Source of the DNA: a virus | DNA: 64,000 bases | IMG/VR virus record: IMGVR_UViG_3300042691_038651 | Coordinates: 36,843 to 100,842 of that record | Direction: 5' to 3' (one strand) | In this document: positions 1-64,000 of the stretch, piece by piece | How positions within the stretch are numbered: position 1 is the first letter of the stretch | Layout: each line of letters starts with the position of its first letter | Notes under the pieces: model-generated | The model's database searches: none | What the model was told of the DNA's origin: nothing | Seen by the model: the letters and a program-made list of their open reading frames with translations, nothing else | Made by a program: the position numbers and the translations under genes

Positions 1-2
1 CT

Positions 3-1172
3 GTGGTTGGTGATAAGTTCATGCGTAAGCTACAAGATGGTGATTCAGAAGCTCGTCGCAAATGGTCAAAGCTTTTACAAAAACGTAAAGCAACTGGCGA
101 ACCTTACATCTTGTTCAAAGGAAACGTCAACAAGCAAAATCCTGAAGCATACAAAAAGAACGGGTTGAAAGTCTTTATGACTAACATCTGTTCAGAGATT
201 GTATTACACACAGATGAATCACATTCATTCGTTTGCTGCCTAAGTTCATTGAACCTTGCAAAATATGATGAATGGCGAGACACTGACCTGGTATACACAG
301 CAACCTGGTTCCTGGATGGAGTTCTTGAAGAATTCTTACAGAAGGCCAAAAATATGAAAGGCTTTGAAAACGCCGTAAGATCTGCTGAAAAAGGAAGAGC
401 GCTCGGTCTTGGAGTACTTGGATGGCACACATACCTACAGCAAAAAGGTATTCCTTTTGAAGGCCTGCCTGCACAGTTTGAGACTCGAAAGATATTCTCC
501 CAAATGAAGATTGAAAGCGAGCGCGCAAGCCGTGATATGGCTTCTGAGTATGGCGAACCACTATGGTGCCGTGATACTGGATTCCGTAACACTCACCTGA
601 GAGCAGTTGCTCCTACTGTATCAAACTCAAAACTGAGCGGAAACGTCAGCTCAGGAATCGAACCTTGGGCTGCTAACGTATTCACAGAGCAGACTGCTAA
701 AGGCACATTCATTCGTAAGAATCCTGAGTTGGAAAGAGTACTCCGTAAAATAGGTAAGAACAATAAGGAGGTCTGGGATCAGATCCTCGCCGACGGCGGT
801 TCAGTACAAGGTCTAGATTTCATGGATGACTGGGGATTCCTGGAAGGCAAACTCGTGGAAAAAGCTACTGTCACAGATCCACTAATGATTGATCGCATCT
901 TTCCAGTTAAAGAAGTCTACAAAACCTTTAAGGAAATCAACCAACTTGATTTGGTAAAACAGGCAGGAGTTCGTCAGCAGTACATTGATCAATCATGTTC
1001 TTTGAACTTGGCGTTTCCTTCTACTGCCGAGCCAAAATGGATCAACCAGGTTCATATGGAAGCCTGGAAGCAAGGCGTAAAAACACTTTATTACACTCGC
1101 ACAGAATCTGTACTTCGTGGTGATATTGCTGCTAAAGCAATGGATCCTGATTGCGTATCCTGTGAAGGCTAA
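3..1172 (+). CDS. nrdA: Ribonucleotide reductase class Ia alpha subunit (5' truncated by window)
   Basis: TNICSEI active-site motif, APTVSNS..GIEP, KTLYY, C-terminal CVSCEG redox pair. Confidence 0.95.
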   Translation: MVGDKFMRKLQDGDSEARRKWSKLLQKRKATGEPYILFKGNVNKQNPEAYKKNGLKVFMTNICSEIVLHTDESHSFVCCLSSLNLAKYDEWRDTDLVYTATWFLDGVLEEFLQKAKNMKGFENAVRSAEKGRALGLGVLGWHTYLQQKGIPFEGLPAQFETRKIFSQMKIESERASRDMASEYGEPLWCRDTGFRNTHLRAVAPTVSNSKLSGNVSSGIEPWAANVFTEQTAKGTFIRKNPELERVLRKIGKNNKEVWDQILADGGSVQGLDFMDDWGFLEGKLVEKATVTDPLMIDRIFPVKEVYKTFKEINQLDLVKQAGVRQQYIDQSCSLNLAFPSTAEPKWINQVHMEAWKQGVKTLYYTRTESVLRGDIAAKAMDPDCVSCEG

Positions 1173-1188
1173 AAATTACACTGAAATC

Positions 1189-1869
1189 ATGGCAATCAAA
1201 ATTACAACTGACAAAATAGTTAGGCCACTACGACCAGCCAATGGTTCGGTGTTCAATATCGACGAACTTAATGATGAAGTCGGTGGTTGGATAGAGCCGT
1301 TCAAAGTTGGACCGGTCTGGGTAATGGGCGCTGAAAAATCAAAAGATTTGCCTCTTAATGACTTGGCCTCTTTTTTCTTTGAAGTGGCTTTACACGGAGA
1401 CATCCTGGTAGTTCCGCCTCAACAACTACCAACTGACTGGGACATAATGGAAGACTCTGATAAGAGGCTGTCTGCTGATATGGTGGATAGCGGATTCCTA
1501 CTCTCACTGCAAAATGCTCTGATGGTTAAGAGAATACGAGAACAAAACCCGGGAATGGTTGTTGACCCGACTGAACTATTTCAAAACCAGTTCAACATGC
1601 AACCAAAAGAGGAATACACTTACGACCCTCCTGTTGACGAAGAAATTGATGCAAACACAGCAGATTTCTTATCCAAAGTTTACGAATACATGACTAAAGC
1701 GCCTGCGCAATTCAAAAATGGCATTTTGCTTGATGAGACTCAGGTAACAATCCGTACACAAAAAGAAAATCTTAAGAGAATCTTAAGTATGATGAAAGGC
1801 ATGTATTTGGAGACCGAGGAGTATGAAAAATGCGCAGTCATCCAACAGGTGGAAGAACAATGCAAATAA
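1189..1869 (+). CDS. Hypothetical protein with C-terminal UvrB/UvrC (UVR)-like motif
   Basis: Likely ATG 1189; N-terminal P.NG..F...EL...VGGWIE; C-terminal LETEEYEKCAVIQQ. Confidence 0.6.
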   Translation: MAIKITTDKIVRPLRPANGSVFNIDELNDEVGGWIEPFKVGPVWVMGAEKSKDLPLNDLASFFFEVALHGDILVVPPQQLPTDWDIMEDSDKRLSADMVDSGFLLSLQNALMVKRIREQNPGMVVDPTELFQNQFNMQPKEEYTYDPPVDEEIDANTADFLSKVYEYMTKAPAQFKNGILLDETQVTIRTQKENLKRILSMMKGMYLETEEYEKCAVIQQVEEQCK

Positions 1870-1895
1870 ATACAAAAACAAAAAACAAAACAAAC

Positions 1896-2093
1896 ATGGA
1901 AAACCTAACAGCTTACGACTTGAAAAGAAAAGAGAAGAACGTACCTTTCACAGAATGTACTATCGTTAAAACTTCTCGCGGTGGCTACATGGCCAAAGGT
2001 GTAAACGCCTATGGCAACAAAATGAACGCTATGCTTTCAGAAGCAAAAGCTCTTGAAGCTATCGAAAAAGGAATTGCAACAAAAGGATACTAA
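1896..2093 (+). CDS. Small basic hypothetical protein
   Basis: ATG after a long A-rich leader; 65 aa. Confidence 0.7.
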   Translation: MENLTAYDLKRKEKNVPFTECTIVKTSRGGYMAKGVNAYGNKMNAMLSEAKALEAIEKGIATKGY

Positions 2094-2104
2094 TTGTCCA
2101 TAAG

Positions 2105-2166
2105 TTGTTAATAACTTTAAGCCCAAAGATTTTTTTCTTTGGGCTTTTTTGGTTAATTTTATACTA
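2105..2166 (+). promoter_or_regulatory. Class 1 (early) promoter/stem-loop element, copy 1
   Basis: TTGTTAATAACTTT, hairpin GCCCAAAGA-T6-TCTTTGGGC, then GGTTAATTTTATACTA. Confidence 0.8.
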
Positions 2167-2181
2167 TACAATTAAAACTGA

Positions 2182-4011
2182 ATGAGTAACCGATTTGAAT
2201 TAGAGCAACATTACATAGCTGCAAAAGAGGCGTACTACAGCGGAACACCTCTACTGTCTGACGACGAGTTTGACCGATTGGAAGCTGATCTGCTTTCTCT
2301 TGGATCTGACGTTCCGTATATCGTAGGATCTGACGACCGCAAGGCTAAGTATTCTCATCCATCACCAATGCTTTCCCTGGCTAAATACCAGGCAACTATC
2401 GACGGAACGCCGCCGACTGAATCTGCCGTGGCGTGGATGAAGAAATTTGGTGCAACCTCTTTCGAATTTACTCCAAAGTATGATGGTAACGCCGCTAACG
2501 CAATCTACGTAGACGGTAAGCTTTCTCAGGTACTCACTCGCGGTAATGGAACTAAAGGCCGCGACATCACAGACAAGGTAAAACATAATCTGCCTGACAC
2601 GGTAGGTTTCAATGGAACCGTGGAAGTCCGTGGCGAGGTAGTTATCAAAATTTCTACCTTCAATGCAAAATATGCCACTTTCAAGAATCCTCGTAACTAT
2701 GTGGCAGGCGTCCTTAACAGGGACGAAAATCCTGCTGAGGTAATTGCTGACCTGGACTTCATCCCACTCGAGGTAAGACATCATAATGACGGAGAAATCA
2801 TTTATATTGCTCCAAGAGTTCCAGGCTTCAAACACACTGCTCATATATTCTATGGTGGACCAGAATCTTTCGAGGCTGCTTACCGTGATATGGTGGAATA
2901 CCGTAAAACATCCGAGTATCAGTTGGATGGTTTTGTAATCAAGGCTCCCGAAGGTCTCCGACCACAATGGGGAGAAAATTCTCACGACCCTAACTGGGCA
3001 GTGGCAATTAAGTTTCCACCAAAGGAAGCAATCACTACTATCAAAAGTATCTCTTGGCAGTATGGCAAATCCGGGGCGGTAACTCCTGTGGCTGTCATGG
3101 AACCAGTAGATCTGGATGGATCTACAGTATCTCGAGCTGCACTATTCAATTACACATATCTAAAGAATATCGGCGCGTACCCAGGTGCTCAGGTTATTAT
3201 TGCAAAATCAGGAGATATCATTCCGCAAATCATATCGGTAATCAAAGCTGGCAACGAAAAGCATTTTGAACATCCAACACACTGCAAATGCGGATCTGAA
3301 TTGGTTCAATCAGGCGTCCATCTGATGTGCGAAAATGAAAATTGCGAAATGGGAGAATGGCACAAATTCTACCAAGGCGTGGCATGGTTGGATCTGGATG
3401 GCGTAGGTGGTTCAATGGTAAAACAGCTCTTTGCGGTAGGTTACCGTAGCGGTTTGGAATTGCTCAATCCTACCAAGTTTAACAAGGAAATTCTCTTAAG
3501 CAAAGGTTTCAAGGACGGAAAGATCTTGGCAAATATGCTGGAACAGGTTTCCCGCATCACCGAAATCACTCCACGCGAAATCTTAATGATTATGGCTTTC
3601 CGCAACATGGGTGGAACTACAGCCAAGCAGGTCGGTAACTTCCTATCAGGAATCGAATACAGCTTTCACGGCTTGGAAAAATCCGTAGTATCTGGATTCG
3701 GTCCAGGTGAACCAAAAAGAATTGCGTATGAAAATGCAATTGCAGAAATTGGTCAATACATCAAAGTAGTTCTTCCTGAAGCAATCTCGGCAGAAAGCAT
3801 CGGATACGAAATGACGGGTTCTCCAAAGGCTGCGGGGTTCAAAACCAAGCAGGAATTTGTGGAAGCTGCCAAGGCAAAAGGATATCACCACAGTGGAATA
3901 AAAGGCGCAAAAGTCTTATTCACAGATGATCTATCATCAACCAGTAGTAAAATGGCAGAAGCCCGTAAAAGAGGCATCCAGATATTACCTTATTCAATCA
4001 TAACCGAGTAA
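2182..4011 (+). CDS. ligA: NAD-dependent DNA ligase
   Basis: KYDG adenylation motif, TRGNG..G.DIT, RGEV, NPRN, DG.VIK, AIKFP, Zn finger, BRCT-like end. Confidence 0.95.
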   Translation: MSNRFELEQHYIAAKEAYYSGTPLLSDDEFDRLEADLLSLGSDVPYIVGSDDRKAKYSHPSPMLSLAKYQATIDGTPPTESAVAWMKKFGATSFEFTPKYDGNAANAIYVDGKLSQVLTRGNGTKGRDITDKVKHNLPDTVGFNGTVEVRGEVVIKISTFNAKYATFKNPRNYVAGVLNRDENPAEVIADLDFIPLEVRHHNDGEIIYIAPRVPGFKHTAHIFYGGPESFEAAYRDMVEYRKTSEYQLDGFVIKAPEGLRPQWGENSHDPNWAVAIKFPPKEAITTIKSISWQYGKSGAVTPVAVMEPVDLDGSTVSRAALFNYTYLKNIGAYPGAQVIIAKSGDIIPQIISVIKAGNEKHFEHPTHCKCGSELVQSGVHLMCENENCEMGEWHKFYQGVAWLDLDGVGGSMVKQLFAVGYRSGLELLNPTKFNKEILLSKGFKDGKILANMLEQVSRITEITPREILMIMAFRNMGGTTAKQVGNFLSGIEYSFHGLEKSVVSGFGPGEPKRIAYENAIAEIGQYIKVVLPEAISAESIGYEMTGSPKAAGFKTKQEFVEAAKAKGYHHSGIKGAKVLFTDDLSSTSSKMAEARKRGIQILPYSIITE

Positions 4012-4038
4012 CCATCTGGTGTACAGAGGTGACCACTG

Positions 4039-4066
4039 TGAAACTTTATTCTCCGAGATAATATAA
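4039..4066 (+). promoter_or_regulatory. Class 2 (middle) promoter AAAC-N16-ATATAA
   Basis: TGAAAC 4039, ATATAA 4061. Confidence 0.7.
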
Positions 4067-4105
4067 CTACTGTAAAGAAATCTAAAGTAACTCTAAGATA
4101 TACTA

Positions 4106-5926
4106 ATGGCAAAGAATAACAATAGCAAAGAAATCGTAGCTCTATCAGATTTTGAGCACGTACTACACAGGCCGACCATGTACATTGGTTCGGTAGAACG
4201 CTCTGATGAGAAAGTTCAAATCATTGAGGTAGATGAAGGTGGAAAGACCGGAAAAATCATAGAAAAACCAAAAGTGATCTCGGTTGGCTTCTACAAAATG
4301 CTTAACGAGATCGTGGATAACTCATTCGACGAGGCCAAGCGTATGAAAGGCGCGATGCCAAAAATCCGTGTAGAAATCAACTCTAAAACCAACCAGGTAA
4401 AAGTCACTGATACTGGCGGCGGTTTCATCAATGCAGAAAAGCCAAACAGCAAAACCGGGACCAGCAATGTGGAAACAGCGCTTTCCATGCTACGAGCAGG
4501 CTCAAACTTCTACAATGAAAGCTCGACAGACAGCCTCATTGGTACAAACGGAGTAGGTGCTGCCTTGGTAAATATGCTTTCTGATGAGTTTGAGGTACAC
4601 ACAGTTAACGGCGAAGTTGACTACAAAATTAGTTGGAAAAGATTTGTCAAAGACAAGGAGGAATGCAAGCCTGCTGGTAAAGCAACCAAAGGAACAACAA
4701 TTACATACACTCCGCGAAAAGATACATTCAAAGGATGCACATGGGACATGGAATACCTACACACCATGTTTGTATTCAGACAGTTTCTCATCAAGCGCGA
4801 TCCGCAGTTGCAAAACATGGTATTGGAATTTGTGTTTGATGGCAAATTGCTTAATTTGAATCTGCCTTTCCTGCCTGAGCAATATCTGGAAGTTCACAAT
4901 GACCTGGGAACTTTCTTCCTCTGGGAAGGGTATGCAAATGGTACATCCGTATCGTTCATCAACGGTGCTAACTGTAGCGGTATTCACCAACGTATCATGT
5001 ATGACTGGGTCAATGATATGTTTGACTATCCACAGGCACATATGTTTTACGGAACATTCTTTGTACTCAACCTGCCTCCAAAGCTGGTAAAGTTTGGTGA
5101 CCAAAATAAGACCAAGTATGCAGGAGGCCGCTGGGAAATTCAACCGCTCTTAGAAAAGAAGTTTTTTGCTAAGCTAAAGCGACAATTGCTAGGTTCGGAA
5201 ATCTTTCAAATCATCAAAAAGAAAATTGACGAACGCAATCTCAAACAAGACCTAAACACTCTAAAGTCCAAGAAGAAAGCTGCTGCCAAGAAAGTTAGCG
5301 ACAAGTACTTTCCGCCATCACAGGCCAAAGGTACATTGTTTATTGTGGAAGGTTCTTCGGCGATGGGATCAATCCTACAAAAGCGAGATCCTCGCACGGA
5401 TGGCGTCTACTCGTTAAAGGGAAAGATCAAAAATGCTCGTACAGTTCGTGACCTGGGTACTAACGCGGAAATCATCGACTTAATGAACATCCTCAATTTG
5501 GAACCCGGAAACGGAAAAGGCTGTACATTTGCAAACGTAGCCATTGCAACTGACTGGGACCCAGATGGTATCGGTCACATTGCATCCTTGGTAATTAACC
5601 TCTTCTACAAATGGTTCCCACAAGTCATCGACTCTGGCAAGCTCAATATCCTCATTACGCCACTTGCATCCATTGATGTAAACAGCAAACGTCAATACTT
5701 CTATTCGCTAGAAGAATTTGGTGCGTACGAAAAAGCTGGCAACAAGATGAGTAACGTCCGATACCTTAAAGGTCTGGGTTCACTCAGCATTCAGGACTGG
5801 GAAGTGGTAATGTCTGAGCGAGCAATGTTCAAAATCAAGAACGACCGCTCTTCCGGTAAGTACATCGACATTGCATTTGGTCTTAACTCCAACAAACGTA
5901 AGAAGTGGTTGGAAGGACAACTCTAA
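4106..5926 (+). CDS. Type II DNA topoisomerase ATPase/TOPRIM subunit (gp39+60/GyrB-like)
   Basis: HVLHRPTMYIGS, EIVDNSFDE, GTNGVGA, EGSSA, LKGK, DWDPDG, YLKGLGS. Confidence 0.93.
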   Translation: MAKNNNSKEIVALSDFEHVLHRPTMYIGSVERSDEKVQIIEVDEGGKTGKIIEKPKVISVGFYKMLNEIVDNSFDEAKRMKGAMPKIRVEINSKTNQVKVTDTGGGFINAEKPNSKTGTSNVETALSMLRAGSNFYNESSTDSLIGTNGVGAALVNMLSDEFEVHTVNGEVDYKISWKRFVKDKEECKPAGKATKGTTITYTPRKDTFKGCTWDMEYLHTMFVFRQFLIKRDPQLQNMVLEFVFDGKLLNLNLPFLPEQYLEVHNDLGTFFLWEGYANGTSVSFINGANCSGIHQRIMYDWVNDMFDYPQAHMFYGTFFVLNLPPKLVKFGDQNKTKYAGGRWEIQPLLEKKFFAKLKRQLLGSEIFQIIKKKIDERNLKQDLNTLKSKKKAAAKKVSDKYFPPSQAKGTLFIVEGSSAMGSILQKRDPRTDGVYSLKGKIKNARTVRDLGTNAEIIDLMNILNLEPGNGKGCTFANVAIATDWDPDGIGHIASLVINLFYKWFPQVIDSGKLNILITPLASIDVNSKRQYFYSLEEFGAYEKAGNKMSNVRYLKGLGSLSIQDWEVVMSERAMFKIKNDRSSGKYIDIAFGLNSNKRKKWLEGQL

Positions 5927-5931
5927 GCCTT

Positions 5932-5940
5932 GATATATAG
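5932..5940 (+). promoter_or_regulatory. Class 3 (late) promoter GATATATAG
   Basis: Recurrent motif upstream of virion genes. Confidence 0.7.
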
Positions 5941-5963
5941 AAGGTAAAAAATAAGAGAGCGTA

Positions 5964-6380
5964 ATGAAGCACACAAAAACATTTAGTCAATTCATCGACG
6001 AAAAGAAAGACGAAAAGTACATTGCACATGTCAACGACGGTAGAGAGCCGGGCGGTTCTGACAAAGACATCAAAAAAGACTACAATCTCGATGTAGAGAA
6101 CAGAGACAACGACGGTTTTGATATCGTTGGTTCAAAAGAAGATGTACAGGCTTTTATCGATGACTACGGCATCATTTTAGATGATGAAATTGCATTGGTC
6201 GAAAGCGCAGGATACATTGAGGTTATGGATCTTACACGAGTAGCAAACGCTTTAGGAGAAGTTCAAAGAGTATGGACTGAGTGGAAATCTGGTCCTGCAA
6301 CCGAGCCAAGCGATATTAAACCAGCACAGAAAGATCTGAAAGGATGGATCGACCGTTGGTTCAAAGATAACATTAAGTAA
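5964..6380 (+). CDS. Putative internal head protein with capsid-targeting-like N-terminus
   Basis: MKHTKTFSQFIDE resembles the T4 IP targeting peptide MKTYQEFIAE; follows a late promoter. Confidence 0.55.
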   Translation: MKHTKTFSQFIDEKKDEKYIAHVNDGREPGGSDKDIKKDYNLDVENRDNDGFDIVGSKEDVQAFIDDYGIILDDEIALVESAGYIEVMDLTRVANALGEVQRVWTEWKSGPATEPSDIKPAQKDLKGWIDRWFKDNIK

Positions 6381-6381
6381 T

Positions 6382-7167
6382 ATGAAGCACATAAGCACAT
6401 TTGAAAATTTCCTGAATGAGGGTAATGCCTCAATGTACAAGAGCACGGTTCAAAATGCTCTTAAACTTTTAGGGTATGACTTAAAGCAGTCTGAACTTAA
6501 GGTTGGCGTTAAGAAAGAAAAGTTATATGACTTGATTACGCTTAACGGAGAACTTCTTTGTTCTTCTTCTGACTATGCTCAAATGGTAACCTGGATTCAA
6601 AACGCGGTAAAAGAAGATCCTGCAAAATATGGTCTGGATCCAAGAGTATTAGAATCGGAAGACGTGAATGAAGGCGACATGACAAAAGACTATGACGGCT
6701 TCATTGTAATTGACTACAAAACAAAGAAGAACTACAAGTTTAGATACATCAAGGGGACTAACAACGTTAAAGTTGAAGACGAGGCAATTGCAAAACTTAT
6801 GAAAGACACAAGACAGCCTCGAGCAACCTTTGCAGTAAACGGGTTGGTTAGAAAAGGTGAGTGGGATAAGTCTGACGCTCAAGTACTTGAATCAGCAAAT
6901 GAGGCAAAGGACATGTCATACTGGAAACAATACGCTGAAGGCCATCATTCATCACCAAAGTGGTACAACGAAGAAGTAAAGAACGCGTCAGAAATTGCTG
7001 ACCTCGTTGACGAGGTTATTAAGAATGACCAGGCTGAAGCGGAAATTCCTTTTGAGATTGATGCAAAAGACGAGAAGGCTCTCGTTAAAATGGCAACCGA
7101 TTATTTCAATCAATTCAAAACTATCAACGGCAACGTCATCAGCGCGATGATATTCCAAGGAGCATAA
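6382..7167 (+). CDS. Putative multi-module internal head protein
   Basis: MKHISTFENFLNE; linkers VLESEDVNEG and VLESANEA. Confidence 0.55.
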   Translation: MKHISTFENFLNEGNASMYKSTVQNALKLLGYDLKQSELKVGVKKEKLYDLITLNGELLCSSSDYAQMVTWIQNAVKEDPAKYGLDPRVLESEDVNEGDMTKDYDGFIVIDYKTKKNYKFRYIKGTNNVKVEDEAIAKLMKDTRQPRATFAVNGLVRKGEWDKSDAQVLESANEAKDMSYWKQYAEGHHSSPKWYNEEVKNASEIADLVDEVIKNDQAEAEIPFEIDAKDEKALVKMATDYFNQFKTINGNVISAMIFQGA

Positions 7168-7184
7168 AAACAAAACACACATAA

Positions 7185-7544
7185 ATGGAAAAGGAACTAC
7201 TCAATAACGTCCTACAGATCCAGTCGCAATTAAAGGTGCTTCACTGGCAGACAGAGAGCTACGCTGAACACAATGCGTTTGGCATGACTTACGATACATT
7301 AGATGACCTGTTCGACCAAATCATTGAAGTATACAGCGGTAAATACGGCCGTCCTAAATTTGACGGCATGAAGAACATTGCTCTTGCTGATTATGAAAAC
7401 ATCAAGGTAGATGCGTTCATCGACGGTGCATTAAACTTCTTTGAAAATGCTTTCATGGCAGAGAGCGACAGCGAACTTGGAAACATCTGCGACGAGATCA
7501 AAGCTGCTCTTGACAAGCTGAAGTATTTGCTGACTCTAAAATAA
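7185..7544 (+). CDS. Ferritin/Dps-like four-helix protein (DUF5856-like)
   Basis: LHWQTESYAEH..FG.TYD.LDDL.D.IIE.Y.G; ends KLKYLLTLK. Confidence 0.75.
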   Translation: MEKELLNNVLQIQSQLKVLHWQTESYAEHNAFGMTYDTLDDLFDQIIEVYSGKYGRPKFDGMKNIALADYENIKVDAFIDGALNFFENAFMAESDSELGNICDEIKAALDKLKYLLTLK

Positions 7545-7556
7545 GTCTAGCAAAAA

Positions 7557-7895
7557 TTGGCAGCGTACATCGGAACCATTAGGCAGATCAATTCTGCCAA
7601 GTTTGGGCCTCCATTAAAAGAAGGCTATACACAGATTGATGTAATTGTTGATGTAAACAAAGATTATCCTAGAGCAATAGTATCAATCCCTTCGTATAGC
7701 GTGTCACAACTACAGGCTGTAGTAGACGGGCTTGATGGTGAGGTTTCAACTTACATTTCTGATGGGGTTATCAAAGCATCTCGCGGCGAATATCAGTTAG
7801 CCAAAGGTGAGGAGCCACCCAAAATTGCTGAGATACTTATGCCATCCGGCTCTGTGCTCTTTAGAATCATATATCAAATTATGTCAACCAGATAA
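7557..7895 (+). CDS. Hypothetical protein (TTG start)
   Basis: ORF fills the gap in the operon. Confidence 0.6.
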   Translation: MAAYIGTIRQINSAKFGPPLKEGYTQIDVIVDVNKDYPRAIVSIPSYSVSQLQAVVDGLDGEVSTYISDGVIKASRGEYQLAKGEEPPKIAEILMPSGSVLFRIIYQIMSTR

Positions 7896-7896
7896 C

Positions 7897-8148
7897 ATGA
7901 AACACGTTAAAGAATACTACGAATACATCACTGAAGGCAAGAAGCAGATTCAGTTCACACTAAAGACCGATAAGAAGTTCAATCTATTTGATCTCTTAAA
8001 TGCTCTCAAGCCGCTTGGTGGAGAAGTCTTGGACGGTCAACCAAACGGGGATGCCAAGGACGAGCTGATTGTCACAGTTGCTGTAGATGATTCCAAGAAA
8101 AAGAAGATTGAGGAAGAAATTGCAAAGTATGCAAAGATCCTAAAGTAA
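7897..8148 (+). CDS. Small putative internal head protein
   Basis: ATG 7897; MKHVKEYYEYITE targeting-like peptide. Confidence 0.55.
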   Translation: MKHVKEYYEYITEGKKQIQFTLKTDKKFNLFDLLNALKPLGGEVLDGQPNGDAKDELIVTVAVDDSKKKKIEEEIAKYAKILK

Positions 8149-8168
8149 ATTTACTTACACATATTGTT

Positions 8169-8195
8169 AACAAGGGGGCCTCGGTCCCCTTTGTT
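8169..8195 (+). terminator. Hairpin terminator
   Basis: AACAAGGGGGCC-TC-GGTCCCCTTTGTT. Confidence 0.6.
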
Positions 8196-8197
8196 GA

Positions 8198-8225
8198 TGA
8201 AACCTTGTTCACTCATTGAATATAA
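8198..8225 (+). promoter_or_regulatory. Class 2 promoter
   Basis: TGAAAC-N16-ATATAA. Confidence 0.7.
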
Positions 8226-8249
8226 CTATAAATGCTCTAAATATACTGC

Positions 8250-9647
8250 ATGGCAAAGAAGATCTATAACTTACCTATTTCGAAGCAAATTAACACAAAC
8301 TTCCGCAACTACGCACTCTATGTACTGGAAAATCGCGGAATACCATCTTTCTATGATGGTCTTACAAACGTTCAACGCTTCATCTTGGTGAATGCACCAA
8401 GCAACTATCACAAAACAATTTCTGTCGTGGGTTCCTGCATTTCTGACGGATATCACCACGGCGACAAATCTCTAACTGGCGCGGTTAACAAACTGGCTCG
8501 TCCGTTTGGTTGCTCTGAGCAACTATTGCTTGGCGATGGATTCTTTGGAACGCCAGTTCAGCAGGAACCTTCTGCTGCTCGTTACACCTCTGTAAAGATT
8601 GCTCCTGGGATTTCCGATATGATTCGGAAGAACACATTCCTTAACACACGCAATGACGAAACTGGCTGGGATCCGCTCTGGGTTGATCTGCCAATTGGTC
8701 TTTCTACTACAATCATCGGTATTGCGGTTGGTTACAAAACCACGGTTCTGCCTCGTAGCATGAAAGATGTTCAAAAGTACCTGGATGGAAAACTCAAAGA
8801 GGTCAAGCCGTACTTCAAAGACTTTAGCGGAAAAATCACTCGCTTCAAGGGAATGGACAAGTCTTGGTTGATTGAAGGGGTTGCCGAGAAAAACGTATCT
8901 GAGCGTTGGATTCGAGTAACTGAGCTTCCACCTCTTATGAAGTATGGTTCTTTCCTAAAGAAACTCGATGCAATCTTAAATTACCACCCAGGCGTAAAGG
9001 TAACCAACAACTCTTCTACAAACGTAGATATTCATCTGCGCTATAGCGGTAACGAGGAAGGCTGGGTTGCTTTTTCTGAAGCAATTGAACGCTCAATCAA
9101 AATGTTGGTAACGGAAACTCCGGTCTTTGTAAAAGATGGATTGGTGTTGGAATACGACCGCATTGAGGACTATATCGAGGATTTCAAATATCGCCGTGCA
9201 CAGCTACGCGTTGAACGCGCCAAACACTTCTTACGGGAAGCCAATGATGAATTGGAATTTGCACGATGCAAAGAAAAGTACTTAATGTATATGTTGGAAA
9301 CTCAACGAAAAGAAAATGAAGTTGAGAAGTTCCTTAATGGTGTTACCAAGAATCCAAGAGTTAAACGTCGACTGGAGTCTATATACCTCAAATCTCTAAA
9401 TGAACAAGAGTTGGAAAGAACTCGTAAAGAAATCAAGAGGTTAGAAGAATTACAGGCCCAGCAAACTATAGAACTCGCCGAGGCTACCAAAATTCTAGAA
9501 TCAATGGTAGATACCGCTACATCGCGCGGTACATCTAGTAAAACATCAAGTGCCGCAAATCTGTTTGAAGACGAAGAGGAAATTGATGGAATAGCTGTTT
9601 GGGATGGCGATCTCGAACCCGAGGAAGAAACAACAAACCAAGAATAA
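8250..9647 (+). CDS. Type II DNA topoisomerase breakage-reunion subunit (gp52/GyrA-like)
   Basis: RGIPSFYDGL..VQR, YHHGD.S, catalytic AARYT, GIAVGY. Confidence 0.92.
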   Translation: MAKKIYNLPISKQINTNFRNYALYVLENRGIPSFYDGLTNVQRFILVNAPSNYHKTISVVGSCISDGYHHGDKSLTGAVNKLARPFGCSEQLLLGDGFFGTPVQQEPSAARYTSVKIAPGISDMIRKNTFLNTRNDETGWDPLWVDLPIGLSTTIIGIAVGYKTTVLPRSMKDVQKYLDGKLKEVKPYFKDFSGKITRFKGMDKSWLIEGVAEKNVSERWIRVTELPPLMKYGSFLKKLDAILNYHPGVKVTNNSSTNVDIHLRYSGNEEGWVAFSEAIERSIKMLVTETPVFVKDGLVLEYDRIEDYIEDFKYRRAQLRVERAKHFLREANDELEFARCKEKYLMYMLETQRKENEVEKFLNGVTKNPRVKRRLESIYLKSLNEQELERTRKEIKRLEELQAQQTIELAEATKILESMVDTATSRGTSSKTSSAANLFEDEEEIDGIAVWDGDLEPEEETTNQE

Positions 9648-10022
9648 ATGAGAATCATCAAAGCAACAGAAAACGCTTCAGGCAATCTTACCGACGCACA
9701 GCTCAAGTTTATGCGTGAGCTAAACACAAACCCTACATTCAACCGCAAAGAAAAGCCTTGGACGCTAGTCAAGATTCCAAAGTCAACTACTCGAAACGTT
9801 GCATGGCACATTCGCTTAGGCAATGAAAACTTCCACGCGCTGCAAATGTACTCTCACGGAGAGTTTGTAAAGATTTACAGAGCAGACGAAAAAGGAAAGC
9901 CGATGGGTTGGAGTCATTTAGTAAAAGAATATCTAAGCTATGTGGATCTGGAAGCGGCTGTTGACAGATTCTACGAAGAATACTCAAAAACACAAACAAA
10001 TGAAGAGACTAAATCAATCTAG
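9648..10022 (+). CDS. Hypothetical protein
   Basis: Abuts upstream stop; 124 aa. Confidence 0.65.
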   Translation: MRIIKATENASGNLTDAQLKFMRELNTNPTFNRKEKPWTLVKIPKSTTRNVAWHIRLGNENFHALQMYSHGEFVKIYRADEKGKPMGWSHLVKEYLSYVDLEAAVDRFYEEYSKTQTNEETKSI

Positions 10023-10620
10023 AGAAGACCTGGAAAACAAGAAAGACAACGAAGAGTTTTCTGACACCAGCCTCATCTCCGTGCATGGAGATCACATCTA
10101 CTTTTACGCCCCGGTAAACCAGGAATCTGCACTGATTCTTAATCAAAAACTGCATCAGGTATCGATGCAAAGCCTGGGTGGCATTTTCAATAGCATGTAC
10201 GAGGTAAACCCACCACCACCAATCTGGCTACACATCAATTCCTATGGCGGAGAGGTGTTTGCTGCTTTTGCAATTGCTGACACTATCGAACGTATCAAGA
10301 CAACCGTTCCAATCGTTACAGTCGTGGAAGGCTGTGCTGCTTCTGCTGCAACCATCATTTCTACGGCGGGAACAAGACGCCTCATGCGAAAGAATTCATA
10401 TATGCTCATACACGAGCTTAGTGATATGGCATGGGGAAAACAGTCGGAGTTGGAGGACCACATACAGAGCAATAAGGACATCATGAAGACCATGAAAGAC
10501 TGGTATGCGCAGCGCACCAAGATCAAACCCGAAGATCTTGAAGAAATCTTAAAGCGCGACCGTTGGTGGAACTCAAAACTGTGTAAGACCAAATATGGTC
10601 TAGTTGATGACATCATCTAA
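10000..10620 (+). CDS. ClpP-like protease
   Basis: INSYGG, AASAA (Ser), LIHE (His), RD.W (Asp); likely ATG 10000. Confidence 0.88.
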   Translation: MKRLNQSREDLENKKDNEEFSDTSLISVHGDHIYFYAPVNQESALILNQKLHQVSMQSLGGIFNSMYEVNPPPPIWLHINSYGGEVFAAFAIADTIERIKTTVPIVTVVEGCAASAATIISTAGTRRLMRKNSYMLIHELSDMAWGKQSELEDHIQSNKDIMKTMKDWYAQRTKIKPEDLEEILKRDRWWNSKLCKTKYGLVDDII

Positions 10621-10645
10621 AACCAAAATCACCCTGTGAATATAA
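10618..10645 (+). promoter_or_regulatory. Class 2 promoter
   Basis: TAAAAC-N16-ATATAA. Confidence 0.7.
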
Positions 10646-10668
10646 CTATCAAATCTTAAAAATCTAAA

Positions 10669-11418
10669 ATGGAAAAAGTAACACTGAAAGTAAAGTCAGC
10701 TTCCGAGTTTACCAACTTCTTGAAGCGATTCTCGCCAATCGAAAGCACGTTATTGCTCGAAATCGAGAACGGGTATTTGAAAGCCAAAACCCACACACCT
10801 GAGCGCAGCGTAGTAAAATCTTCCAAGATCGACATGAGTCAGATCTTCGACATGGAAGGCGTAATTACAACTGGCCAAAACATCCTGTTTGGAATCTTCA
10901 GCGTCGACAAATTGACTGAAGCGTTCAAACACTTCTCTGAGACTGATGTAGAATTTACATTGTCTTATGAAAACACCACTGATGGAATGGTTGGTACTGA
11001 GGTAATTCTATCAAGTCCAAGCTTAACAATCAACTTCCAATGCGCAAGCTTGAGATTGTTTACGCACATCACTGATGAAATGATGGACCGCATCAGCAAC
11101 ACCGAAGCTGCTCCAATCAACTTTGTTCTTACTAAAGAACATCAGAAAAGAATCTCTTCAATCTCAACTATCGACAGCGACCACAAGCTTTTGACAGTCA
11201 ATGTTAAAGAAGGAAATGTAAACGTAACTGGAAGAAGTTACGATCTTTCCCTAATGAGCATCGACGATAAAGCTGCTGATGATGTATCAATTTCAATTTA
11301 CAAGAACCAATTTAGCTTCTTGGATCGCGAGGATGCTGTGGCTCACTTATCAGGTGACCGTATCGTATTTTCTTCAATTGAAACTGAAACAAAGACAATC
11401 ATCGGCAAAGCAGAGTAA
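10669..11418 (+). CDS. DNA sliding clamp (gp45/PCNA-like)
   Basis: 249 aa acidic; LKRFSPIESTLLL resembles gp45 LKNFS.IN; immediately upstream of the polymerase. Confidence 0.7.
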   Translation: MEKVTLKVKSASEFTNFLKRFSPIESTLLLEIENGYLKAKTHTPERSVVKSSKIDMSQIFDMEGVITTGQNILFGIFSVDKLTEAFKHFSETDVEFTLSYENTTDGMVGTEVILSSPSLTINFQCASLRLFTHITDEMMDRISNTEAAPINFVLTKEHQKRISSISTIDSDHKLLTVNVKEGNVNVTGRSYDLSLMSIDDKAADDVSISIYKNQFSFLDREDAVAHLSGDRIVFSSIETETKTIIGKAE

Positions 11419-12603
11419 ATGGTGAGTACATACAAACATTGTCAAATTGACCCAAAGACCGCATCAAGGGATGAGATCCTGGCTGAAATTGCCAGGCTCA
11501 ATGCCCTGATGAATGAGAAGGGTAATGAGGAACAGGCAATCAAGATCTTCATTAACTCTATCTATGGTGCAACGGCTTCACCCTACTTTGTTGGTTACAA
11601 CGTTCGGGTAGCGGAAGCTATTACGCTTCAGGGACAGGACATCATTAAGTTTGTATCAAAAACCATCAACCGTTACTTTCATGAATTTTGGCATCGTGAT
11701 ACTGAGCTTCATACCAAGCTGGGTATCACGAAAGTCGAAAAGGTAAAAGATGAAGTAACAATCTACGGCGACACCGACTCCGCCTATGTATCGTTCCAGG
11801 AGCCTCTCTTTGGTTCAGATTGGAAAGGCGAGGATCCCACTGAATTTGTACTTGGCGTTTACAACCACCGTCTAAAAGACTACCTCAAAAAGGCTTTTGA
11901 TAAATATGGCCAAATGTGGGGTACGGAAAACATTCAGGATTTGGAAATGGAAACCATCTCATATTCCGCAATCTTCCTTCGCAAGAAGAAGTATGTATTG
12001 GATTTGCGATGGAAAGATCCTGGCGTATTCTTTGAACCACAGTCCAAGATCAAGGCCAAAGGCGTGGAAATTGCACAGTCATCCACACCAAGTTTCATTC
12101 GTCTCAGAATGAAAAAGCTCTTGGAGTATATTTTCAGGGAAAAAGACAAACTGAACCTTCGCACTTTTGCAGATCTTCTTAAAGAAGAAAAGCGGGCGTT
12201 CACCGTAGAAAACATCGAAAACGTAGCATTCTCATCATCCATCAGCGATTATGAAAAAGGCATTTCCGATGACCGTAAAAAGTTGGTGATTAATGCACAC
12301 TGTCCGATACACGTCCGGGCCGCAGGTTACCACAACTACTTGCTCAACAATTCAAAGTGGAAGAACAAGTATCAACTCATCAAATCAGGAGACAAAGTTC
12401 GTTATTACTACGCAAAAGCCGAACGCGGCGAAGAAAATGTATTTGCATTCCTGCCCGGTAACTTCCCGGTAGAACTGGCACCTGCTGTAGATTATGATAC
12501 TCAATTTTCAAAAGGATTGATTGAACCTCTAAACCGGTTTATCTCGGCTATTGGTCTTCCTCCAATCTCTTCTGAAATCATTGTTCGAACACAACTCTTC
12601 TAA
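11419..12603 (+). CDS. Family B DNA polymerase, C-terminal half only (split gp43)
   Basis: KIFINSIYG (motif B), YGDTDS (motif C), KKKY, KGVE; lacks exonuclease and motif A; ends QLF. Confidence 0.9.
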   Translation: MVSTYKHCQIDPKTASRDEILAEIARLNALMNEKGNEEQAIKIFINSIYGATASPYFVGYNVRVAEAITLQGQDIIKFVSKTINRYFHEFWHRDTELHTKLGITKVEKVKDEVTIYGDTDSAYVSFQEPLFGSDWKGEDPTEFVLGVYNHRLKDYLKKAFDKYGQMWGTENIQDLEMETISYSAIFLRKKKYVLDLRWKDPGVFFEPQSKIKAKGVEIAQSSTPSFIRLRMKKLLEYIFREKDKLNLRTFADLLKEEKRAFTVENIENVAFSSSISDYEKGISDDRKKLVINAHCPIHVRAAGYHNYLLNNSKWKNKYQLIKSGDKVRYYYAKAERGEENVFAFLPGNFPVELAPAVDYDTQFSKGLIEPLNRFISAIGLPPISSEIIVRTQLF

Positions 12604-12618
12604 AATAAAGTAAAACAA

Positions 12619-13851
12619 ATGGCAAAAGAATTCTCTTTCAATGATCTCGACGAACAGCTCACCAAGATTAGTCCTAAAGGCTCTGTAATCTCCGCAAACT
12701 CTTACTCAAGAATTGACGAATGGATTAGCACGGGTAACTACCTGCTTAATGCACAATTAAGCGGTTCGCTCTTTGGTGGCATTCCAAACAGTCGTTCAAT
12801 CTGCTTGGCCGGTGAATCCGGAACAGGCAAAACTTTCTTGGCTCTCAACATCTGTCGCGAGGCTCAACTCATGGGTTACAATATCATCTATTGCGACTCC
12901 GAGGCTGCGGTTGACCAGGACGTAATTCAAAACTTTGGCGTGGATCCGGATTCATTCCGTTACCAACCAGTAAGTACACCACTTGAAGTAAGACAATTTG
13001 TTGCACACCTTTGCGACCAATTGAAAAAGGCAAAAGACGCAGGCAAAGCTCTGCCAAAGGTTATGCTGGTACTCGACTCACTTGGAAACCTGGCCACTAC
13101 AAAGGAACGTGCTGATGCAATCAGCGGATCCGATAAACGCGATATGACCAAGCAACAAGAACTTCGTTCATTGTTCCGCGTAATCACAGCTGACTTGGCC
13201 GAGCTAAAGATTCCTTTCGTCTTTACCAACCACACATATGCAACCATCGGTTCATACGTACCTGGCCAAACAATCTCAGGTGGTGGTGGCGCAATCTATA
13301 ACGCGTCAGTTATTCTACAGCTTTCTAAGGCTGGATTGAAGGAAGATGGTACCAATAAGACTGGTATCATTGTAACCTCTAAACCCGCAAAGAATCGTTT
13401 TGCTCGTCCGCTTCCTATCAAGTTTCACATCAGTTTCTACAAAGGTATGAATCCCTATGTTGGTCTTGAACAATTCCTTAGCTGGAAAAATTGTGGAGTT
13501 CAACGTGGTAAGTTGCTTACTGAGAAGGAATTCCAAAAGTACTACAAGGAGGACAATCCAAAGTACCAAGAGGTTCTTGAGACAGAAATCAGCAGAACTG
13601 CCGAGGACGGTACAGTTGAAAAGTTCTACCTCGAGGCAAAAGAAACTGCACGAACTATCGCAGTTGCTCACCTGTTCGACGTAATCAAGCCACAAGAACT
13701 CTTTTCTTCAAAGGTGTTCACCAAGGATATGCTTAAGAAACTGGATGAAAACTTTATCCAAACAATGTTTAAGCTTCCAAATGTATCCACACTCGGCGAC
13801 ATTGAAAATGACGAAATCTCTGAAATGATATCCGATGAGTCTGAAGATTGA
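12619..13851 (+). CDS. uvsX: RecA-like recombinase UvsX
   Basis: STGNYLLN.QLSG...GG, GESGTGKT, DSEAA, LDSLGNL, NHTY, SGGGG. Confidence 0.92.
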   Translation: MAKEFSFNDLDEQLTKISPKGSVISANSYSRIDEWISTGNYLLNAQLSGSLFGGIPNSRSICLAGESGTGKTFLALNICREAQLMGYNIIYCDSEAAVDQDVIQNFGVDPDSFRYQPVSTPLEVRQFVAHLCDQLKKAKDAGKALPKVMLVLDSLGNLATTKERADAISGSDKRDMTKQQELRSLFRVITADLAELKIPFVFTNHTYATIGSYVPGQTISGGGGAIYNASVILQLSKAGLKEDGTNKTGIIVTSKPAKNRFARPLPIKFHISFYKGMNPYVGLEQFLSWKNCGVQRGKLLTEKEFQKYYKEDNPKYQEVLETEISRTAEDGTVEKFYLEAKETARTIAVAHLFDVIKPQELFSSKVFTKDMLKKLDENFIQTMFKLPNVSTLGDIENDEISEMISDESED

Positions 13852-14137
13852 TAGAAAAAGGCTTCCTGCCAAGTATGCATTGGAGGTCTACAAAATGGTT
13901 GATGGCTATCCGTCAACCATTGATCTTTTATATGAGGTTGTAACTATATTGGAGGAGCGTAAAGCTCTGGAAGAAAAGTTCACAGCAAAATCTATGATGC
14001 GTGAAGTAAGCGTTAGGGTTGATGATAAAGATCTGGAAGATAGCATGGACGAAATGGTAGTAGAAGGATGGCTCCGAAGAGTCGATGATGGTTACCAATT
14101 AGCCAAACATCCGTGGGAAACCAATGACAAACCGTGA
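13835..14137 (+). CDS. Hypothetical protein, possible winged helix
   Basis: Coupled ORF; helix-helix-GWLRRVDDGY wing pattern. Confidence 0.6.
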   Translation: MSLKIDRKRLPAKYALEVYKMVDGYPSTIDLLYEVVTILEERKALEEKFTAKSMMREVSVRVDDKDLEDSMDEMVVEGWLRRVDDGYQLAKHPWETNDKP

Positions 14138-14143
14138 ATATAA
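14116..14143 (+). promoter_or_regulatory. Class 2 promoter
   Basis: GGAAAC-N16-ATATAA. Confidence 0.65.
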
Positions 14144-14149
14144 CTTAAT

Positions 14150-15451
14150 ATGACATCTACCCACTTAGAAAAAATCTTCTTTCATTACCTACAGGCAAAC
14201 CGTGAATTGCAAGGTATTGTAGAACCACGCTTTTTTGAATCTACTCTGATTCGAAAGGTATACGAACTCTCTCGTGAGTTCTCACAAAAGTACAGCGACG
14301 CTCCAACTCGCAACCAAATCTTGGAAATTGCCAAGATGAAAAACATGGAGGAGGACGTCACAGAAACTGCTCTAGTTCCGCTGTACGACATCAACCTTTC
14401 CGAATACGAGGAAGAGTGGTTGAAGGAAACTGCTGAGTCATGGATTGAATACAAGAATCTTGATACTTCAATCTTCGATGTCATCAACTACTTAAAAACT
14501 ACCAAGGTTTCTGCGGAAAACATCAAGGATGTGGTAGAAAAAGTAAAAGGAATTGTCAATGACAGGAACTCAATCGAGTTTGGTTTTGATGAAGGCCTTG
14601 ACTTTTTCAATCCAGATTCACACATACAGCCGACCAACGATACCTTTTCTACCGGCTATAACTACATCGACCTGGTTCTAGGTGGCGGTTTCTATTCCAA
14701 AGCTCTTTTCTGTTTTATTGGCGAAATGAAGATTGGTAAGTCAATTTGGCTTGCTAATTTGGCTGCCAATAGCGTCCGCCAAGGTTTCAATACCGCAGTC
14801 ATCTCTCTCGAGATGCGAGACAGAAAACTTATCAAACGTCTAGGCGCAAACCTTCTTGGTATTTCCATGCGAGATTACGGAAATGCTGCAACTGATAAAG
14901 TTGCGATGAAGAAAAAGCTTGGCAATATGGGATACGATAGTTTGGTTATGCCAGGTAAACTCTTCGTAAAAGAATTCCCAACATCTTCAGCAGGCGTACC
15001 TGATATCGAAAAGTATCTCAAGAAAATGGAGGAAACCAAAGGCATAAAGTTCAAGGTAGTGGTTCTCGACTACATCAATATTTTGAAGAACTGGCGGAAT
15101 CCAAATACTGAGAATATGTACATGAAGATCAAACAAATTGCCGAAGACCTTCGGGCGATGGCAATGCGTAATGATTGGGCGATAGTAACTGCTACACAGG
15201 TCAACCGCTCGGGTTTTGGAAGTACCGACTTAAGTATTACAAACATTTCCGAATCTGCTGCGTTAGGCCACACGGTGGATGCAATGTTTGGTATCATCCA
15301 GGATGAAATTATGCACGCCAACCGCGAATATACCCTAAAGTTGCTAGCCAACCGTGATGATGGCTATAAAAATAGCAGAAAGAAATTCAACATTGACTAT
15401 GACTATATGCGCATCACTGAGGATACAACAACTGAAATAATAACCGAATAA
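14150..15451 (+). CDS. Replicative helicase (gp41/DnaB-like)
   Basis: IGKS Walker A, ISLEM, VLDYINI, TATQVNR, SESAA. Confidence 0.92.
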   Translation: MTSTHLEKIFFHYLQANRELQGIVEPRFFESTLIRKVYELSREFSQKYSDAPTRNQILEIAKMKNMEEDVTETALVPLYDINLSEYEEEWLKETAESWIEYKNLDTSIFDVINYLKTTKVSAENIKDVVEKVKGIVNDRNSIEFGFDEGLDFFNPDSHIQPTNDTFSTGYNYIDLVLGGGFYSKALFCFIGEMKIGKSIWLANLAANSVRQGFNTAVISLEMRDRKLIKRLGANLLGISMRDYGNAATDKVAMKKKLGNMGYDSLVMPGKLFVKEFPTSSAGVPDIEKYLKKMEETKGIKFKVVVLDYINILKNWRNPNTENMYMKIKQIAEDLRAMAMRNDWAIVTATQVNRSGFGSTDLSITNISESAALGHTVDAMFGIIQDEIMHANREYTLKLLANRDDGYKNSRKKFNIDYDYMRITEDTTTEIITE

Positions 15452-15452
15452 C

Positions 15453-15878
15453 ATGGCAAAAGAAGACAAAATCTTTAACAACCGGTACAACACTGGTGAA
15501 ATCAGCTACGAGCCGTTTCCCAAAATGCGTATCGATCTGCCTGAGAACTTCGACATATTGGAAGAATATCAAGCTCACGAGCTACAAAAAGTATTGCTGG
15601 AAATCTTCCAAGCTGCTCCATTTTTTGAAACGCTTACCAATAATCGCAAAGTTCCCAAAGGCGAATCTTGCAAAATCTTCTATCACTTTGAAGATGAACT
15701 AAATAAAAGAGCGGATATGCGACTGATGGATAAGTTCATCATAGTAGCCGACTTTATGGAAATGAGTTACGAAGTACTCTACAAAGAAATCAGTATCAAA
15801 CACAAAGAAACTCTTCTCAAAGAAATGGACGACGAATACGGCATATTCAAGAAGAGAAACATACACAGATTGTTCTAA
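15453..15878 (+). CDS. Possible gp33-like late transcription coactivator
   Basis: C-terminal D.FI....ME...E...K.IS...KE.L..E pattern like T4-type gp33; ends RLF. Confidence 0.45.
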   Translation: MAKEDKIFNNRYNTGEISYEPFPKMRIDLPENFDILEEYQAHELQKVLLEIFQAAPFFETLTNNRKVPKGESCKIFYHFEDELNKRADMRLMDKFIIVADFMEMSYEVLYKEISIKHKETLLKEMDDEYGIFKKRNIHRLF

Positions 15879-16966
15879 TGAAAATTGACGCAAAAAGAAT
15901 TTGGCTAGTTAGTGATACCCATCTGGGTGTCAGGTCCAACTCGAGAGAGTGGATGGATAACATTGAGTCGTACTTCCGTGAATTCTTTATGCCCACAATT
16001 AAGAAGCATTATCAGCCTGGAGATGTGGTGGTACACTGCGGCGATGTATTTGATTCGCGGCAGTCCATCAACCTCTACATCATGAACAAAGGAATTTCCA
16101 TTTTCGAAGACTTGGCAGAAATCTTGCCGGTCTATATGATTATTGGAAACCATGACATCTTTATGAAGAGTTCAAATGAAATCAATTCGTTGAAAGTCTT
16201 CAAGAACAGCAAGAACATTACCATTTTTGAGGAACCGCAAAAGGTAAAGTTTGGTCCACGGACTGCTCTAATGATGCCGTGGCGAGAAAATCACCACGCG
16301 GAAGCTGAGGTGCTTAACGACCCAGCCAATTTTGCTGACCTGGTATTTTGTCACACTGATGTAAAAGGCTTTACTTTTAACAAGATGCAGAGAATTGAAG
16401 ACGGTAATGATGCTGACACATATGAAAAGTATCAACGCGTCTACTCAGGGCATATTCACTGGGCACAGAAGTTTAAGAACATACGAATGCTGGGTTCTCC
16501 TTATCAGCTCACGAGAAGCGATAACGGAAATACCAAAAGCATTTGGCTGCTTGACCTGGAAACTCTAGAAGAAACCCAGTTTGAAAACACGCATTCTCCA
16601 AAGTTTGTTCGTTTCAAACTTGATTGGTTGCTGGAACAGCCAATGGAACACATACAGTCTCTGTTTGAAAACAATTATGTAGATATCATGGTTGATGCAA
16701 CCTGGTCTACATGGTTCCCGTTCTCAATTTTCACAGAGGCGTTTACAGGCTATCGCAAAATCAACTACATCATTACTACCACTGATTCAGAATCAGAAGA
16801 TGGCGATCTACCAGTAGAAAATGAGGAAATCAATCTCCTGAAAATGATTGAGCTTCATATTGAAAGTCTTCCTTACAATGAAGGTTTGAAAGAAAAGCTC
16901 ACAAAAGTATCAACACAGATCTACAATAAGATCTCACAAAACCTAAGCAGAGGCTCAACCGAATGA
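15878..16966 (+). CDS. Mre11/SbcD-like nuclease (gp47)
   Basis: SDTHLG, GDVFD, GNHD, GHIH, GSP phosphoesterase motifs. Confidence 0.92.
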   Translation: MKIDAKRIWLVSDTHLGVRSNSREWMDNIESYFREFFMPTIKKHYQPGDVVVHCGDVFDSRQSINLYIMNKGISIFEDLAEILPVYMIIGNHDIFMKSSNEINSLKVFKNSKNITIFEEPQKVKFGPRTALMMPWRENHHAEAEVLNDPANFADLVFCHTDVKGFTFNKMQRIEDGNDADTYEKYQRVYSGHIHWAQKFKNIRMLGSPYQLTRSDNGNTKSIWLLDLETLEETQFENTHSPKFVRFKLDWLLEQPMEHIQSLFENNYVDIMVDATWSTWFPFSIFTEAFTGYRKINYIITTTDSESEDGDLPVENEEINLLKMIELHIESLPYNEGLKEKLTKVSTQIYNKISQNLSRGSTE

Positions 16967-18639
16967 AGATAAAAAGCATAGAGTGGAAAAACTTTAACTC
17001 GTACGGAAACCGTATGCAGAAAATTGCATTTGATGCAAATCAAGGCGCATTTTATGTAGTGACGGGACATAACGGCGCAGGTAAGTCTACTATCTCAGAC
17101 GTCATCAAATATGGATTGTACGGAAGACTCGATAACAAGAAAAACCGTGACATTCCAAACCGCTTCAACGGAAATATGTTTGTCCGTGTAGTGGTAGAAA
17201 AAATGCCAGGTGTTGAGGCAACCATTGAACGTGGATTGGCCCCAAACTTCTTTAGGCTTTACATCAACGGCAAGGAATATGACCAGGCCGGTAAAAGAAA
17301 TGTACAAGACTACCTTGAAGAGGAAATCTTGGGAATGCCATACTACATTTTCAACAACATCGTTTCACTCTCAATCAATGACTTTAAGTCATTCCTGGGA
17401 ATGAGCCCGGCAGACAAGCGCCAAATCATTGATAAGCTATTTGGATTGGAAATGCTTGCTCACCTACGTTGGTATGTGAAAGAGCACCTCAAAGGAATCC
17501 GTGAAGGCATTTCCAATGTGGAAACTGAGATTGCCGTTTTGGAACGCACAATTGAAAAGTCCAACTCGGAATTAGAACTTCTATATGAAAAACTTAAGTC
17601 AGCTGATGAAGAAAAGAAAGTTCAGCTTATTGAAGGTATTCAAAAAGTTCAAGGATACATTGCCGAGGCTGACAAACGCCTGAGTGAAATTGAGGAAAAA
17701 GATGGATCCCTACGAGATGCACTACGGGAATGGAATAAAAAACTTACAGACAAGCAGTATGAGTTAAGAGCAAAACGCGAAAAGGACTCCCTCTACAAAA
17801 ATGATTGCTGTCCTACCTGTGGTTCTGACCTGCACACCGACTATCACAAAACCTTAATGGAGGAAAACGCCGAAGAAATCAAAATGATTGAAGGTGAACT
17901 TGTTTCTATCAAGGAGTCTGTGAAAACTCTGGAAGAAAACGGTAAGAAGATAACCGAGATTCGTACCGACCTCAGTGGAAAGAAATCTGCGGCCAAGCAA
18001 AAAATAGCAACTCTGCAAAGAGACCTAAGTCTCCTGTCCGATGATGATGTAAAGGATGAGCAAACCGGTTCTCTGAAAAGCATTATCGATGATTCCGAAA
18101 CCAAGAAAATTGATGCTTTAAAGAAGAAGGACGAAGAAGAGAAGAAATCAAACTTCTACAAAATCATTGAAGAGATATTTGGCGACCGTGGCGTAAAACT
18201 GTCTGCTATCAAAAGAATTGTACCAGTGCTCAATCAGGAAATACGCAAAGTTTTGAAAGAATTGAACGTGGACTACCGTGTATCTTTTGAGGAAGACTTC
18301 AGCGTAAAGATTCTACACATGGGATATGATGTATCGGCTGACCAGCTGAGCACTGGCGAAAGAAAGAAGATCGACTTTGCTGTAATCATTGCTCTGATTC
18401 GCATCATGAAGATTAAGTTTCATGGCCTAAACCTCATCTTCCTAGATGAAATCTTCTCCTCAATTGATAGCGATGGTATTTGGCACATCCTTAAAGTACT
18501 ATCCAATGCTTCCAAGGAGCTTGGCCTACATACCTTTGTAATTAACCACAGCAATCTACCAACCGAAGTATTTGACTACAGAGTAGAAATTGAGAAGAAA
18601 AACGGCTTTTCTGAACTAAATGTTGAGGCAGTAAGCTAA
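16963..18639 (+). CDS. Rad50/SbcC-like ATPase (gp46)
   Basis: GHNGAGKS, CPTCG zinc hook, LSTGE, FLDE. Confidence 0.93.
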   Translation: MKIKSIEWKNFNSYGNRMQKIAFDANQGAFYVVTGHNGAGKSTISDVIKYGLYGRLDNKKNRDIPNRFNGNMFVRVVVEKMPGVEATIERGLAPNFFRLYINGKEYDQAGKRNVQDYLEEEILGMPYYIFNNIVSLSINDFKSFLGMSPADKRQIIDKLFGLEMLAHLRWYVKEHLKGIREGISNVETEIAVLERTIEKSNSELELLYEKLKSADEEKKVQLIEGIQKVQGYIAEADKRLSEIEEKDGSLRDALREWNKKLTDKQYELRAKREKDSLYKNDCCPTCGSDLHTDYHKTLMEENAEEIKMIEGELVSIKESVKTLEENGKKITEIRTDLSGKKSAAKQKIATLQRDLSLLSDDDVKDEQTGSLKSIIDDSETKKIDALKKKDEEEKKSNFYKIIEEIFGDRGVKLSAIKRIVPVLNQEIRKVLKELNVDYRVSFEEDFSVKILHMGYDVSADQLSTGERKKIDFAVIIALIRIMKIKFHGLNLIFLDEIFSSIDSDGIWHILKVLSNASKELGLHTFVINHSNLPTEVFDYRVEIEKKNGFSELNVEAVS

Positions 18640-18648
18640 GATATATAG
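18640..18648 (+). promoter_or_regulatory. Class 3 (late) promoter
   Basis: GATATATAG. Confidence 0.7.
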
Positions 18649-18666
18649 TAAAACAAAACAACCTTA

Positions 18667-20196
18667 GTGCCTTCAAACTATCTACATAAGTTCAACACTG
18701 ACAATGTTCACGCAAGAGCAGTGATTGTAGGGCTGGTGAACTTGCTCAATAGCAAGATCCAGTTCGAAAACATCTACTCTGATACTGACACTCAGATTGT
18801 AGAGGTTCCGTTCTACTACAATTTTGGTGGAGATGAGCGTTTCTTACAGGACTATTTCCTGCAATGGAATGAGTGTCTTACTCCCAAAATGGTGGATGGA
18901 AACGTCGATCCCATACCTCGAGGTATTGTAACACTAGAATCCAGCGCTATCAATACCAATATGATGACTAATCGCTTTATACGCGGAAACTATGTCAAGC
19001 AGGTTGGGAATGATGTGCTAACATACAATGCCTTTCTCAACCCTATACCTCTGACCATGAACTTTACAGTGAAGATTGTTACAGATACTTCACTTGATGC
19101 GTTCAAAGTACAGCAGGCTGTGTTAGAGACATTCTACAAAACCCAAGTGTTTTCTGTAGAGTTCAAAGGATTCCGTGTTCCTTGTCAGGTTGGATTCCCA
19201 GAAGACCAGGGAATTGAGAAGACATTTGAGTTTACATACCAGACCGAGACTGAGATCTCATTCAATTGTCCGCTACAACTCGAGACATACTTCCCGGTTA
19301 CCGACCCTACAACAGAAAGATTTGGTGGAAACCGCATGAACTATCCAGGAGGACCTAACATTGAATGGAGTTCTGATGAGACTTACGCAAAACCAAGATT
19401 TAACATCTCAGCGCCCTCTCATCAAGAAACATACTTTTCATCAGGTACGATGCCAATCGAGTGGACAAATACAGGACCAATTACCAGAGTAAACATTTAC
19501 TGGAGATTGGTAGGAAATGTTGATTGGACTCCAATTGTAAAGAACTATCAAAACTCCGGTTCTTATGTCTGGGAAGTGCCTTTCCTCAATGCTTCCGGTA
19601 CTATTGTACCTAAAGAGACTACAAAAGCCTTTGTACAAACTGCCACTGGAGAATCGGCTAGGCTACGCGCTATCATAGATGCATTAGGAAGCGTAGACAA
19701 TATCATTGTACTCGACGGCGGATATGCATATGAAGGCACAGACACCATCATTGTTAATGATGAGACGCTCACAGTCACAGCACCTACCATTTCACCTAAC
19801 GTGGTAGCAGGTACTATCACAGGTTCTACAATATATGCGGTAGGATCTGGGTTTACGCCATCGCCAGTAAACCTAATTGAGATTAAAGTGGAGAATGCTA
19901 ACAATGAAAGGGTTTACGAAATAATGAAAAGAGAGATAACATATCAGGCCCAGGTATCATCTGGATCAAATCTTCTAACCAACATCGTACCAGACATTTC
20001 AGTTTCACAAAACTTAACAGATTTGGCTCTCTATGTAGGGATGCCTGTCGCCGGTGCCGGCATTCCAGCTGGCGCATACATTACGCAAATACTTTCTGGA
20101 ACGAACCAGATACAAATATCAACCAACGCTAACGTTTCATCTGCTTTGACCCTAATCAATGGCGGAAAACTTGATGGATCTATTACAATCAAGTAA
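18667..20196 (+). CDS. Tail sheath stabilizer/terminator (gp15-like) with C-terminal beta-rich extension
   Basis: VPFYY...ERFL, P.P..MNF...I pattern; follows a late promoter. Confidence 0.55.
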   Translation: MPSNYLHKFNTDNVHARAVIVGLVNLLNSKIQFENIYSDTDTQIVEVPFYYNFGGDERFLQDYFLQWNECLTPKMVDGNVDPIPRGIVTLESSAINTNMMTNRFIRGNYVKQVGNDVLTYNAFLNPIPLTMNFTVKIVTDTSLDAFKVQQAVLETFYKTQVFSVEFKGFRVPCQVGFPEDQGIEKTFEFTYQTETEISFNCPLQLETYFPVTDPTTERFGGNRMNYPGGPNIEWSSDETYAKPRFNISAPSHQETYFSSGTMPIEWTNTGPITRVNIYWRLVGNVDWTPIVKNYQNSGSYVWEVPFLNASGTIVPKETTKAFVQTATGESARLRAIIDALGSVDNIIVLDGGYAYEGTDTIIVNDETLTVTAPTISPNVVAGTITGSTIYAVGSGFTPSPVNLIEIKVENANNERVYEIMKREITYQAQVSSGSNLLTNIVPDISVSQNLTDLALYVGMPVAGAGIPAGAYITQILSGTNQIQISTNANVSSALTLINGGKLDGSITIK

Positions 20197-20222
20197 CTTT
20201 CACAGAATCATGGAGAAGAAGA

Positions 20223-20231
20223 GATATATAG
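20223..20231 (+). promoter_or_regulatory. Class 3 (late) promoter
   Basis: GATATATAG. Confidence 0.7.
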
Positions 20232-20257
20232 TTAGGAAGAAAATAAACTAAAGTAAC

Positions 20258-21802
20258 ATGTCTAAACTAAGAAATAGAATTGAAGCTCTACAAGCAAGCG
20301 CCACTTCAGCAGCGGTTCTTGAAGCCTGTAACGAAGCAATTCTTCGTATTGAGCCAAACAAATCTACGGAAGGCGAGATTTTGGAAAGCCTTTTGGAAAA
20401 TCTTTCAAAAGTAGATGACGAGGTAGCAAAGCAGTTTGTCTCCATGAATGTGGTAGAAAAACGAGTTCAGGCTCTCAATGATCTAGGAGTAAAGAAATCT
20501 TTCTCTACAATTGCTGAGTCGGAAATTGCAAAGCACCCTGCGTTTTCATACATGTTTGAAAAACTACAGGCAAGCGCCAATTCACCTGAATGGATGGTAA
20601 TTGAAAGCGTAATTGCAGCACTCTCTCCTTTTAACTGGGATTCAACTGTTAATGAGTGTTTGAAAAATCTTACTGCAAATGCAGATAAGTACAGAGAGGA
20701 AATCTCTATCTACAAAATTGTTGAAAACCTAAAGAATTCTACTTCTAACTACTTATTGCCAGGAGTTTCTACATTGTTAGAAAACTACCTTGATACACGC
20801 AGCGCAGCTGACCGTGTTAAATTGATGGAGAAGACTTCACAGTATATTTTCGATCCGCATATGAAAAATCTTTACAACTTCCTTGGAGAAGCTGAAAGAA
20901 CTTTCCACATTGCAACAATCGACAACAGCTGTTCTATTAACCGTGTTTACTCTCCTGTATTTTTAGGAGAAGGCTTCGAACTATTCGCAGCCGGTGGTAA
21001 AATCTATAGAAAAGAAGGTGAGGTTATCACCGTAGCAAATGAAGAAGAAATCAATTCTCTTCCTGCTAATTTCTTGGCTGTATCATCTGTTCTTGGAAAA
21101 GAAAACGTGGTAGTTGCTGAAGGGTCTGTAAAAATCTACTCTGGAGACAAGAAAGTAGAAATCAGCGAATCAGAAGTAAAGATCAACGGAAAAGTCGTTG
21201 ATACTGCTGATATTCACAAGGTGTACTTGAACGCAGGCGTTTTCAAAATGACTGAGCGCGAGAACATCAACCACATCTATACAATCAAAGAAAACTGGGA
21301 CAGCCTTTGCGAAATGGACTTTGCAAAAGTAATCACATCAAAAGCTGAGCCGCATAAAACCATGACCGTATTCTTCATCGGCGAAAACATTTTCTTAAAC
21401 AAGACAAATCGCTTAATGAATGAAAACGTATTCTACGCTGATTGCAACGCAACTCAGACCAAGAACCTGGTTATGGAATACATGAAATTCGACATCTCTT
21501 CTACATTCTCTTCGCTTCTTACCGAAGAGACAAAAGTAATCAAAGAATCTAACGCTTTGAAAGCAGAAATGATGACTGCAATCTCTCACCTAAACGAACA
21601 AAAAGCTAAATTGGAAACTCTTCCTAAAGAGATTTCTGAGAATGCTGAAGTTAAAGATTTGATTGCTGCTATTGATGAAGAGATTAACTTCCTCAAATCT
21701 GAGTATTCAAAAGTCGACAGCGCCGAGCGTTCAACTACCAAGGTAGATGAAGGTATGGGATTCAACGTTGGAGATGAAGCGGAACTTGGAAAAAAAAAGT
21801 GA
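20258..21802 (+). CDS. Putative prohead core/internal protein, ending at a slippery site
   Basis: Many I/L-x-E-S/N motifs (ILES, LLEN, IAES, VIES); late promoter; ends GGA AAA AAA AAG TGA. Confidence 0.55.
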   Translation: MSKLRNRIEALQASATSAAVLEACNEAILRIEPNKSTEGEILESLLENLSKVDDEVAKQFVSMNVVEKRVQALNDLGVKKSFSTIAESEIAKHPAFSYMFEKLQASANSPEWMVIESVIAALSPFNWDSTVNECLKNLTANADKYREEISIYKIVENLKNSTSNYLLPGVSTLLENYLDTRSAADRVKLMEKTSQYIFDPHMKNLYNFLGEAERTFHIATIDNSCSINRVYSPVFLGEGFELFAAGGKIYRKEGEVITVANEEEINSLPANFLAVSSVLGKENVVVAEGSVKIYSGDKKVEISESEVKINGKVVDTADIHKVYLNAGVFKMTERENINHIYTIKENWDSLCEMDFAKVITSKAEPHKTMTVFFIGENIFLNKTNRLMNENVFYADCNATQTKNLVMEYMKFDISSTFSSLLTEETKVIKESNALKAEMMTAISHLNEQKAKLETLPKEISENAEVKDLIAAIDEEINFLKSEYSKVDSAERSTTKVDEGMGFNVGDEAELGKKK

Positions 21803-21826
21803 GCGTAACTGCGGTTGATTCCGCAG
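21790..21826 (+). other. Putative programmed -1 frameshift/slippage signal
   Basis: A9 run with A-AAA-AAG before the stop, followed 9 nt later by hairpin CTGCGG-TTGATT-CCGCAG. Confidence 0.7.
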
Positions 21827-22428
21827 GCAAGACAATCACTGTCGTAGACGAGGAAGGTAACACTTCTAAAGTTTCTCCTACTGAACTTAAGGCAACGGAC
21901 AAAAAACACCGTGCCAAACCTGGTAACCCTGTTGAGATCAACTCACAGGGTGACGGTGCTACTGTGGCCATTAAGGAAGAAAAGGAGGAAGGCTACGTCA
22001 ATGCCCAAATAGAGGTTGAAGTGCAAGGCGTTCCTGCCGGTACTACAGTACAAATCAAAGCTCTTGACTTTACATCCAAGGCCGACAACGACAATATCGA
22101 CATCATTCTTCCAAACAAGAAACTTGCTCAAGTAAAGAAGAAAGATGTGAAACTTTTTGAAGCTGGTGTATACAATTCTGAAACGGATATTAAAAACAAT
22201 CCAAAAACAAAAGAAAACCAACCAGATGAAGTAACCGGTAAAATTGACACAGTGTTGGACGGCGTGGAAAATCTGCTAGCAGAACTTACCGAACTTAAAA
22301 ACGTTGTAGACAACAACACCAAATTTTCATCAGAGACACTAGAAAAATGCATAGCAGAACTAAACACTTACAAGAAGAGTCTATCGGAGGAGAAAACTCT
22401 GTCGAACTCGGCGACGGTGGAAGCGTAA
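21799..22428 (+). CDS. -1 frame extension of the upstream protein (SH3-like modules plus coiled coil)
   Basis: GTG start overlaps the stop; the fusion reads FNVGDEAELGKKK-VSVTAVDSAGKTITVVDEEG. Confidence 0.65.
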   Translation: MSVTAVDSAGKTITVVDEEGNTSKVSPTELKATDKKHRAKPGNPVEINSQGDGATVAIKEEKEEGYVNAQIEVEVQGVPAGTTVQIKALDFTSKADNDNIDIILPNKKLAQVKKKDVKLFEAGVYNSETDIKNNPKTKENQPDEVTGKIDTVLDGVENLLAELTELKNVVDNNTKFSSETLEKCIAELNTYKKSLSEEKTLSNSATVEA

Positions 22429-22790
22429 AGAAAAAGAAGACTCCGGTCAACTACTACGTAGATCCCAAAGAACTTAGAGAAGAGCTGGTCAAATCCAAAG
22501 AATTAAACGAGCTAACTCCACGTGCCATAAAGATATTCCAAACTATGGCAAACGAGGCTTCTAAAAAATTGCGTTATCGCGATGAGGAAGATCGAAAAGA
22601 TTGCATAGCTTTTGCAATGATGGATGTTGTCCGTTATTGGCGTAGCTACAATCCTGAAAAATCCAACAACCCTTTTGCCTATTTTACCCAGATGATTAAG
22701 AATGGGTTTGCTAAAGGATGGAGAAAATTGCATCCACTATCTGCAGGCGAAAAGGTCTCATTGAGTCACGATAACGTCTACACGATCTGA
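22347..22790 (+). CDS. Late sigma factor (gp55-like)
   Basis: YYVDPKEL, DCIAFAMMD..RYW..YNPEKSNNPFAYFTQ. Confidence 0.85.
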   Translation: MHSRTKHLQEESIGGENSVELGDGGSVKKKKTPVNYYVDPKELREELVKSKELNELTPRAIKIFQTMANEASKKLRYRDEEDRKDCIAFAMMDVVRYWRSYNPEKSNNPFAYFTQMIKNGFAKGWRKLHPLSAGEKVSLSHDNVYTI

Positions 22791-23287
22791 TGCAAAAGAC
22801 CAACAAAACAAATCCACCTCACAAGAGGAGCAGATTTAGGCAAGGCTACTATGTGCCATCCAATCCGGAGAAGTACATTGGTGATCCTTCCAAAATCATC
22901 TATCGCTCTTCTTGGGAGTTTAGGTTTTGCAAGTATTGCGATACCACTCCGGAAATTCTTTGTTGGTCCTCTGAGCCAGTTGGTATTCCCTATCTAAGTC
23001 CTATTGACCAGAAGCAGCACACATATTTTGTAGACTTCTATATGAAGCTTCAAAAACCTGATGAGGTACTAGAATACCTGGTAGAAATCAAACCTTCAAA
23101 AGCTCTCAAAGCACCGGTAATGAAGGAAGGCCTTACCACTGTTAAGCGTTTGAAAGAATACAATCAACAGGCAACAGATTGGTTAGTCAACCGTGCCAAG
23201 TTTCAGGCAGCACAAGAATTTGCTCGTATCAATCACAAGCACTTTATCATTGTAACCGAGGAGTTCTTATTCAAAAGAGTTAGATAG
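22790..23287 (+). CDS. Head completion nuclease (gp4/TnsA-like)
   Basis: P.NPEKYIGD, YRSSWE, WSSEP..IPY, YFVDF, VEIKP. Confidence 0.88.
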   Translation: MQKTNKTNPPHKRSRFRQGYYVPSNPEKYIGDPSKIIYRSSWEFRFCKYCDTTPEILCWSSEPVGIPYLSPIDQKQHTYFVDFYMKLQKPDEVLEYLVEIKPSKALKAPVMKEGLTTVKRLKEYNQQATDWLVNRAKFQAAQEFARINHKHFIIVTEEFLFKRVR

Positions 23288-23289
23288 TT

Positions 23290-24021
23290 ATGGAAAGTCC
23301 AGCAAAACAATATCAAGAAAATATGAAGTCGCGTCCTCAAATAAAAAAGGAGGCGTACCCATACTTTATGGATAAGTACATCAAAGATCCGTACAATACA
23401 TCCAACGATAGTCTATTTAGCACTTCTGAAAGAATTTCTGCAAAAACTCTTAGGCAGTTTGTACCTGGAAAAATCTACACATTTAGATATGATCCAATAC
23501 ACAAAGACATATTGGCGTACTATGATAAGCAGCCAATCATTTTGGTGTGTGGTCAGTGGGTTGCGGAGTCTACTGGAAATCAAATTGTGACTGGGATCAA
23601 CCTCAACTTCTTACCTGAGGTTGAAAGAGTAAATACTCTGGAATACTACTATCAATCTGTAAAGTCTGACCTTGATAAAGCATATAATGAAACTGAGAAG
23701 AAAAGTCAAGTGTCTTTTATTAAGCGGGCTCTGATAGTTTTACAAGACTTGGTACAAATCTTTAATGTATTTGGAAAGGCTGGAAAGATTGGTTACCAGT
23801 ATGCCATGCGAAATTACATCATTGGAGGAAATATGCAAAAAGTTTCTCTTGTAGAATATGATGATTGGCAATACATACCTTTTATCCAAACCAAAGACAT
23901 TGTGGGAGCAAGCCTTGGAGAAATACACAAAGCATATAACGATAGCAAAAACCAACTTCTAAGAAAACAGCCACCAATGATGATGTCGGCTGAGAAGAAA
24001 AGGAAGTACAACAACAGATAA
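23290..24021 (+). CDS. DNA end protector-like protein (gp2-like)
   Basis: PGKIYTFRYDP.HK..L.YYD..P, GINLNFLP. Confidence 0.7.
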   Translation: MESPAKQYQENMKSRPQIKKEAYPYFMDKYIKDPYNTSNDSLFSTSERISAKTLRQFVPGKIYTFRYDPIHKDILAYYDKQPIILVCGQWVAESTGNQIVTGINLNFLPEVERVNTLEYYYQSVKSDLDKAYNETEKKSQVSFIKRALIVLQDLVQIFNVFGKAGKIGYQYAMRNYIIGGNMQKVSLVEYDDWQYIPFIQTKDIVGASLGEIHKAYNDSKNQLLRKQPPMMMSAEKKRKYNNR

Positions 24022-24044
24022 ATAATCAAACAAAAGATAAAGAC

Positions 24045-25649
24045 ATGGCAGGTTTTATTGATAGAGTAGGAGCAAATCCCATATTCGGCCAGATATCTAA
24101 GAGTCTAAAAACTCTGTCTTCGCTTGGAATGAAGTATGAAGACATGGTAGTAAAACAATCTCGTGCTGTCGGTGTTACCGAGGCAGAGTTTGGATTGCAA
24201 GGATATCTACCCGAGGAGTTTCTCTACTCCTTAGCACTCACCGACGTAGGTCATAAGAAGTTTATTGCTTATTTTGACAAGGACTACAAATCACGCAGGG
24301 ACTACCTTCGTAAATTTGCAATGAACCCAGAAATTGAGTTCATTCTTGATACCGTTGCTGATGAGGCGGTTGTTTATGATGATAACAACTACTTTGCAGA
24401 AATTGATACAACTCTTCTTAAAGGCATCCTTGATCCTGAGAATGCAAAAGATGTAGTAGACGAGATCAATACAACATTCAAAAAAGTATACGCGCACTTC
24501 CACTTTAACGAAGGCCATGACGGCTGGGCATATTTCCGACAAATGCTTATTGACGGATTTCTTGCCTTTGAAATCATTTATGATCCAGCTGGAAAGAATG
24601 TAATCGGTTTCAAAGAACTAGATGCTACATCACTTCGACCTGGCGTTGAAAAGAGCGGCGACGGTGTCTACAGAAAAATCTGGGTACAGTACGAAGATAT
24701 ACCTGCTATGAAACGCGTACTGCTCGATTCACAAATCATTTACATCTCATACGCTAAAGGAAACTTTACAGGCCGTATCTCATACGCGGAACGCTTGGTT
24801 CGTTCATTCAACCTATTGCGTATTATGGAGAACAGCCGTGTAATTTGGAACATTATGAACTCAAGCTTCCGCTTGAAAATGGTGGTTCCAATTGGTACAA
24901 AATCTCCGCAAAAAGCCAAGGAAAGTTTAGCAGAAATGATGGCCATCTATAAAGAGGACATTAACTTGAACTACGACTCCGGTGAACTTTCTGTAAACGG
25001 TAAGCCTGCAATGCAGTTCTACAAAAACTACCTCTTCCCTTCTAAAAACGGTGAACAACCTGAAATCGAAACAATCGGAGGAGATGGATATGACCTAAGC
25101 GATACCGAGGCGCTAAAATACTTTGAGGATAAGCTGAAAACTGACTCAAAAATTCCATTTAGCAGATTTGACCGCACACAGGACGGTGGATCTTTCAGTA
25201 TCAATGCCGATGGAATGACCCGCGACGAAATACGCTTTAATCGCTTTATTGTTCGTCTGCGCTCAATCTTCCAGGAAATACTTATTAAGCCTGTTTACAT
25301 TCAGGTAGGACTTAATCACCCTGACCTTGCCGAGGATGAATTGTTCAAATCCGCTCTTGCACTCAAGTACAGATCTGACAATTTGTTCGAAGAGATCAAG
25401 GAAATGGATGTAATGGAAAAGCGTTCAAACTTCATTACCACAATGATGGGTATTATGGAAAAGCAACCGGATTCTTCAGGTATGCTACAGGACGTACCTT
25501 ACTTCGATCCAAAGTTCTTGATAGAAAAGTATCTTGGTTTGACCAACACAGATATTGCACGCAACGAGGCATACAAGGAGGAACAGAAGATCAAAAACGA
25601 CGCCGCAATGAAAGCCGCACAGGCATCAGGTGGAGGCATGGGCTTCTAA
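24045..25649 (+). CDS. Portal protein (gp20-like)
   Basis: PEIEFILD..ADEA, FRQ..IDG, RIME.S.VIW, L...SKIPFSR, TRDEIRF.RFI.RLR. Confidence 0.92.
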   Translation: MAGFIDRVGANPIFGQISKSLKTLSSLGMKYEDMVVKQSRAVGVTEAEFGLQGYLPEEFLYSLALTDVGHKKFIAYFDKDYKSRRDYLRKFAMNPEIEFILDTVADEAVVYDDNNYFAEIDTTLLKGILDPENAKDVVDEINTTFKKVYAHFHFNEGHDGWAYFRQMLIDGFLAFEIIYDPAGKNVIGFKELDATSLRPGVEKSGDGVYRKIWVQYEDIPAMKRVLLDSQIIYISYAKGNFTGRISYAERLVRSFNLLRIMENSRVIWNIMNSSFRLKMVVPIGTKSPQKAKESLAEMMAIYKEDINLNYDSGELSVNGKPAMQFYKNYLFPSKNGEQPEIETIGGDGYDLSDTEALKYFEDKLKTDSKIPFSRFDRTQDGGSFSINADGMTRDEIRFNRFIVRLRSIFQEILIKPVYIQVGLNHPDLAEDELFKSALALKYRSDNLFEEIKEMDVMEKRSNFITTMMGIMEKQPDSSGMLQDVPYFDPKFLIEKYLGLTNTDIARNEAYKEEQKIKNDAAMKAAQASGGGMGF

Positions 25650-25659
25650 AACTCTCCGA

Positions 25660-26103
25660 ATGGATCACACAGCTAAAGACGAAAATTTACAACCACTCTT
25701 TCCAGGACTGCTCCCCTATGGCCACACCATAGGGGCTCCTGCTTTTAGACCTAATGAAATGGGTGTGATACTCGGCAAATCTGTCGAGGCAATGAATGAG
25801 CAGGTGGAAATGCAAAAGGCACAGATACTTCAACAGGTAGAGTTGTTGAAAAAGCAATACATGGAATTGGAAGAACGTCGAGCAATATCCTTACTTATCT
25901 ACCAGGCAGATTTTAAGTTTAAGCCTGTTACTGGTCATACATACCACCTCTATCTAAGAGATGACCATACTCTTTTCCTATCACTTATAGAACCAGGATC
26001 CTGGAACCAAACACACGTTGCAACCGTAAAACACCTAGCAGATATGACCTGGTCAGTGATAGAAAAATCCTCGGCTTTTGAGGATATATATGCTAGAAAA
26101 TAA
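25660..26103 (+). CDS. DUF2452-like protein
   Basis: LLPYG..IGAPAF, A.FKF.P..G..Y.LY, LS.I.P..W. Confidence 0.7.
   Translation: MDHTAKDENLQPLFPGLLPYGHTIGAPAFRPNEMGVILGKSVEAMNEQVEMQKAQILQQVELLKKQYMELEERRAISLLIYQADFKFKPVTGHTYHLYLRDDHTLFLSLIEPGSWNQTHVATVKHLADMTWSVIEKSSAFEDIYARK
26083..26091 (+). promoter_or_regulatory. Class 3 (late) promoter variant
   Basis: GATATATAT upstream of the fibre gene. Confidence 0.5.
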
Positions 26104-26114
26104 GTTCATGAGGA

Positions 26115-27419
26115 ATGCCACTAATTACGAGAGAATACGGTCCTAACGCCAAAGGTAAAAAGCTCACCATTAAAGAGATGGATGACAACCTTCTCTACTT
26201 GGAATCGATTGCTACATCAGGAACTGCTGGAACCGGCGGAACTGCAGGTACATCAGGAACTTCAGGAAGCAGCGGAACATCTGGAGCTACAGGAGCTAGC
26301 GGCTCAAGTGGAACTTCAGGAAGCAGCGGAACATCTGGAGCTACAGGAGCTAGCGGCTCAAGTGGAACTTCAGGAAGCAGCGGAACCTCAGGTTCTTCAG
26401 GTACAAGTGGCATTTCTATCGGAGGAGCTCTCGGCTACTATGGAGTTTTCTATGGAGCATCAACGCAACCTATTGTTACGGCGTCTACGCCACAAAAAGT
26501 CTCCTTCACAAACACTGACCAGGCAACGGGCATCTCAATCAACGGTAGTAATCAGATTGTAATAGCAAATCCTGGCACATATCATATGTCAGTCACGGTC
26601 TTGGTAGCAAATGGTAACAATTCCTTAGAGGATGTTGAATTATGGCTAGCGTTTAATGGAAGCCCGTATCCTAATTCTAGGCATCACTTAACGGTCCCTT
26701 CACAGAAAACTCCAAGTCTTCCTTCTGAGACCGTTGTAAACTTTGAATTTATTGGAACATCTGTAAATCCCGGAGACTATGTAGAAATCTATTGGCAGGC
26801 TTCTAATACAAACATTTCACTTATTGCAGAACCCGCAGCGGGTGGTTTGCCTGCATCTAACGCGGTCAGCGTGGACATTGCACAAGTAATGAATACTCAA
26901 TCCGGTACCAACGGAACTTCCGGAAGCAGCGGAACCAGTGGCGGCCAATCTACTATCAAGGCAGGTGGTTGGTCATGGACTACAAACTATGCAAATCTTA
27001 CAAATGGCGTTGAAAACTACTTACCTTTTGATACAGAGATTTTCAATAATGATAGCGCTGTTTATGAGCTTATTAACTCTGGTTCTGGTGGTAGCACCGG
27101 TGCACGAATACACATTAAGCAATCTGGATATTATGAAATAACCTCTCAAATGCACTTTTACGATTTGTATAACAACAATGACGTAACAGTCAGCCTAAAT
27201 AGCGCGGCCACTTCAAGTGGAGCAATGTCCCAGGTAACTCTTATCAATGACTGCAAATTTGCCGAACTCACCGCTGACCAACAGCTCAATGGAACCGTGG
27301 TCTTTAACGTTGCTTCTCCAGGATACTACACGGTGTCAGTTAACCCTTCTGCAAATTCGCCGTATCCATCATTTACAGGAAGTGCTCCTCCAAGATTCTG
27401 GCTAAAGAAACTTTCTTAA
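26115..27419 (+). CDS. Fibre/decoration protein with Gly-X-Y (S/T) repeats and two C1q/TNF-like domains
   Basis: KG..LT..EMDDN anchor, GTSGSS repeats, I...G.Y beta domains. Confidence 0.65.
   Translation: MPLITREYGPNAKGKKLTIKEMDDNLLYLESIATSGTAGTGGTAGTSGTSGSSGTSGATGASGSSGTSGSSGTSGATGASGSSGTSGSSGTSGSSGTSGISIGGALGYYGVFYGASTQPIVTASTPQKVSFTNTDQATGISINGSNQIVIANPGTYHMSVTVLVANGNNSLEDVELWLAFNGSPYPNSRHHLTVPSQKTPSLPSETVVNFEFIGTSVNPGDYVEIYWQASNTNISLIAEPAAGGLPASNAVSVDIAQVMNTQSGTNGTSGSSGTSGGQSTIKAGGWSWTTNYANLTNGVENYLPFDTEIFNNDSAVYELINSGSGGSTGARIHIKQSGYYEITSQMHFYDLYNNNDVTVSLNSAATSSGAMSQVTLINDCKFAELTADQQLNGTVVFNVASPGYYTVSVNPSANSPYPSFTGSAPPRFWLKKLS
26256..26386 (+). repeat. Perfect 54 bp tandem repeat, about 2.4 copies
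   Basis: Unit ggaacttcaggaagcagc...ggctcaagt at 26256 and 26310, partial at 26364. Confidence 0.95.
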
Positions 27420-27422
27420 AAA

Positions 27423-27484
27423 TTGTTAATAACTTTTAACCCAAAGATTTTTTTCTTTGGGTTTTTTGTATTATTTTTATACTA
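27423..27484 (+). promoter_or_regulatory. Class 1 element, copy 2
   Basis: TTGTTAATAACTTT, ACCCAAAGA-T6-TCTTTGGGT, TTTTATACTA. Confidence 0.8.
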
Positions 27485-27498
27485 ACAAATTAAATTAA

Positions 27499-27783
27499 AT
27501 GGACACACCTAGATTTAACCGTCACGAACAAATGGATTCCGCAACACGCAGCAGAATCCTAGATCTTATCTCTGATTTGTCAATCATAGAGAACTGTAAC
27601 CCAAACAGCGTAATCAATATGTTGTATGGCGCATTCGATGGATATGACTACTCAGATCTAATCCTTGCTGACCGTCTTCTTACTCAACTCGAAAATGGCG
27701 GTAATGGACACATAACGAAAGAGATCACTGACATTGCTTACATCATTAAGGCCTACGAAAAAACAGTATATGAAACAATCTAA
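27499..27783 (+). CDS. Hypothetical early protein
   Basis: Directly after a class 1 element. Confidence 0.65.
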   Translation: MDTPRFNRHEQMDSATRSRILDLISDLSIIENCNPNSVINMLYGAFDGYDYSDLILADRLLTQLENGGNGHITKEITDIAYIIKAYEKTVYETI

Positions 27784-28339
27784 ATTTGCACTTCCACCCA
27801 CGCCGTTCAAGGAACGAGCTGCTAACTTTGCTCAATCCATGCTCTTTTGGAAGAGCCGCAAAAAGGGAATGATACAGACCCGGAGCATTACATGGGATGA
27901 CATTCGCTTCATCTTCTTTCCAAAGAATGAAAATGAAAAGTATGAGTACTTGGGTTACATCTATGTAACTCAGTATCCAGGCAATGCAAACGGAAAGGAG
28001 AGTATTTACTACAAGCCTATCATGGACATCGTACGCGCAATGGACCGCAAGGCTCGTCCTTGGTGGTGCCCGCGCTTCTTTTTGCGATTCCTGGAAGTCT
28101 TTGGTAATGACCGATCAATCGTTCGGGTGCGTAATTTTGCACTTCACAATTTGCACAGGAAACTCTTAAAAGGCTACCGATTTGTTGACTGGAAAACCAA
28201 ATGGAGCTGGTACGACTTGAGAATCTCTGTTCATGCCTGCAACGAAATCTGGGAACTTGTGGAATGGACTGAGGATGTTTTTTACCAGCAAGGTCTTGAA
28301 CAAGAGAAAAAAGATCATCCTGAACTATTTGAAGACTAA
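27770..28339 (+). CDS. Hypothetical Trp-rich protein
   Basis: Likely ATG 27770; coupled ORF. Confidence 0.65.
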   Translation: MKQSKFALPPTPFKERAANFAQSMLFWKSRKKGMIQTRSITWDDIRFIFFPKNENEKYEYLGYIYVTQYPGNANGKESIYYKPIMDIVRAMDRKARPWWCPRFFLRFLEVFGNDRSIVRVRNFALHNLHRKLLKGYRFVDWKTKWSWYDLRISVHACNEIWELVEWTEDVFYQQGLEQEKKDHPELFED

Positions 28340-28803
28340 TGGAAAACTACTCTTGGAAAAAGGGGATTGACTACGAGGCCAATCCCTTTTTGTATGAAAT
28401 AGGAAAAGGCCAACAAGGTGTTCTTATCTGCGAACCTTACAAATCCAGGCTGCATCCAATCTGGAGGTTCAAAACTCCAGCTGAGGCTGATACATCTCGT
28501 CGAGCTATCTACAGCGAGTTTCTGCATTACCTCAGCAAAGGAGATTTTGTAGGTGCTGATATGTGTAAGAAGTATTTGCACATGGGTTTCACAAGGGCTC
28601 GCCGATATGCCAATCATAGGAGTGGAAAGAAGTATGCAGCTGATGGCAGCATACTGCCGCAAGAAACTGACTGGGCAACTAACCAAAAGGCTGAATCTGC
28701 CAAGCTCTTCTATGAATACTGGTTAGCAGCACGGACACATGATACATATCTGGAACTAAAGAAAGAATTTACGCACAAAAAACAAATGAATGGAAAAGAC
28801 TAA
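28339..28803 (+). CDS. DUF4385-like protein
   Basis: Y.IGKGQQGVL.CEPYKS, WRFKTP, DFVGADM.KKYL.MGFTRARRYANH. Confidence 0.8.
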   Translation: MENYSWKKGIDYEANPFLYEIGKGQQGVLICEPYKSRLHPIWRFKTPAEADTSRRAIYSEFLHYLSKGDFVGADMCKKYLHMGFTRARRYANHRSGKKYAADGSILPQETDWATNQKAESAKLFYEYWLAARTHDTYLELKKEFTHKKQMNGKD

Positions 28804-29017
28804 GAAAGAAGAAGCCATGTACTGTCATTACAGCGACTTACCATCACCAATGGCATACGTAAAACAATGCGCTGACTATGATAGCATGGGAAATCACGGA
28901 AGGTTCCCAAGAAAAAAAGAGGAAAAGAAGAACATGAAGAGGCTGATACAAAAAATCCTATTCTGGTTTGAAATGAAAAAACCAGCAAAAAAGAAGAAAA
29001 CAATTTGGGATCTCTAG
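28790..29017 (+). CDS. Small basic hypothetical protein
   Basis: CHYSDLPSP.AY motif; coupled ORF. Confidence 0.55.
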   Translation: MEKTKKEEAMYCHYSDLPSPMAYVKQCADYDSMGNHGRFPRKKEEKKNMKRLIQKILFWFEMKKPAKKKKTIWDL

Positions 29018-29044
29018 AAAACTAAGTATACTCCCTGAATATAA
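29017..29044 (+). promoter_or_regulatory. Class 2 promoter
   Basis: GAAAAC-N16-ATATAA. Confidence 0.7.
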
Positions 29045-29066
29045 ATACCATACAAATCAATACACG

Positions 29067-30017
29067 ATGATTCAAGAACTCTTCACTGAAAAGTACCGTC
29101 CACAAAGCTTGGACCAGACCATCCTGCCATCACGTATACGAAAAGCGATTGGCGATGGAAAGCTTCACCAAAACTATTTGTTCTATGGACCTCCAGGTTT
29201 AGGCAAAACTACCCTGGCAAAAGTCTTGGCCAAGAACTATCCCACGCTATACATCAACGTATCTGACGAAAGCTCTGTAGATGTAATTCGCGAAAAGATC
29301 ACTAACTGGTGTTCAACTATCAGTTTGCTTGATGGCGCTGAACAATTCAAGGTAGTATTGCTCGACGAGATGGACGGCGCTTCTGACCAATTCTACAAAG
29401 CTCTCCGTGCAACCATTGAAAAGTTTGCATCCACTGCTCGTTTTATTGGAACCTGCAACTATATCAACAAGGTACCGGATCCAGTACAATCGCGGTTTAC
29501 CTGCATCAACTTCGACACCATTTCCAAAGAGGAAGAAAAAGAGGTAATGCTGGAATTTGCAAAACGCGCATACGCAATCTTTCAAAAATCCGGTATTAGC
29601 ATTTCCAAGGAAGCACTCGGCGAATTTGTAAAACGCAACTTTCCGGATATGCGTTCCATCGTCAATAAGATTCAAACTTTTGTGGTTCAAGGCGTAACCA
29701 CCATCGAGGCAGAAGACGTTAAGAAATTGAACTACTCTTTCCGTGATGTATTTGAATTGGTTACCAAGTCTGCTGATGCATACGAGAACTATAAGTTCTT
29801 AATGACCAACTATAGCAGCAAGGTAGATGAAGTATTACAGGCTCTTGGATCTGAGTTGCCTGAGTACATACGGGACAACCATCCAACAAAGGTTACAAAA
29901 ATCCCACAGATCCTCATAACCGTGGCAAATCACCAAGCACAGCGCGTTCACGTCATTGACCCATGCGTAACTATGCTGTCTGCGGTATTCAGTTGCCAAA
30001 TGATACTGAACTCCTAA
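29067..30017 (+). CDS. Clamp loader ATPase subunit (gp44/RFC-like)
   Basis: EKYRP, GPPGLGKTT, LLDEMD, TCNY, QSRF, PDMR. Confidence 0.93.
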   Translation: MIQELFTEKYRPQSLDQTILPSRIRKAIGDGKLHQNYLFYGPPGLGKTTLAKVLAKNYPTLYINVSDESSVDVIREKITNWCSTISLLDGAEQFKVVLLDEMDGASDQFYKALRATIEKFASTARFIGTCNYINKVPDPVQSRFTCINFDTISKEEEKEVMLEFAKRAYAIFQKSGISISKEALGEFVKRNFPDMRSIVNKIQTFVVQGVTTIEAEDVKKLNYSFRDVFELVTKSADAYENYKFLMTNYSSKVDEVLQALGSELPEYIRDNHPTKVTKIPQILITVANHQAQRVHVIDPCVTMLSAVFSCQMILNS

Positions 30018-30385
30018 TGAGTTCGGAGGATATCCTATATGCAGCCTGGCACCGAGGGATTCGGAACAGGGTGCTAGACAAGCTATCCGACTACAACCAC
30101 TTAAACGAAGAATCACACATTAAAATGGAAAAAGCATTCAAAGAAGTAATGGAAAAAGCTGTAACCGCTGGAGAAATTGAAACCCAGAAATGGGATTCCT
30201 CTATGCTAAACAGCACTACATACAATTTCACAGAAGAGATACTTACTGTGGAATTCAAAAATGGAACCGAGTACTCTTATCAAAACATTAACAAGGAGGA
30301 GTACCAAAAATTCTTGGACTCTGAGTCGAAAGGCAAACACTTTATCGCAGAGATCCGAGACAAAAAAGAATATAAGAGATTATGA
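30017..30385 (+). CDS. KTSC domain protein
   Basis: SSML...Y.....L.VEFKNG..Y.Y, SESKGKHF...IR. Confidence 0.8.
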   Translation: MSSEDILYAAWHRGIRNRVLDKLSDYNHLNEESHIKMEKAFKEVMEKAVTAGEIETQKWDSSMLNSTTYNFTEEILTVEFKNGTEYSYQNINKEEYQKFLDSESKGKHFIAEIRDKKEYKRL

Positions 30386-30639
30386 CAATCAGGAGGACTG
30401 AGGATCTTAAGGCGTACATTCAACAGAAGTACCCTCAATTGCATCCCAAGAAATTTGACATTGTAAAAATTGGAGTTCGCATCTATATGTATTATGTAGC
30501 GAATGATGGAACACTTCAAAGAAGCGTAGTTTTCAGAGGCTGTCTGCCAACTACCGAAGGAGTACCAAAACTGCGAGAAGTCTTGGAAAAAGGCATCGAC
30601 GAGTCAGTAAAAAAATGGCAGCCAAATGTTAATAACTAG
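30382..30639 (+). CDS. Hypothetical protein
   Basis: Coupled ORF whose stop lies inside a class 1 element. Confidence 0.6.
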   Translation: MTIRRTEDLKAYIQQKYPQLHPKKFDIVKIGVRIYMYYVANDGTLQRSVVFRGCLPTTEGVPKLREVLEKGIDESVKKWQPNVNN

Positions 30640-30687
30640 TTGACCCAGAATTTCATTAAGTGAATTCTATTGGTTAATTTTACAAAA
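30626..30687 (+). promoter_or_regulatory. Class 1 element, degenerate copy 3
   Basis: ATGTTAATAACT ... TTGGTTAATTTTAC with the same 51 nt spacing. Confidence 0.65.
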
Positions 30688-30700
30688 TATAAGGAATACT

Positions 30701-31810
30701 ATGGTACTAATTTTTGATGGCAACTACCTATTCTACAAGTCACTGTTCGTCTTCTCTTCATACGGAAGCAAGGACAAACTTTTGGAAGATGAAAAAGATC
30801 AAGCGATGTTTATTCGCAAAATTGCAACTGACATGTCGTATGCAATTCGACAATTCGGAAATCCCGACCATGTCATTTTTACAATCGACTCTCGCTCTTG
30901 GCGAAAGGATATTGAAATCCAGGATGGCTCCTACAAAGGCCACCGTGAAAAGGACGAAAGCAAAGTAAACTGGGACAACTTCTACAACTGTATGAATGAG
31001 TTCTCAAAAATCTTGCTGACTCGTGGATTTGTGGTATCTCGTCAGGAAAAAGCGGAAGGCGACGATCTCATGGCTCTCTGGGCCAAAGCACTGAATGAAA
31101 ATGGCATGGATACTGTAATCATTACCGGTGACAAGGATCTTACACAGGCTGTGGATATGACTGACAGTGGTAACTTCACAGTGGTCTACAACCCAAACAC
31201 CAAAACTCGTAAGATTGTTGCACCTAAAGGTTTCAACAAATGGATGACTGCTGAAGAGGCTGACATCTTCAACGTGGAAAGCTATATGAACCGTGGCAAG
31301 GACCTTATTCAAGATGCTCTTAACTCAATCGGCATTGAGGAAATTGATCCGTTCTATGTGGTATTTGAAAAGGTAATCATGGGAGATGCCGGGGATGCTG
31401 TACCGCCAATCTTTACATGGACCAAGGATGGTAAAACCTTCCGCATCACGCCTGCAAAATGCTTGCGCATCTGGGAGATACTCAACTCAGTAAAACCGGT
31501 TACCGACATCATGGAATTACCTGGCCGTGCTGCTGAAATCTCTGCTGCTATTTCGGCTGTGGTAAAACACAACCCGCCTACTGATTTGATCCGCCATAAC
31601 CTGGAACGCAATACACAATTGGTATTCCTTGATGAACGTATCATACCTGTTAGCATTCAGGAAGCTTTCAAACCAAACCTGGAAGCACTTCTTAAACGTA
31701 AGACTTTATCTGCTCGCACCTATGATATGCACAGCATACTCGACGGTTCGCGTTTCATCAGCGAAGGAAAAACCTTCGAGGCCGACATCTTCAGCGCATT
31801 CAAAAAATAA
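30701..31810 (+). CDS. 5'-3' exonuclease/RNase H (T4 rnh/FEN family)
   Basis: FDGNY, DSRSWRK, YKGHR, EGDD, TGDKDL.Q, GDAGD.VP. Confidence 0.9.
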   Translation: MVLIFDGNYLFYKSLFVFSSYGSKDKLLEDEKDQAMFIRKIATDMSYAIRQFGNPDHVIFTIDSRSWRKDIEIQDGSYKGHREKDESKVNWDNFYNCMNEFSKILLTRGFVVSRQEKAEGDDLMALWAKALNENGMDTVIITGDKDLTQAVDMTDSGNFTVVYNPNTKTRKIVAPKGFNKWMTAEEADIFNVESYMNRGKDLIQDALNSIGIEEIDPFYVVFEKVIMGDAGDAVPPIFTWTKDGKTFRITPAKCLRIWEILNSVKPVTDIMELPGRAAEISAAISAVVKHNPPTDLIRHNLERNTQLVFLDERIIPVSIQEAFKPNLEALLKRKTLSARTYDMHSILDGSRFISEGKTFEADIFSAFKK

Positions 31811-31820
31811 ACTCAACAAC

Positions 31821-32030
31821 ATGAACAAATTCAAAAAATTCGCTATTTACGCATGGGTCTTTTTACAGGTCCTTGTTATTGCCTACCTCTGGATTGTAAT
31901 GATCCTTTCAGCATTCTCACCTACGAAATCTCTTGGTGATTTCATCCACTGGGAATGGTGGGTTATGCTTTTCACTCTTGATTTGTGGACTGCCAAATTC
32001 TTCAAAGAACTTCCTAAAACTTCTGAATAA
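31821..32030 (+). CDS. Small membrane protein
   Basis: Two hydrophobic segments; ATG 31821. Confidence 0.6.
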   Translation: MNKFKKFAIYAWVFLQVLVIAYLWIVMILSAFSPTKSLGDFIHWEWWVMLFTLDLWTAKFFKELPKTSE

Positions 32031-32038
32031 AAGACTAT

Positions 32039-32452
32039 ATGGAACTATTCGACCTGCTCAATTCAATGTTCTCCAAGCGAGATGCTTTTGAGAAAACCTC
32101 TCTTCACGAGAGAGGCAGACACCACTTTATGATCAACCGATTTATGAGCATCAAATATCCGGTGCAGGCGCAGTTCCTCAATCACACAAAGATTCATCCT
32201 GGGAATGCTGTTACATATTGGGCTGAAACTATTGGCAAAATGTTTAACCGCACTCCAGGTTGGATGTTTGTAAAGACTCGAAAGGAAAAAGAAAAGAAGG
32301 CTGCAGCACAGCCAGTAAATGAAGCAACCATTCGATATTATTGTCAAAAAAATCATTGCTCACGCAGGGATGTTGACGATGCAATGAGACTTTTAGGCGA
32401 ACCTTTTATCCAGGAACTACAATTGCTTCAAAAATTGATTGAAAAAAATTAA
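32039..32452 (+). CDS. Clamp loader small subunit (gp62-like)
   Basis: LFD.LN, FMINRFMS, A..LN pattern. Confidence 0.6.
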   Translation: MELFDLLNSMFSKRDAFEKTSLHERGRHHFMINRFMSIKYPVQAQFLNHTKIHPGNAVTYWAETIGKMFNRTPGWMFVKTRKEKEKKAAAQPVNEATIRYYCQKNHCSRRDVDDAMRLLGEPFIQELQLLQKLIEKN

Positions 32453-32458
32453 AGCTCT

Positions 32459-33226
32459 ATGAAGATAGCTTTTGCTTTTTCAGGCCATCTGCGAGGAATG
32501 AATAATCTAGAAAAGGTTCATTCCTTAAGTAGACGAATAAAGGAACTTGGTGGAGATGTGTACGCAAGTTTTTGGGATGACACTCCAAATTTTGAAAAAG
32601 ACCTAAAGTTCTTCAAATCTACTTTTTCACCTCTTATGGTAGAGGTTGAAAACCACAAATCCTGGAAATCTTCTACTGCTAGAATCATATCTTCTGAATT
32701 GACAAATCCAGCAGGGCTTGATGGCCTTGAACCTAGATTAGCAAAAATACACATGGAAGCTCAAGTGTATTCACAGTGGTACAAGATTTGGAAAGCAAAT
32801 ATGCTAACAAAGGAATATGAAATTGATTACGATGTTGTAGTAAAGATTCGGTCAGACCATCCATTTGATACTAATCTGACTATTGAAAAAAATGACTACA
32901 TCAATCTGATACATGGAGCAATTTACATAGAAGGCTGGCCTGGTTGCATCGGACCAAGAGACCAATATGTATATGGGAATCCAGATATCATGGACTACTA
33001 CTCTTCCATTTTTCTTTATGCATCACGATATCTAAAAGAAGGCGTATACATCTTTCCCCCAGAAAATGTGTTACGTCACCATTTAGCAATCAGAGACATA
33101 CCTGTAAAAGCATGGCCAGATTCAAAGAACGATCAAATCCAGCCAGATGAAGCATACGTTATGAAAATTTCTGAGATGACTGATGTTGAGTATGATCCAC
33201 TCAAAAGATTTTATACAAATCCTTGA
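32459..33226 (+). CDS. Putative glycosyltransferase-like protein
   Basis: KIAFAFSGHLR, YDVVVKIRSD, D...YG...M..Y, PE..L. Confidence 0.45.
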   Translation: MKIAFAFSGHLRGMNNLEKVHSLSRRIKELGGDVYASFWDDTPNFEKDLKFFKSTFSPLMVEVENHKSWKSSTARIISSELTNPAGLDGLEPRLAKIHMEAQVYSQWYKIWKANMLTKEYEIDYDVVVKIRSDHPFDTNLTIEKNDYINLIHGAIYIEGWPGCIGPRDQYVYGNPDIMDYYSSIFLYASRYLKEGVYIFPPENVLRHHLAIRDIPVKAWPDSKNDQIQPDEAYVMKISEMTDVEYDPLKRFYTNP

Positions 33227-33246
33227 TCTAACGCTCTTGTTGCGAT

Positions 33247-33255
33247 GATATATAG
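33247..33255 (+). promoter_or_regulatory. Class 3 (late) promoter
   Basis: GATATATAG. Confidence 0.7.
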
Positions 33256-33289
33256 AATAGGCAAATTACGCCGAAAATAATATCAGTGA

Positions 33290-35362
33290 ATGACATTAGC
33301 TACATTAAGCCAACCAGGCGATTTTGCAAAGATTTCATATAACCATCCGTTAAAGTACATCACGGCTTTAACAGGGTACGTATACAATTCTTCCGGCGCA
33401 GGCACGGTAAAATTGGAGTTTCGTTGGTCAACCACCAACTTGATTAAAAATGCCTGGATGGAACTTAACAATTCTAACCTGGCTGGCGTTACAGAGTGTG
33501 GATCAAAATGGGATCCTAACGATGATCTGTGGATCGACTTCCGCATTACACTCATTTCAGGTGGACCTATTCAAATTCACGAGATTGCTGTAACATATAC
33601 GCAAGACCCTATTGCGCAAGATAAGTTCTTGGGTTTCAAGCCGGTTGCTACAGCTTGCCAGTGTGGCAACATTACATCTCTTACCAAAATTGAGAACTTC
33701 TCATTTCAACCGTACAAGGTAAACCCAGCGGTTGCTCTCTACTCCAGCTTAAGCTTTACCATCAATCAATTGTTCGGTCACAGCGTGGAATATGCAAGAG
33801 CAGTTCCTCTCATGAATGGAAGAGACGTTACGTTAAAGGAATGGACTCTATTTGATGTTGATGATCCATGCTGTATCAAGGTGTTAGTTCCTAACAATGA
33901 GTTTCCGGATAACAAAATCAATTTTGGTCCGATGGGACTTGATTTTGAAATGCCATTTGAAGTTCATATTGATAAAGCATATTTTGAAGACATTTTTGGA
34001 ATTGGTACTGCTCCGCAAAAAAGAGACATTGTGTACTTCCCACTGACGAACAGGATCTATGAAGTACAAAGCTCTTACCTGTACCGTGACTTTATGAATA
34101 AGCCGGTTTACTGGAAAGTCAACCTTGCCAAGTATGCTCCAAAATCCAATAGAACTGAGACCAAAGATCACCGAGAATTTTTGGATTCAATTTCAAGAGA
34201 TACTGAAGAATTGTTCGGCGCAACACTAGAAGCGGATGCTTTAGAAAAGACTAAGCCGCAACAGTATGATCCTAAAATTGGATCGTCGGCATATGACCCC
34301 ACAAGACTCTATATTGCTGAAGAACTTCTGATACTTTCTGAAGACTTCAAAAACTACTATACGCTAATTTCAAATTCCCAATACGATCTTGGTTCCTCTG
34401 TTGGAGCCACGTTGGATCCAAACTATAACGTGTATGTAAATAACTCGTATGCACCGTTTTACTGGACTGGCGGACCGGAAGAAAGAAATCAGGTGGTGTA
34501 CCGTTCTACGGTTGACTTTGGCTTAACAGATAACCGAGCATTTACTGCATGGTTCAAAGACATCAATCCAAAAGTTATGCCGCCAAGAGATCAAGTGGTG
34601 GGTAACTTCACAGTGATATCGATTACGCCATCTCACACATTAGTACAATTTAGTATATCGGCAACCCGCAACTACATTGCTCCAGATATTATTAAGTTCT
34701 CTCGGCCAAATGGTATCGTATTCTATGGAGAATATGATTCTTCACCGGCACCCGGAATACACCGTGTAAAAGTACCAAAAGCAGTTTACGACTTCTTACA
34801 GGCTCAGCATTCAGGCTGGGCAACTATGGGTAACTTCTACTCTGAGCTGTCTTTTGAGAAAGAAATCTTCTATGGTTATGATATTGATAATCTTAAAGGT
34901 TGGAAGCTTTCTCTATTTGTAGGCAGGTATATGAAGCTCAAGCTTAATGATAAGGAGAGATATTTTGTATTGCCTATCAACCTTACGCAATATCAGTGGT
35001 ACGCGATATTCCTAAACATTTCAAATGAGTGTGGACAAATTGCTCTAAACGTATGGACGCGCAAGTGGAACCCTAACGATCCGACGCCTCAAAACACTAC
35101 CGATTTAGAAAATATATATGCAAATGCAGTTAGTTGGTCTGCTGAAAGTCTAACAGTAACAGATGCAACATGGAAAAACTATCGACTATTGAGTACGCCT
35201 TTGATTGTGACCAATATCAGACTGTTTGATTCGGTGGAAAATGACACGGATAAGCAACAAACAATTTTGAACCAAAACATTGTAGAAGATTCGCAATTAG
35301 CCATCATTATAGATAACGCGCTTCCAAGATTAAGATTGCCTTGGATAGCAAAAACAAAGTAA
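33290..35362 (+). CDS. Neck protein (gp14-like) with C-terminal LamG-like domain
   Basis: HIDK..FE..FG...PQKRDIVYFPLTNRIYEV resembles the gp14 core. Confidence 0.6.
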   Translation: MTLATLSQPGDFAKISYNHPLKYITALTGYVYNSSGAGTVKLEFRWSTTNLIKNAWMELNNSNLAGVTECGSKWDPNDDLWIDFRITLISGGPIQIHEIAVTYTQDPIAQDKFLGFKPVATACQCGNITSLTKIENFSFQPYKVNPAVALYSSLSFTINQLFGHSVEYARAVPLMNGRDVTLKEWTLFDVDDPCCIKVLVPNNEFPDNKINFGPMGLDFEMPFEVHIDKAYFEDIFGIGTAPQKRDIVYFPLTNRIYEVQSSYLYRDFMNKPVYWKVNLAKYAPKSNRTETKDHREFLDSISRDTEELFGATLEADALEKTKPQQYDPKIGSSAYDPTRLYIAEELLILSEDFKNYYTLISNSQYDLGSSVGATLDPNYNVYVNNSYAPFYWTGGPEERNQVVYRSTVDFGLTDNRAFTAWFKDINPKVMPPRDQVVGNFTVISITPSHTLVQFSISATRNYIAPDIIKFSRPNGIVFYGEYDSSPAPGIHRVKVPKAVYDFLQAQHSGWATMGNFYSELSFEKEIFYGYDIDNLKGWKLSLFVGRYMKLKLNDKERYFVLPINLTQYQWYAIFLNISNECGQIALNVWTRKWNPNDPTPQNTTDLENIYANAVSWSAESLTVTDATWKNYRLLSTPLIVTNIRLFDSVENDTDKQQTILNQNIVEDSQLAIIIDNALPRLRLPWIAKTK

Positions 35363-35363
35363 T

Positions 35364-36044
35364 ATGCCAAGAAAAATTGACCCAGAAAAGAAAGAGCAAA
35401 TGCTTCTCCGTGATGAACTGGAAAAACTCATCAGCGAAGACAGCCAAGTTATACAGGCTCTTACCGCGCAGGCAAGTAGTATCTTGCCCAGCCGACCTAT
35501 TTCACCGCTCGACTACAACAATGTAAAGATTGAATGTGAAGACGCTGCCGACGAGATTGTAAACTCGGTAGCATCATTTTATTTAGAGGAGCGAATCATC
35601 GAAAACACACCGTACGTAAAGCAAAAAACAGCGGTAGACCACATTACAGTATCAAATCTGCTTTTTCAAATGAAGACAGCAGAACATGCCATCATCAAAC
35701 TATTGGAAGAGATTGATGGCGGTAACTTACATCCAAGAACTTTTGAGGTTCTTTCTTCATTACAGAGATCAAAAATGGAAATTGTGAAACACCTTGCACA
35801 GTTTATGATCATCATGGAGAACAACTACAAGAATTTGAAAATTGACTACGACACCAAGGCTTCAACTACACAGGACGCAGACTCAGAAGAGGTATCAAAC
35901 CCAATGCAGACTCGCGGAACTCGTGGAATGTTAGAGGCACTGAGAGAAGCCGTTCCTGAGAGAAGAGCAACTGGAAGAATGGAGAAGATGGATGACTTAA
36001 ACATAGAAGACGCATATGGCGAAGGGGAAGGTTTGGACCACTAA
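35364..36044 (+). CDS. Terminase small subunit (putative)
   Basis: Helical; HPRTFEVL like gp16 PR.FEV; overlaps terL. Confidence 0.6.
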   Translation: MPRKIDPEKKEQMLLRDELEKLISEDSQVIQALTAQASSILPSRPISPLDYNNVKIECEDAADEIVNSVASFYLEERIIENTPYVKQKTAVDHITVSNLLFQMKTAEHAIIKLLEEIDGGNLHPRTFEVLSSLQRSKMEIVKHLAQFMIIMENNYKNLKIDYDTKASTTQDADSEEVSNPMQTRGTRGMLEALREAVPERRATGRMEKMDDLNIEDAYGEGEGLDH

Positions 36045-37914
36045 GAAGATTAACGAGGAATTTAAGAAGATGGAGCAGGGTTTGCCTGCTGATACTTCTG
36101 GATTCTTTGAAGGTAACCCGCAATACAAGGCTGCCAACATTGTATTTGAATATACAAAGGAAGAGCTGGCTGACCTGGCTCGCTGTGCAGATGATGTTGT
36201 ATATTTTGCCAACAAGTTTTGTTACTCAATGACGGATGAAGGGGTACAACAAATTACGCTTCGTCCATATCAGGAAGATATGCTGGAAGGGTTTCAGGAC
36301 AATCGATTTGTAGTGATGCTTGCATCTCGTCAGATTGGTAAAACTGTTACATCCTCAATCTTTATTGCATGGTACCTGTGTTTCCACTTTGATCGTAACG
36401 TTATGATTGTAGCGAACAAAATGGCAACAACTACCGAGATTGTTGACAAGGTAAAAACTATCATCAAAAACTTACCGTTCTTTGTAAAACCAGGCTGTAC
36501 ATCGGCTGGAGCCACTGGTATGAGATTTGATAACGGATGCCGACTCTACTCACAAGCAACTACCAAGACAGCTGCGATTGGATTTACCATTCACTTGTTA
36601 TACGCGGATGAGTTTGCACACATTCACCCTAACTTCTTACAGCAATTCTATCGATCAATCTATCCGACGCTGTCATCATCAAAGATTTCACGGATCATCA
36701 TATCTTCGACGCCAAATGGTATGAACCTGTTTTATGAGCTCTACTCAGGCGCGCTTGAGGGCAAAAACTCATATCACCCAATTAGAGTGGACTGGTGGCA
36801 AGTACCTGGCAGAGATGAAAAATGGAAGGCTCAAGAGATTGCCAACCTTGGATCCGAAGAATTGTTCAACCAGGAATATGGTAACCAATTCTTGGCTTCT
36901 TCTCGTCTTTTACTTCCAGGAACGGTGTTGGAATTTTTGCATCGGGTTTCCAAGAAGTACGTATACAAAGATCACGAAGCATTCTACGCAGATCCCGAGC
37001 TTTTCAAAGATATGACCTGGCATCCAGACTTCGATCCCGCCTCTATTGATAAAGGAGAAAAGTTTGTGATTGCTGTAGACATTGGAGATGGCGTGGGACG
37101 GGACTTTAGTATTCTGAATGTATTCCATCTTGAGCCGCAATCCAGAGCAATGATACGCAAGATCAAGGACTGGCGAGATGAGACCGGTTTCTTCCGACTA
37201 AAGCAGGTTGGACTATTTAGGTCTAATGTGGTATCGGTGGAAGACCTATCAAGAGTTTTAGAGGCTTTAATGTTTGAGGTGTTTGACTCAGAGGACGTAA
37301 AGACTGTGATGGAAATTAACTTCAAAGGAAACCTAGTATTTGAGCGAGTGGGGAGAAACAAAAACTTTTTCCCAGAAACTTTTTTACATACCAAGCATAG
37401 CATGAGCGCACCAGTACTTAAGCCAGGTGTAAAAATGCAAAAGGACAACAAAGAGATTTACTGCAGAGAACTGAGAAATTTGGCGATTGCCAAGAAAGTT
37501 CTTATCACGGAAGAGAGAACTGTAATTGAGTTGGCATCGTTTGGTATCAACTCAGCGGGTAGCTACTCTTCACAGATAGGAAACGATGACGTGGCAATGT
37601 CATGCGTTAACCTGGTAAGTTATTTTGACACAACCGACTTCTACGATATGGTAGAGGATATGTACGATAGCACTGATGAAGCTGTTAAAAATGAGATACA
37701 GGCAGCCATTGAAAAAGGCGGAGGAGCCGAGGAAATGCCGGAAGGATTCCAACTTCTCAAAGACTTGGATCCAATGATGGCCGACAATATCAGAGATATG
37801 CAAAGACAAATTCAAGGAAGCCGAGTACAACTCAGCAAAAGCGGCGGCGGAAGAACTGGTGCCGGTGGCGGAGGAATGTCCGGTGGATTTGGAGGAAGCT
37901 TTGGTAGATTTTGA
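36016..37914 (+). CDS. terL: Terminase large subunit (gp17-like)
   Basis: LRPYQ, SRQIGKT, YADEFAH, SSTPNG, VDIGDG.G.D, NDDV.M. Confidence 0.95.
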   Translation: MAKGKVWTTKKINEEFKKMEQGLPADTSGFFEGNPQYKAANIVFEYTKEELADLARCADDVVYFANKFCYSMTDEGVQQITLRPYQEDMLEGFQDNRFVVMLASRQIGKTVTSSIFIAWYLCFHFDRNVMIVANKMATTTEIVDKVKTIIKNLPFFVKPGCTSAGATGMRFDNGCRLYSQATTKTAAIGFTIHLLYADEFAHIHPNFLQQFYRSIYPTLSSSKISRIIISSTPNGMNLFYELYSGALEGKNSYHPIRVDWWQVPGRDEKWKAQEIANLGSEELFNQEYGNQFLASSRLLLPGTVLEFLHRVSKKYVYKDHEAFYADPELFKDMTWHPDFDPASIDKGEKFVIAVDIGDGVGRDFSILNVFHLEPQSRAMIRKIKDWRDETGFFRLKQVGLFRSNVVSVEDLSRVLEALMFEVFDSEDVKTVMEINFKGNLVFERVGRNKNFFPETFLHTKHSMSAPVLKPGVKMQKDNKEIYCRELRNLAIAKKVLITEERTVIELASFGINSAGSYSSQIGNDDVAMSCVNLVSYFDTTDFYDMVEDMYDSTDEAVKNEIQAAIEKGGGAEEMPEGFQLLKDLDPMMADNIRDMQRQIQGSRVQLSKSGGGRTGAGGGGMSGGFGGSFGRF

Positions 37915-37926
37915 TAAAGGTTCGGT

Positions 37927-37935
37927 GATATATAG
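37927..37935 (+). promoter_or_regulatory. Class 3 (late) promoter
   Basis: GATATATAG. Confidence 0.7.
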
Positions 37936-37969
37936 TACAGAATAATCATAAAAATAAGAGACATACAGA

Positions 37970-40900
37970 ATGGCTAAAATCACTCTCGACCTGAATACTT
38001 TCAAGGCATCTGGTGTATACACCATCGAATTTGATGCTTCCGAGAGAATTGTCGTAACTACCCAAACTATTCGTTTGGTGGTAGGTTTCTCTCGCATCGG
38101 TCCTATCAACGCACCGGTGTTTTTAAGAGACGTAAACACCTGCCGTCGAATCTTTGGTGAAATCGACACCTACTTGGAAAAGCGTGGATCTTTCTTCCAC
38201 CGTGCTTTGGAAACCTGCTTATCAGTAGGTCCGGTATTTGCATTAAACCTAATGCCGCTTAAAAGCACTCCGATCAATGAAGGTGGCGACGCAACCAACT
38301 ACCGCAGCTTTGCACTTGCGGCTGATGAGGAGAACGGCCCAGTTACACGAGCACTAGTAACATCTTTCTACAACAAAGAGCGTTTCTGGTTCCCTGATAC
38401 TGAGTACGTAATTGCTACTCAAAACAGCAAACCAATCAACCGCGACTACCTATTCACAGTGGTAAACCTTTCACAGGCTCCTCTGTCAGTAATTGCTCGC
38501 AAATCAGTAAATGCTCGTCAGTACGAAGTATCTGCTAAAGATTACTATGGTCTTGGCAATGTTCCTGAGTTCATGAACGACAATGACTTCTTGTCTGACT
38601 TCTTCCTTGACCTTATCGTGGTTGAAGGAGATTGGACTAATCTGGCTGTTCTGTCTCAAGACCCTACATTCTCAAAGTACTTCGACGCTCGCGGTATTCG
38701 CGCTGACAAAATCGACGCTTTCCTTTCACTGGATGAAATCACCCTTATCGGTGCATTCACTGGTACAATCATTCCTGACTTCGTAGACAACAACGGTTCT
38801 AACCAAAACTTGGAAAACATCGTTAATGCTGCAGTTGGTTTGACTGGAATCTTCATTGCTATTAACAATGATAAGATTGAGGACTATGCTAATAGCGTTC
38901 ACAAGATTGACACTATCGGTAATACCTTGATTGGAACTACTGATGATACAATCGACTTCCTTTCTTACAATACACCTATCAAGAACATTCTTGAATATAC
39001 AGGAGAAACTGACCTAAACACTGGTTCTGCAGACTTAACAGTCTACACTAACATGATAGCGTCAACTTCTGATATCTATGTTAAGTCATATCCTTTTGGT
39101 GGAAGAAGCGGTAAATTCAACAACGTGTTGGTTATCCCTAAACCACAACCAGGAGATGTTAACTTTTTGCCTACTGAGTATCAACAAATCTTGGATAGTG
39201 CAACTGTCGATACCTTGTTGAAAACTTACGGTACAAACACATTCCTTACTGAACAACCTAACGACTTTGTTAAAGTTGAGAACGTAATTGATACTGGAAC
39301 TGAACTTCAAATCCAGTTAAGTTCTCCTCTCAACGCGGTGAACGGCTACTTCAATACTGTGGTTGGTACAGGTGTTGCTTCTGCAATTCCTACCGTGGCA
39401 AACACCTTCCCTATCACAATCGCAACAGGCATTGTGGATGACGCGGGTAACCCGGTGGTTCCTGCCGCTCCGGCTGCGGGTGTTAGCGTAGACTTCGTAT
39501 TGATCGAAGCTCCTGGGTACGCAAAATACTTCCGTGTTTTGAGTACTACTGCTACTACAATCGTGGTATACGGCGGTGGTACTGCTGTGGCTGGTATTGA
39601 TAACGCAGCGCCTTACAACTTCAGCGCATGGGGTGATCTAAACGGATTTACCGCTGCTGATTTTGCTGCATACGTTCAGCCATCTGACATTAAGATAACT
39701 CTATTCAAAGGAGACCTTAATACCGCTACAGCACAGGCTAACTACTTGGTGCCAAACCTTGGTGTTACTCTTCCTGCCAACACATTCGGGGATTCAATGA
39801 CATTTGCATTCGATCCTACTGTAACTGTTCAAAGCTTGGAAGGCATTGGAAATACATTTGCCGATACTGCATTGGCAACCACAACAGCTCCTGATTCTGT
39901 AGAGGTAACAATTTATGATGTAACCGCAGGTGCTCTTTTACCAGGTAGCTATTGGATTGGTTCTTCAACCCCTGCAACTGCTATTTCTTATGGTGGTGTT
40001 GCCGGTGCAAGAAACGCTACAGTTTCCTTCGCATACGACAACGCAGGTTCTCTTGACCCAGTTGCTTCTCTTGTTGCAACTCAAACATACAACATTACAT
40101 TAGTACAATCTGGTGTAACCTTTACCGGTGTTGCTTCTTCAGCGGCTGCAATCATTTCTATCGACATTTTAGAACTTGCATACATTGAGGCTTACCCTGG
40201 TAGCAAAATTTCTCAAAATGTTGCAAACGGTCTACTTGTAAGCGGCGACCAGGTTAAATATGCAACCGGTGCTTCTCAGTACAGTTACCTTGGCGTAATT
40301 AAAGAATACAGCAAAGCTGCAACAACTGGTACCGTAAGCGCATACTCACAAGTAGCATACGGTCTAAAAGGTGCTAAGATTTCTGAATTTACAACAGCTT
40401 CTCTTGATACCCGAGTTAGTTCAACGTTCGCAAGTGTTAACCAAACATACATTGATACTACTGTTTACAACCCTTCTGCTACAACTAACGACGTAGCGGT
40501 TTACTCTTCTTTGGCTAAGAATTTGGCTTCTAACATTGCAATCGTTGGAACACTGTTCGGCGGCGGTAAGAAGTTTGAACTATCTAATGCAAATGCTGCT
40601 AACCTAAATGTTGGCGACCTTGTAGTAGACAACAGTCCTACACCAAAGTTAACACGAGTGGTTAACAAGGTGAAGAAAGTAAATGCTTCAACTGGAGTGG
40701 TTACTTACGAGTACACTGTACTTGATGTACCGGCTGTAAACACAGTAACAAACACAATTACTAAATACACGCCAATCCAAAACTTCTGTGATCGTCTGCA
40801 ATTTACATTGCTTAACGGTTATGTACTTGGTGATTACCACTTACCTAACAACACAGATGCTCAGATTAGCAAAATCTATGGTGTAATTGAGAATACTAAC

Positions 40901-41866
40901 ATTGGCAAGACATTGGCTAGCCGAGACGTAATCTCTTTCCGTTACATCATCGATACATTCAATGGAGGTATCGCTCCACAGATGGGACCTAAATCAATCT
41001 TGTCAAGATTGGCTAAGAACCGTCAGAAATGTATGGCGCTTCTTAACGCTCCATCAATCAAGCAGTTTATCGACAGCACAGATCCACGATTCACTGAACT
41101 CCCTGATCCAAATGCAGGTAACCCGAAACCAGTACTTAACACTGCGTATATTGCAACTGGTGGTAACCTAAGCCTTGGACCAAGCTTTACATTCTCTCTT
41201 CCTGACGAAGAGAACGGTGCAAAGTTCATCGGGGTATTCTCACCAAACATCTTGCTTCGCGAAAACAACAAGAACATCAGCGTTCCACCTGCTGCTGACG
41301 TATCGAACAACTTCGTTCGTAAGTTCATCAACGGTCAGCCTTATGCTATCGTTGCAGGTCCTCGCCGAGGTGTTATCTCCAATCCTAAATATGCTGGTTT
41401 GGAATACGAATTCTTGTTAGCTGACCGCGAACAACTCGAACCTTTTGGTATCAACCCAATCGTAACTGTGAAAGGCATCGGTCCTATGATCTTTGCTAAC
41501 CAAACCGCTTATCAAAGAACGCTGTCCGCATTCAACAACCTACACGTTAGAGATCTACTCATTACTGTGGAAGAAGCTGTTGAAGACGTACTTGCTCAAT
41601 ACCTCTTCGAATTCAACGACGCATCAACTCGTCTTGAAATTCGTACAATCGTTGAGAACTATCTTGACACTGTAAGAAATGCTGGTGGTGTATATGATTA
41701 CGCTGTAATCATGGATGAAACCAACAACACACCTGCAATCATCGACCAGAACTTTGGTATCCTTGACATCGGTATCGAACCTGCTCGTGGTCTACAGAAG
41801 TTCATCAACCGTGTAACTATCCTGAAGACAGGCACAATTAGTTCCGGAGGGTTCAGCGCAGCGTAA
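37970..41866 (+). CDS. Contractile tail sheath protein (gp18-like), 1298 aa
   Basis: SGVYTIEFD, GP.NAP, AGPRRG, INPI, FEFND, DETNNTP..ID.N. Confidence 0.93.
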   Translation: MAKITLDLNTFKASGVYTIEFDASERIVVTTQTIRLVVGFSRIGPINAPVFLRDVNTCRRIFGEIDTYLEKRGSFFHRALETCLSVGPVFALNLMPLKSTPINEGGDATNYRSFALAADEENGPVTRALVTSFYNKERFWFPDTEYVIATQNSKPINRDYLFTVVNLSQAPLSVIARKSVNARQYEVSAKDYYGLGNVPEFMNDNDFLSDFFLDLIVVEGDWTNLAVLSQDPTFSKYFDARGIRADKIDAFLSLDEITLIGAFTGTIIPDFVDNNGSNQNLENIVNAAVGLTGIFIAINNDKIEDYANSVHKIDTIGNTLIGTTDDTIDFLSYNTPIKNILEYTGETDLNTGSADLTVYTNMIASTSDIYVKSYPFGGRSGKFNNVLVIPKPQPGDVNFLPTEYQQILDSATVDTLLKTYGTNTFLTEQPNDFVKVENVIDTGTELQIQLSSPLNAVNGYFNTVVGTGVASAIPTVANTFPITIATGIVDDAGNPVVPAAPAAGVSVDFVLIEAPGYAKYFRVLSTTATTIVVYGGGTAVAGIDNAAPYNFSAWGDLNGFTAADFAAYVQPSDIKITLFKGDLNTATAQANYLVPNLGVTLPANTFGDSMTFAFDPTVTVQSLEGIGNTFADTALATTTAPDSVEVTIYDVTAGALLPGSYWIGSSTPATAISYGGVAGARNATVSFAYDNAGSLDPVASLVATQTYNITLVQSGVTFTGVASSAAAIISIDILELAYIEAYPGSKISQNVANGLLVSGDQVKYATGASQYSYLGVIKEYSKAATTGTVSAYSQVAYGLKGAKISEFTTASLDTRVSSTFASVNQTYIDTTVYNPSATTNDVAVYSSLAKNLASNIAIVGTLFGGGKKFELSNANAANLNVGDLVVDNSPTPKLTRVVNKVKKVNASTGVVTYEYTVLDVPAVNTVTNTITKYTPIQNFCDRLQFTLLNGYVLGDYHLPNNTDAQISKIYGVIENTNIGKTLASRDVISFRYIIDTFNGGIAPQMGPKSILSRLAKNRQKCMALLNAPSIKQFIDSTDPRFTELPDPNAGNPKPVLNTAYIATGGNLSLGPSFTFSLPDEENGAKFIGVFSPNILLRENNKNISVPPAADVSNNFVRKFINGQPYAIVAGPRRGVISNPKYAGLEYEFLLADREQLEPFGINPIVTVKGIGPMIFANQTAYQRTLSAFNNLHVRDLLITVEEAVEDVLAQYLFEFNDASTRLEIRTIVENYLDTVRNAGGVYDYAVIMDETNNTPAIIDQNFGILDIGIEPARGLQKFINRVTILKTGTISSGGFSAA

Positions 41867-41906
41867 ATAAATAAGAAAAGCAAAGAAAAAATAAAAGCAT
41901 AAAGCA

Positions 41907-42464
41907 ATGGCAGGACTACCGCATTATAGAAATTCGCAAGCCGCGATGGCTAAGTATGAGCCACTCTACTTATCCCAATTCGAGGTGCTTCTTACTCCGC
42001 CGCCTGCTGTAGGTGGTTGGGACCTGGTAATGGAGCAAGTATTGAAAGTGGACGGCGTTGACATCAACAAAATGCCAGCTGTTGTTGAACAAAAATACAA
42101 ATCAGCTAAACGTTCGTTTGCTGGTGGTATGAATGACAACACCACAGTTGATATTACACTTGATTTCGAGGTTAACTTGGACGACAACAATTCCGCATAC
42201 GTTTACAAAGCGTTGCGTAAGTGGTGCGACCTAATCTACGATCCACTCACAGGACGTATGGGTCTGAAAAGAGACTACACTGGTGGACCAATGATCATCA
42301 ACTACTTTAACAAGGCAGGTGATATCTACCGTCAAGTACGTTTTGCTTCAGTATTCCCTACTACTCCTCTACCGAAGATTGATTCTGACTTCAACAACAA
42401 CGATGTATATCGTTTAGCTGGATTCACACTTCGCGCAGACTACTGGGAAGAAACAATTCTCTAA
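41907..42464 (+). CDS. Tail tube protein (gp19-like)
   Basis: Follows sheath; W.DLIYDP.TG, DY, FP, D.W motifs. Confidence 0.85.
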   Translation: MAGLPHYRNSQAAMAKYEPLYLSQFEVLLTPPPAVGGWDLVMEQVLKVDGVDINKMPAVVEQKYKSAKRSFAGGMNDNTTVDITLDFEVNLDDNNSAYVYKALRKWCDLIYDPLTGRMGLKRDYTGGPMIINYFNKAGDIYRQVRFASVFPTTPLPKIDSDFNNNDVYRLAGFTLRADYWEETIL

Positions 42465-42492
42465 ACCCCTATTTGATCGCAGTATCAGATAC

Positions 42493-42523
42493 AAGAGGAA
42501 ACTGAAAAGTTTCCTCTTTTTTT
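42493..42523 (+). terminator. Intrinsic terminator
   Basis: AAGAGGAAACT-GAAA-AGTTTCCTCTT plus T run. Confidence 0.9.
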
Positions 42524-42533
42524 GTCAAAAATG

Positions 42534-42561
42534 TGAAACTTTTTCTTCCTTGGTTATATAA
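42534..42561 (+). promoter_or_regulatory. Class 2 promoter
   Basis: TGAAAC-N16-ATATAA. Confidence 0.7.
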
Positions 42562-42588
42562 GATAACAAATCTAAAAATAGCACATAT

Positions 42589-43545
42589 ATGAGCGAAGAA
42601 AATAAAAACTCAGTCGAGGACGAAGCACGTCGTCTAGTCGAGCAAGCAGAAGGAACTCCTTTACAAACAGAGGAAGTTGCAATCAAATCTTTGGGTAAGG
42701 CTCAAAAATTCCAGGTATCTGAAGAGAGCCCGTTGGCTGCAGACATCGGCTGGAAAAACCTACCCGTTCAAAATTTACCATCGCAAGGTTTATTCTACCC
42801 CGATGGAACCGAAATTGCAATTCGTGCTGCCTCAGTGGCTGAGATTCGTCACTGGTCAACAATTGATGAAAATGATGCGTTAGGCGTAGATGATATGCTT
42901 AACTTTATTGTTGAAAAATGTTGCCGTGTAAGAATGGGTGGAAGACCTGCAAACTACAAAGATTTGAAAGAGGTAGATCGTTTCTACATCATCTTTGCAA
43001 TTCGCGACTTTACATTCAAAAACGGTGAAAACAAGCTGTTCACATACATTGAAAGCGAGGAAGGTAAAGAGGAAAAAATTGAAATTACCAAAGATGTATT
43101 GAGTTACTTCAACCCAGATGAAAAACTGATGAAGTACTACAACTCTGATATGAAATGCTTTGTATTTCCTATGAAGAGCGGCGAAGTATTTGAATGTCAC
43201 TTCCCTACCTTGGGTGTTATGGCATTTATTAAGGCATACGCAAAAGCCAAAGCTCAGAGAAACCAAAACTTTGACAAAGCGTTTTTGAAATATGCACCAT
43301 TCATCATCTCAGAATGGAAAGGACTTACTGACCGCGAATATGACCGTGTATCTCAGGAATCCTTAACCTGGTCAATCCAGAAAATTTCATTGATGGATAA
43401 AGTAACCACCATGTTGGCTGGTTCGATCAATCCTCAAGTACGTTACATAAATGCAAGTGGTGAGGAGGACGCTGTGGCGCTTTCCTTTCGGGGAGGGGTT
43501 AAGTCTCTTTTCCTTATTCCAGATATCCTTGACGAATTGGTGTGA
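42589..43545 (+). CDS. Baseplate hub/tail assembly chaperone (gp26-like)
   Basis: LPSQG.FY, I.IRA..V.E, DL...DR.YI..AIR; lies between tube and tape measure. Confidence 0.7.
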   Translation: MSEENKNSVEDEARRLVEQAEGTPLQTEEVAIKSLGKAQKFQVSEESPLAADIGWKNLPVQNLPSQGLFYPDGTEIAIRAASVAEIRHWSTIDENDALGVDDMLNFIVEKCCRVRMGGRPANYKDLKEVDRFYIIFAIRDFTFKNGENKLFTYIESEEGKEEKIEITKDVLSYFNPDEKLMKYYNSDMKCFVFPMKSGEVFECHFPTLGVMAFIKAYAKAKAQRNQNFDKAFLKYAPFIISEWKGLTDREYDRVSQESLTWSIQKISLMDKVTTMLAGSINPQVRYINASGEEDAVALSFRGGVKSLFLIPDILDELV

Positions 43546-43798
43546 GATTGAGTACTATCTGCTAAAAATGCTCAAGCTTCAACCTAGTGAGTTGGATCGG
43601 ATGGATTTTTGGAGAGCAGAAATGCTAGTTGAAATCCATAAAGAAAAGACGGAAGAGGAAAACCGCAAACGCAAAAAACAGGAAGACCAACAGAGCGCTG
43701 GAATGCCAAACATGAATTCTATGTTAGCACAACAGCAGAATATGTTCAAGGGTCTGGGTGGAAACACACCAAGCCTAAATATACCAAAGTTCGGTTAA
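43451..43798 (+). CDS. gp51-like/gpT-like chaperone extension (+1 frame; start uncertain)
   Basis: L.L.PSELDRM.FWR.E.L motif; overlaps the upstream gene. Confidence 0.6.
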   Translation: MQVVRRTLWRFPFGEGLSLFSLFQISLTNWCEIEYYLLKMLKLQPSELDRMDFWRAEMLVEIHKEKTEEENRKRKKQEDQQSAGMPNMNSMLAQQQNMFKGLGGNTPSLNIPKFG

Positions 43799-43813
43799 AT
43801 TCTGATAGAAATC

Positions 43814-43841
43814 AAAGAGGAACTTCGGTTCCTCTTTTTTT
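43814..43841 (+). terminator. Intrinsic terminator
   Basis: AAAGAGGAAC-TTCG-GTTCCTCTTT plus T run. Confidence 0.9.
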
Positions 43842-43850
43842 GTGCATACA

Positions 43851-43859
43851 GATATATAG
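43851..43859 (+). promoter_or_regulatory. Class 3 (late) promoter
   Basis: GATATATAG. Confidence 0.7.
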
Positions 43860-43883
43860 TAAAAGAAAGTCTCCCTACATTAA

Positions 43884-46800
43884 ATGGCTGCAAAAGATAC
43901 ACAACTTCTTGGTGAAATTCTCAGCGTTCAGAAAGCAATTCTGAACAAAATGAGTGAGCAAGACAAGAAGGATAAAGAAAAGGAGAAGAAGAGCGCGAAG
44001 GTTGAAGAAGCCAAAGTAGAGGCCCAAGGCTTTGGGGCAATGATAAAAGAGCTACAGACTCTAAATAAGACTGCTAACCAACAATTAGAAGAACTTAAAG
44101 GAATTCGTGAGGCTGTAGGTGGAATGGGTTCTAGTAAAGGTGGAAGCCTAAATTCTCTCGGAAGCGCAGAAAACACAGGAGAAAAACTTTCAAGCCTTGG
44201 AGCCGGCATGGTATCCCTGGCTATTGGTATCTTGGCTCTTGTTGGTGGTATGGCAGCTCTTGCCCTTGTTTCCGTAATTGCACCTATGGCTGCAATTGGT
44301 GCTGTTAGCGTTGGGCTAATTGTGTATGGGTTCTATAGGTTGTTCCAGAAAGTAGGAGACCCAGAGACCAAGGAACAGGTTGATGACGGGCTTCGAAATC
44401 TATTTAGAATGGCTGGCGGTATTGCAGTCTTTACATTAGCGGTTGTAGCATCTACTCTTGCTATGGAATCTGTTGGTGGAGGTGCAATCGTTAAAAACCT
44501 AGTACTTGCCTTGATAGGCTTTGGTGGCGTTTTCTATCTACTTGGTAAAGGCGGAGAAAGCATAAAGGAAGGCGCGTATGCGGCAGCGGCTATGGGATTT
44601 GGTCTAGCTGTGCTAGGCCTTGGCGTACTTGCTATGGTATGGTCTCTTAAACAAGCCGGAGAACTTCTTGGTGGAGGTGGAGGCGCGGCTGTCGCTATAG
44701 GCGGCCTTGCTGCACTTGCCATAGTCGCAGTTGCGGGTGTGACATTCTACATATTAGGACAGGTTGCCAGAGAAGTTGCGATGGGTTCTCTTGCTGCAGC
44801 AGCAATAGGACTTGGTCTCGCAGCGTTTGGACTTGGTTTGACCGTCTACCTTTCTGGGATTGCAAAAATCATGGGAGTTGGCGGCGAGGGTGTTGCAGGC
44901 GGAACCAAAATATCTGGAGGCTTCTTCGATACTCTTGGATCTATGTTGGTTGGCCTTGGTATTATTGCAACAGGCGCCATAACTCTCATGCTCTATGGAT
45001 CTATATTTGCGATAGCAGGACTCTTTGAATTAGGAGTACCCTTAATGATTATGGCAGGTGCTGCGGCTTTTGCAACTGCCGGACTCGGGCTTTTATTCTT
45101 TGGTCTAGGCTTAGACTTCTATTTAGGCGTCATTCAGAAAAACATTGGTGTTAGCAGCACCAAGTCCGAGGGTATGAAAATATCCGGAGAAAGCTTTACT
45201 GCAGGTTTAGTCACAATGGGCGGTGCTGTGGGAATGCTCTTTACTATAGGTGGTATCATGGCCCTAGCAGGTCTTGTATCTCCACTAATCTTATTGGGTT
45301 CTGGTGCAATTGCGGCTTCTGGTTTAGCGCTAGCATCTCTTGGTTATGGAATTAAAACCTACATGGAACAGGCTGGTGGAGAAGAGGTTGGTGATGAACT
45401 AAAAACCAACCTTGCTAAAATTCGCGATGCATTCCTTACATTTGTAGGTGAAGAAGATCTTGGTAAGGCTGGCGTATTTGACAGTCTTAAAGGGTTGATT
45501 CGTGGTGGTGCAACCGCCGGAACGCTCGCTGCCGGTATTAGCGCAGCGACTCTAATTGGTCCTGCGCTATCATCAATAGCTCAAGGTCTCGGTACATGGG
45601 CAAACATAACTCAGGCACCCAAGATTATTGGATACGATGATATGGGTCAGCCAATCTTTGATAAGAAAGAGACTGTAGATTTGACTGCGGCGATGAGCAA
45701 TATCACGGATTCGTTTCCCAAGATTCTGCAACCTTTCATTGACCTATCAAACACCGCAAACCTAGAACAGAAGGACAGCATACTCTCCATACTTACCGGA
45801 GTCAACCTATCAGAGTCTCCATTTTCTCGAGGCGTTCAAATTGCTGGTCAAATCGGACCAGTGCTCTCATCGCTAGCTCAAGGTATTGGTGCATTTGGTA
45901 GTCTTACACAAGCACCAAAGATCACAGGCTATAATGAGATGGGTCAGCCTATCTATGACAAGGGAGATACTGTAAACATACTTGAGAGCATAACTAATAT
46001 AAGCACGGCGGTGCAAGAGGTTCTCAAGCCGTTTGTGTGGTTATCCAAAAATGCAAATCTGGAACAGGGTCAAAACCTCTTAAGCATTCTAACCGGGATC
46101 CAGCTCACAGAATCTCCCTTTTCTCGAGGTGTTCAAGTTGCTGGACAGATTGGCGCAGTTTTGTCATCGATGGCTCAGGGCATTGGCGCATTTGCTAATC
46201 TTGCGCAAGCACCTAAATTTACTGGGTATGATGACAAAGGTCAGCCAATATACGACGACTCAAAGGTTGTTGATATACTTGCCAGTATTGACAACGTCAA
46301 GGTTGCAATTGAAGAGGTACTTAAGCCTTTTATCGATCTCGCCAACAATGCTGCTCTAAAACAGGAAGAAAACCTTCTCTCAATTTTGACCGGCATACAC
46401 CTAAATGAATCTCCGTTTGCACGAGGTGTTGGGATCGTAGGACAGATGGGTGCTGTACTATCTAACCTGGCAGGTGGGATTGGTGTATTTGCCAATCTTT
46501 CACAGATGCCAAAGATTACTGGTTACGATGAGATGGGTCAACCTATCTTCTCAACATCAGAAACATTCGATGTCATTAGTGGAATACAGAGTTTAGTAGA
46601 TGTATTAGATCCATACGGCGATTCCAGTATTGTTGCTCCATTTATCAGCCTGGCAGAAACCGCTGCAATGACCAAACCAAAATCATTGCTTGGTTGGGTC
46701 AGTGAAGCTCTAACAGGCGTAAACCCAGCGGCATCTCCTCTTGAGACCGGTATTACTCTTGGTATGCAAATGGGAGAAATCATTTCTAATATTGCATCAG

Positions 46801-48326
46801 GAATGGGTCAGATGGGTAATCTGGCTGCGGTTGCTGTTATTACTGGTTACGATCAAAATGGTAGACCGACCTATGGAAAACCCGTGAATGCTCTAGAGTC
46901 TGTAAAGAACTTTGGTAAGATCATGGGAGACCTTATCATCGCTTTTGCTAAAGCAGCTCGTGAAGCGGGTCCTTACGCAGATCCTGAAGAACTACAGGCA
47001 ATTGGACCTACTGTCGGTGGAATCCTTGGAGCGGTAACAGACTCTCTCGATACATTCTCTAATCCAAACAAGCTCAAGAAGATTAAAGGCTATGATGACA
47101 AAGGCCGACCAATCTACTATGAGAATGAGTTTGTAAACGTAGATGAAGTAATTAGCACCATGAATAATGTGGTTCTGAAAATCATCAAGGCTTTTGGTAC
47201 CGAGGAAGTAGAAGACGCAATGGACAACCTCGACATTGACGAGGACGAAATGATTGGAGATTACCTGGCAATGTTTATGAAGCCGATTAGTGGCTTTGCA
47301 AAAATTGTAGGTGAACTAAGCGGACTTGGCATAAACCTCTATGGACTCACAGACCAGATCATCTATTCATCTCTTACATTCGTTAAGAAGTTTGGGGATC
47401 TTGATTATGATGCCTTAGACAATCTAGAAACTACAGGAGAATACCTTTACGACTTTAGCGACAACATCATAGAAGCGTTTGAGAATTTGGCAGAATTTGA
47501 CCAAACAAATCCTGGGTTCTTTACCACTGAAACAAACCTAAAAGGCAGCGCTTTAATGGGCGTTGCCGATAACATTTCATACAGCGTCAAAACGCTATCT
47601 GCTGCGTTTGCTCCTGACAGCACAATGCCACAACTTGCTGAGGCAGAAAGAGGTTCTCTGATTGTTCACGATATTCTTGAGAACATGAAGAAGTTCCCTG
47701 CCTATATGAAGAATTTTACCAATGCAAAACCTAATGAGTTTGGTGATGGGGCAAAGGCTGCATTTGATGGATTGTTTGTTATCACAAAAGTGGCAGAAAA
47801 AGGAGAAGGCAAAGGATATACGCATATGAAGCTGTTCACTGACCAAATGAACCGCTTAGCAAACGCCGCTACACCATTTGAAAAATTTGCCAACGCTTTT
47901 GGTAAAATGGCAAAAGACATGGGAGTGTTTGCTGAAAACTTCAGCCTCATGGATGAGAACGGTATCATGGCTTTCAAAGAATGGACCGACTCTATCGTAA
48001 CGCTAAGTACAGCAAATCCCGATACCTTTGCAGCAAACGTGGTTACTGCCAATAAAGCTATTGATGCTGGATTTAATGCTGGTGAAGACGAAGGCCTTGT
48101 TGACACAATCGTTAACACATTTACTGGGGACGACAAATCCAAAGGCGAAAAGCAGGATATCATTAACAAAAATACGGGGCCTGCTAAAGGAGGAGACAAT
48201 ACACCTGCCAAGGCTGTTAAGATGCCAACCGCTCAAGAAATTGGAGCTGCTGTTGCAAGCGCTCTAAAAGGAGCTACCATCGATGTATACATCAGTGGTA
48301 AGAAACAAGGCCTTAAACTAAGTTGA
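43884..48326 (+). CDS. Tape measure protein
   Basis: 1480 aa, Ala/Gly-rich hydrophobic helices, 99-aa repeats, canonical position. Confidence 0.8.
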   Translation: MAAKDTQLLGEILSVQKAILNKMSEQDKKDKEKEKKSAKVEEAKVEAQGFGAMIKELQTLNKTANQQLEELKGIREAVGGMGSSKGGSLNSLGSAENTGEKLSSLGAGMVSLAIGILALVGGMAALALVSVIAPMAAIGAVSVGLIVYGFYRLFQKVGDPETKEQVDDGLRNLFRMAGGIAVFTLAVVASTLAMESVGGGAIVKNLVLALIGFGGVFYLLGKGGESIKEGAYAAAAMGFGLAVLGLGVLAMVWSLKQAGELLGGGGGAAVAIGGLAALAIVAVAGVTFYILGQVAREVAMGSLAAAAIGLGLAAFGLGLTVYLSGIAKIMGVGGEGVAGGTKISGGFFDTLGSMLVGLGIIATGAITLMLYGSIFAIAGLFELGVPLMIMAGAAAFATAGLGLLFFGLGLDFYLGVIQKNIGVSSTKSEGMKISGESFTAGLVTMGGAVGMLFTIGGIMALAGLVSPLILLGSGAIAASGLALASLGYGIKTYMEQAGGEEVGDELKTNLAKIRDAFLTFVGEEDLGKAGVFDSLKGLIRGGATAGTLAAGISAATLIGPALSSIAQGLGTWANITQAPKIIGYDDMGQPIFDKKETVDLTAAMSNITDSFPKILQPFIDLSNTANLEQKDSILSILTGVNLSESPFSRGVQIAGQIGPVLSSLAQGIGAFGSLTQAPKITGYNEMGQPIYDKGDTVNILESITNISTAVQEVLKPFVWLSKNANLEQGQNLLSILTGIQLTESPFSRGVQVAGQIGAVLSSMAQGIGAFANLAQAPKFTGYDDKGQPIYDDSKVVDILASIDNVKVAIEEVLKPFIDLANNAALKQEENLLSILTGIHLNESPFARGVGIVGQMGAVLSNLAGGIGVFANLSQMPKITGYDEMGQPIFSTSETFDVISGIQSLVDVLDPYGDSSIVAPFISLAETAAMTKPKSLLGWVSEALTGVNPAASPLETGITLGMQMGEIISNIASGMGQMGNLAAVAVITGYDQNGRPTYGKPVNALESVKNFGKIMGDLIIAFAKAAREAGPYADPEELQAIGPTVGGILGAVTDSLDTFSNPNKLKKIKGYDDKGRPIYYENEFVNVDEVISTMNNVVLKIIKAFGTEEVEDAMDNLDIDEDEMIGDYLAMFMKPISGFAKIVGELSGLGINLYGLTDQIIYSSLTFVKKFGDLDYDALDNLETTGEYLYDFSDNIIEAFENLAEFDQTNPGFFTTETNLKGSALMGVADNISYSVKTLSAAFAPDSTMPQLAEAERGSLIVHDILENMKKFPAYMKNFTNAKPNEFGDGAKAAFDGLFVITKVAEKGEGKGYTHMKLFTDQMNRLANAATPFEKFANAFGKMAKDMGVFAENFSLMDENGIMAFKEWTDSIVTLSTANPDTFAANVVTANKAIDAGFNAGEDEGLVDTIVNTFTGDDKSKGEKQDIINKNTGPAKGGDNTPAKAVKMPTAQEIGAAVASALKGATIDVYISGKKQGLKLS
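45630..47120 (+). repeat. Six GY(D/N)xxG(Q/R)P-containing repeats in the tape measure protein
   Basis: Motif at 45630, 45927, 46224, 46521 (297 bp period), 46845 and 47088. Confidence 0.9.
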
Positions 48327-48333
48327 TATATAG
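48325..48333 (+). promoter_or_regulatory. Class 3 (late) promoter
   Basis: GATATATAG overlapping the tape measure stop. Confidence 0.7.
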
Positions 48334-48339
48334 ATTGAT

Positions 48340-48657
48340 ATGGCACGATTTTCTACATTCAAAGACTGGAAGTCTGGTAAGCAGATTTCAGTAGTAAAAG
48401 AGGAAAAGGGCGACGGTAAAGAACCGGCCGTTCCTGGCAACTCTGAGCTGTTGGCTCTTATTGAAGAACTTTCAGTAAAAAGAAACGAGGCCTCCCGAGC
48501 AAATGACGGACTTGGTCGACAGATGTATGACCTAGATATACGCATAGCCAAATTGGAAATGCAAAAGAATGAGCTGATTGCAAAGCGCAAAGAATTGGAA
48601 GGAGCAAAAGCAATTTCTGAAACTCGCAAAAGAGCACCAAGAGCAAACCATGATTAA
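48340..48657 (+). CDS. Late coiled-coil protein with targeting-like N-terminus
   Basis: MARFSTFKDW. Confidence 0.6.
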   Translation: MARFSTFKDWKSGKQISVVKEEKGDGKEPAVPGNSELLALIEELSVKRNEASRANDGLGRQMYDLDIRIAKLEMQKNELIAKRKELEGAKAISETRKRAPRANHD

Positions 48658-48859
48658 CGAAAACAAAAAGAAGCATACTCAAACATTTGAGGATTTTGAT
48701 AAGGCCAACACAGACAATTGGCCACCTCCAAAATACCTAGTGCAACCTGCCAAAGGCGACAAAGGTTTTGCATTAGCCAAGTCATATTTTCATAGAATGA
48801 CTACACACTTCAAGCCAGGCATTAAGGACGCCGACTTGGATCTTCCAGAAGACAAATAG
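48650..48859 (+). CDS. Small late protein
   Basis: MINENKKKHTQTFEDF. Confidence 0.55.
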   Translation: MINENKKKHTQTFEDFDKANTDNWPPPKYLVQPAKGDKGFALAKSYFHRMTTHFKPGIKDADLDLPEDK

Positions 48860-48958
48860 ATTCTGGGCACTTCTAGTGACCTCTTTTCTTTCCCGTAATG
48901 GTTACCATTTACAGAGTAACAAAATTCACTAGATGACACTCTATAAACCCAGTCTATT
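48855..48958. ncRNA. Candidate structured non-coding RNA (long interrupted hairpin)
   Basis: Nested complementary pairs AATAGA/TCTATT, CTGGG/CCCAG, TCTAGTGA/TCACTAGA, GTAATGG/CCATTTAC in a 163 nt gap. Confidence 0.45.
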
Positions 48959-48989
48959 GCACTAGTCCCGCAATTGTTAATTTCTTTTC

Positions 48990-49017
48990 CAAAACCTTTT
49001 ACACAATCCGTATATAA
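48990..49017 (+). promoter_or_regulatory. Class 2 promoter
   Basis: CAAAAC-N16-ATATAA. Confidence 0.65.
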
Positions 49018-49022
49018 GCAAT

Positions 49023-49322
49023 ATGGAAAATAATATGGACGAAATACTGACGGCTTCGCTGAAAGGCCGTCTGAATAGCATGAAAAATCAAAAGCAAAAA
49101 TCCGCACCGATTGCGGAAGTACTTGCGCTACTTACAATGGCAGTTGGCAAATATGCATTGCTAACTCTCTTGGTTTGGTGGGGCTGGGGAACACTGGAAA
49201 CTGCATTTGGAATAACTCCGCTATCCTATTGGCAGATTCTTTCCATTATTGTATGTTTCAGGTCAATTGGCGTTGCCTTAATTGATCCTATCCTAGCTAA
49301 CCTCAAACCAAAGAAAGATTGA
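49023..49322 (+). CDS. Membrane protein
   Basis: Two TM segments, LSYWQ motif. Confidence 0.65.
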   Translation: MENNMDEILTASLKGRLNSMKNQKQKSAPIAEVLALLTMAVGKYALLTLLVWWGWGTLETAFGITPLSYWQILSIIVCFRSIGVALIDPILANLKPKKD

Positions 49323-49888
49323 AGACAAGACTGATACTGGTCGGTAAAGCCGCAGCAGGCAAAGACCACGCAAGAAAGATTTGTGAACAATGGTTAGGCA
49401 TGCCTTACCAGGTTTCATACACCACAAGACCGCCGAGAGACGGTGAGCAGCATGGAAAGGACTACTTTTTCATATCAATGGATGCGGCCATCCATGAATA
49501 CATTGAAAAGGATAAGTTCTATGAGCATGTGGTATTCAATGGTTGGATCTATGGAACCACCAAAGAGCAGTTCTACACCAAAGGCGCAGTATTCATTATG
49601 ACGCCAACTGGACTATCTCATCTATCAGAAGCAGACCGTGAAGAATCGCTGGTTGTATACTTTGACATTGATGAAGAGATTCGCAAAAATCGTATGTATG
49701 AAAGAGCCGGTAACGCAGACTCGGTAGAGCGTAGACTTGCTGCTGACCGTGAAGATTTCAAGGATTTCTCCAACTATGACATACGGATTGACAATCCTAA
49801 ATTCTACATTGCCGATATTGCTGACATTGTTAGAAAGCACATGGCAATTAAGACCGTGGACATGTTAGAAAAATTTTCAGAAAACTAG
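49319..49888 (+). CDS. gmk: Guanylate kinase-like NMP kinase
   Basis: GKAAAGKD, VSYTTRPPRDGE..GKDYFF, YGT. Confidence 0.85.
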   Translation: MKTRLILVGKAAAGKDHARKICEQWLGMPYQVSYTTRPPRDGEQHGKDYFFISMDAAIHEYIEKDKFYEHVVFNGWIYGTTKEQFYTKGAVFIMTPTGLSHLSEADREESLVVYFDIDEEIRKNRMYERAGNADSVERRLAADREDFKDFSNYDIRIDNPKFYIADIADIVRKHMAIKTVDMLEKFSEN

Positions 49889-49913
49889 AACTTTTTTAAA
49901 GTGCCGAATATAA
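49886..49913 (+). promoter_or_regulatory. Class 2 promoter
   Basis: TAGAAC-N16-ATATAA. Confidence 0.65.
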
Positions 49914-49943
49914 ATAACCAACAAAATAAAAAATCTACACAAA

Positions 49944-50237
49944 ATGGAACAACGCAAGTTTGAATTTAAGCCTGAGTTTAAGGCGGCAATTACTGAAACG
50001 CTTTCAAATCTAAGCTTTTCAAATGTTCATGGAATCATGAATCTATTGAAGCGCGAAGGCAATTACACAGAACAAGAGGCTAACGCAATTGTTGGTTTCC
50101 TTGGTGAAATGGCTTACCGTGACGTAGCTCATCTTTTCGAGGCAATGCCACAGATGGTAAAAGAACTTCCTCTTGAGAACGAAGGTCCTCAGGCTGAAGC
50201 TCCTGTTGCAGAAGAGCCTGCTACAGAAAACGCCTAA
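49944..50237 (+). CDS. Hypothetical protein
   Basis: A-rich leader; acidic tail. Confidence 0.7.
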   Translation: MEQRKFEFKPEFKAAITETLSNLSFSNVHGIMNLLKREGNYTEQEANAIVGFLGEMAYRDVAHLFEAMPQMVKELPLENEGPQAEAPVAEEPATENA

Positions 50238-50240
50238 TCA

Positions 50241-50717
50241 ATGACCCCAAGAATTAAACAGAAAGTCGACACATTTGTCTCCATATTGGAGAACATTGCT
50301 AACCTATCGACATCGACAACTCTCAAGGTAGGAGCCATTGCAGTCCACAAGAAGTTTCAAAAGATAGCTTCCTTTGGTTACAACGGCTCTTACCCTGGAG
50401 CCCCTGTCAATCCTGAGACTGGTAGCGAAGAAGAATCGCTTGAGCCAGGCAAATCTGGCTTTATTCATGCGGAGGTTAATATGATAGCCAAGTTCCGTGA
50501 ACATGATCCAGAAAACTATATCGTACTGCTAACGCACTCGCCTTGTACAGTTTGTACCAAGGTTCTTGTAAATGCTGGGTTTCGCCACATTTACTGGGTA
50601 AATGAGTACAGAGAGATATTACATCTAAATTCTCTGGATAAGTATGGAATTACACACGGAAAGATTGAAGCCCTCTATGAAGACTACCTTAAAAAAGGAA
50701 TGCATCTGCATTGTTAA
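50241..50717 (+). CDS. dCMP deaminase
   Basis: KVGA, GYNG, HAEVN, SPCTVC. Confidence 0.9.
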   Translation: MTPRIKQKVDTFVSILENIANLSTSTTLKVGAIAVHKKFQKIASFGYNGSYPGAPVNPETGSEEESLEPGKSGFIHAEVNMIAKFREHDPENYIVLLTHSPCTVCTKVLVNAGFRHIYWVNEYREILHLNSLDKYGITHGKIEALYEDYLKKGMHLHC

Positions 50718-50772
50718 TAACTTTTGGCAAAAAAGTTTTACAATGTGAAAACTTTTGGTTAATTTTATACTA
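50711..50772 (+). promoter_or_regulatory. Class 1 element, copy 4 (upstream of ECF sigma)
   Basis: TTGTTAATAACTTT ... TTTTGGTTAATTTTATACTA. Confidence 0.8.
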
Positions 50773-50799
50773 TCAAATTAAAAACAAACAATTATTCAC

Positions 50800-51423
50800 A
50801 TGGCTAAAACATCACCGTTACAAGAACTAGGTCTTGCATTTTTTAACAGTCGCTCTGAAGGCGACTTCAACAAGCTGTACTATAGAATGAAGCCCAGCAT
50901 CAACTATTACCTGCGCGACATTTTACCAGCATCCGACGACCGGGAAGAAGCTCTTGCAAATACATTTGCAAAGGTATGGTCAAAAATCCACATGTATGAT
51001 CCGTACTGGAACTTTAGTACATGGATCTACAGAATTGCTCGTAACGAGGCTCTATTAATGCACCGTCACAAACGTCGTAATTACTCATACGAAGGTATGG
51101 AGGAACGCGGCGTTAACATGGAAGCAAAATCACCGGTGGTTATGCCAAGAATCGACTTGGAATCTGTCAATCTTGATGCTGTTGATATGTTGCACGATTT
51201 TGCTGTCGATGAAATCTCGCATCTTCCTGAACTTTATCGTATCGTTATGGAAAAGCGAGAAATTGAAAAGAAGAAGTACGAGGATATATCTACTGAACTT
51301 GGGTGGAAGCAAAATACTGTCCGCACACGTATTCGCAAAGGCCGTGAATTACTTCGAAAAAGCCTAAGCGAGAAGTATCCCGAGCTCGTTAAATCATACA
51401 TTGAACAACAGGAAACTGAATGA
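50800..51423 (+). CDS. ECF (sigma-24-like) RNA polymerase sigma factor
   Basis: F..LY, TF.KVW.KI..YD...FSTWIYRIARN (region 2); LPE.YR, Y.DI...LG...NTVRTRI.KGR (region 4). Confidence 0.92.
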   Translation: MAKTSPLQELGLAFFNSRSEGDFNKLYYRMKPSINYYLRDILPASDDREEALANTFAKVWSKIHMYDPYWNFSTWIYRIARNEALLMHRHKRRNYSYEGMEERGVNMEAKSPVVMPRIDLESVNLDAVDMLHDFAVDEISHLPELYRIVMEKREIEKKKYEDISTELGWKQNTVRTRIRKGRELLRKSLSEKYPELVKSYIEQQETE

Positions 51424-51830
51424 GAAAGCTGTACTACGACATCAAGGCGTTTTTGATACTACGCAAAGAGGTCAAAAAACACAAGGACCAGCCAGACTGG
51501 AAGCGCTATAACTTTCGTCATGATTGGTTGTATCGAATCTATACCGTCATCAATCCAGGTGAAAAGGATCTTGGCGATGACGAGGCGATGCTAAAAATGA
51601 AGACAATGGAAAAGGTAGAAGCCATGAATCGGTATATCTCCACCTTAGGACTTGCTGAGATTGTTTCTCTTTCCCTTGAAAAAATACCAGAAAGCAACTC
51701 ATATCTGGTAGTGTACTATCAAATCTACAATTGGATCACTCCTTGGAGAATACTCAGCAGAAGCATATTTTTGATTGCTGCTATCTGGGCTCTTATTGTA
51801 TATTGGTCCGAAATAATTTCTCTCTTCTGA
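51420..51830 (+). CDS. Protein with C-terminal TM helix
   Basis: Translationally coupled to the sigma gene. Confidence 0.65.
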   Translation: MRKLYYDIKAFLILRKEVKKHKDQPDWKRYNFRHDWLYRIYTVINPGEKDLGDDEAMLKMKTMEKVEAMNRYISTLGLAEIVSLSLEKIPESNSYLVVYYQIYNWITPWRILSRSIFLIAAIWALIVYWSEIISLF

Positions 51831-51856
51831 AAACTTTTTCCAGCACTGGAATATAA
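51829..51856 (+). promoter_or_regulatory. Class 2 promoter
   Basis: GAAAAC-N16-ATATAA. Confidence 0.7.
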
Positions 51857-51878
51857 ACTCTAAATAAAGCACAAAAAA

Positions 51879-52394
51879 ATGGCAAAACAAAAAGAAGCAA
51901 CCCTAAAAGTTGAAAAGACATCTGTCCGCGAAATGTCTGCGGAGGATCGAGCAAAAGAAGTAGCAAAACTTCAAGAAGAAGTGGATGCGCGTAACCGTGA
52001 AATGGAAACAAAACTCTACATTGTAGAAGGTGGTTCTGAAACTGGAGAAAAACTGTTGAAGTTTGTTACAGAAGAAGCACAGTGGAAATTTACCGAAGCT
52101 ATTGGTGTAGTGGAAATGACAAAAGAAATTGAGGATGCTGTTGCTAATGCAAAAGGCGGAAAGCAGTTATTCTTAAGAGTTTTACCGCTTGAAGCTCTAT
52201 GGTTCTTCATTAACAAAGTTGAAGGCGTAGGTCTTGAAAAGGCTAGATACTATGCTGCTAATTTGCTTAAGCCGATTGGCGACGCATTAGCACGCGTAAA
52301 AGCTGACCGCGATGCTATCAATGAATTGATGATGCGTCAAGGTTCTTTGGAAGTAGGCGCAGACTTCGAGGAAGAAGTTAAGTCAGAAAAATAA
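51879..52394 (+). CDS. Hypothetical helical protein
   Basis: 171 aa ORF with A-rich leader. Confidence 0.7.
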   Translation: MAKQKEATLKVEKTSVREMSAEDRAKEVAKLQEEVDARNREMETKLYIVEGGSETGEKLLKFVTEEAQWKFTEAIGVVEMTKEIEDAVANAKGGKQLFLRVLPLEALWFFINKVEGVGLEKARYYAANLLKPIGDALARVKADRDAINELMMRQGSLEVGADFEEEVKSEK

Positions 52395-52404
52395 ACTCAT
52401 AATT

Positions 52405-52695
52405 ATGAACAAGTTCACACAATTCTTGGACAATCACTACCGCAAAATCTTTTTAGGTTTGCTGATTGTCATCTTTGTCAATACTTGTGGCAATCCCAAT
52501 AAGACTACTAATCGTAGGCTTGACAAAGTGGCGGCTGAATTGGATTCTTTGGAATCTGTAGTAGCAACCAAGAAAGATTTGCAGATTGAAGGATTGAAAG
52601 CTGAAAAGCGAATGATCCAGTCTACTGACCGCAAAATGATGGATGTACAGCGTCAGTCTGCTATTGATGAAGAAATCAAGTCGCTCGAAAAGTAG
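52405..52695 (+). CDS. Membrane-anchored coiled-coil protein (possible lipoprotein/spanin)
   Basis: Hydrophobic segment ending VNTCG, then coiled coil. Confidence 0.5.
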   Translation: MNKFTQFLDNHYRKIFLGLLIVIFVNTCGNPNKTTNRRLDKVAAELDSLESVVATKKDLQIEGLKAEKRMIQSTDRKMMDVQRQSAIDEEIKSLEK

Positions 52696-52718
52696 CCATC
52701 TCAAAAATCTCGCGACTT

Positions 52719-52747
52719 AGGAGAGGCTTTAAGCCTCTCCTTTTTTT
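52719..52747 (+). terminator. Intrinsic terminator
   Basis: AGGAGAGGCT-TTA-AGCCTCTCCT plus T run. Confidence 0.9.
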
Positions 52748-52768
52748 GTGTAAGCATTCCAGATCACG

Positions 52769-52777
52769 GATATATAG
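52769..52777 (+). promoter_or_regulatory. Class 3 (late) promoter
   Basis: GATATATAG. Confidence 0.7.
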
Positions 52778-52797
52778 TTAGAACCTAAAAGTATACT

Positions 52798-53634
52798 ATG
52801 CAAAAGAACAAACTCACCAACGGATTTATCATAGGAACATTCGTGTCTCTCTATGTTGTAGTGAGCCTTATCTCTACAATCCACGTTATCGACTTTTTTA
52901 AGCTCAGTAACCCTGATTGGCTGGCAATATCGCTAGCAATCGCATTTGAAATCGGAGCAGCAGCATCTCTTGCTGCCCTTATCGCTCTAAAGAAAATGAG
53001 CAAATGGATGGTATGGGGTGTATTCATTCTACTAGCAGCAATGCAAATGATGGGTAACACATACTATGCGTTTACACATCTACACGACTTTCAAGGATGG
53101 TCAGAATTATTTGGGCTAAACGAGGAAGAACTTATCTTTCAAAAGAGAGTTCTGTCCATTATTAGTGGTGCAATACTTCCTCTAATCGCGCTAGGATTTA
53201 TCAAATCACTGGTAGACTATATTCGTCCAGCTGAATTGAAAGATGATAACATAATCAAACTTTCTGAAAAGGACGCTGAGGTTTTTGCTGAAGCCATCGC
53301 AAATCCAGCGGAACCCAGTGAAGAGCTGAAAGCCGCTGCAAAAAAAACTTGGAAGAGAGTAGCCGAACTCAAAAAAGAGGGTAAGCTTCCAGAACCAACG
53401 GCCGAGGATATAGCAAATGAACCTACTGCTCTAGCATTTACACCTTACACAGAAGATGAGAATGACACAGATTTAGAAATTGCTTCTCTAATTGATTTGC
53501 AAAAAGCACTCGAGGAAGAGGAGGCAATTGAGCCGGCACAGGAAGCTCCAAAGGAAAAGAAGCCAAGAAAACCGAGAAAGCCAAAAAGTATCGATGATGG
53601 TCTAAACCCACAGATACTTCCCGGCGTAAACTAA
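52798..53634 (+). CDS. Four-TM membrane protein with DUF1778/TacA-like segment in its soluble tail
   Basis: Four hydrophobic helices, then IIKLSEKDAEVFAEAIANPAEPSEELKAAAKK. Confidence 0.65.
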   Translation: MQKNKLTNGFIIGTFVSLYVVVSLISTIHVIDFFKLSNPDWLAISLAIAFEIGAAASLAALIALKKMSKWMVWGVFILLAAMQMMGNTYYAFTHLHDFQGWSELFGLNEEELIFQKRVLSIISGAILPLIALGFIKSLVDYIRPAELKDDNIIKLSEKDAEVFAEAIANPAEPSEELKAAAKKTWKRVAELKKEGKLPEPTAEDIANEPTALAFTPYTEDENDTDLEIASLIDLQKALEEEEAIEPAQEAPKEKKPRKPRKPKSIDDGLNPQILPGVN

Positions 53635-53646
53635 CCATAGACCGAA

Positions 53647-54828
53647 ATGTCAGTAAAACCCAGACTAGTATGTCCGCCAGACTATAGCATTTTAGCCCTT
53701 CGCTTTACCGAGTGTAAGAAGATTGGTGTTGTGAAAGGAGTAACAACGCTTCTCTCATATGACCTAAGTAATTTCTTTATACCTCTTACCAATTTCATTG
53801 AGAAGAGATTTACTATCAAAGCAGGTGCAACAAAAAAGCTGGACATCGGTGATATCGCAGTCTACTGGCCATTACAGGAGAAGTACAATTTTGTTGCTGA
53901 CATAGCGGCAAACCCAAACAGAGTTGCCAACTTAACTGCTCATACATTTACAATTTATGAAGATGAAGAGCACACGAATGCACTGGCTACCATGACCTTT
54001 ACGGTAGACTCCTCTGTTCCGTCATTGGCAACCTTTGCTCTCGCATTTCAAACTACATATAACAATACGCAAAGCATGGGTATTGTTACACAGGAACAAG
54101 GACCTTCATTGTCGCAATTCGCAATTACAGCAGTAGCAAAAGGCGTAAAGTACTACTACAAGATGTCTTATGATATTGCAAATCCGGCAGGTCCTTATGT
54201 AACACCCGGTACGCTAACACAAAAATCAGAGAAATATCCCGAAGGCCGAGTACGCGCAATCTTCTTGATTGCCGACTACCAAAGAGCAGACGTATCCACT
54301 TGTACTTGTGGATGTCTTGATGCATCGGGTGAATTGCTCTCAAATGTAAAAAACTTTAGATGGGCATGGGATTCTGAATATACTCGCAAGCAGAAATCTT
54401 CATATGCAACAAAGGTCTATGTAAATGCAAGTGCTGCATCGGTTTCTCAACAGGTTGGAACTACACAAATCTTTCAATGGACTGATCCCGCAAATACAAA
54501 TATCTGGGTTTCGCGAGTTCCTTACAATCTAGAGGTTGGTGATCTTATCACTCTTGATGAAACACCAAACAACCCATATGCATATGTAACAAACATCGAT
54601 GGTTACAATATCACCATTGACAGACAGGGTATGGGTGTTGTTGCTGGTAACTCATACATTGTCAAAAAATATGCGCCATCCTCAATTGAATGGAAAATTG
54701 GTGGAGAGATGCTGTTCATCAGCGGAGGCCAAGATGTATATGACGTTGACCGCCTTTACACCGAAACGATCTGGATAAATAATACACAAAATTACGACAT
54801 ACCGTTTACGGCAATCATCGTAAGTTAA
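53647..54828 (+). CDS. Putative virion structural protein
   Basis: Beta-rich, T/S/Y-rich; late operon. Confidence 0.5.
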   Translation: MSVKPRLVCPPDYSILALRFTECKKIGVVKGVTTLLSYDLSNFFIPLTNFIEKRFTIKAGATKKLDIGDIAVYWPLQEKYNFVADIAANPNRVANLTAHTFTIYEDEEHTNALATMTFTVDSSVPSLATFALAFQTTYNNTQSMGIVTQEQGPSLSQFAITAVAKGVKYYYKMSYDIANPAGPYVTPGTLTQKSEKYPEGRVRAIFLIADYQRADVSTCTCGCLDASGELLSNVKNFRWAWDSEYTRKQKSSYATKVYVNASAASVSQQVGTTQIFQWTDPANTNIWVSRVPYNLEVGDLITLDETPNNPYAYVTNIDGYNITIDRQGMGVVAGNSYIVKKYAPSSIEWKIGGEMLFISGGQDVYDVDRLYTETIWINNTQNYDIPFTAIIVS

Positions 54829-54844
54829 AAACAATAGAAAAGAA

Positions 54845-55345
54845 ATGGTAATTGGAAAAAAGTTCTGGGAGATTTACGGAGCAGCTAACTACAATCCAGC
54901 GCAAAACGCGAGTGTTCAATTTGGAGGAGTCGCTAACGGAACCAGCATCACTAATGTTGATTCATCAGTAGTGACTGCAATCGCAGCTCTATTAGCAACG
55001 CCGGCAACCGTCGGAATAACAGGAAACTATATTGCAAGTGGAACTCTCATAACTGCTGCCGTAGGTACTACTCTAACGCTGTCGCAGGCAGCAAACGCAA
55101 ACTTGGCAATTACAAACCTGGCATACTGGGATGCGCGTAGACCATCTGCTGCTGGCGGAGATTCACCAATCCAAGCGCTTTTGTGTCTGGACAGCTCACA
55201 CGGGGCTCTCGCTTTCACAGATGCTGCCGGTAAAACCACTACAATACCTGCATCTACTCTAGCAAAAGGTGCAGTCTATTACTTCCAGATTGGAAACGTA
55301 ACCACTGTAACTGCGGGAGATTTTATTGGTTATTCAGCCAACTAA
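54845..55345 (+). CDS. Putative virion decoration protein
   Basis: Ala/Thr-rich; GATAAATAA at 54774. Confidence 0.5.
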   Translation: MVIGKKFWEIYGAANYNPAQNASVQFGGVANGTSITNVDSSVVTAIAALLATPATVGITGNYIASGTLITAAVGTTLTLSQAANANLAITNLAYWDARRPSAAGGDSPIQALLCLDSSHGALAFTDAAGKTTTIPASTLAKGAVYYFQIGNVTTVTAGDFIGYSAN

Positions 55346-55364
55346 AAAAAGCACAAACCTGGCC

Positions 55365-55784
55365 ATGAAAGATCACAAAAAGGCCATCAATAGAGTGCTT
55401 TCATCTATCGACTGGCGAAAGATCAAGTCATACCACGCCAAACTTGGCATAAAGTGGGAGTACGAAATTGATAAGGAAATCGTATACAGGGTTCCCAATA
55501 TCCCTGAACTCAAAAATGAGTTGTCTACTATACTCGAACACATGGTAGAATCCAAGCTCGATTACATATCGCATGGAAGTTGGGTAATCTTTTGGGAAGC
55601 TGATTCTGGAGATATCAGGGTCATCTTTCGCTTGGCTGACTTCTCATTTGAAGATCATTCAGGAAGTAGGGAATCTCTTGAGGAGGCTTTGAAAAAGGCC
55701 GTGGAAAGAGAGGACTATGAGTACGCTGCGGTAATTCGCGACGAGATAAATAATAAGAACAATGCCAATAGCAATATCAAATAG
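55365..55784 (+). CDS. Protein with C-terminal UVR (UvrB/C) motif
   Basis: LEEALKKAVEREDYEYAAVIRDEI. Confidence 0.75.
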   Translation: MKDHKKAINRVLSSIDWRKIKSYHAKLGIKWEYEIDKEIVYRVPNIPELKNELSTILEHMVESKLDYISHGSWVIFWEADSGDIRVIFRLADFSFEDHSGSRESLEEALKKAVEREDYEYAAVIRDEINNKNNANSNIK

Positions 55785-56223
55785 GAGCATCAGCAATGGT
55801 AACGGATCCCTCATGGTTCCGTTGGTTGCAAATAACCCAGCCTTTAAGGTTGAGATACTTCCTGTTGATGGAAGGCTGGAACAGAAGCCATTTGCTAAAG
55901 ACGGCTCAAATGAGGTCAATGCTATTAAAGTTGGTAACCAGGTTCGTGGTCACATTGTAAATGGCGGCGATGAAGTCAAAGGTAGAGTTCTACAAATCAA
56001 TCGTCAAAACGGCCAAGTTGTTTCCTACAAAGTTCTAACAACCGGTGGAGAAGAGGTTCTCCTTGATCCATCAACCACTGACAAATTCATCGGACATGGT
56101 GAAGAGGTGGATGTGATCGGCGGAATCGATGTAAATGATCTTCCGACTAATGGAGTTCCTAATGAGTCTCACCGAGTGATGAGCTACTCGTCTTGGCTGA
56201 ATGAAGCCAGAAAGTCTCTTTAA
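55762..56223 (+). CDS. Late protein with SH3-like barrel and C-terminal targeting-like motif
   Basis: IKVGNQVRG...KGRVLQI; HRVMSYSSWLNE; GATAAATAA at 55745. Confidence 0.55.
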   Translation: MPIAISNRSISNGNGSLMVPLVANNPAFKVEILPVDGRLEQKPFAKDGSNEVNAIKVGNQVRGHIVNGGDEVKGRVLQINRQNGQVVSYKVLTTGGEEVLLDPSTTDKFIGHGEEVDVIGGIDVNDLPTNGVPNESHRVMSYSSWLNEARKSL

Positions 56224-56306
56224 TTTTTTGAGTGGGTGCTGTCTAGATAGTCTAACCCCTACCTCAACTGATACTCTTTTTATACACGCCTAGAAAAAAG
56301 TTTTCA

Positions 56307-56368
56307 TTGTTAACAACTTTTTGCCGAAAGATTTTTTTCTTTCGGCTTTTTTGTTTATTTTTATACTA
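56307..56368 (+). promoter_or_regulatory. Class 1 element, copy 5
   Basis: TTGTTAACAACTTT, GCCGAAAGA-T6-TCTTTCGGC, TTTTATACTA. Confidence 0.8.
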
Positions 56369-56387
56369 ACAAATTTAATCGTATCGT

Positions 56388-56645
56388 ATGCGTACACATT
56401 CTACAAACACCTACTTTGAAACGCAGGGCGAAGCCATCCGCTACATTGAGGAGGCTATTGCTGCTCGAAAATATGAGATGGCTCCGTCGGACAACTTGCG
56501 ATTTGAACACGTTTCATATGAGACTACTGTTCACTATAACATTCCACTTCAAAGGACGGATGGCAAAAACACCAAACGCTGGTTACACATTCAAATGTAC
56601 CGTATGCATTCTGGAAGATACGAAGCAAACTACTACTTATCATAA
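56388..56645 (+). CDS. Hypothetical early protein
   Basis: LHIQMYRM.SGRYE.NYY motif. Confidence 0.7.
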   Translation: MRTHSTNTYFETQGEAIRYIEEAIAARKYEMAPSDNLRFEHVSYETTVHYNIPLQRTDGKNTKRWLHIQMYRMHSGRYEANYYLS

Positions 56646-57085
56646 TGGAAAAGGCTGTCAACATACAATACCGCAAAGCTCGCTACGACTATCACTTCAT
56701 CGAGGAATACATTGCCGGAGCACAGTTAACTGGCAGTGAAGTCAAAAGCATCCGTGACAGCAGAGTTTCTTTAGTAGACAACTTCTGCTATTTTGAAAAA
56801 GGCGAACTCTGGGCCAAGGGAATCAATATCACACCAATTGACCAAAACTATGTTCACGAGCCTCTTCGCCCGCGAAAACTCCTATTACATCGCAAAGAGC
56901 TCAAACGACTGGAAAAGGAACTGGTACAAGGCATTACCATTGTGGTAATAGCAGTCTTTACCACAGCCAAGGGCCGCATCAAATTCAAGATTGCGCTGTG
57001 CCGCGGTAAGAAAGACTACGACAAGCGGGAAACTATTAAGAAGAGAGAGGCCGACCGGGAAATGAAAAATGTTAATAACTTTTAG
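56645..57085 (+). CDS. smpB: SsrA-binding protein
   Basis: RKARYDY, AG..L.GSEVKSIR, HEP.R.RKLLLH, GKK.YDKRE. Confidence 0.95.
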   Translation: MEKAVNIQYRKARYDYHFIEEYIAGAQLTGSEVKSIRDSRVSLVDNFCYFEKGELWAKGINITPIDQNYVHEPLRPRKLLLHRKELKRLEKELVQGITIVVIAVFTTAKGRIKFKIALCRGKKDYDKRETIKKREADREMKNVNNF

Positions 57086-57130
57086 CCAAAACATTTTTTT
57101 CTTTGAAAACTATTGGTTAATTTTATACTA
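57069..57130 (+). promoter_or_regulatory. Class 1 element, copy 6
   Basis: ATGTTAATAACTTT ... TTGGTTAATTTTATACTA. Confidence 0.8.
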
Positions 57131-57147
57131 TAATTAAATAATCAAAT

Positions 57148-57378
57148 ATGGCAATATCAACTGCAACATTTCAAACCAATCAAGTAACTCTTCACCTTGC
57201 AAAAACCAAACCATACGCATCTCGATGCTTCGCTGAAGACATGGTCAAATTTGGAGATACTGTACCTTCAATCGAGGTAGAAAAATGGTTCAAGCGTTAC
57301 TTTCCTTCGAACGTCAACCAATACGAGTTTCGCAATTTGGAAGCCAATGTTACTCAAACCGTACACTTCAAAAACTAA
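57148..57378 (+). CDS. Hypothetical early protein
   Basis: Follows a class 1 element. Confidence 0.6.
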   Translation: MAISTATFQTNQVTLHLAKTKPYASRCFAEDMVKFGDTVPSIEVEKWFKRYFPSNVNQYEFRNLEANVTQTVHFKN

Positions 57379-57382
57379 TCAT

Positions 57383-57667
57383 ATGACAGATTTCTCAATT
57401 TATCAAGAAGCTGCTGAAACCGCACTCAACAAATTTTATGGCAACCCTCACAGGCAAATGCCAATGAATAACGACATCCCTCACATCACCAACATTGCTC
57501 GTAGCATAATGTTACACCGAGACGAAATCATACCCGGTGGATCATTTGTAACTGCCGTTGTTGAAAACGACTTGGAAGGTGCCGTCAACCGAGCAGACTC
57601 AGTCTGCATAGAGAACATTCCGTTCTTTGTATATTGCAAACAATTCATTCATCCTAAACATTCTTAA
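57383..57667 (+). CDS. Hypothetical protein
   Basis: PGGSFV.AV.ENDL..AV.RAD motif. Confidence 0.65.
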   Translation: MTDFSIYQEAAETALNKFYGNPHRQMPMNNDIPHITNIARSIMLHRDEIIPGGSFVTAVVENDLEGAVNRADSVCIENIPFFVYCKQFIHPKHS

Positions 57668-57669
57668 TC

Positions 57670-58248
57670 ATGGGAGTAGACATATCCGGAAAAAAACCTG
57701 TCGTTCGGGGAGTAAAGCCAACTATTGATTGGGACTTTGCAACAGAACAAGAAAAAGACGCATACTGGGAAGCCAAAGGAAACTGGCAAGCAGAAAACCC
57801 AGGTGATTACTACCAGGACAGCTGGTGGGGATGGCGTCCGATGGCTGCACTGATTGCACAAGTCAATGCAGAGAAATCCCTTGGCATCAATATGGAATAC
57901 TTTGGTTCCAATGACGGTGCAGGTCCTGATGACCAGGAAACTTGCGATGCATTGGCCGATGCGCTGTCAGAAAAGCTCACCGAGCTTATCCTAAACAACC
58001 CTGACCTTAGCGAGGACGATGACCGAATCTACCTGGTAATGGGATCTTGGGTAAACATGGATTCCCAGTTCATTCATTCAGAGATCGCTGACAAAATCAC
58101 CGAAGGCTTTGAATATGGACAAATGTTAACCAAGGGCGTAGTCCTGGATGACGGAACCATTGCGTATCCTAGCCACTCAACAAGCCTGGGTCGTATCAAA
58201 AGGTTCATTAGTTTCTTACGTGAATGCGGTGGATTTGAAATTTGGTAA
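57670..58248 (+). CDS. Hypothetical protein
   Basis: MG.D, WWGWRP, FL..CGGFEIW. Confidence 0.7.
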   Translation: MGVDISGKKPVVRGVKPTIDWDFATEQEKDAYWEAKGNWQAENPGDYYQDSWWGWRPMAALIAQVNAEKSLGINMEYFGSNDGAGPDDQETCDALADALSEKLTELILNNPDLSEDDDRIYLVMGSWVNMDSQFIHSEIADKITEGFEYGQMLTKGVVLDDGTIAYPSHSTSLGRIKRFISFLRECGGFEIW

Positions 58249-58259
58249 AACACACAATT

Positions 58260-58601
58260 ATGGAAAATAGCTTTACACAACTCTGCGTTTGGCCTGGATG
58301 TTTCCTGGGCGATTCTACTCCAAAAGATTTGGAGGACTTTTTTCTTGGCGAAATGAACACTCGCGTTAAGTATCACACCGAGGTACAGACACTACCTGAC
58401 CTCGACGAAAGTGGAACCCCAGTACCCGATACCGGCGGAAGAAACGATTTGTTCTTCTATGTGCACTCTGATGATATTGCAAACTTTGCAGTTCCTCGAC
58501 TGAAAATGGGAATCCGTTGGTGGGAAGACGTAGTAGGCTATAACGACAACAGACATCTTTACACAGAGGAGTTTCTTACCGCCAATCCATTAACTTGGTA
58601 A
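58260..58601 (+). CDS. Hypothetical protein
   Basis: GGRNDLFF, FAVPRL..GIRWWED. Confidence 0.7.
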   Translation: MENSFTQLCVWPGCFLGDSTPKDLEDFFLGEMNTRVKYHTEVQTLPDLDESGTPVPDTGGRNDLFFYVHSDDIANFAVPRLKMGIRWWEDVVGYNDNRHLYTEEFLTANPLTW

Positions 58602-58603
58602 AA

Positions 58604-58665
58604 TTGTTAATAACTTTTGGCAAAAACATTTTTTTCTTTGGAATCTTTTGGTTAATTTTATACTA
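58604..58665 (+). promoter_or_regulatory. Class 1 element, copy 7
   Basis: TTGTTAATAACTTT ... TTTTGGTTAATTTTATACTA. Confidence 0.8.
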
Positions 58666-58680
58666 TCAAAATAATTAAAT

Positions 58681-58986
58681 ATGCGTAATACAACACAATC
58701 CCCTAATGGAACAAGTTTTCACGGCGATACTTTCCGTGCATCTGTAGCCGACCTCCGTCTAATCTGTGGAGAACCTATTTGCGAACAGAACGATGGATCT
58801 GACAAGGTCAACTTTGAATGGTTCATGGAAACTGAAGATGGCGAGGTCTTTACCATCTACGACTGGAAAGAATACCGACCGCTCCGTGAAAACGAAATCA
58901 TTGAATGGCACGTAGGCGGCTTTAATGGTAGCACAACTAGCCAAGCCGTAAACGAAATTGCTAACTCACTAAACACATTAGGCTAA
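58681..58986 (+). CDS. Hypothetical early protein
   Basis: DKV..EW, FTIYDWK, WHVGG. Confidence 0.7.
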   Translation: MRNTTQSPNGTSFHGDTFRASVADLRLICGEPICEQNDGSDKVNFEWFMETEDGEVFTIYDWKEYRPLRENEIIEWHVGGFNGSTTSQAVNEIANSLNTLG

Positions 58987-59441
58987 TGAAAGCAAACATA
59001 TACTTAGATGATGTTCGTACTCCGAACGAAAGCGGATGGACTGTAGTCCGCAACTACAACGAATTTGTAGATGTGGTAAGCAAACTTGGTCTGGAAAACA
59101 TTGAGGTCATTACATTGGACCATGACCTTGGTGATACTGCAATGTCAGAATACTTCAACAATGTTAGTCCAAACTACAAATTGGACTACAACAATATCAA
59201 GGAGAAGACTGGTCTCGACTGCGCAAAGTGGTTAATTGACCACTACCTCGACAATTACGTAACCGAGGAAAGCCGCTCAGAGAAACGCGATAGTGGAATC
59301 GTATTTCCAAAGGTCTTCACCCACTCAGCAAACCCAATTGGCTCTGCCAACATCATGGGTTACATCAATAACTTTTTCATGAACGAAGGTCAACCACAAA
59401 CCTGCGTTCGCGTAAACATTCCTCACACCGTAATTCAATAA
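58986..59441 (+). CDS. Cyclic-phosphate-processing receiver-like domain protein
   Basis: YLDD.R.P, W..VR.Y, LDHDLG, TG.D..KWL, HSANP.G. Confidence 0.8.
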   Translation: MKANIYLDDVRTPNESGWTVVRNYNEFVDVVSKLGLENIEVITLDHDLGDTAMSEYFNNVSPNYKLDYNNIKEKTGLDCAKWLIDHYLDNYVTEESRSEKRDSGIVFPKVFTHSANPIGSANIMGYINNFFMNEGQPQTCVRVNIPHTVIQ

Positions 59442-59449
59442 ACAAACAT

Positions 59450-59677
59450 ATGAACGTAGCAAGCAAACAAATCAAGCAGGTTCGCAAAGCCGAACAAGAA
59501 GTAATCAAAATTGAGATGGATCTTATGTGGCACGAACGCGCATTGCGTCACAAAGGTTTCACCAACTACTCTGGGTTGATGACCAGAGACGAGCAGGCCG
59601 ATGCCAAAGAGCGTCGTAAGTCGCTGCGATCATTCATTGTTGAAAACCGCAAAAGCTTCCGCAAAAATGCTAAGTGA
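59450..59677 (+). CDS. Small basic hypothetical protein
   Basis: ORF in operon. Confidence 0.6.
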   Translation: MNVASKQIKQVRKAEQEVIKIEMDLMWHERALRHKGFTNYSGLMTRDEQADAKERRKSLRSFIVENRKSFRKNAK

Positions 59678-60026
59678 TTACCCTGCACCAGTGGCAGAAA
59701 CTCTAGAAAATGCAGCCCAGGTTCTCTCCGAGCCGGGCGGCTTTTTCGATGAGTATAACATTCCTCACCAGAGAGGAACTGAGCTCTTTGCTGAGTTGGC
59801 CGGGCCTGATATGCTTAAATCTTGGCTTGACACTGGTGAAATTGAGGTTCCCGATGATGATGTCTTTCACAAATACCTGGTACGCATCATTACTGAATCT
59901 CATCTAATGGATTTGAAAGAAGCTGGCATTGTCGATTGCATTGAAGATGAGCATGGCGAAGAACACTTTTGGTTAACCTCCGATGGAAAGCAATTGGCTG
60001 AAATCGCGAAATACTTTGAAAAATGA
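59667..60026 (+). CDS. Hypothetical protein (winged-helix-like end)
   Basis: L.EAGIV..I.......FWLT..GK. Confidence 0.6.
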   Translation: MLSDYPAPVAETLENAAQVLSEPGGFFDEYNIPHQRGTELFAELAGPDMLKSWLDTGEIEVPDDDVFHKYLVRIITESHLMDLKEAGIVDCIEDEHGEEHFWLTSDGKQLAEIAKYFEK

Positions 60027-60499
60027 ATTGCAAATGCGGTACTATCATACACCCAAAGAGAACCGAGCTTGGTTACAAAACTTGTGTGGATTGCTCCACT
60101 GAGAGAAAATGGGGTGTGGTTCCTATCACGTATCACAAGACTGGCAACACGGTAGAGATCGTCAAAGATCCAGACCTTGCAGCTGAAATGGTTGCGATGT
60201 CACAGCGAACCGGGTTTGGCGTTATGAAAGGTCTAACCGGCAGCCACCGAAAAGCAAACAACAAGGAAGCACCAAAACCAAAGGCGCTACCTGACAAAAT
60301 CATACAGGACAAAATCATATCACGCAAGAAGATTGAGTCTGATTGGTATCTCGTGGGTGAGGAAGCTACAAAAATTGCTGAAACCTCTGGAATAGATAAA
60401 GCATTACAGCACATTCAACAGGCTCACGATGAAAAACGCATTTTCCGTTGTGACGTTGAACGTCTCACTCAAATCATAAACTTTTTAGTAGCATCATGA
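60023..60499 (+). CDS. Protein with N-terminal TraR/DksA-type C4 zinc finger
   Basis: CKCG..IHPKR.ELG..TCVDC. Confidence 0.6.
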   Translation: MNCKCGTIIHPKRTELGYKTCVDCSTERKWGVVPITYHKTGNTVEIVKDPDLAAEMVAMSQRTGFGVMKGLTGSHRKANNKEAPKPKALPDKIIQDKIISRKKIESDWYLVGEEATKIAETSGIDKALQHIQQAHDEKRIFRCDVERLTQIINFLVAS

Positions 60500-61080
60500 A
60501 AAAAGAAATCACCGTCGGTGGCAAACAGATTATTGTCACCAATGAAACTTCACAGAATTTTGAAGGAACGATTGTCATTACTGACCCTTGCTATTTCATC
60601 AATGATGAAATTTGGCAAGCTCTCTGTAGCGAGGTTTGGTTTGAAGATCGCAAGTCAACGCCTTTCACGGATGGTGGAACAATCTACATGGGAAATATCA
60701 AAATCCTTTATAGCACAACCGCTCATGGAGATGGAAGCTATGAAGTTACTGATTGCCGAGGCATTACACAGAAAGAATTTGGTGTAGATGCAGGTATGAT
60801 GGCAGTCATCACCAAAGAAGACTTTGAACGACTAAGCAATGACGAACTCACAATAGGTTTGTATGCAGTGGTTGAAGAATTTGATGGCACAGTTATAGCG
60901 CATTCAGACGGAAACTTTGCGGGGGACCTTTGCGTCTTTACTGATGGAACTAACGAGGATGACACAGACAATGATTCCTGGATTGATGATGAAGATGATG
61001 ATGACTACTGGCGCAGTCGAGATAACAAAGGAGAGTATGGCGATGATGACGACTACTATGGAGACGATGATGACTACTAG
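60496..61080 (+). CDS. Hypothetical protein with acidic tail
   Basis: ITDPCY, TAHGDG.Y, GVDAG; Asp-rich C-terminus. Confidence 0.65.
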   Translation: MKKEITVGGKQIIVTNETSQNFEGTIVITDPCYFINDEIWQALCSEVWFEDRKSTPFTDGGTIYMGNIKILYSTTAHGDGSYEVTDCRGITQKEFGVDAGMMAVITKEDFERLSNDELTIGLYAVVEEFDGTVIAHSDGNFAGDLCVFTDGTNEDDTDNDSWIDDEDDDDYWRSRDNKGEYGDDDDYYGDDDDY

Positions 61081-61091
61081 GTAGGTAAAAA

Positions 61092-61153
61092 TTGTTAATA
61101 ACTTTAGGCCGAAAGATTTTTTTCTTTCGGCCTTTTTTGTTAATTTTATACTA
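61092..61153 (+). promoter_or_regulatory. Class 1 element, copy 8
   Basis: TTGTTAATAACTTT, AGGCCGAAAGA-T6-TCTTTCGGCCT, GTTAATTTTATACTA. Confidence 0.8.
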
Positions 61154-61170
61154 ACAAATTTAATTTACTT

Positions 61171-61647
61171 ATGATATCAAAAGAGGACTACGACAAAATC
61201 TATCTAGGCGATGGCCTGGTCAACCATCAAGAGCTCAAAAAACATTTTGACCTTAGCGGCATCTATTCACCATTTGGATTGTCAATCAACAATGACAAAT
61301 CATGGATGGGTAGTTACAACTATGCTCCAGTAGGTTTCCGAGAAGTCTCTATCGAGGAATTTGCTCAGAAACGGTTTGATGGCCATCCTATCATACATGA
61401 GCATCGACAGCTGTTTCATAATCACGATGGGTCAAAGCTGGGCAAAATGATATCGGCTGACTTCACCATCTACAGTGGCGATTGCGGGTACGCGATAGAA
61501 AGAGACTACTGGAAAAAGACTGTTCGCTACTACCTCTTCGAGAAATGCGAACACAACTGGGTATACACACGCAACCTGGGAAGATGCTACAATGAGTATC
61601 AATGTGATAACTGTGGTGCTGTAAACGCGGTGGACTCTGGTGATTAA
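61171..61647 (+). CDS. Hypothetical protein with C-terminal Zn ribbon
   Basis: CEH.W.....GRC...Y.C..CG....DSGD. Confidence 0.65.
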   Translation: MISKEDYDKIYLGDGLVNHQELKKHFDLSGIYSPFGLSINNDKSWMGSYNYAPVGFREVSIEEFAQKRFDGHPIIHEHRQLFHNHDGSKLGKMISADFTIYSGDCGYAIERDYWKKTVRYYLFEKCEHNWVYTRNLGRCYNEYQCDNCGAVNAVDSGD

Positions 61648-61711
61648 CAATTGTACACCAGATTAAAACTATGGACACACAAATGCATATAAATAGTAAA
61701 CCTTATCAAAA

Positions 61712-62020
61712 ATGACAAATATCACTAGAGGTCACTCTATGACCTACAATTTATTCGACAAAGACTATCAAGTTCACGTCCACAAATCTGAATACAAAAA
61801 TGGTGGAACTGCTCTCCAGCTTACCGATGCCGAGGATGGCATGCCATTTGCTACTGCCACCATCTGGGTGGAAGGCCTTGCAGAAAATGAGGTAGCAATC
61901 AAAAACTACTCTGAAAATCTGGGTATGCTAACATTCCTTGTAACGAATGGTATTGTGGAACAGCCTCACCGCCAAATTGACAACGGCTTCGTAAACATCC
62001 CGGTATGCAGACTAAAGTAA
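61712..62020 (+). CDS. Hypothetical protein
   Basis: Y.NG..AL.L...DG.PFA.AT, IK.YSEN.G; class 2-like AAAC-N17-ATATAA at 61666. Confidence 0.65.
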   Translation: MTNITRGHSMTYNLFDKDYQVHVHKSEYKNGGTALQLTDAEDGMPFATATIWVEGLAENEVAIKNYSENLGMLTFLVTNGIVEQPHRQIDNGFVNIPVCRLK

Positions 62021-62976
62021 TTCCATACAACAAGCGCGTTGGATACGCATGTATCAATATGACGCTTGGGCGCGATGGCGTTACCACAAACCGTGATGCG
62101 ATACAAAGAACATTTCAAACCAAAGGACTTGGACACATCAGTAAGTTGGTTCTTGCCAATGTCACTGACCTGGAAAAGGTCATTCACTGGAATGAGGAGA
62201 ACGGGTTCAAGTTCTATCGGATCTCATCCTGCCTATTTCCCTGGATGACAGAATACAGCTTTGATGATTTGCCTGATTGGCAGGACATTAAAACGGTTCT
62301 TCGACGCATCGGTGATGCTGCCACAAAATATGGTCAGCGCATGGAATTCCATCCAAGCCACTTCACAATCTTGGCATCACCAAACCCGACCACTGTAGAA
62401 CGTAGCATCCGTGACCTGGAACAGCACAGCCGCATCTTTGACGAGATGGGTCTGGAACCCAGCCACTGGAACTGTCTGAACATTCATGTCGGCGGCGCAT
62501 ACGGCGACAAGGAAATTGCATCACAGAGGTGGTGCGACAATTTCAGCCGACTCTCAGAAAACTGCCGCAAACGCGTGGTGGTGGAAAATGATGACAAGGC
62601 AAATATGTACTCCGTGCTGGATCTCTACAATATGATCTACAAAAAGGTTGGTGCACCTATTACCTTTGACATCTTTCACCACACATTTTGCACCGGCGGT
62701 CTGTCCGCATACGAGGCGGCTAACCTGGCAGCATCTACATGGAAGGACGCTCCGCTAGTCATTCACTGGAGTTCATCCATGAAAATGTATGAAAATGCCG
62801 ATGCCAAATCAGTGGCTCACGCAGACTACATCTATGACGAATTCCAGGACTGGGAAACTGGTGGTTGGTTTATGTGCGAATCAAAAGCCAAAGAACTCAG
62901 CATCCTGGAATACTGGGAACGTGGACCAAGGCCTCAGATGGTTGTTAACAAGGAGGAAAACCATATCAATAGCTAG
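62005..62976 (+). CDS. uvsE: UV-damage endonuclease (UvsE/UVDE)
   Basis: GYACIN, FYRISS.LFP, HP..F..L.S, IHVGG.YG.K, VENDD, FD..HH, H.DY, ESKAKE. Confidence 0.93.
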   Translation: MQTKVIPYNKRVGYACINMTLGRDGVTTNRDAIQRTFQTKGLGHISKLVLANVTDLEKVIHWNEENGFKFYRISSCLFPWMTEYSFDDLPDWQDIKTVLRRIGDAATKYGQRMEFHPSHFTILASPNPTTVERSIRDLEQHSRIFDEMGLEPSHWNCLNIHVGGAYGDKEIASQRWCDNFSRLSENCRKRVVVENDDKANMYSVLDLYNMIYKKVGAPITFDIFHHTFCTGGLSAYEAANLAASTWKDAPLVIHWSSSMKMYENADAKSVAHADYIYDEFQDWETGGWFMCESKAKELSILEYWERGPRPQMVVNKEENHINS

Positions 62977-62983
62977 AATATAA
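62956..62983 (+). promoter_or_regulatory. Class 2 promoter
   Basis: GAAAAC-N16-ATATAA. Confidence 0.65.
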
Positions 62984-62988
62984 CTAAC

Positions 62989-64000
62989 ATGGGAAAAAAC
63001 AAAAATAGAGAAGAAGTTATACGCGCGTTGGAACTTGATGACGCTGAGTTCAATGACTATATAACAGGCAAGGCATCACCTAAAGTGCGTAGAAAACTTG
63101 ATGATGAATTTGTACCAGAAGACGATCTCAAAATAGCATTGAGAGAATACGGTCGCCCAAGAAGTTATTCAAACATCAATCACGTACGTCCGTACATAGA
63201 GGCTTGGCCTGGTTTACCCGACCCTTCATATATGGTCATTTCGCCGGAAGGCTCTATACCATACCATCAAATTCACGAGTATTTGATAAGCACGGGGTGG
63301 AAACTCGTTTGGCAGTATTCCAACTATCGCACTAAACAAATGCAGCGCCCTGGAACAGCACTCTACATTTCTGACCGGGTTGGCTATATGATTGAACTCT
63401 GCCTTGACTATACAATCGGCAACAAAAAACGTCGCAAAAACTTAAAGAAGATTGATTGTAACCCAGCACCTTGCACAGTAGAAAAGTACCCTGACTACCA
63501 AACAACAGAAGGTGATATTATTACGATTGATGATGCCACTCTATTCTCGCAAGTAAAAGGTTCAGAACACTGGGATGAAGAATTTGTAGTCAATCTGCTC
63601 CGTGAATTTGAGAAGCACGAAAAGCCTTCCAAGAATGAACACGCTGAGGTAAGCATCATCGTCATCAATCAAGGCGACTACGACATTCGTTCATTTTCTC
63701 TAGAGGATGCAAACACATCTTTCAACTATCCGGACCTTCACTATGGAGATGGTTTTGAAAAATTCCACGACGAGCTTCTTAAAAGAGTCGATGACGAAAG
63801 CAAGGGATTGATACTCTTTCATGGCCAACCCGGCACTGGAAAAACGCAATATATCCGTCACCTTCTCAAAGAACTCTGTTCTGCCAACAAGGCAGTTCTC
63901 TATTCCCCGCCTGCCGTTTCAGCTTCATTGGCCGAACCTCAGATGATTAACTTCATCAGCGATTGGATCATGGGAGAACGCCGTGACTGTATACTTTTAA
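62989..64000 (+). CDS. AAA+ ATPase (3' truncated; not in the ORF track)
   Basis: Open from ATG 62989 to the window end; KGLILFHGQPGTGKTQYIRHL Walker A. Confidence 0.85.
   Translation, partial: MGKNKNREEVIRALELDDAEFNDYITGKASPKVRRKLDDEFVPEDDLKIALREYGRPRSYSNINHVRPYIEAWPGLPDPSYMVISPEGSIPYHQIHEYLISTGWKLVWQYSNYRTKQMQRPGTALYISDRVGYMIELCLDYTIGNKKRRKNLKKIDCNPAPCTVEKYPDYQTTEGDIITIDDATLFSQVKGSEHWDEEFVVNLLREFEKHEKPSKNEHAEVSIIVINQGDYDIRSFSLEDANTSFNYPDLHYGDGFEKFHDELLKRVDDESKGLILFHGQPGTGKTQYIRHLLKELCSANKAVLYSPPAVSASLAEPQMINFISDWIMGERRDCILL

Follow-up and report, generated by a model that had tools for sequence, protein, structure and literature searches.

Programmed transcriptional slippage at A9/T9-10 runs is known from Thermus thermophilus dnaX (tau/gamma) and Shigella mxiE/spa13 (PMC1088944; PMC5009743), and a 9A run of conserved length among homologues serves as a criterion for purposeful slippage (PMC1088944). 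Transcriptional frameshifting is also reported for tssM of Citrobacter and Yersinia, where a poly-A run in one gene gives two length variants of a structural component (PMC4256274). For ribosomes, A_AAA_AAG is among the most efficient E. coli motifs when stimulated, and heptamers without a stimulator shift 2-10-fold over a background of about 0.05% (PMC4066793). Frameshifted C-terminal extensions of virion proteins have been described for T7 10A/10B, the T3 coat, Lactobacillus phage A2 and Listeria phages A118, A500 and PSA (PMC5009743).

The locus analysed here lies in a window of 64,000 nucleotides, which is part of a 100,842-bp viral record. The source lineage is one of uncultured jumbo phages from fresh water, with LR756500, the Lak phages and Tenacibaculum phage PTm1 as relatives. 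No tRNA genes were found in the 64-kb window, and a blastn search of the phage collection with the locus gave no match. The features of the locus are as follows.

20223..20231, + strand: motif GATATATAG, resembling a late promoter and sited 27 nt before the start codon of ORF1 (from a motif count)
20258..21802, + strand: ORF1, the predicted short isoform of 514 aa (from the sequence, 32 homologues, alignment A1 and an AlphaFold model)
21761..21894, + strand: Tudor/KOW (SH3-like) barrel across the junction (from an HMM, alignment A6 and fold matches of the far repeat)
21790..21799, + strand: slip site, A9 then G (GGA AAA AAA AAG), with the heptamer A_AAA_AAG at 21793-21799 (from the sequence and homologues)
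21799..22428, + strand: ORF2, the -1 frame extension of 209 codons plus stop, with GTG at 21799 (from alignment A2)
21800..21802, + strand: 0-frame stop TGA, which terminates the short isoform (from the sequence)
21809..21826, + strand: hairpin CTGCGG (21809-21814), TTGATT loop, CCGCAG (21821-21826), a perfect 6 bp with a 6-nt loop
21985..22152, + strand: second beta domain, ORF2 residues 63-118 (hhalign with A2: P0035 87.5, P0050 96.9, P0051 96.7)
22153..22425, + strand: clade-specific C-terminal module, ORF2 residues 119-209 (from invariant columns in A2)

ORF1 ends in GGA AAA AAA AAG TGA, and ORF2 is in the -1 frame relative to it. The nine As at 21790-21798, the in-phase heptamer and the frame of ORF2 all agree with the original prediction. 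Joined by a net -1 shift, the two ORFs encode 723 aa with the predicted junction peptide LGKKKVSVTAVD, and the sequence reads identically to the fusion peptide quoted earlier. The last 82 nt of ORF2 overlap a gp55-like ORF. An alternative code in which TGA is read as W was rejected, as the 0 frame would still close two codons later at TAA. Programmed net -1 recoding that joins ORF1 and ORF2 into a product of about 723 aa, as originally proposed, is supported by the conservation of the site, by homologues with both parts in frame and by the barrel across the junction. The locus very probably makes both the 514-residue and the 723-residue protein.

Conservation of the site was assessed in about 45 related loci with 40 distinct junctions, taken from independent assemblies and with identity down to 37%. 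At 44 of the 45, an A9 or A10 run with G directly after it is combined with a nearby stop in the 0 frame and an open -1 frame; one locus, L047, has an A8 run. The 0-frame stop lies 0-3 codons past AAG, and the slippery site and the stop, whose conservation had been proposed as a check, are both retained. The +1 frame is shut within 2-9 codons, and the -1 frames are 154-217 codons long. Every locus with the -1 frame offset has a run of at least nine As, and the conserved run therefore exceeds the ribosomal heptamer by 3 nt; at A10 loci the additional A sits in a GAA codon and leaves the offset unaltered. The heptamer is in phase with ORF1 and invariant across homologues. K512 is always AAA, and the codon preceding the run is GGA, TTA, GAA or TCA, encoding G, L, E or S with a third base that is always A. 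Across 38 distinct homologues the run does not vary, whereas AAA and AAG are both used at other invariant Lys columns (22:16, 15:23 and 25:13). It is also the only A9/T9 run in the 100,842-bp record, and the sole other run of this type in a 202-kb relative is a terminator tract. Given this singularity and the invariance against mixed Lys codons, the A9 site is more than chance. The scarcity of further long A runs matches the geometric decay of run lengths and so does not prove avoidance.

The protein family comprises at least 388 protein clusters. Its more distant members are single ORFs of 617-1682 aa, and the 32 close homologues of ORF1 are 514-529 aa long. None of these 32 is fused, although the original prediction had considered that homologues might always be. 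P0045 and P0048 are short homologues with KKS and KKN as their last residues; their DNA was not found in viral_contigs. At their N-termini, the single-ORF homologues P0050 (762 aa) and P0051 (752 aa) score 401 and 391 bits against the ORF1 profile, and at their C-termini they match ORF2 residues 2-118 (hhalign probability 96.9 and 96.7). The second beta domain of ORF2 is the counterpart of the C-terminal domain in the single-ORF homologues. P0050 and P0051 stop just short of the C-terminal module of ORF2, which has an invariant LxExGVYxSExD...NxKTxENxP and then a helical end. The AlphaFold model of ORF1 (pLDDT 80.8) has an N-terminal helical domain, a central alpha/beta domain, a helical hairpin at 414-494 and a low-confidence tail at 498-514, with the last 17 residues below 50.

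A position of the junction inside a Tudor/KOW (SH3-like) barrel, with the first strand before the stop, is supported by an HMM, an alignment and the fold matches of the far repeat, in agreement with the SH3/KOW-like barrel originally proposed. Strand beta1 (EAEL) would lie in ORF1, the beta1-beta2 loop (GKKK) at the slip site and beta2-beta5 in ORF2. An HMM of the in-frame repeats of far homologues scores 19.2 bits on aa 503-547 of the fusion, 11.9 on ORF2 alone and -1.5 on ORF1 alone. These far-homologue repeats match Pfam CarD_TRCF_RID with 27.1 bits. The model of one such repeat has five strands, the last of them preceded by a short 3-10 helix (pLDDT 80.6), with Foldseek TM scores of 0.65-0.75 to PHF1, PHF19, SMN and Spt5 and VIA Z scores of 6.5-8.8 to Tudor and NusG KOW domains; the junction of the window was placed on this model by HMM and alignment only. 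The claim of a similar barrel in ORF 55762 was not borne out, since neither of the two domain HMMs matches it.

Standard decoding would halt at the TGA (21800) and give the 514-aa product, whose last approximately 17 residues would be an orphan first barrel strand. A fraction of the products would continue in the -1 frame through ORF2 to 723 aa. The long form would complete the Tudor/KOW-like barrel, gain the second beta domain and the helical module, and restore the single-ORF architecture of the more distant homologues. For the frame change itself, we infer, with a probability of roughly 0.55, that slippage of RNA polymerase on the A run is the main cause; the isoform ratio and the role of the protein are likewise inferential. 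RNA polymerase would stutter on the run of at least nine As and add one A in part of the transcripts, and the A10 transcripts would then be decoded normally as G-K-K-K-V.... A ribosomal -1 slip on A_AAA_AAG would give the identical protein and may contribute, especially in the hairpin-bearing subclade.

ORF1 and ORF2 might also be separate genes, with ORF2 read from its own GTG, which shares bases with the TGA (GTGA coupling) and might be aided by the A-rich leader, and with no fusion made. The GTG is present at the junction in the window and in five close relatives, and four-base start/stop overlaps are common in phages. However, in most homologues the -1 frame offers no ATG, GTG or TTG close to the junction. 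Their junction codons are mostly GCA, GTA, GCT or GGC, the first ATG, GTG or TTG is 12-182 codons on or absent, and at L014 and L060 the -1 frame has no start codon at all. The ORF2 protein is conserved from its first codon onward (alignment A2). Separate genes would also leave the barrel without its first strand, and the single-ORF homologues have both parts in one frame. These observations led us to reject an independent start of ORF2, an alternative that the original prediction had itself named, and two separate genes appear very unlikely. Still harder to credit is that the split is a homopolymer miscall, with a real run of A10, or a recently broken pseudogene. Homopolymers are prone to error, P0082 is an in-frame fused fragment on one 1,328-bp JGI contig, and L047 has its A8. 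Yet the -1 offset is shared by the 44 loci from many samples, including sequences with saturated synonymous sites, both ORFs are conserved at the protein level (A1 and A2), and a search up to 900 aa found no fused form among the 32 close homologues. Assembly error and pseudogene are both rejected on these comparative data.

The site sequence and the homologues are compatible with both mechanisms named in the original prediction, a -1 ribosomal frameshift and transcriptional slippage on A9. A mainly ribosomal event would be a classical -1 frameshift in which both Lys tRNAs re-pair one base back on A_AAA_AAG; it is a possible explanation that deserves attention, though we hold it only tentatively. 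The G that always follows the run and the invariant AAG as last 0-frame codon place in the right phase the bacterial heptamer that is most prone to shifting, a motif among the top in E. coli if stimulated (PMC4066793). The nearby stop would help, and the three surplus As would permit E-site re-pairing or a second overlapping heptamer. The subclade of the window has, in addition, the hairpin, which begins at a workable distance of 9 nt 3' of the slip-site G. Within this five-member subclade 96.7% of cells in the alignment pair, two of the six pairs show compensatory changes at synonymous sites (equalled by 4 of 500 shuffles), and in the 5 sequences the hairpin region is within the lowest 1-2.5% of local folding energies. 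It is short, however, and its stability is ordinary (z only -1.22 against dinucleotide shuffles). It was not found in about 35 other sequences, and neither a consensus 3' structure in 11 other aligned sequences nor unusual stability in about 35 was detected. A DNA-pattern scan for more near-clade sequences gave only four contigs, all already compared. The predicted hairpin is a perfect 6 bp at the predicted distance. Its conservation is confined to the five closest sequences, which does not support a general stimulating role, and it may act as a ribosomal stimulator in that one subclade. No SD-like element is conserved 10-14 nt 5' of the heptamer (alignments A3 and A7), the conserved GAAGG being about 39 nt upstream. 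Slippage of the polymerase is favoured by the conservation of at least nine As, 3 nt past the heptamer, by the lack of conserved 3' or 5' structure in about 35 of 40 distinct sequences, and by the AAA-only codon choice at K512 and the constant third-base A of the codon before it, despite the changing amino acids which that codon encodes. It is also favoured by the rarity of such runs in 100 kb of record and in the 202-kb relative, by the low shifting of unstimulated heptamers in E. coli (PMC4066793) and by the published criterion of a conserved 9A length (PMC1088944). For a Penno-type upstream nascent-RNA hairpin, no consensus structure was found, and the median upstream folding-energy rank was 0.23.

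The window holds 8 exact copies of the motif GATATATAG, where 0.29 would be expected, and every copy lies on the + strand just upstream of a gene start. Copies also precede the tail sheath gene (37970), a neck-like gene (33290) and a gp15-like gene (18667), and the motif is a putative promoter. The neighbours of the locus are gp15-like, gp4, gp2 and portal genes. A role of the product in the virion or in assembly is no more than hinted at by this late-promoter-like motif and by the neck and portal genes nearby. The more specific claim of a head-core protein found no backing in Pfam, PHROGs, PDB or the ESM Atlas. ORF1 and ORF2 have no family match in Pfam or PHROGs, Foldseek against PDB and a VIA-wide search with the ORF1 model returned nothing but a generic helical hairpin, and the ESM Atlas gave no usable match; BFVD matches were to uncharacterised phage proteins only. 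No database match links the two ORFs to the T4 prohead core and internal head proteins (gp22, gp67, gp68, IPs and Alt). An invariant LxE-xG in ORF2 resembles a prohead-protease site of the T4 type. ORF-295 of PTm1, which is similarly placed before gp2-like and portal genes, was rejected as a relative because homology was undetectable, and the A1 profile had no match in the PTm1 genome.

We regard this locus as a real case of programmed recoding, familiar in kind, in a protein family that has not been described. The gene is split or truncated by gene callers, and all 32 close database homologues are short and are unnamed or called "hypothetical protein". The full-length product is thus hidden in one clade of the family, and annotation presumably overlooks the start-less ORF2 or gives it a wrong start. 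The locus also illustrates how recoding may originate, with a single-ORF ancestor split in a domain loop and a short isoform gained that the ancestor lacked. The co-varying hairpin in one subclade and its absence from the rest provide a natural test of polymerase against ribosome slippage. Should A9 sites prove recurrent in the genes of jumbo phages, the annotation of large phages ought to include a search for such sites. Speculatively, and we consider it improbable, runs of at least nine As might be a general polymerase-stutter isoform switch reused in many unrelated genes of uncultured jumbo phages. Here the run would have been placed in the beta1-beta2 loop of the Tudor-like barrel of the single-ORF ancestor. 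The short form would be abundant and the long form rare, and the orphan strand of the former could pair with the barrel of the latter, or compete for it, and so set assembly stoichiometry.

Compared with E. coli dnaX and IS3/IS911, the locus has the identical in-phase A_AAA_AAG and a nearby stop, and in the subclade of the window also a stem-loop. Unlike them, it has no upstream SD-like stimulator at 10-14 nt, its conservation reaches nine As, and its stem is just 6 bp and missing in most of the family. The shift in E. coli dnaX leads to the shorter product, whereas here it would lead to the longer one. As in the T7 10A/10B type, a late phage gene would give a short form as its main product and a minor one with added folded C-terminal domains. 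However, the extension here combines a Tudor/KOW-like barrel with a beta domain in place of an Ig-like one, the first of the added domains is cut in two by the slip site, and the virion location of the product is putative. Thermus dnaX and mxiE/spa13 also have a homopolymer of at least 9 with a length conserved in homologues and two length variants per gene. In mxiE and spa13, too, an extra base is required for the long product and both other frames close fast. Unlike these systems, the locus of predicted slippage here is a late jumbo-phage gene of an uncharacterised family, and its run is in a loop of a folded domain. The intragenic poly-A run with two length variants also recalls tssM (PMC4256274); the protein family is different, and the phage site is conserved over about 40 diverged sequences.

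ORF1, the 0-frame gene ending at a run of nine A residues, and ORF2, its extension in the -1 frame, are very likely joined by recoding (probability about 0.9). RNA polymerase or the ribosome would slip on the A9 run, with part of the product continuing into ORF2 as a 723-aa long isoform. The junction in the window reads ...CTT GGA AAA AAA AAG TGA GCG TAA CTG CGG TTG ATT CCG CAG.... The -1 frame opens just seven codons 5' of the 0-frame TGA; the +1 frame is closed after five codons.

Features of the junction in the window
20258-21802, + strand, ORF1, 514 aa
21790-21798, + strand, A9 run, followed by G at 21799
21799-22428, + strand, ORF2, 209 codons, GTG start, -1 frame relative to ORF1
21800-21802, + strand, 0-frame stop TGA, read from the sequence
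21809-21826, + strand, hairpin of 6 bp with a 6-nt loop, 9 nt downstream of the slip site
22153-22425, + strand, C-terminal module of ORF2, residues 119-209, specific to the split clade

A protein search allowing lengths of up to 900 aa returned 32 ORF1 homologues (39-96% identity), none of them fused; where the C-terminus is complete, the length is 514-529 aa and KKK comes last or is followed by one or two further residues. DNA was retrieved for 26 loci of viral origin and 33 from metagenomes, of which about 45 (40 distinct junctions) belong to the split clade, the relatives with ORF1 and ORF2 in two frames. A9 or A10, then G, stands at the end of ORF1 in 44 of these ~45 loci, where the 0-frame stop lies 0-3 codons past the run and the -1 frame is open over 154-217 codons. 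The codon 5' of the run is GGA, TTA, GAA or TCA, giving a variable residue with a constant final A. Other invariant lysines are encoded by mixtures of AAA and AAG (22:16, 15:23 and 25:13 in 38 distinct sequences). Therefore, synonymous sites are saturated and the A run is kept at the nucleotide level. ATG, GTG and TTG are absent near the junction in the -1 frame of most loci, the first one lying 12-182 codons downstream, and the -1 frames of L014 and L060 have none at all. The ORF2 protein is conserved from codon one (mean column identity 57% in the ORF2 alignment). Conservation of a mostly start-less frame from its first codon rules out independent initiation of ORF2, an assembly error and pseudogene decay.

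The exceptional locus L047 has A8 (L047:4124-4132), which places its ORF2 in the +1 frame. This could be a homopolymer miscall or a real variant, and a real variant could be rescued only by run-length heterogeneity in the mRNA. P0082, a 358-aa fragment from a 1,328-bp JGI contig, corresponds to a P0013-like relative in fused form, reading ...GDEAELSKKKVKIIAVDETGK... in one frame, and may likewise stem from a homopolymer error or from genuine variation. In some split-clade members ORF1 is longer (751-796 aa between stops; L047:1899-4151, L050:1923-4310), and P0037 carries ~244 additional residues ahead of the conserved body. Three other short homologues (P0045, P0048 and P0183; 506-537 aa) stop at KKS or KKN immediately past the coiled coil. 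These ends could mark additional, differently placed A-run slip sites within this family; a search for the DNA of these homologues did not find it.

Slippage by the polymerase and by the ribosome lead to one and the same protein, G-K-K-K-V. The heptamer of the original prediction, A_AAA_AAG, is indeed in phase with ORF1, its AAG is invariant in homologues, and the 0-frame stop is adjacent to it, as a ribosomal -1 shift would have it. The predicted hairpin was also found as described, and in the window and its closest loci (L002-L005) it lies 9 nt downstream, two synonymous-site pairs co-vary (UA, AU, CG; GC, AU), and 96.7% of cells pair, a value equalled in 4 of 500 shuffles. Its stability is modest (-14 kcal/mol for a 51-nt segment, z -1.22 vs shuffles). 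However, ~35 other distinct sequences show no downstream structure that is conserved or of unusual stability, and neither an upstream consensus structure nor an SD-like element at the right spacing was found. In E. coli, heptamers that lack a stimulator raise frameshifting only 2-10-fold over a background of ~0.05% (PMC4066793). A mainly ribosomal shift is the less likely alternative. We lean towards slippage of the polymerase as the principal mechanism across the family, because the stimulator is not family-wide, unstimulated heptamers are weak, and the run has at least nine A's in every -1-offset locus, three nucleotides beyond the need of the heptamer. The A9 of the window is also the sole A9/T9 run in the 100.8-kb record. 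Purposeful slippage has as its published hallmark a 9A run of conserved length across homologues (PMC1088944). A 202-kb relative has just one further A9/T9 run (L070:1501-1509; L003 record, 195147-195155), which lies between convergent or terminating genes beside a GC-rich hairpin (TCCGC...GCGGA) and is probably the tract of an intrinsic terminator.

The codon of the invariant E498 is GAA in 38/38 distinct homologues, then GG. This GAAGG (window 21749-21753), ~39 nt 5' of the heptamer, is beyond the reach of known SD-type stimulators.

A search with the ORF1 profile over 1.84 billion representative proteins gave 388 clusters. About nine top clusters are split forms (516-531 aa), and nearly all others are single ORFs of 570-1700 aa with the ORF1 profile at the N-terminus. 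P0050 (762 aa) matches the profile over 1-510 (401 bits) and ORF2 residues 3-116 over 646-759 (hhalign probability 96.9); P0051 (752 aa) matches over 1-528 (391 bits) and ORF2 residues 2-118 over 632-751 (96.7). Both stop just short of ORF2 residue 119. In the 617-aa homologue from LR756500, an ORF1-like body is joined straight to the second domain of ORF2 (probability 87.5), and homologues of 913-1117 aa have two or three in-frame ~50-aa domain repeats after the coiled coil. The homologue in the Prevotella phage Lak-A2 (L062:2658-7706) forms a single 1682-aa ORF only with Q assigned to two in-frame TAG codons, and very long acidic linkers precede its C-terminal barrels. Because single-ORF homologues carry both parts in one frame, these comparisons indicate that the long isoform restores the ancestral full-length architecture and that the short isoform is the innovation of the split clade.

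An HMM derived solely from in-frame repeats in far homologues matched the fusion at residues 503-547, spanning the junction (516 in that numbering), with 19.2 bits, compared with 11.9 for ORF2 alone and -1.5 for ORF1 alone. The alignment of ORF2 N-termini with repeat strands 2-5 is gap-free. The repeats pass the Pfam cut-off for the Tudor-like domain CarD_TRCF_RID (27.1 bits vs 23) and match KOW, Tudor and SH3 weakly. One repeat, modelled with AlphaFold (pLDDT 80.6), shows five strands plus a 3-10 helix and resembles Tudor and KOW domains (TM 0.65-0.75, Z 6.5-8.8). These data support the predicted completion of an SH3-like domain across the junction. Mapped from this repeat, beta1 would be EAEL in ORF1, the slip site would encode the beta1-beta2 loop GKKK, and beta2-beta5 would lie in ORF2. 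The ORF1-only model has pLDDT < 50 over its last 17 residues.

The record is 100.8 kb long (CheckV completeness 35%), and large ORFs in the window are all on one strand. ORF1 and ORF2 stand between genes for a gp15-like tail sheath stabiliser and a gp55-like late sigma factor; the other neighbours are a gp46/SbcC-like gene and those of a gp4-like head completion protein, a gp2-like DNA end protector and the gp20 portal. The nearest relatives of the portal are in huge uncultured phages (LR756500, 49% identity), followed by the Lak megaphages and Tenacibaculum phage PTm1. The portal therefore places the lineage among freshwater jumbo phages distantly related to T4. The motif GATATATAG has 8 exact copies in the window vs 0.29 expected, each directly 5' of a gene start, including those of tail sheath, neck-like and gp15-like genes and ORF1. 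It is probably the late promoter of this phage.

Copies of the motif in the window
5932, 18640, 20223, 33247, 37927, 43851, 48325 and 52769, + strand, exact copies
26083, one-mismatch copy

The gp15-like ORF (18667-20196; 509 aa) is ~2 times the length of T4 gp15, with a weak second match at residues 316-413 to the head-closure Hc2 family (E 0.004), and is possibly a fusion of neck and tail-terminator proteins. The sigma ORF has a single upstream ATG, from which it would share 82 nt with the end of ORF2 (22347-22428), and therefore ribosomes making the long isoform would cross the start region of the sigma gene.

No sequence-family or fold search identified the ORF1/ORF2 protein, and "head-core protein" was a guess that no search result bears out. 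Given the late-promoter-like motif and the neck/portal neighbourhood, the protein plausibly acts in the virion or its assembly; any specific structure has at most even odds. The C-terminal module of ORF2 has an invariant LxExGVYxSExD...NxKTxENxP, and its opening L-x-E-x-G falls just past the end point of P0050 and P0051. It resembles a T4-type prohead-protease site, L-x-E then a small residue, and by this analogy the long isoform might be cut at this point.

Phage late proteins with recoded C-terminal extensions (PMC5009743) and A9 slippage sites (PMC1088944) are both well known. ORF1/ORF2 is a new, well-conserved example of recoding in an undescribed family, unusual in having a slip site that splits a folded domain in two.

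Follow-up and report, generated by a model that had tools for sequence, protein, structure and literature searches.

A TacA-like toxin-binding module in the tail of a predicted late membrane protein of a T4-like jumbo phage, a candidate decoy antitoxin

Introduction

Antitoxins of the DUF1778 family (TacA, AtaR and KacA) silence GNAT toxins of the TacT, AtaT and KacT type with their C-terminal half, which wraps the toxin, blocks acetyl-CoA binding and dimerization and binds by itself. In KacA, this neutralizing part comprises strand βB (residues 52-56), helix αC (57-70), the linker PPAP (71-74) and helix αD (75-86); W61, V64, A67 and I68 pack onto KacT, and either the substitution R77A or the triple substitution M65A/I68A/Q70A destroys neutralization (PMC6698736). 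The physiological role of these very common GNAT/DUF1778 modules (TacAT, AtaRT and KacAT) is disputed, and our literature search found no paper showing that they act against phages.

Antitoxin mimics are known from phages, the example of T4 being Dmd, which acts against RnlA/LsoA; such known mimics are expressed early. Phages also use orphan antitoxins against DarTG, among them the DarG-like AdfA directed against DarTG1 (PMC11257639). In cyanophage S-CREM1, a TacA has been annotated and an anti-TA role proposed only (PMC9964418). Here, we describe a phage locus at which a homolog of the C-terminal half of TacA follows four transmembrane (TM) helices within a single membrane protein, and we weigh what this module may do.

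Results

Source genome and gene context

The analyzed window, 64 kb in length, makes up the 3' part of an IMG/VR virus record of 100,842 bp, for which CheckV indicated ~35% genome completeness. Every long open reading frame (ORF) in the window lies on the + strand. The encoded proteins of T4 type comprise portal, gp15-like protein, large terminase and a 1298-aa sheath, along with clamp loader, topoisomerase II, UvsX-like RecA, a DnaB-like helicase, a Rad50-like ATPase and an ECF-type sigma factor. The record is, thus, a fragment of a T4-like jumbo myovirus genome, with Bacteroidota as the presumed and probable host phylum. The gene under study, encoding the membrane protein P0001, is surrounded by phage genes and preceded by conserved or regulatory elements as follows.

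52405..52695, + strand: gene for a 96-aa protein that has a hydrophobic/Cys signal at its N-terminus and contains a coiled coil; it is a conserved neighbor of the membrane protein
52719..52741, + strand: intrinsic-terminator-like hairpin (10-bp stem plus T run) that, by sequence, ends the upstream transcription unit
52769..52776, + strand: GATATATA, a late-type promoter motif recognized by motif count, 22 nt 5' of the P0001 ATG
52798..53634, + strand: gene for the membrane protein P0001, 278 aa, supported by its ORF and homolog family

The GATATATA motif occurs nine times in the window compared to 1.5 expected copies, all on the + strand and each 8 to 36 nt before the start of a + strand ORF. 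The genes for the gp15-like protein and the sheath are among those that it precedes, as are other large genes. Because this motif is shared with virion genes, the P0001 gene falls into the late class, which agrees with an earlier note on this DNA that had called the protein late; its late expression is inferred from the motif. The gene order is also conserved. Across 80 related loci, the 96-aa gene lies immediately 5' of the membrane-protein gene in 66, and the arrangement of sigma factor, 136-aa, 171-aa and 96-aa genes and membrane protein is kept in 51-72. No endolysin was identified among the neighbors of the P0001 gene.

The earlier note had further stated that no toxin gene lies nearby. 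Profile searches with PF13508, PF00583 and a TacT-type profile likewise gave no GNAT/TacT-like match in the 100,842-bp record, which represents ~35% of the genome.

Architecture and topology of the membrane protein

P0001 is divided into a conserved membrane domain and a composite tail.

52798..53235, + strand: four-TM domain, residues 1-146, highly conserved, delimited by model and hydropathy and DUF2637-like by predicted structure only
53251..53355, + strand: TacA/DUF1778 C-terminal toxin-binding module, residues 152-186, corresponding to βB, αC, the NPxxP linker and αD of KacA
53350..53436, + strand: tail motif W.KV.EL+.EGKLP.PT.ED..NEPTALA, residues 185-213, family-wide by conservation and unrelated to TacA
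53554..53631, + strand: Lys/Arg/Pro-rich basic stretch with the conserved C-terminal NPQ.LPGVN, residues 253-278, by conservation

In the AlphaFold (AF2) model, which has a mean pLDDT of 61.6, the TM helices span residues 4-32, 39-63, 69-94 and 112-142, concordant with hydropathy, and two further helices (157-168 and 175-193) fall in the region of the TacA-like segment. The peptide that had drawn attention to the locus does follow four TM helices: it covers residues 152-183 (nt 53251-53346), within the interval 53245-53350 originally assigned to it. Roughly 90 further residues come after the module in the 278-aa protein. The N-terminus and the post-TM2 loop contain five Lys/Arg and zero acidic residues, and the TM3-TM4 loop contains five acidic residues and zero Lys/Arg. 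By the positive-inside rule, these loop charges place both termini in the cytoplasm, and the tail with its TacA-like segment should, accordingly, be cytoplasmic.

The TM domain is under strong constraint (pN/pS 0.01-0.07). Its predicted structure matches DUF2637 clusters among the predicted structures of the ESM Atlas, with a TM score of 0.72 by query and 0.38-0.40 by target, and a Pfam search returned no PF10935 (DUF2637) sequence match even at E up to 10. A literature search on the function of DUF2637 gave nothing useful. The late-type motif, the four TM helices and the basic charged tail are holin-like traits, but the protein is 278 aa long.

Relationship of the segment to TacA

The likeness to the C-terminal part of DUF1778 had been pointed out in the earlier note, with a profile search suggested as a check. 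Pfam TacA1 (PF08681) matched P0001 with an E value of 1.6e-5 and 25.2 bits, above the curated gathering cut-off of 21 bits, and placed residues 147-183 on positions 41-77 of the 80-position profile. Positions 1-40, which represent the ribbon-helix-helix (RHH) part, remained unmatched, as the note had anticipated; residues 1-146 form the four TM helices instead. The excised segment alone scored 29.2 bits, and a diverged carrier, P0010, scored 26.2 bits over positions 45-80. For comparison, a genuine Bacteroidota TacA matched positions 1-79 with 102 bits. All seven matches in a sequence search of the PDB were DUF1778 antitoxins (AtaR, KacA, 1y9b, 7ak9 and 7zg5 among the entries), in each case on C-terminal parts, with individually weak E values of 0.1-0.4. 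A word-indexed protein search with the segment alone, which requires shared 5-mers, recovered nothing besides the query.

TacAs from the presumed host phylum provided closer relatives. Using a 16S probe site, we gathered Bacteroidota genomes and searched 401 of them with PF08681; 64 contained a match, and in most loci fetched the match is followed by an ORF of ~166 aa encoding a GNAT protein. The C-terminal halves of these Bacteroidota TacAs are much nearer to the phage segment than are enterobacterial ones. BLASTP aligned P0001 to a Bacteroidota TacA with 34.3 bits (E 1e-7), and P0010 reached 47% identity over 34 residues in the same type of comparison. With hhalign, an alignment of 11 phage carriers matched an alignment of 23 Bacteroidota TacAs across 35 columns at 49% identity (94.9% probability, E 4.5e-8), connecting phage residues 152-186 to TacA residues 58-92 of 98. 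In addition, scanning metagenome contigs with a degenerate DNA pattern of the motif yielded canonical TacAs of 91-104 aa. One of these, encoded within a TA island with an adjoining GNAT gene, aligned to P0001 in BLASTP with 41.2 bits (E 5e-10), 51% of 35 residues being identical. This metagenomic set was chosen by pattern and is, therefore, uninformative on the donor.

A hidden Markov model (HMM) built exclusively from the C-terminal halves of Bacteroidota TacAs matched all 11 carriers with 19.6-31.6 bits, P0001 scoring 31.6. Applied to 12,580 composition-preserving shuffles of tails or segments, the same model gave a best score of 19.1 bits and a next-best of 13.1. By these sequence comparisons, the segment is homologous to TacA, with chance or compositional similarity effectively excluded. 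P0001 is, however, not a DUF1778 antitoxin, as it is devoid of the RHH domain and of a toxin partner, but a protein with a toxin-binding module derived from DUF1778.

At the residue level, the alignment from the PDB search equates V64, A67 and I68 of KacA with F163, A166 and I167 of P0001, P71 and P74 with P170 and P173, and L78 with L177. Ten positions are invariant in the 11 carriers (L155, D159, A160, F163, E165, P170, P173, E175, L177 and A180). Four of these, L155, F163, P170 and L177, correspond to TacA L61, F69, P76 and L83, which are invariant or nearly so in Bacteroidota TacA. The position of KacA Arg77, a basic residue clashing with acetyl-CoA, is occupied by Glu176 in P0001 and by Glu, Thr, Ala or Asn in other carriers. 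We considered this missing arginine as an objection to toxin binding and dropped it, since 19 of the 23 Bacteroidota TacAs in the alignment, those whose linker is NPPEP, have no basic residue there either, reading PNEAL or PNDAL. Arg77 is, therefore, a trait of the KacA/AtaR subgroup and not family-wide.

Predicted interaction with a GNAT toxin

Co-folding with a TacT-type toxin of Bacteroidota had been proposed as a further check. P0001 residues 146-196, together with an alignment of the carriers, were co-folded with a stand-in toxin from a genome of the presumed host phylum, namely the GNAT protein encoded at locus L203, for which 15 relatives were supplied. The pair scored 0.62 (runs of 0.58, 0.62 and 0.65), compared to 0.00 for the best of three controls, and passed a support mark that 58 of 80 solved complexes and two of 110 mismatched pairs reach, counts that are rough here, own alignments having been used. 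At least 89% of contacts are shared between runs, and the partner pLDDT is at least 69.

The predicted interface is formed by residues 151-185. Residues 152-155 run along toxin strand 63-73, F163, A166 and I167 occupy a hydrophobic pocket, and further contacts lie near the toxin QGRGLG acetyl-CoA motif (the toxin chain in the co-fold is numbered with a shift of one residue, the first Met being left out). This arrangement parallels the description of KacA-KacT. The prediction supports binding of a GNAT toxin by the TacA-like tail, although the pass may reflect memory, because complexes of AtaRT, KacAT and TacAT have already been solved.

Distribution and evolution of the segment

The P0001 family is very large. 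Clustered at 90%, it has 4402 homologs, and at 50% it falls into 903 clusters; it occupies at least 337 loci in IMG/VR on contigs of up to 348 kb. The sequences that separate TM4 from the W.KV.EL motif are hypervariable, most members having acidic or VNDQITD-type linkers. For the VNDQITD(S/A)VTQ linker, a resemblance to R-body RebB proteins was considered and discarded, as no Pfam match appeared even at E up to 10.

TacA1 exceeds its gathering cut-off in 11 of the 120 closest relatives, with the segment positioned right after TM4. These carriers comprise two groups with unrelated downstream tails, and the segment is kept in both. They are confined to one 28-member clade (SH-aLRT 89 in a quick tree), in which 17 members do not have the segment, one of these showing a partial deletion. 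The segment is, thus, dispensable, given that 17 of 28 clade members are without an intact copy. Judged from this tree, it may have a single origin at the post-TM4 position.

Whether the segment constitutes an insertion relative to homologs had also been posed as a check, and it proved clade-specific, with unrelated linkers in homologs at this site. The description of the peptide as grafted, therefore, holds in the sense of a clade-specific replacement of the linker, but a single recent graft does not explain everything, because further lineages of the family carry the module at different places in the tail. Among 150 cluster representatives, P0001 alone reaches Pfam significance. With the HMM restricted to Bacteroidota TacAs, P0130 also proved to have a diverged copy, lying farther along its tail (E 3.8e-6). 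Extension by the pattern-selected metagenomic TacAs gave a second HMM, which additionally detected P0133, P0253 and P0165 (E 3e-7 to 1e-3), all of which gave E values of 0.05 or weaker, or no match, under the Bacteroidota-only model.

In a separate observation from the ESM Atlas, three more P0001-like viral clusters, which have lengths of 388, 346 and 419 aa and together 246 members, carry TacA1 in 81-96% of members, which we note as a lead only.

The segment has a pN/pS of 0.29-0.38 with synonymous sites near saturation; in the comparison with the closest DNA relative, it does not fall below the other parts of the tail in this respect. From one carrier group to the other, by contrast, the segment retains 45% identity and the rest of the tail 29%. 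No TacA1 match was found in 26 related phage records, five of them at least 90% complete, or in LR756500.1. In the relatives covered by these 26 records, therefore, the module does not exist as a gene of its own, and the supposed toxin threat would not be general for this phage group.

Occurrence in other proteins

The metagenome scan also retrieved TacA tails, restricted to Pfam positions 43-80, outside of the P0001 family. They reside inside soluble proteins of 573-612 aa, in an N6/N4 DNA methylase, where they are N-terminal, and in the tail of a second multi-TM family, which is encoded next to a UvdE gene 44-48% identical to that of the phage studied here. We rejected homology between this second multi-TM family and the P0001 family on the basis of an hhalign probability of 1%. 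With the segment as query, tblastn matched a stretch of the Burkholderia phage BcepSaruman genome that bears no annotation (E 0.03).

Discussion

We interpret P0001 as a membrane-tethered decoy antitoxin against a host GNAT toxin, a reading to which we assign a probability of about 0.5. The computational checks suggested in the earlier note (profile search, comparison with homologs and co-folding) all turned out in favor of its view of an antitoxin mimic, which is thereby partly supported. According to this proposal, the carrier would be a core late inner-membrane protein of a freshwater T4-like jumbo phage clade, probably infecting Bacteroidota, in which the hypervariable cytoplasmic linker after TM4 gave way to a module that derives from a bacterial TacA/DUF1778 antitoxin, namely from its C-terminal half. 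Upon host shut-off, labile host TacA would decay, and the stable P0001 tail would trap the released toxin at the membrane, so that aminoacyl-tRNAs might stay unacetylated during synthesis of phage late proteins. Guarding heavy late translation would be a plausible reason for late expression. Because the RHH domain is absent, such a decoy would be unable to repress the host tacAT operon.

Several observations are consistent with the decoy function: the homology, the conserved contact positions, the modeled complex, the persistence of the segment across two carrier groups and the predicted cytoplasmic location of the tail. With 64 of the 401 sampled genomes, TacA/GNAT pairs are common among Bacteroidota, the presumed hosts, and orphan antitoxins of phages offer precedents (PMC9964418 and PMC11257639). 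Against the proposal speak the late promoter class, frequent loss within the clade, constraint that is moderate and the lack of the module in the 26 related records.

Other explanations were weighed against these data. That an Ala/Glu/Lys-rich amphipathic helix-turn-helix merely came to fit the DUF1778 profile by chance or convergence might be suspected from the shortness of the segment (~35 residues), its position in a compositionally biased tail and the weakness of the single PDB matches (E 0.1-0.4). Such an origin is close to refuted by a Pfam score above the gathering cut-off, the E values of 4.5e-8 from hhalign and 5e-10 from BLASTP to a bona fide TacA, a maximum of 19.1 bits in 12,580 shuffles compared to 31.6 for P0001 and the derivation of all seven PDB matches from one family. 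Descent from TacA does not by itself imply function, and the segment could represent a near-neutral recombination scar in a tolerant linker with fast turnover. The hypervariability of the linker from TM4 to W.KV.EL across the family would fit this, as would the restriction of Pfam-level matches to P0001 among the 150 cluster representatives, the cases of loss, replacement and partial deletion inside the carrier clade and a pN/pS relative to the metagenome locus L300 similar to that of the remaining tail. We, nevertheless, regard a mere scar as unlikely: ten positions stayed invariant in carriers of 63-92% overall identity, four of them at conserved TacA positions; F163, A166 and I167 provide the equivalents of KacA contacts; the segment outlasted the rest of the tail in the comparison between carrier groups (45% versus 29% identity); pN/pS is below 1; the module recurs elsewhere in the family and in unrelated proteins; and the co-fold prediction supports binding.

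Alternatively, the module might bind a GNAT-fold or other partner in the service of the carrier itself, for example in the timing of lysis or assembly through recruiting or sensing of an acetyltransferase. The holin-like traits of the family (late, multi-TM and with a charged, basic C-terminal tail) would suit such a role, together with the late promoter and the status of a core syntenic gene beside a small signal/coiled-coil protein. A second, unrelated multi-TM family with the module in its tail hints that tethering itself matters, and a phage GNAT could be encoded in the 65% of the genome that lies outside the record. We consider this function improbable in view of the 100.8-kb record, in which no GNAT was found, and of the majority of family members that function without the module. 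The occurrence of the module as a stand-alone form or on soluble proteins, including a DNA methylase, is better accommodated by a self-contained decoy.

A broader generalization of the decoy proposal is that the cytoplasmic tail of the family presents short decoy peptides in a modular fashion. One cassette would then be the TacA tail, and the different short conserved motifs that other clades have at this site, such as the VNDQITD(S/A)VTQ block, would be further ones; the unrelated multi-TM family would operate alike, and inner-membrane 'sponges' sequestering host defense effectors would constitute a general phage strategy. This extension is speculative, and we hold it to be quite unlikely. 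If it were true, GNAT/TacT modules would be true anti-phage systems.

For the decoy antitoxin proposed here, the consequences would extend beyond this phage. Repeated retention of only the toxin-gripping half by phages is indirect evidence that GNAT toxins threaten their replication, and the defined peptide of ~35-50 residues offers a direct handle for toxin-rescue assays addressing GNAT toxins against phages. A membrane tether implies sequestration at the membrane rather than plain soluble titration. If the decoy works, the presence of the module could also help to assign uncultured jumbo phages to hosts that possess a corresponding toxin.

Comparison with described systems delineates what P0001 shares with them. 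With TacA, AtaR and KacA, residues 152-186 have in common the neutralizing half, the hydrophobic contact positions and a predicted GNAT interface. Those antitoxins possess an RHH domain for DNA binding and dimerization, whereas P0001 has four TM helices in its place, and their adjacent toxin gene and autoregulated operon have no counterpart at the P0001 locus, which features a late phage promoter instead. The S-CREM1 TacA and the BcepSaruman stretch resemble P0001 in comprising the toxin-binding half only, in belonging to lytic, often jumbo, phages without the toxin gene and in the decoy role proposed for them. They are, however, free soluble peptides or small proteins, whereas the P0001 module sits in frame in a late multi-pass membrane protein. 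T4 Dmd and AdfA follow the same logic as proposed for P0001, phage replacement of a labile host antitoxin, but these are soluble, experimentally shown and directed at another toxin family with another fold, while P0001 is known from sequence and model. Regarding the carrier domain, DUF2637 (PF10935) proteins of Actinomycetota resemble the four-TM domain of P0001 in predicted structure (TM score 0.72 by query) but come from a different taxon and give no sequence match; some of them bear cytoplasmic C-terminal add-ons (HTH_23 and Sigma70_r4), just as P0001 carries its TacA-like tail. An in-frame fusion to a core protein that crosses the membrane several times makes the module membrane-tethered, and this joining of a TacA toxin-binding tail to a core membrane protein is the new element of the system described here.

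TacA tails in other protein contexts

At the site where the membrane protein carries its TacA tail (the C-terminal, toxin-binding half of TacA/DUF1778 antitoxins), most family members have a short, strongly conserved block, VNDQITD(S/A)VTQ, repeated in some of them. A suspected resemblance to R-body RebB proteins gained no support from a Pfam search, in which the block returned no match.

Site equivalent to window 53240-53350: VNDQITD(S/A)VTQ block in many homologues of alignments A1 and A2, among them P0014, P0022, P0035 and P0093

TacA tails were also found in a second multi-TM family of ~440-500 aa, unrelated to that of the window, at four metagenome loci. Here, the tail follows the last TM helix and is itself followed by calcium-binding-like DGDG.IDGYD repeats. 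Every listed locus has an adjoining UvdE gene, whose product shares 44-48% identity with the UvdE of the window.

Second multi-TM family with TacA tail
L239:5802-7124
L280:164-1528
L244:5382-6878, - strand
L248:7722-9086, - strand

Further fusions, each matching Pfam positions 43-80 only, occurred on other metagenome contigs. They comprise an N6/N4 DNA methylase with the tail fused to its N-terminus, and proteins of 573-612 aa and 265-301 aa without assigned function that contain the tail internally.

Other TacA-tail fusions
L281:743-1678
L236:587-2389
L297:2778-4613
L249:1544-2338
L235:1775-2677

Partial TacA1 matches were likewise present in some Bacteroidota genomes. Two genomes, G309 and G357, each contain two tandem C-terminal-half matches, while in G429 a C-terminal-half match lies beside an N-terminal-half one, a pair that may represent a split gene. 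Judging from these matches, tail-only or split antitoxin genes may exist in bacteria.

Partial TacA1 matches
G309:C71:8253-8628
G357:C11:6238-6613
G429:C30:6659-6896

Genomic context of the membrane protein

Upstream of the membrane protein lies a conserved block encoding an ECF-type sigma factor and proteins of 136, 171 and 96 aa. The 136-aa protein ends in a TM helix, and the 96-aa protein combines an N-terminal hydrophobic/Cys signal with a coiled coil. The block's final two small membrane proteins look spanin-like. No endolysin was found near it. Downstream, a 152-aa UVR protein is retained in several related loci. The window also encodes a homologue of SmpB, the tmRNA partner in rescue of stalled ribosomes; ARAGORN detected no tmRNA gene there. 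Given that GNAT toxins act by stalling translation, the phage SmpB may be relevant here.

50800-52695, + strand: conserved upstream block, present in 51-72 of 80 related loci
55326-55784, + strand: 152-aa protein with C-terminal UvrB/UvrC 'UVR' motif (Pfam UVR, 30.5 bits)
56645-57085, + strand: SmpB homologue (Pfam SmpB, 155 bits)

The motif GATATATA occurs nine times in the window (1.5 copies expected), always on the + strand and 8 to 36 nt before a + strand ORF start. The ORFs behind it include the gp15-like gene, the sheath gene and further large genes.

GATATATA copies, + strand (motif count): 5932, 18640, 20223, 26083, 33247, 37927, 43851, 48325, 52769

Judged from the motif, GATATATA is of the late-promoter class, resembling its counterpart in the T4 late promoter, TATAAATA.
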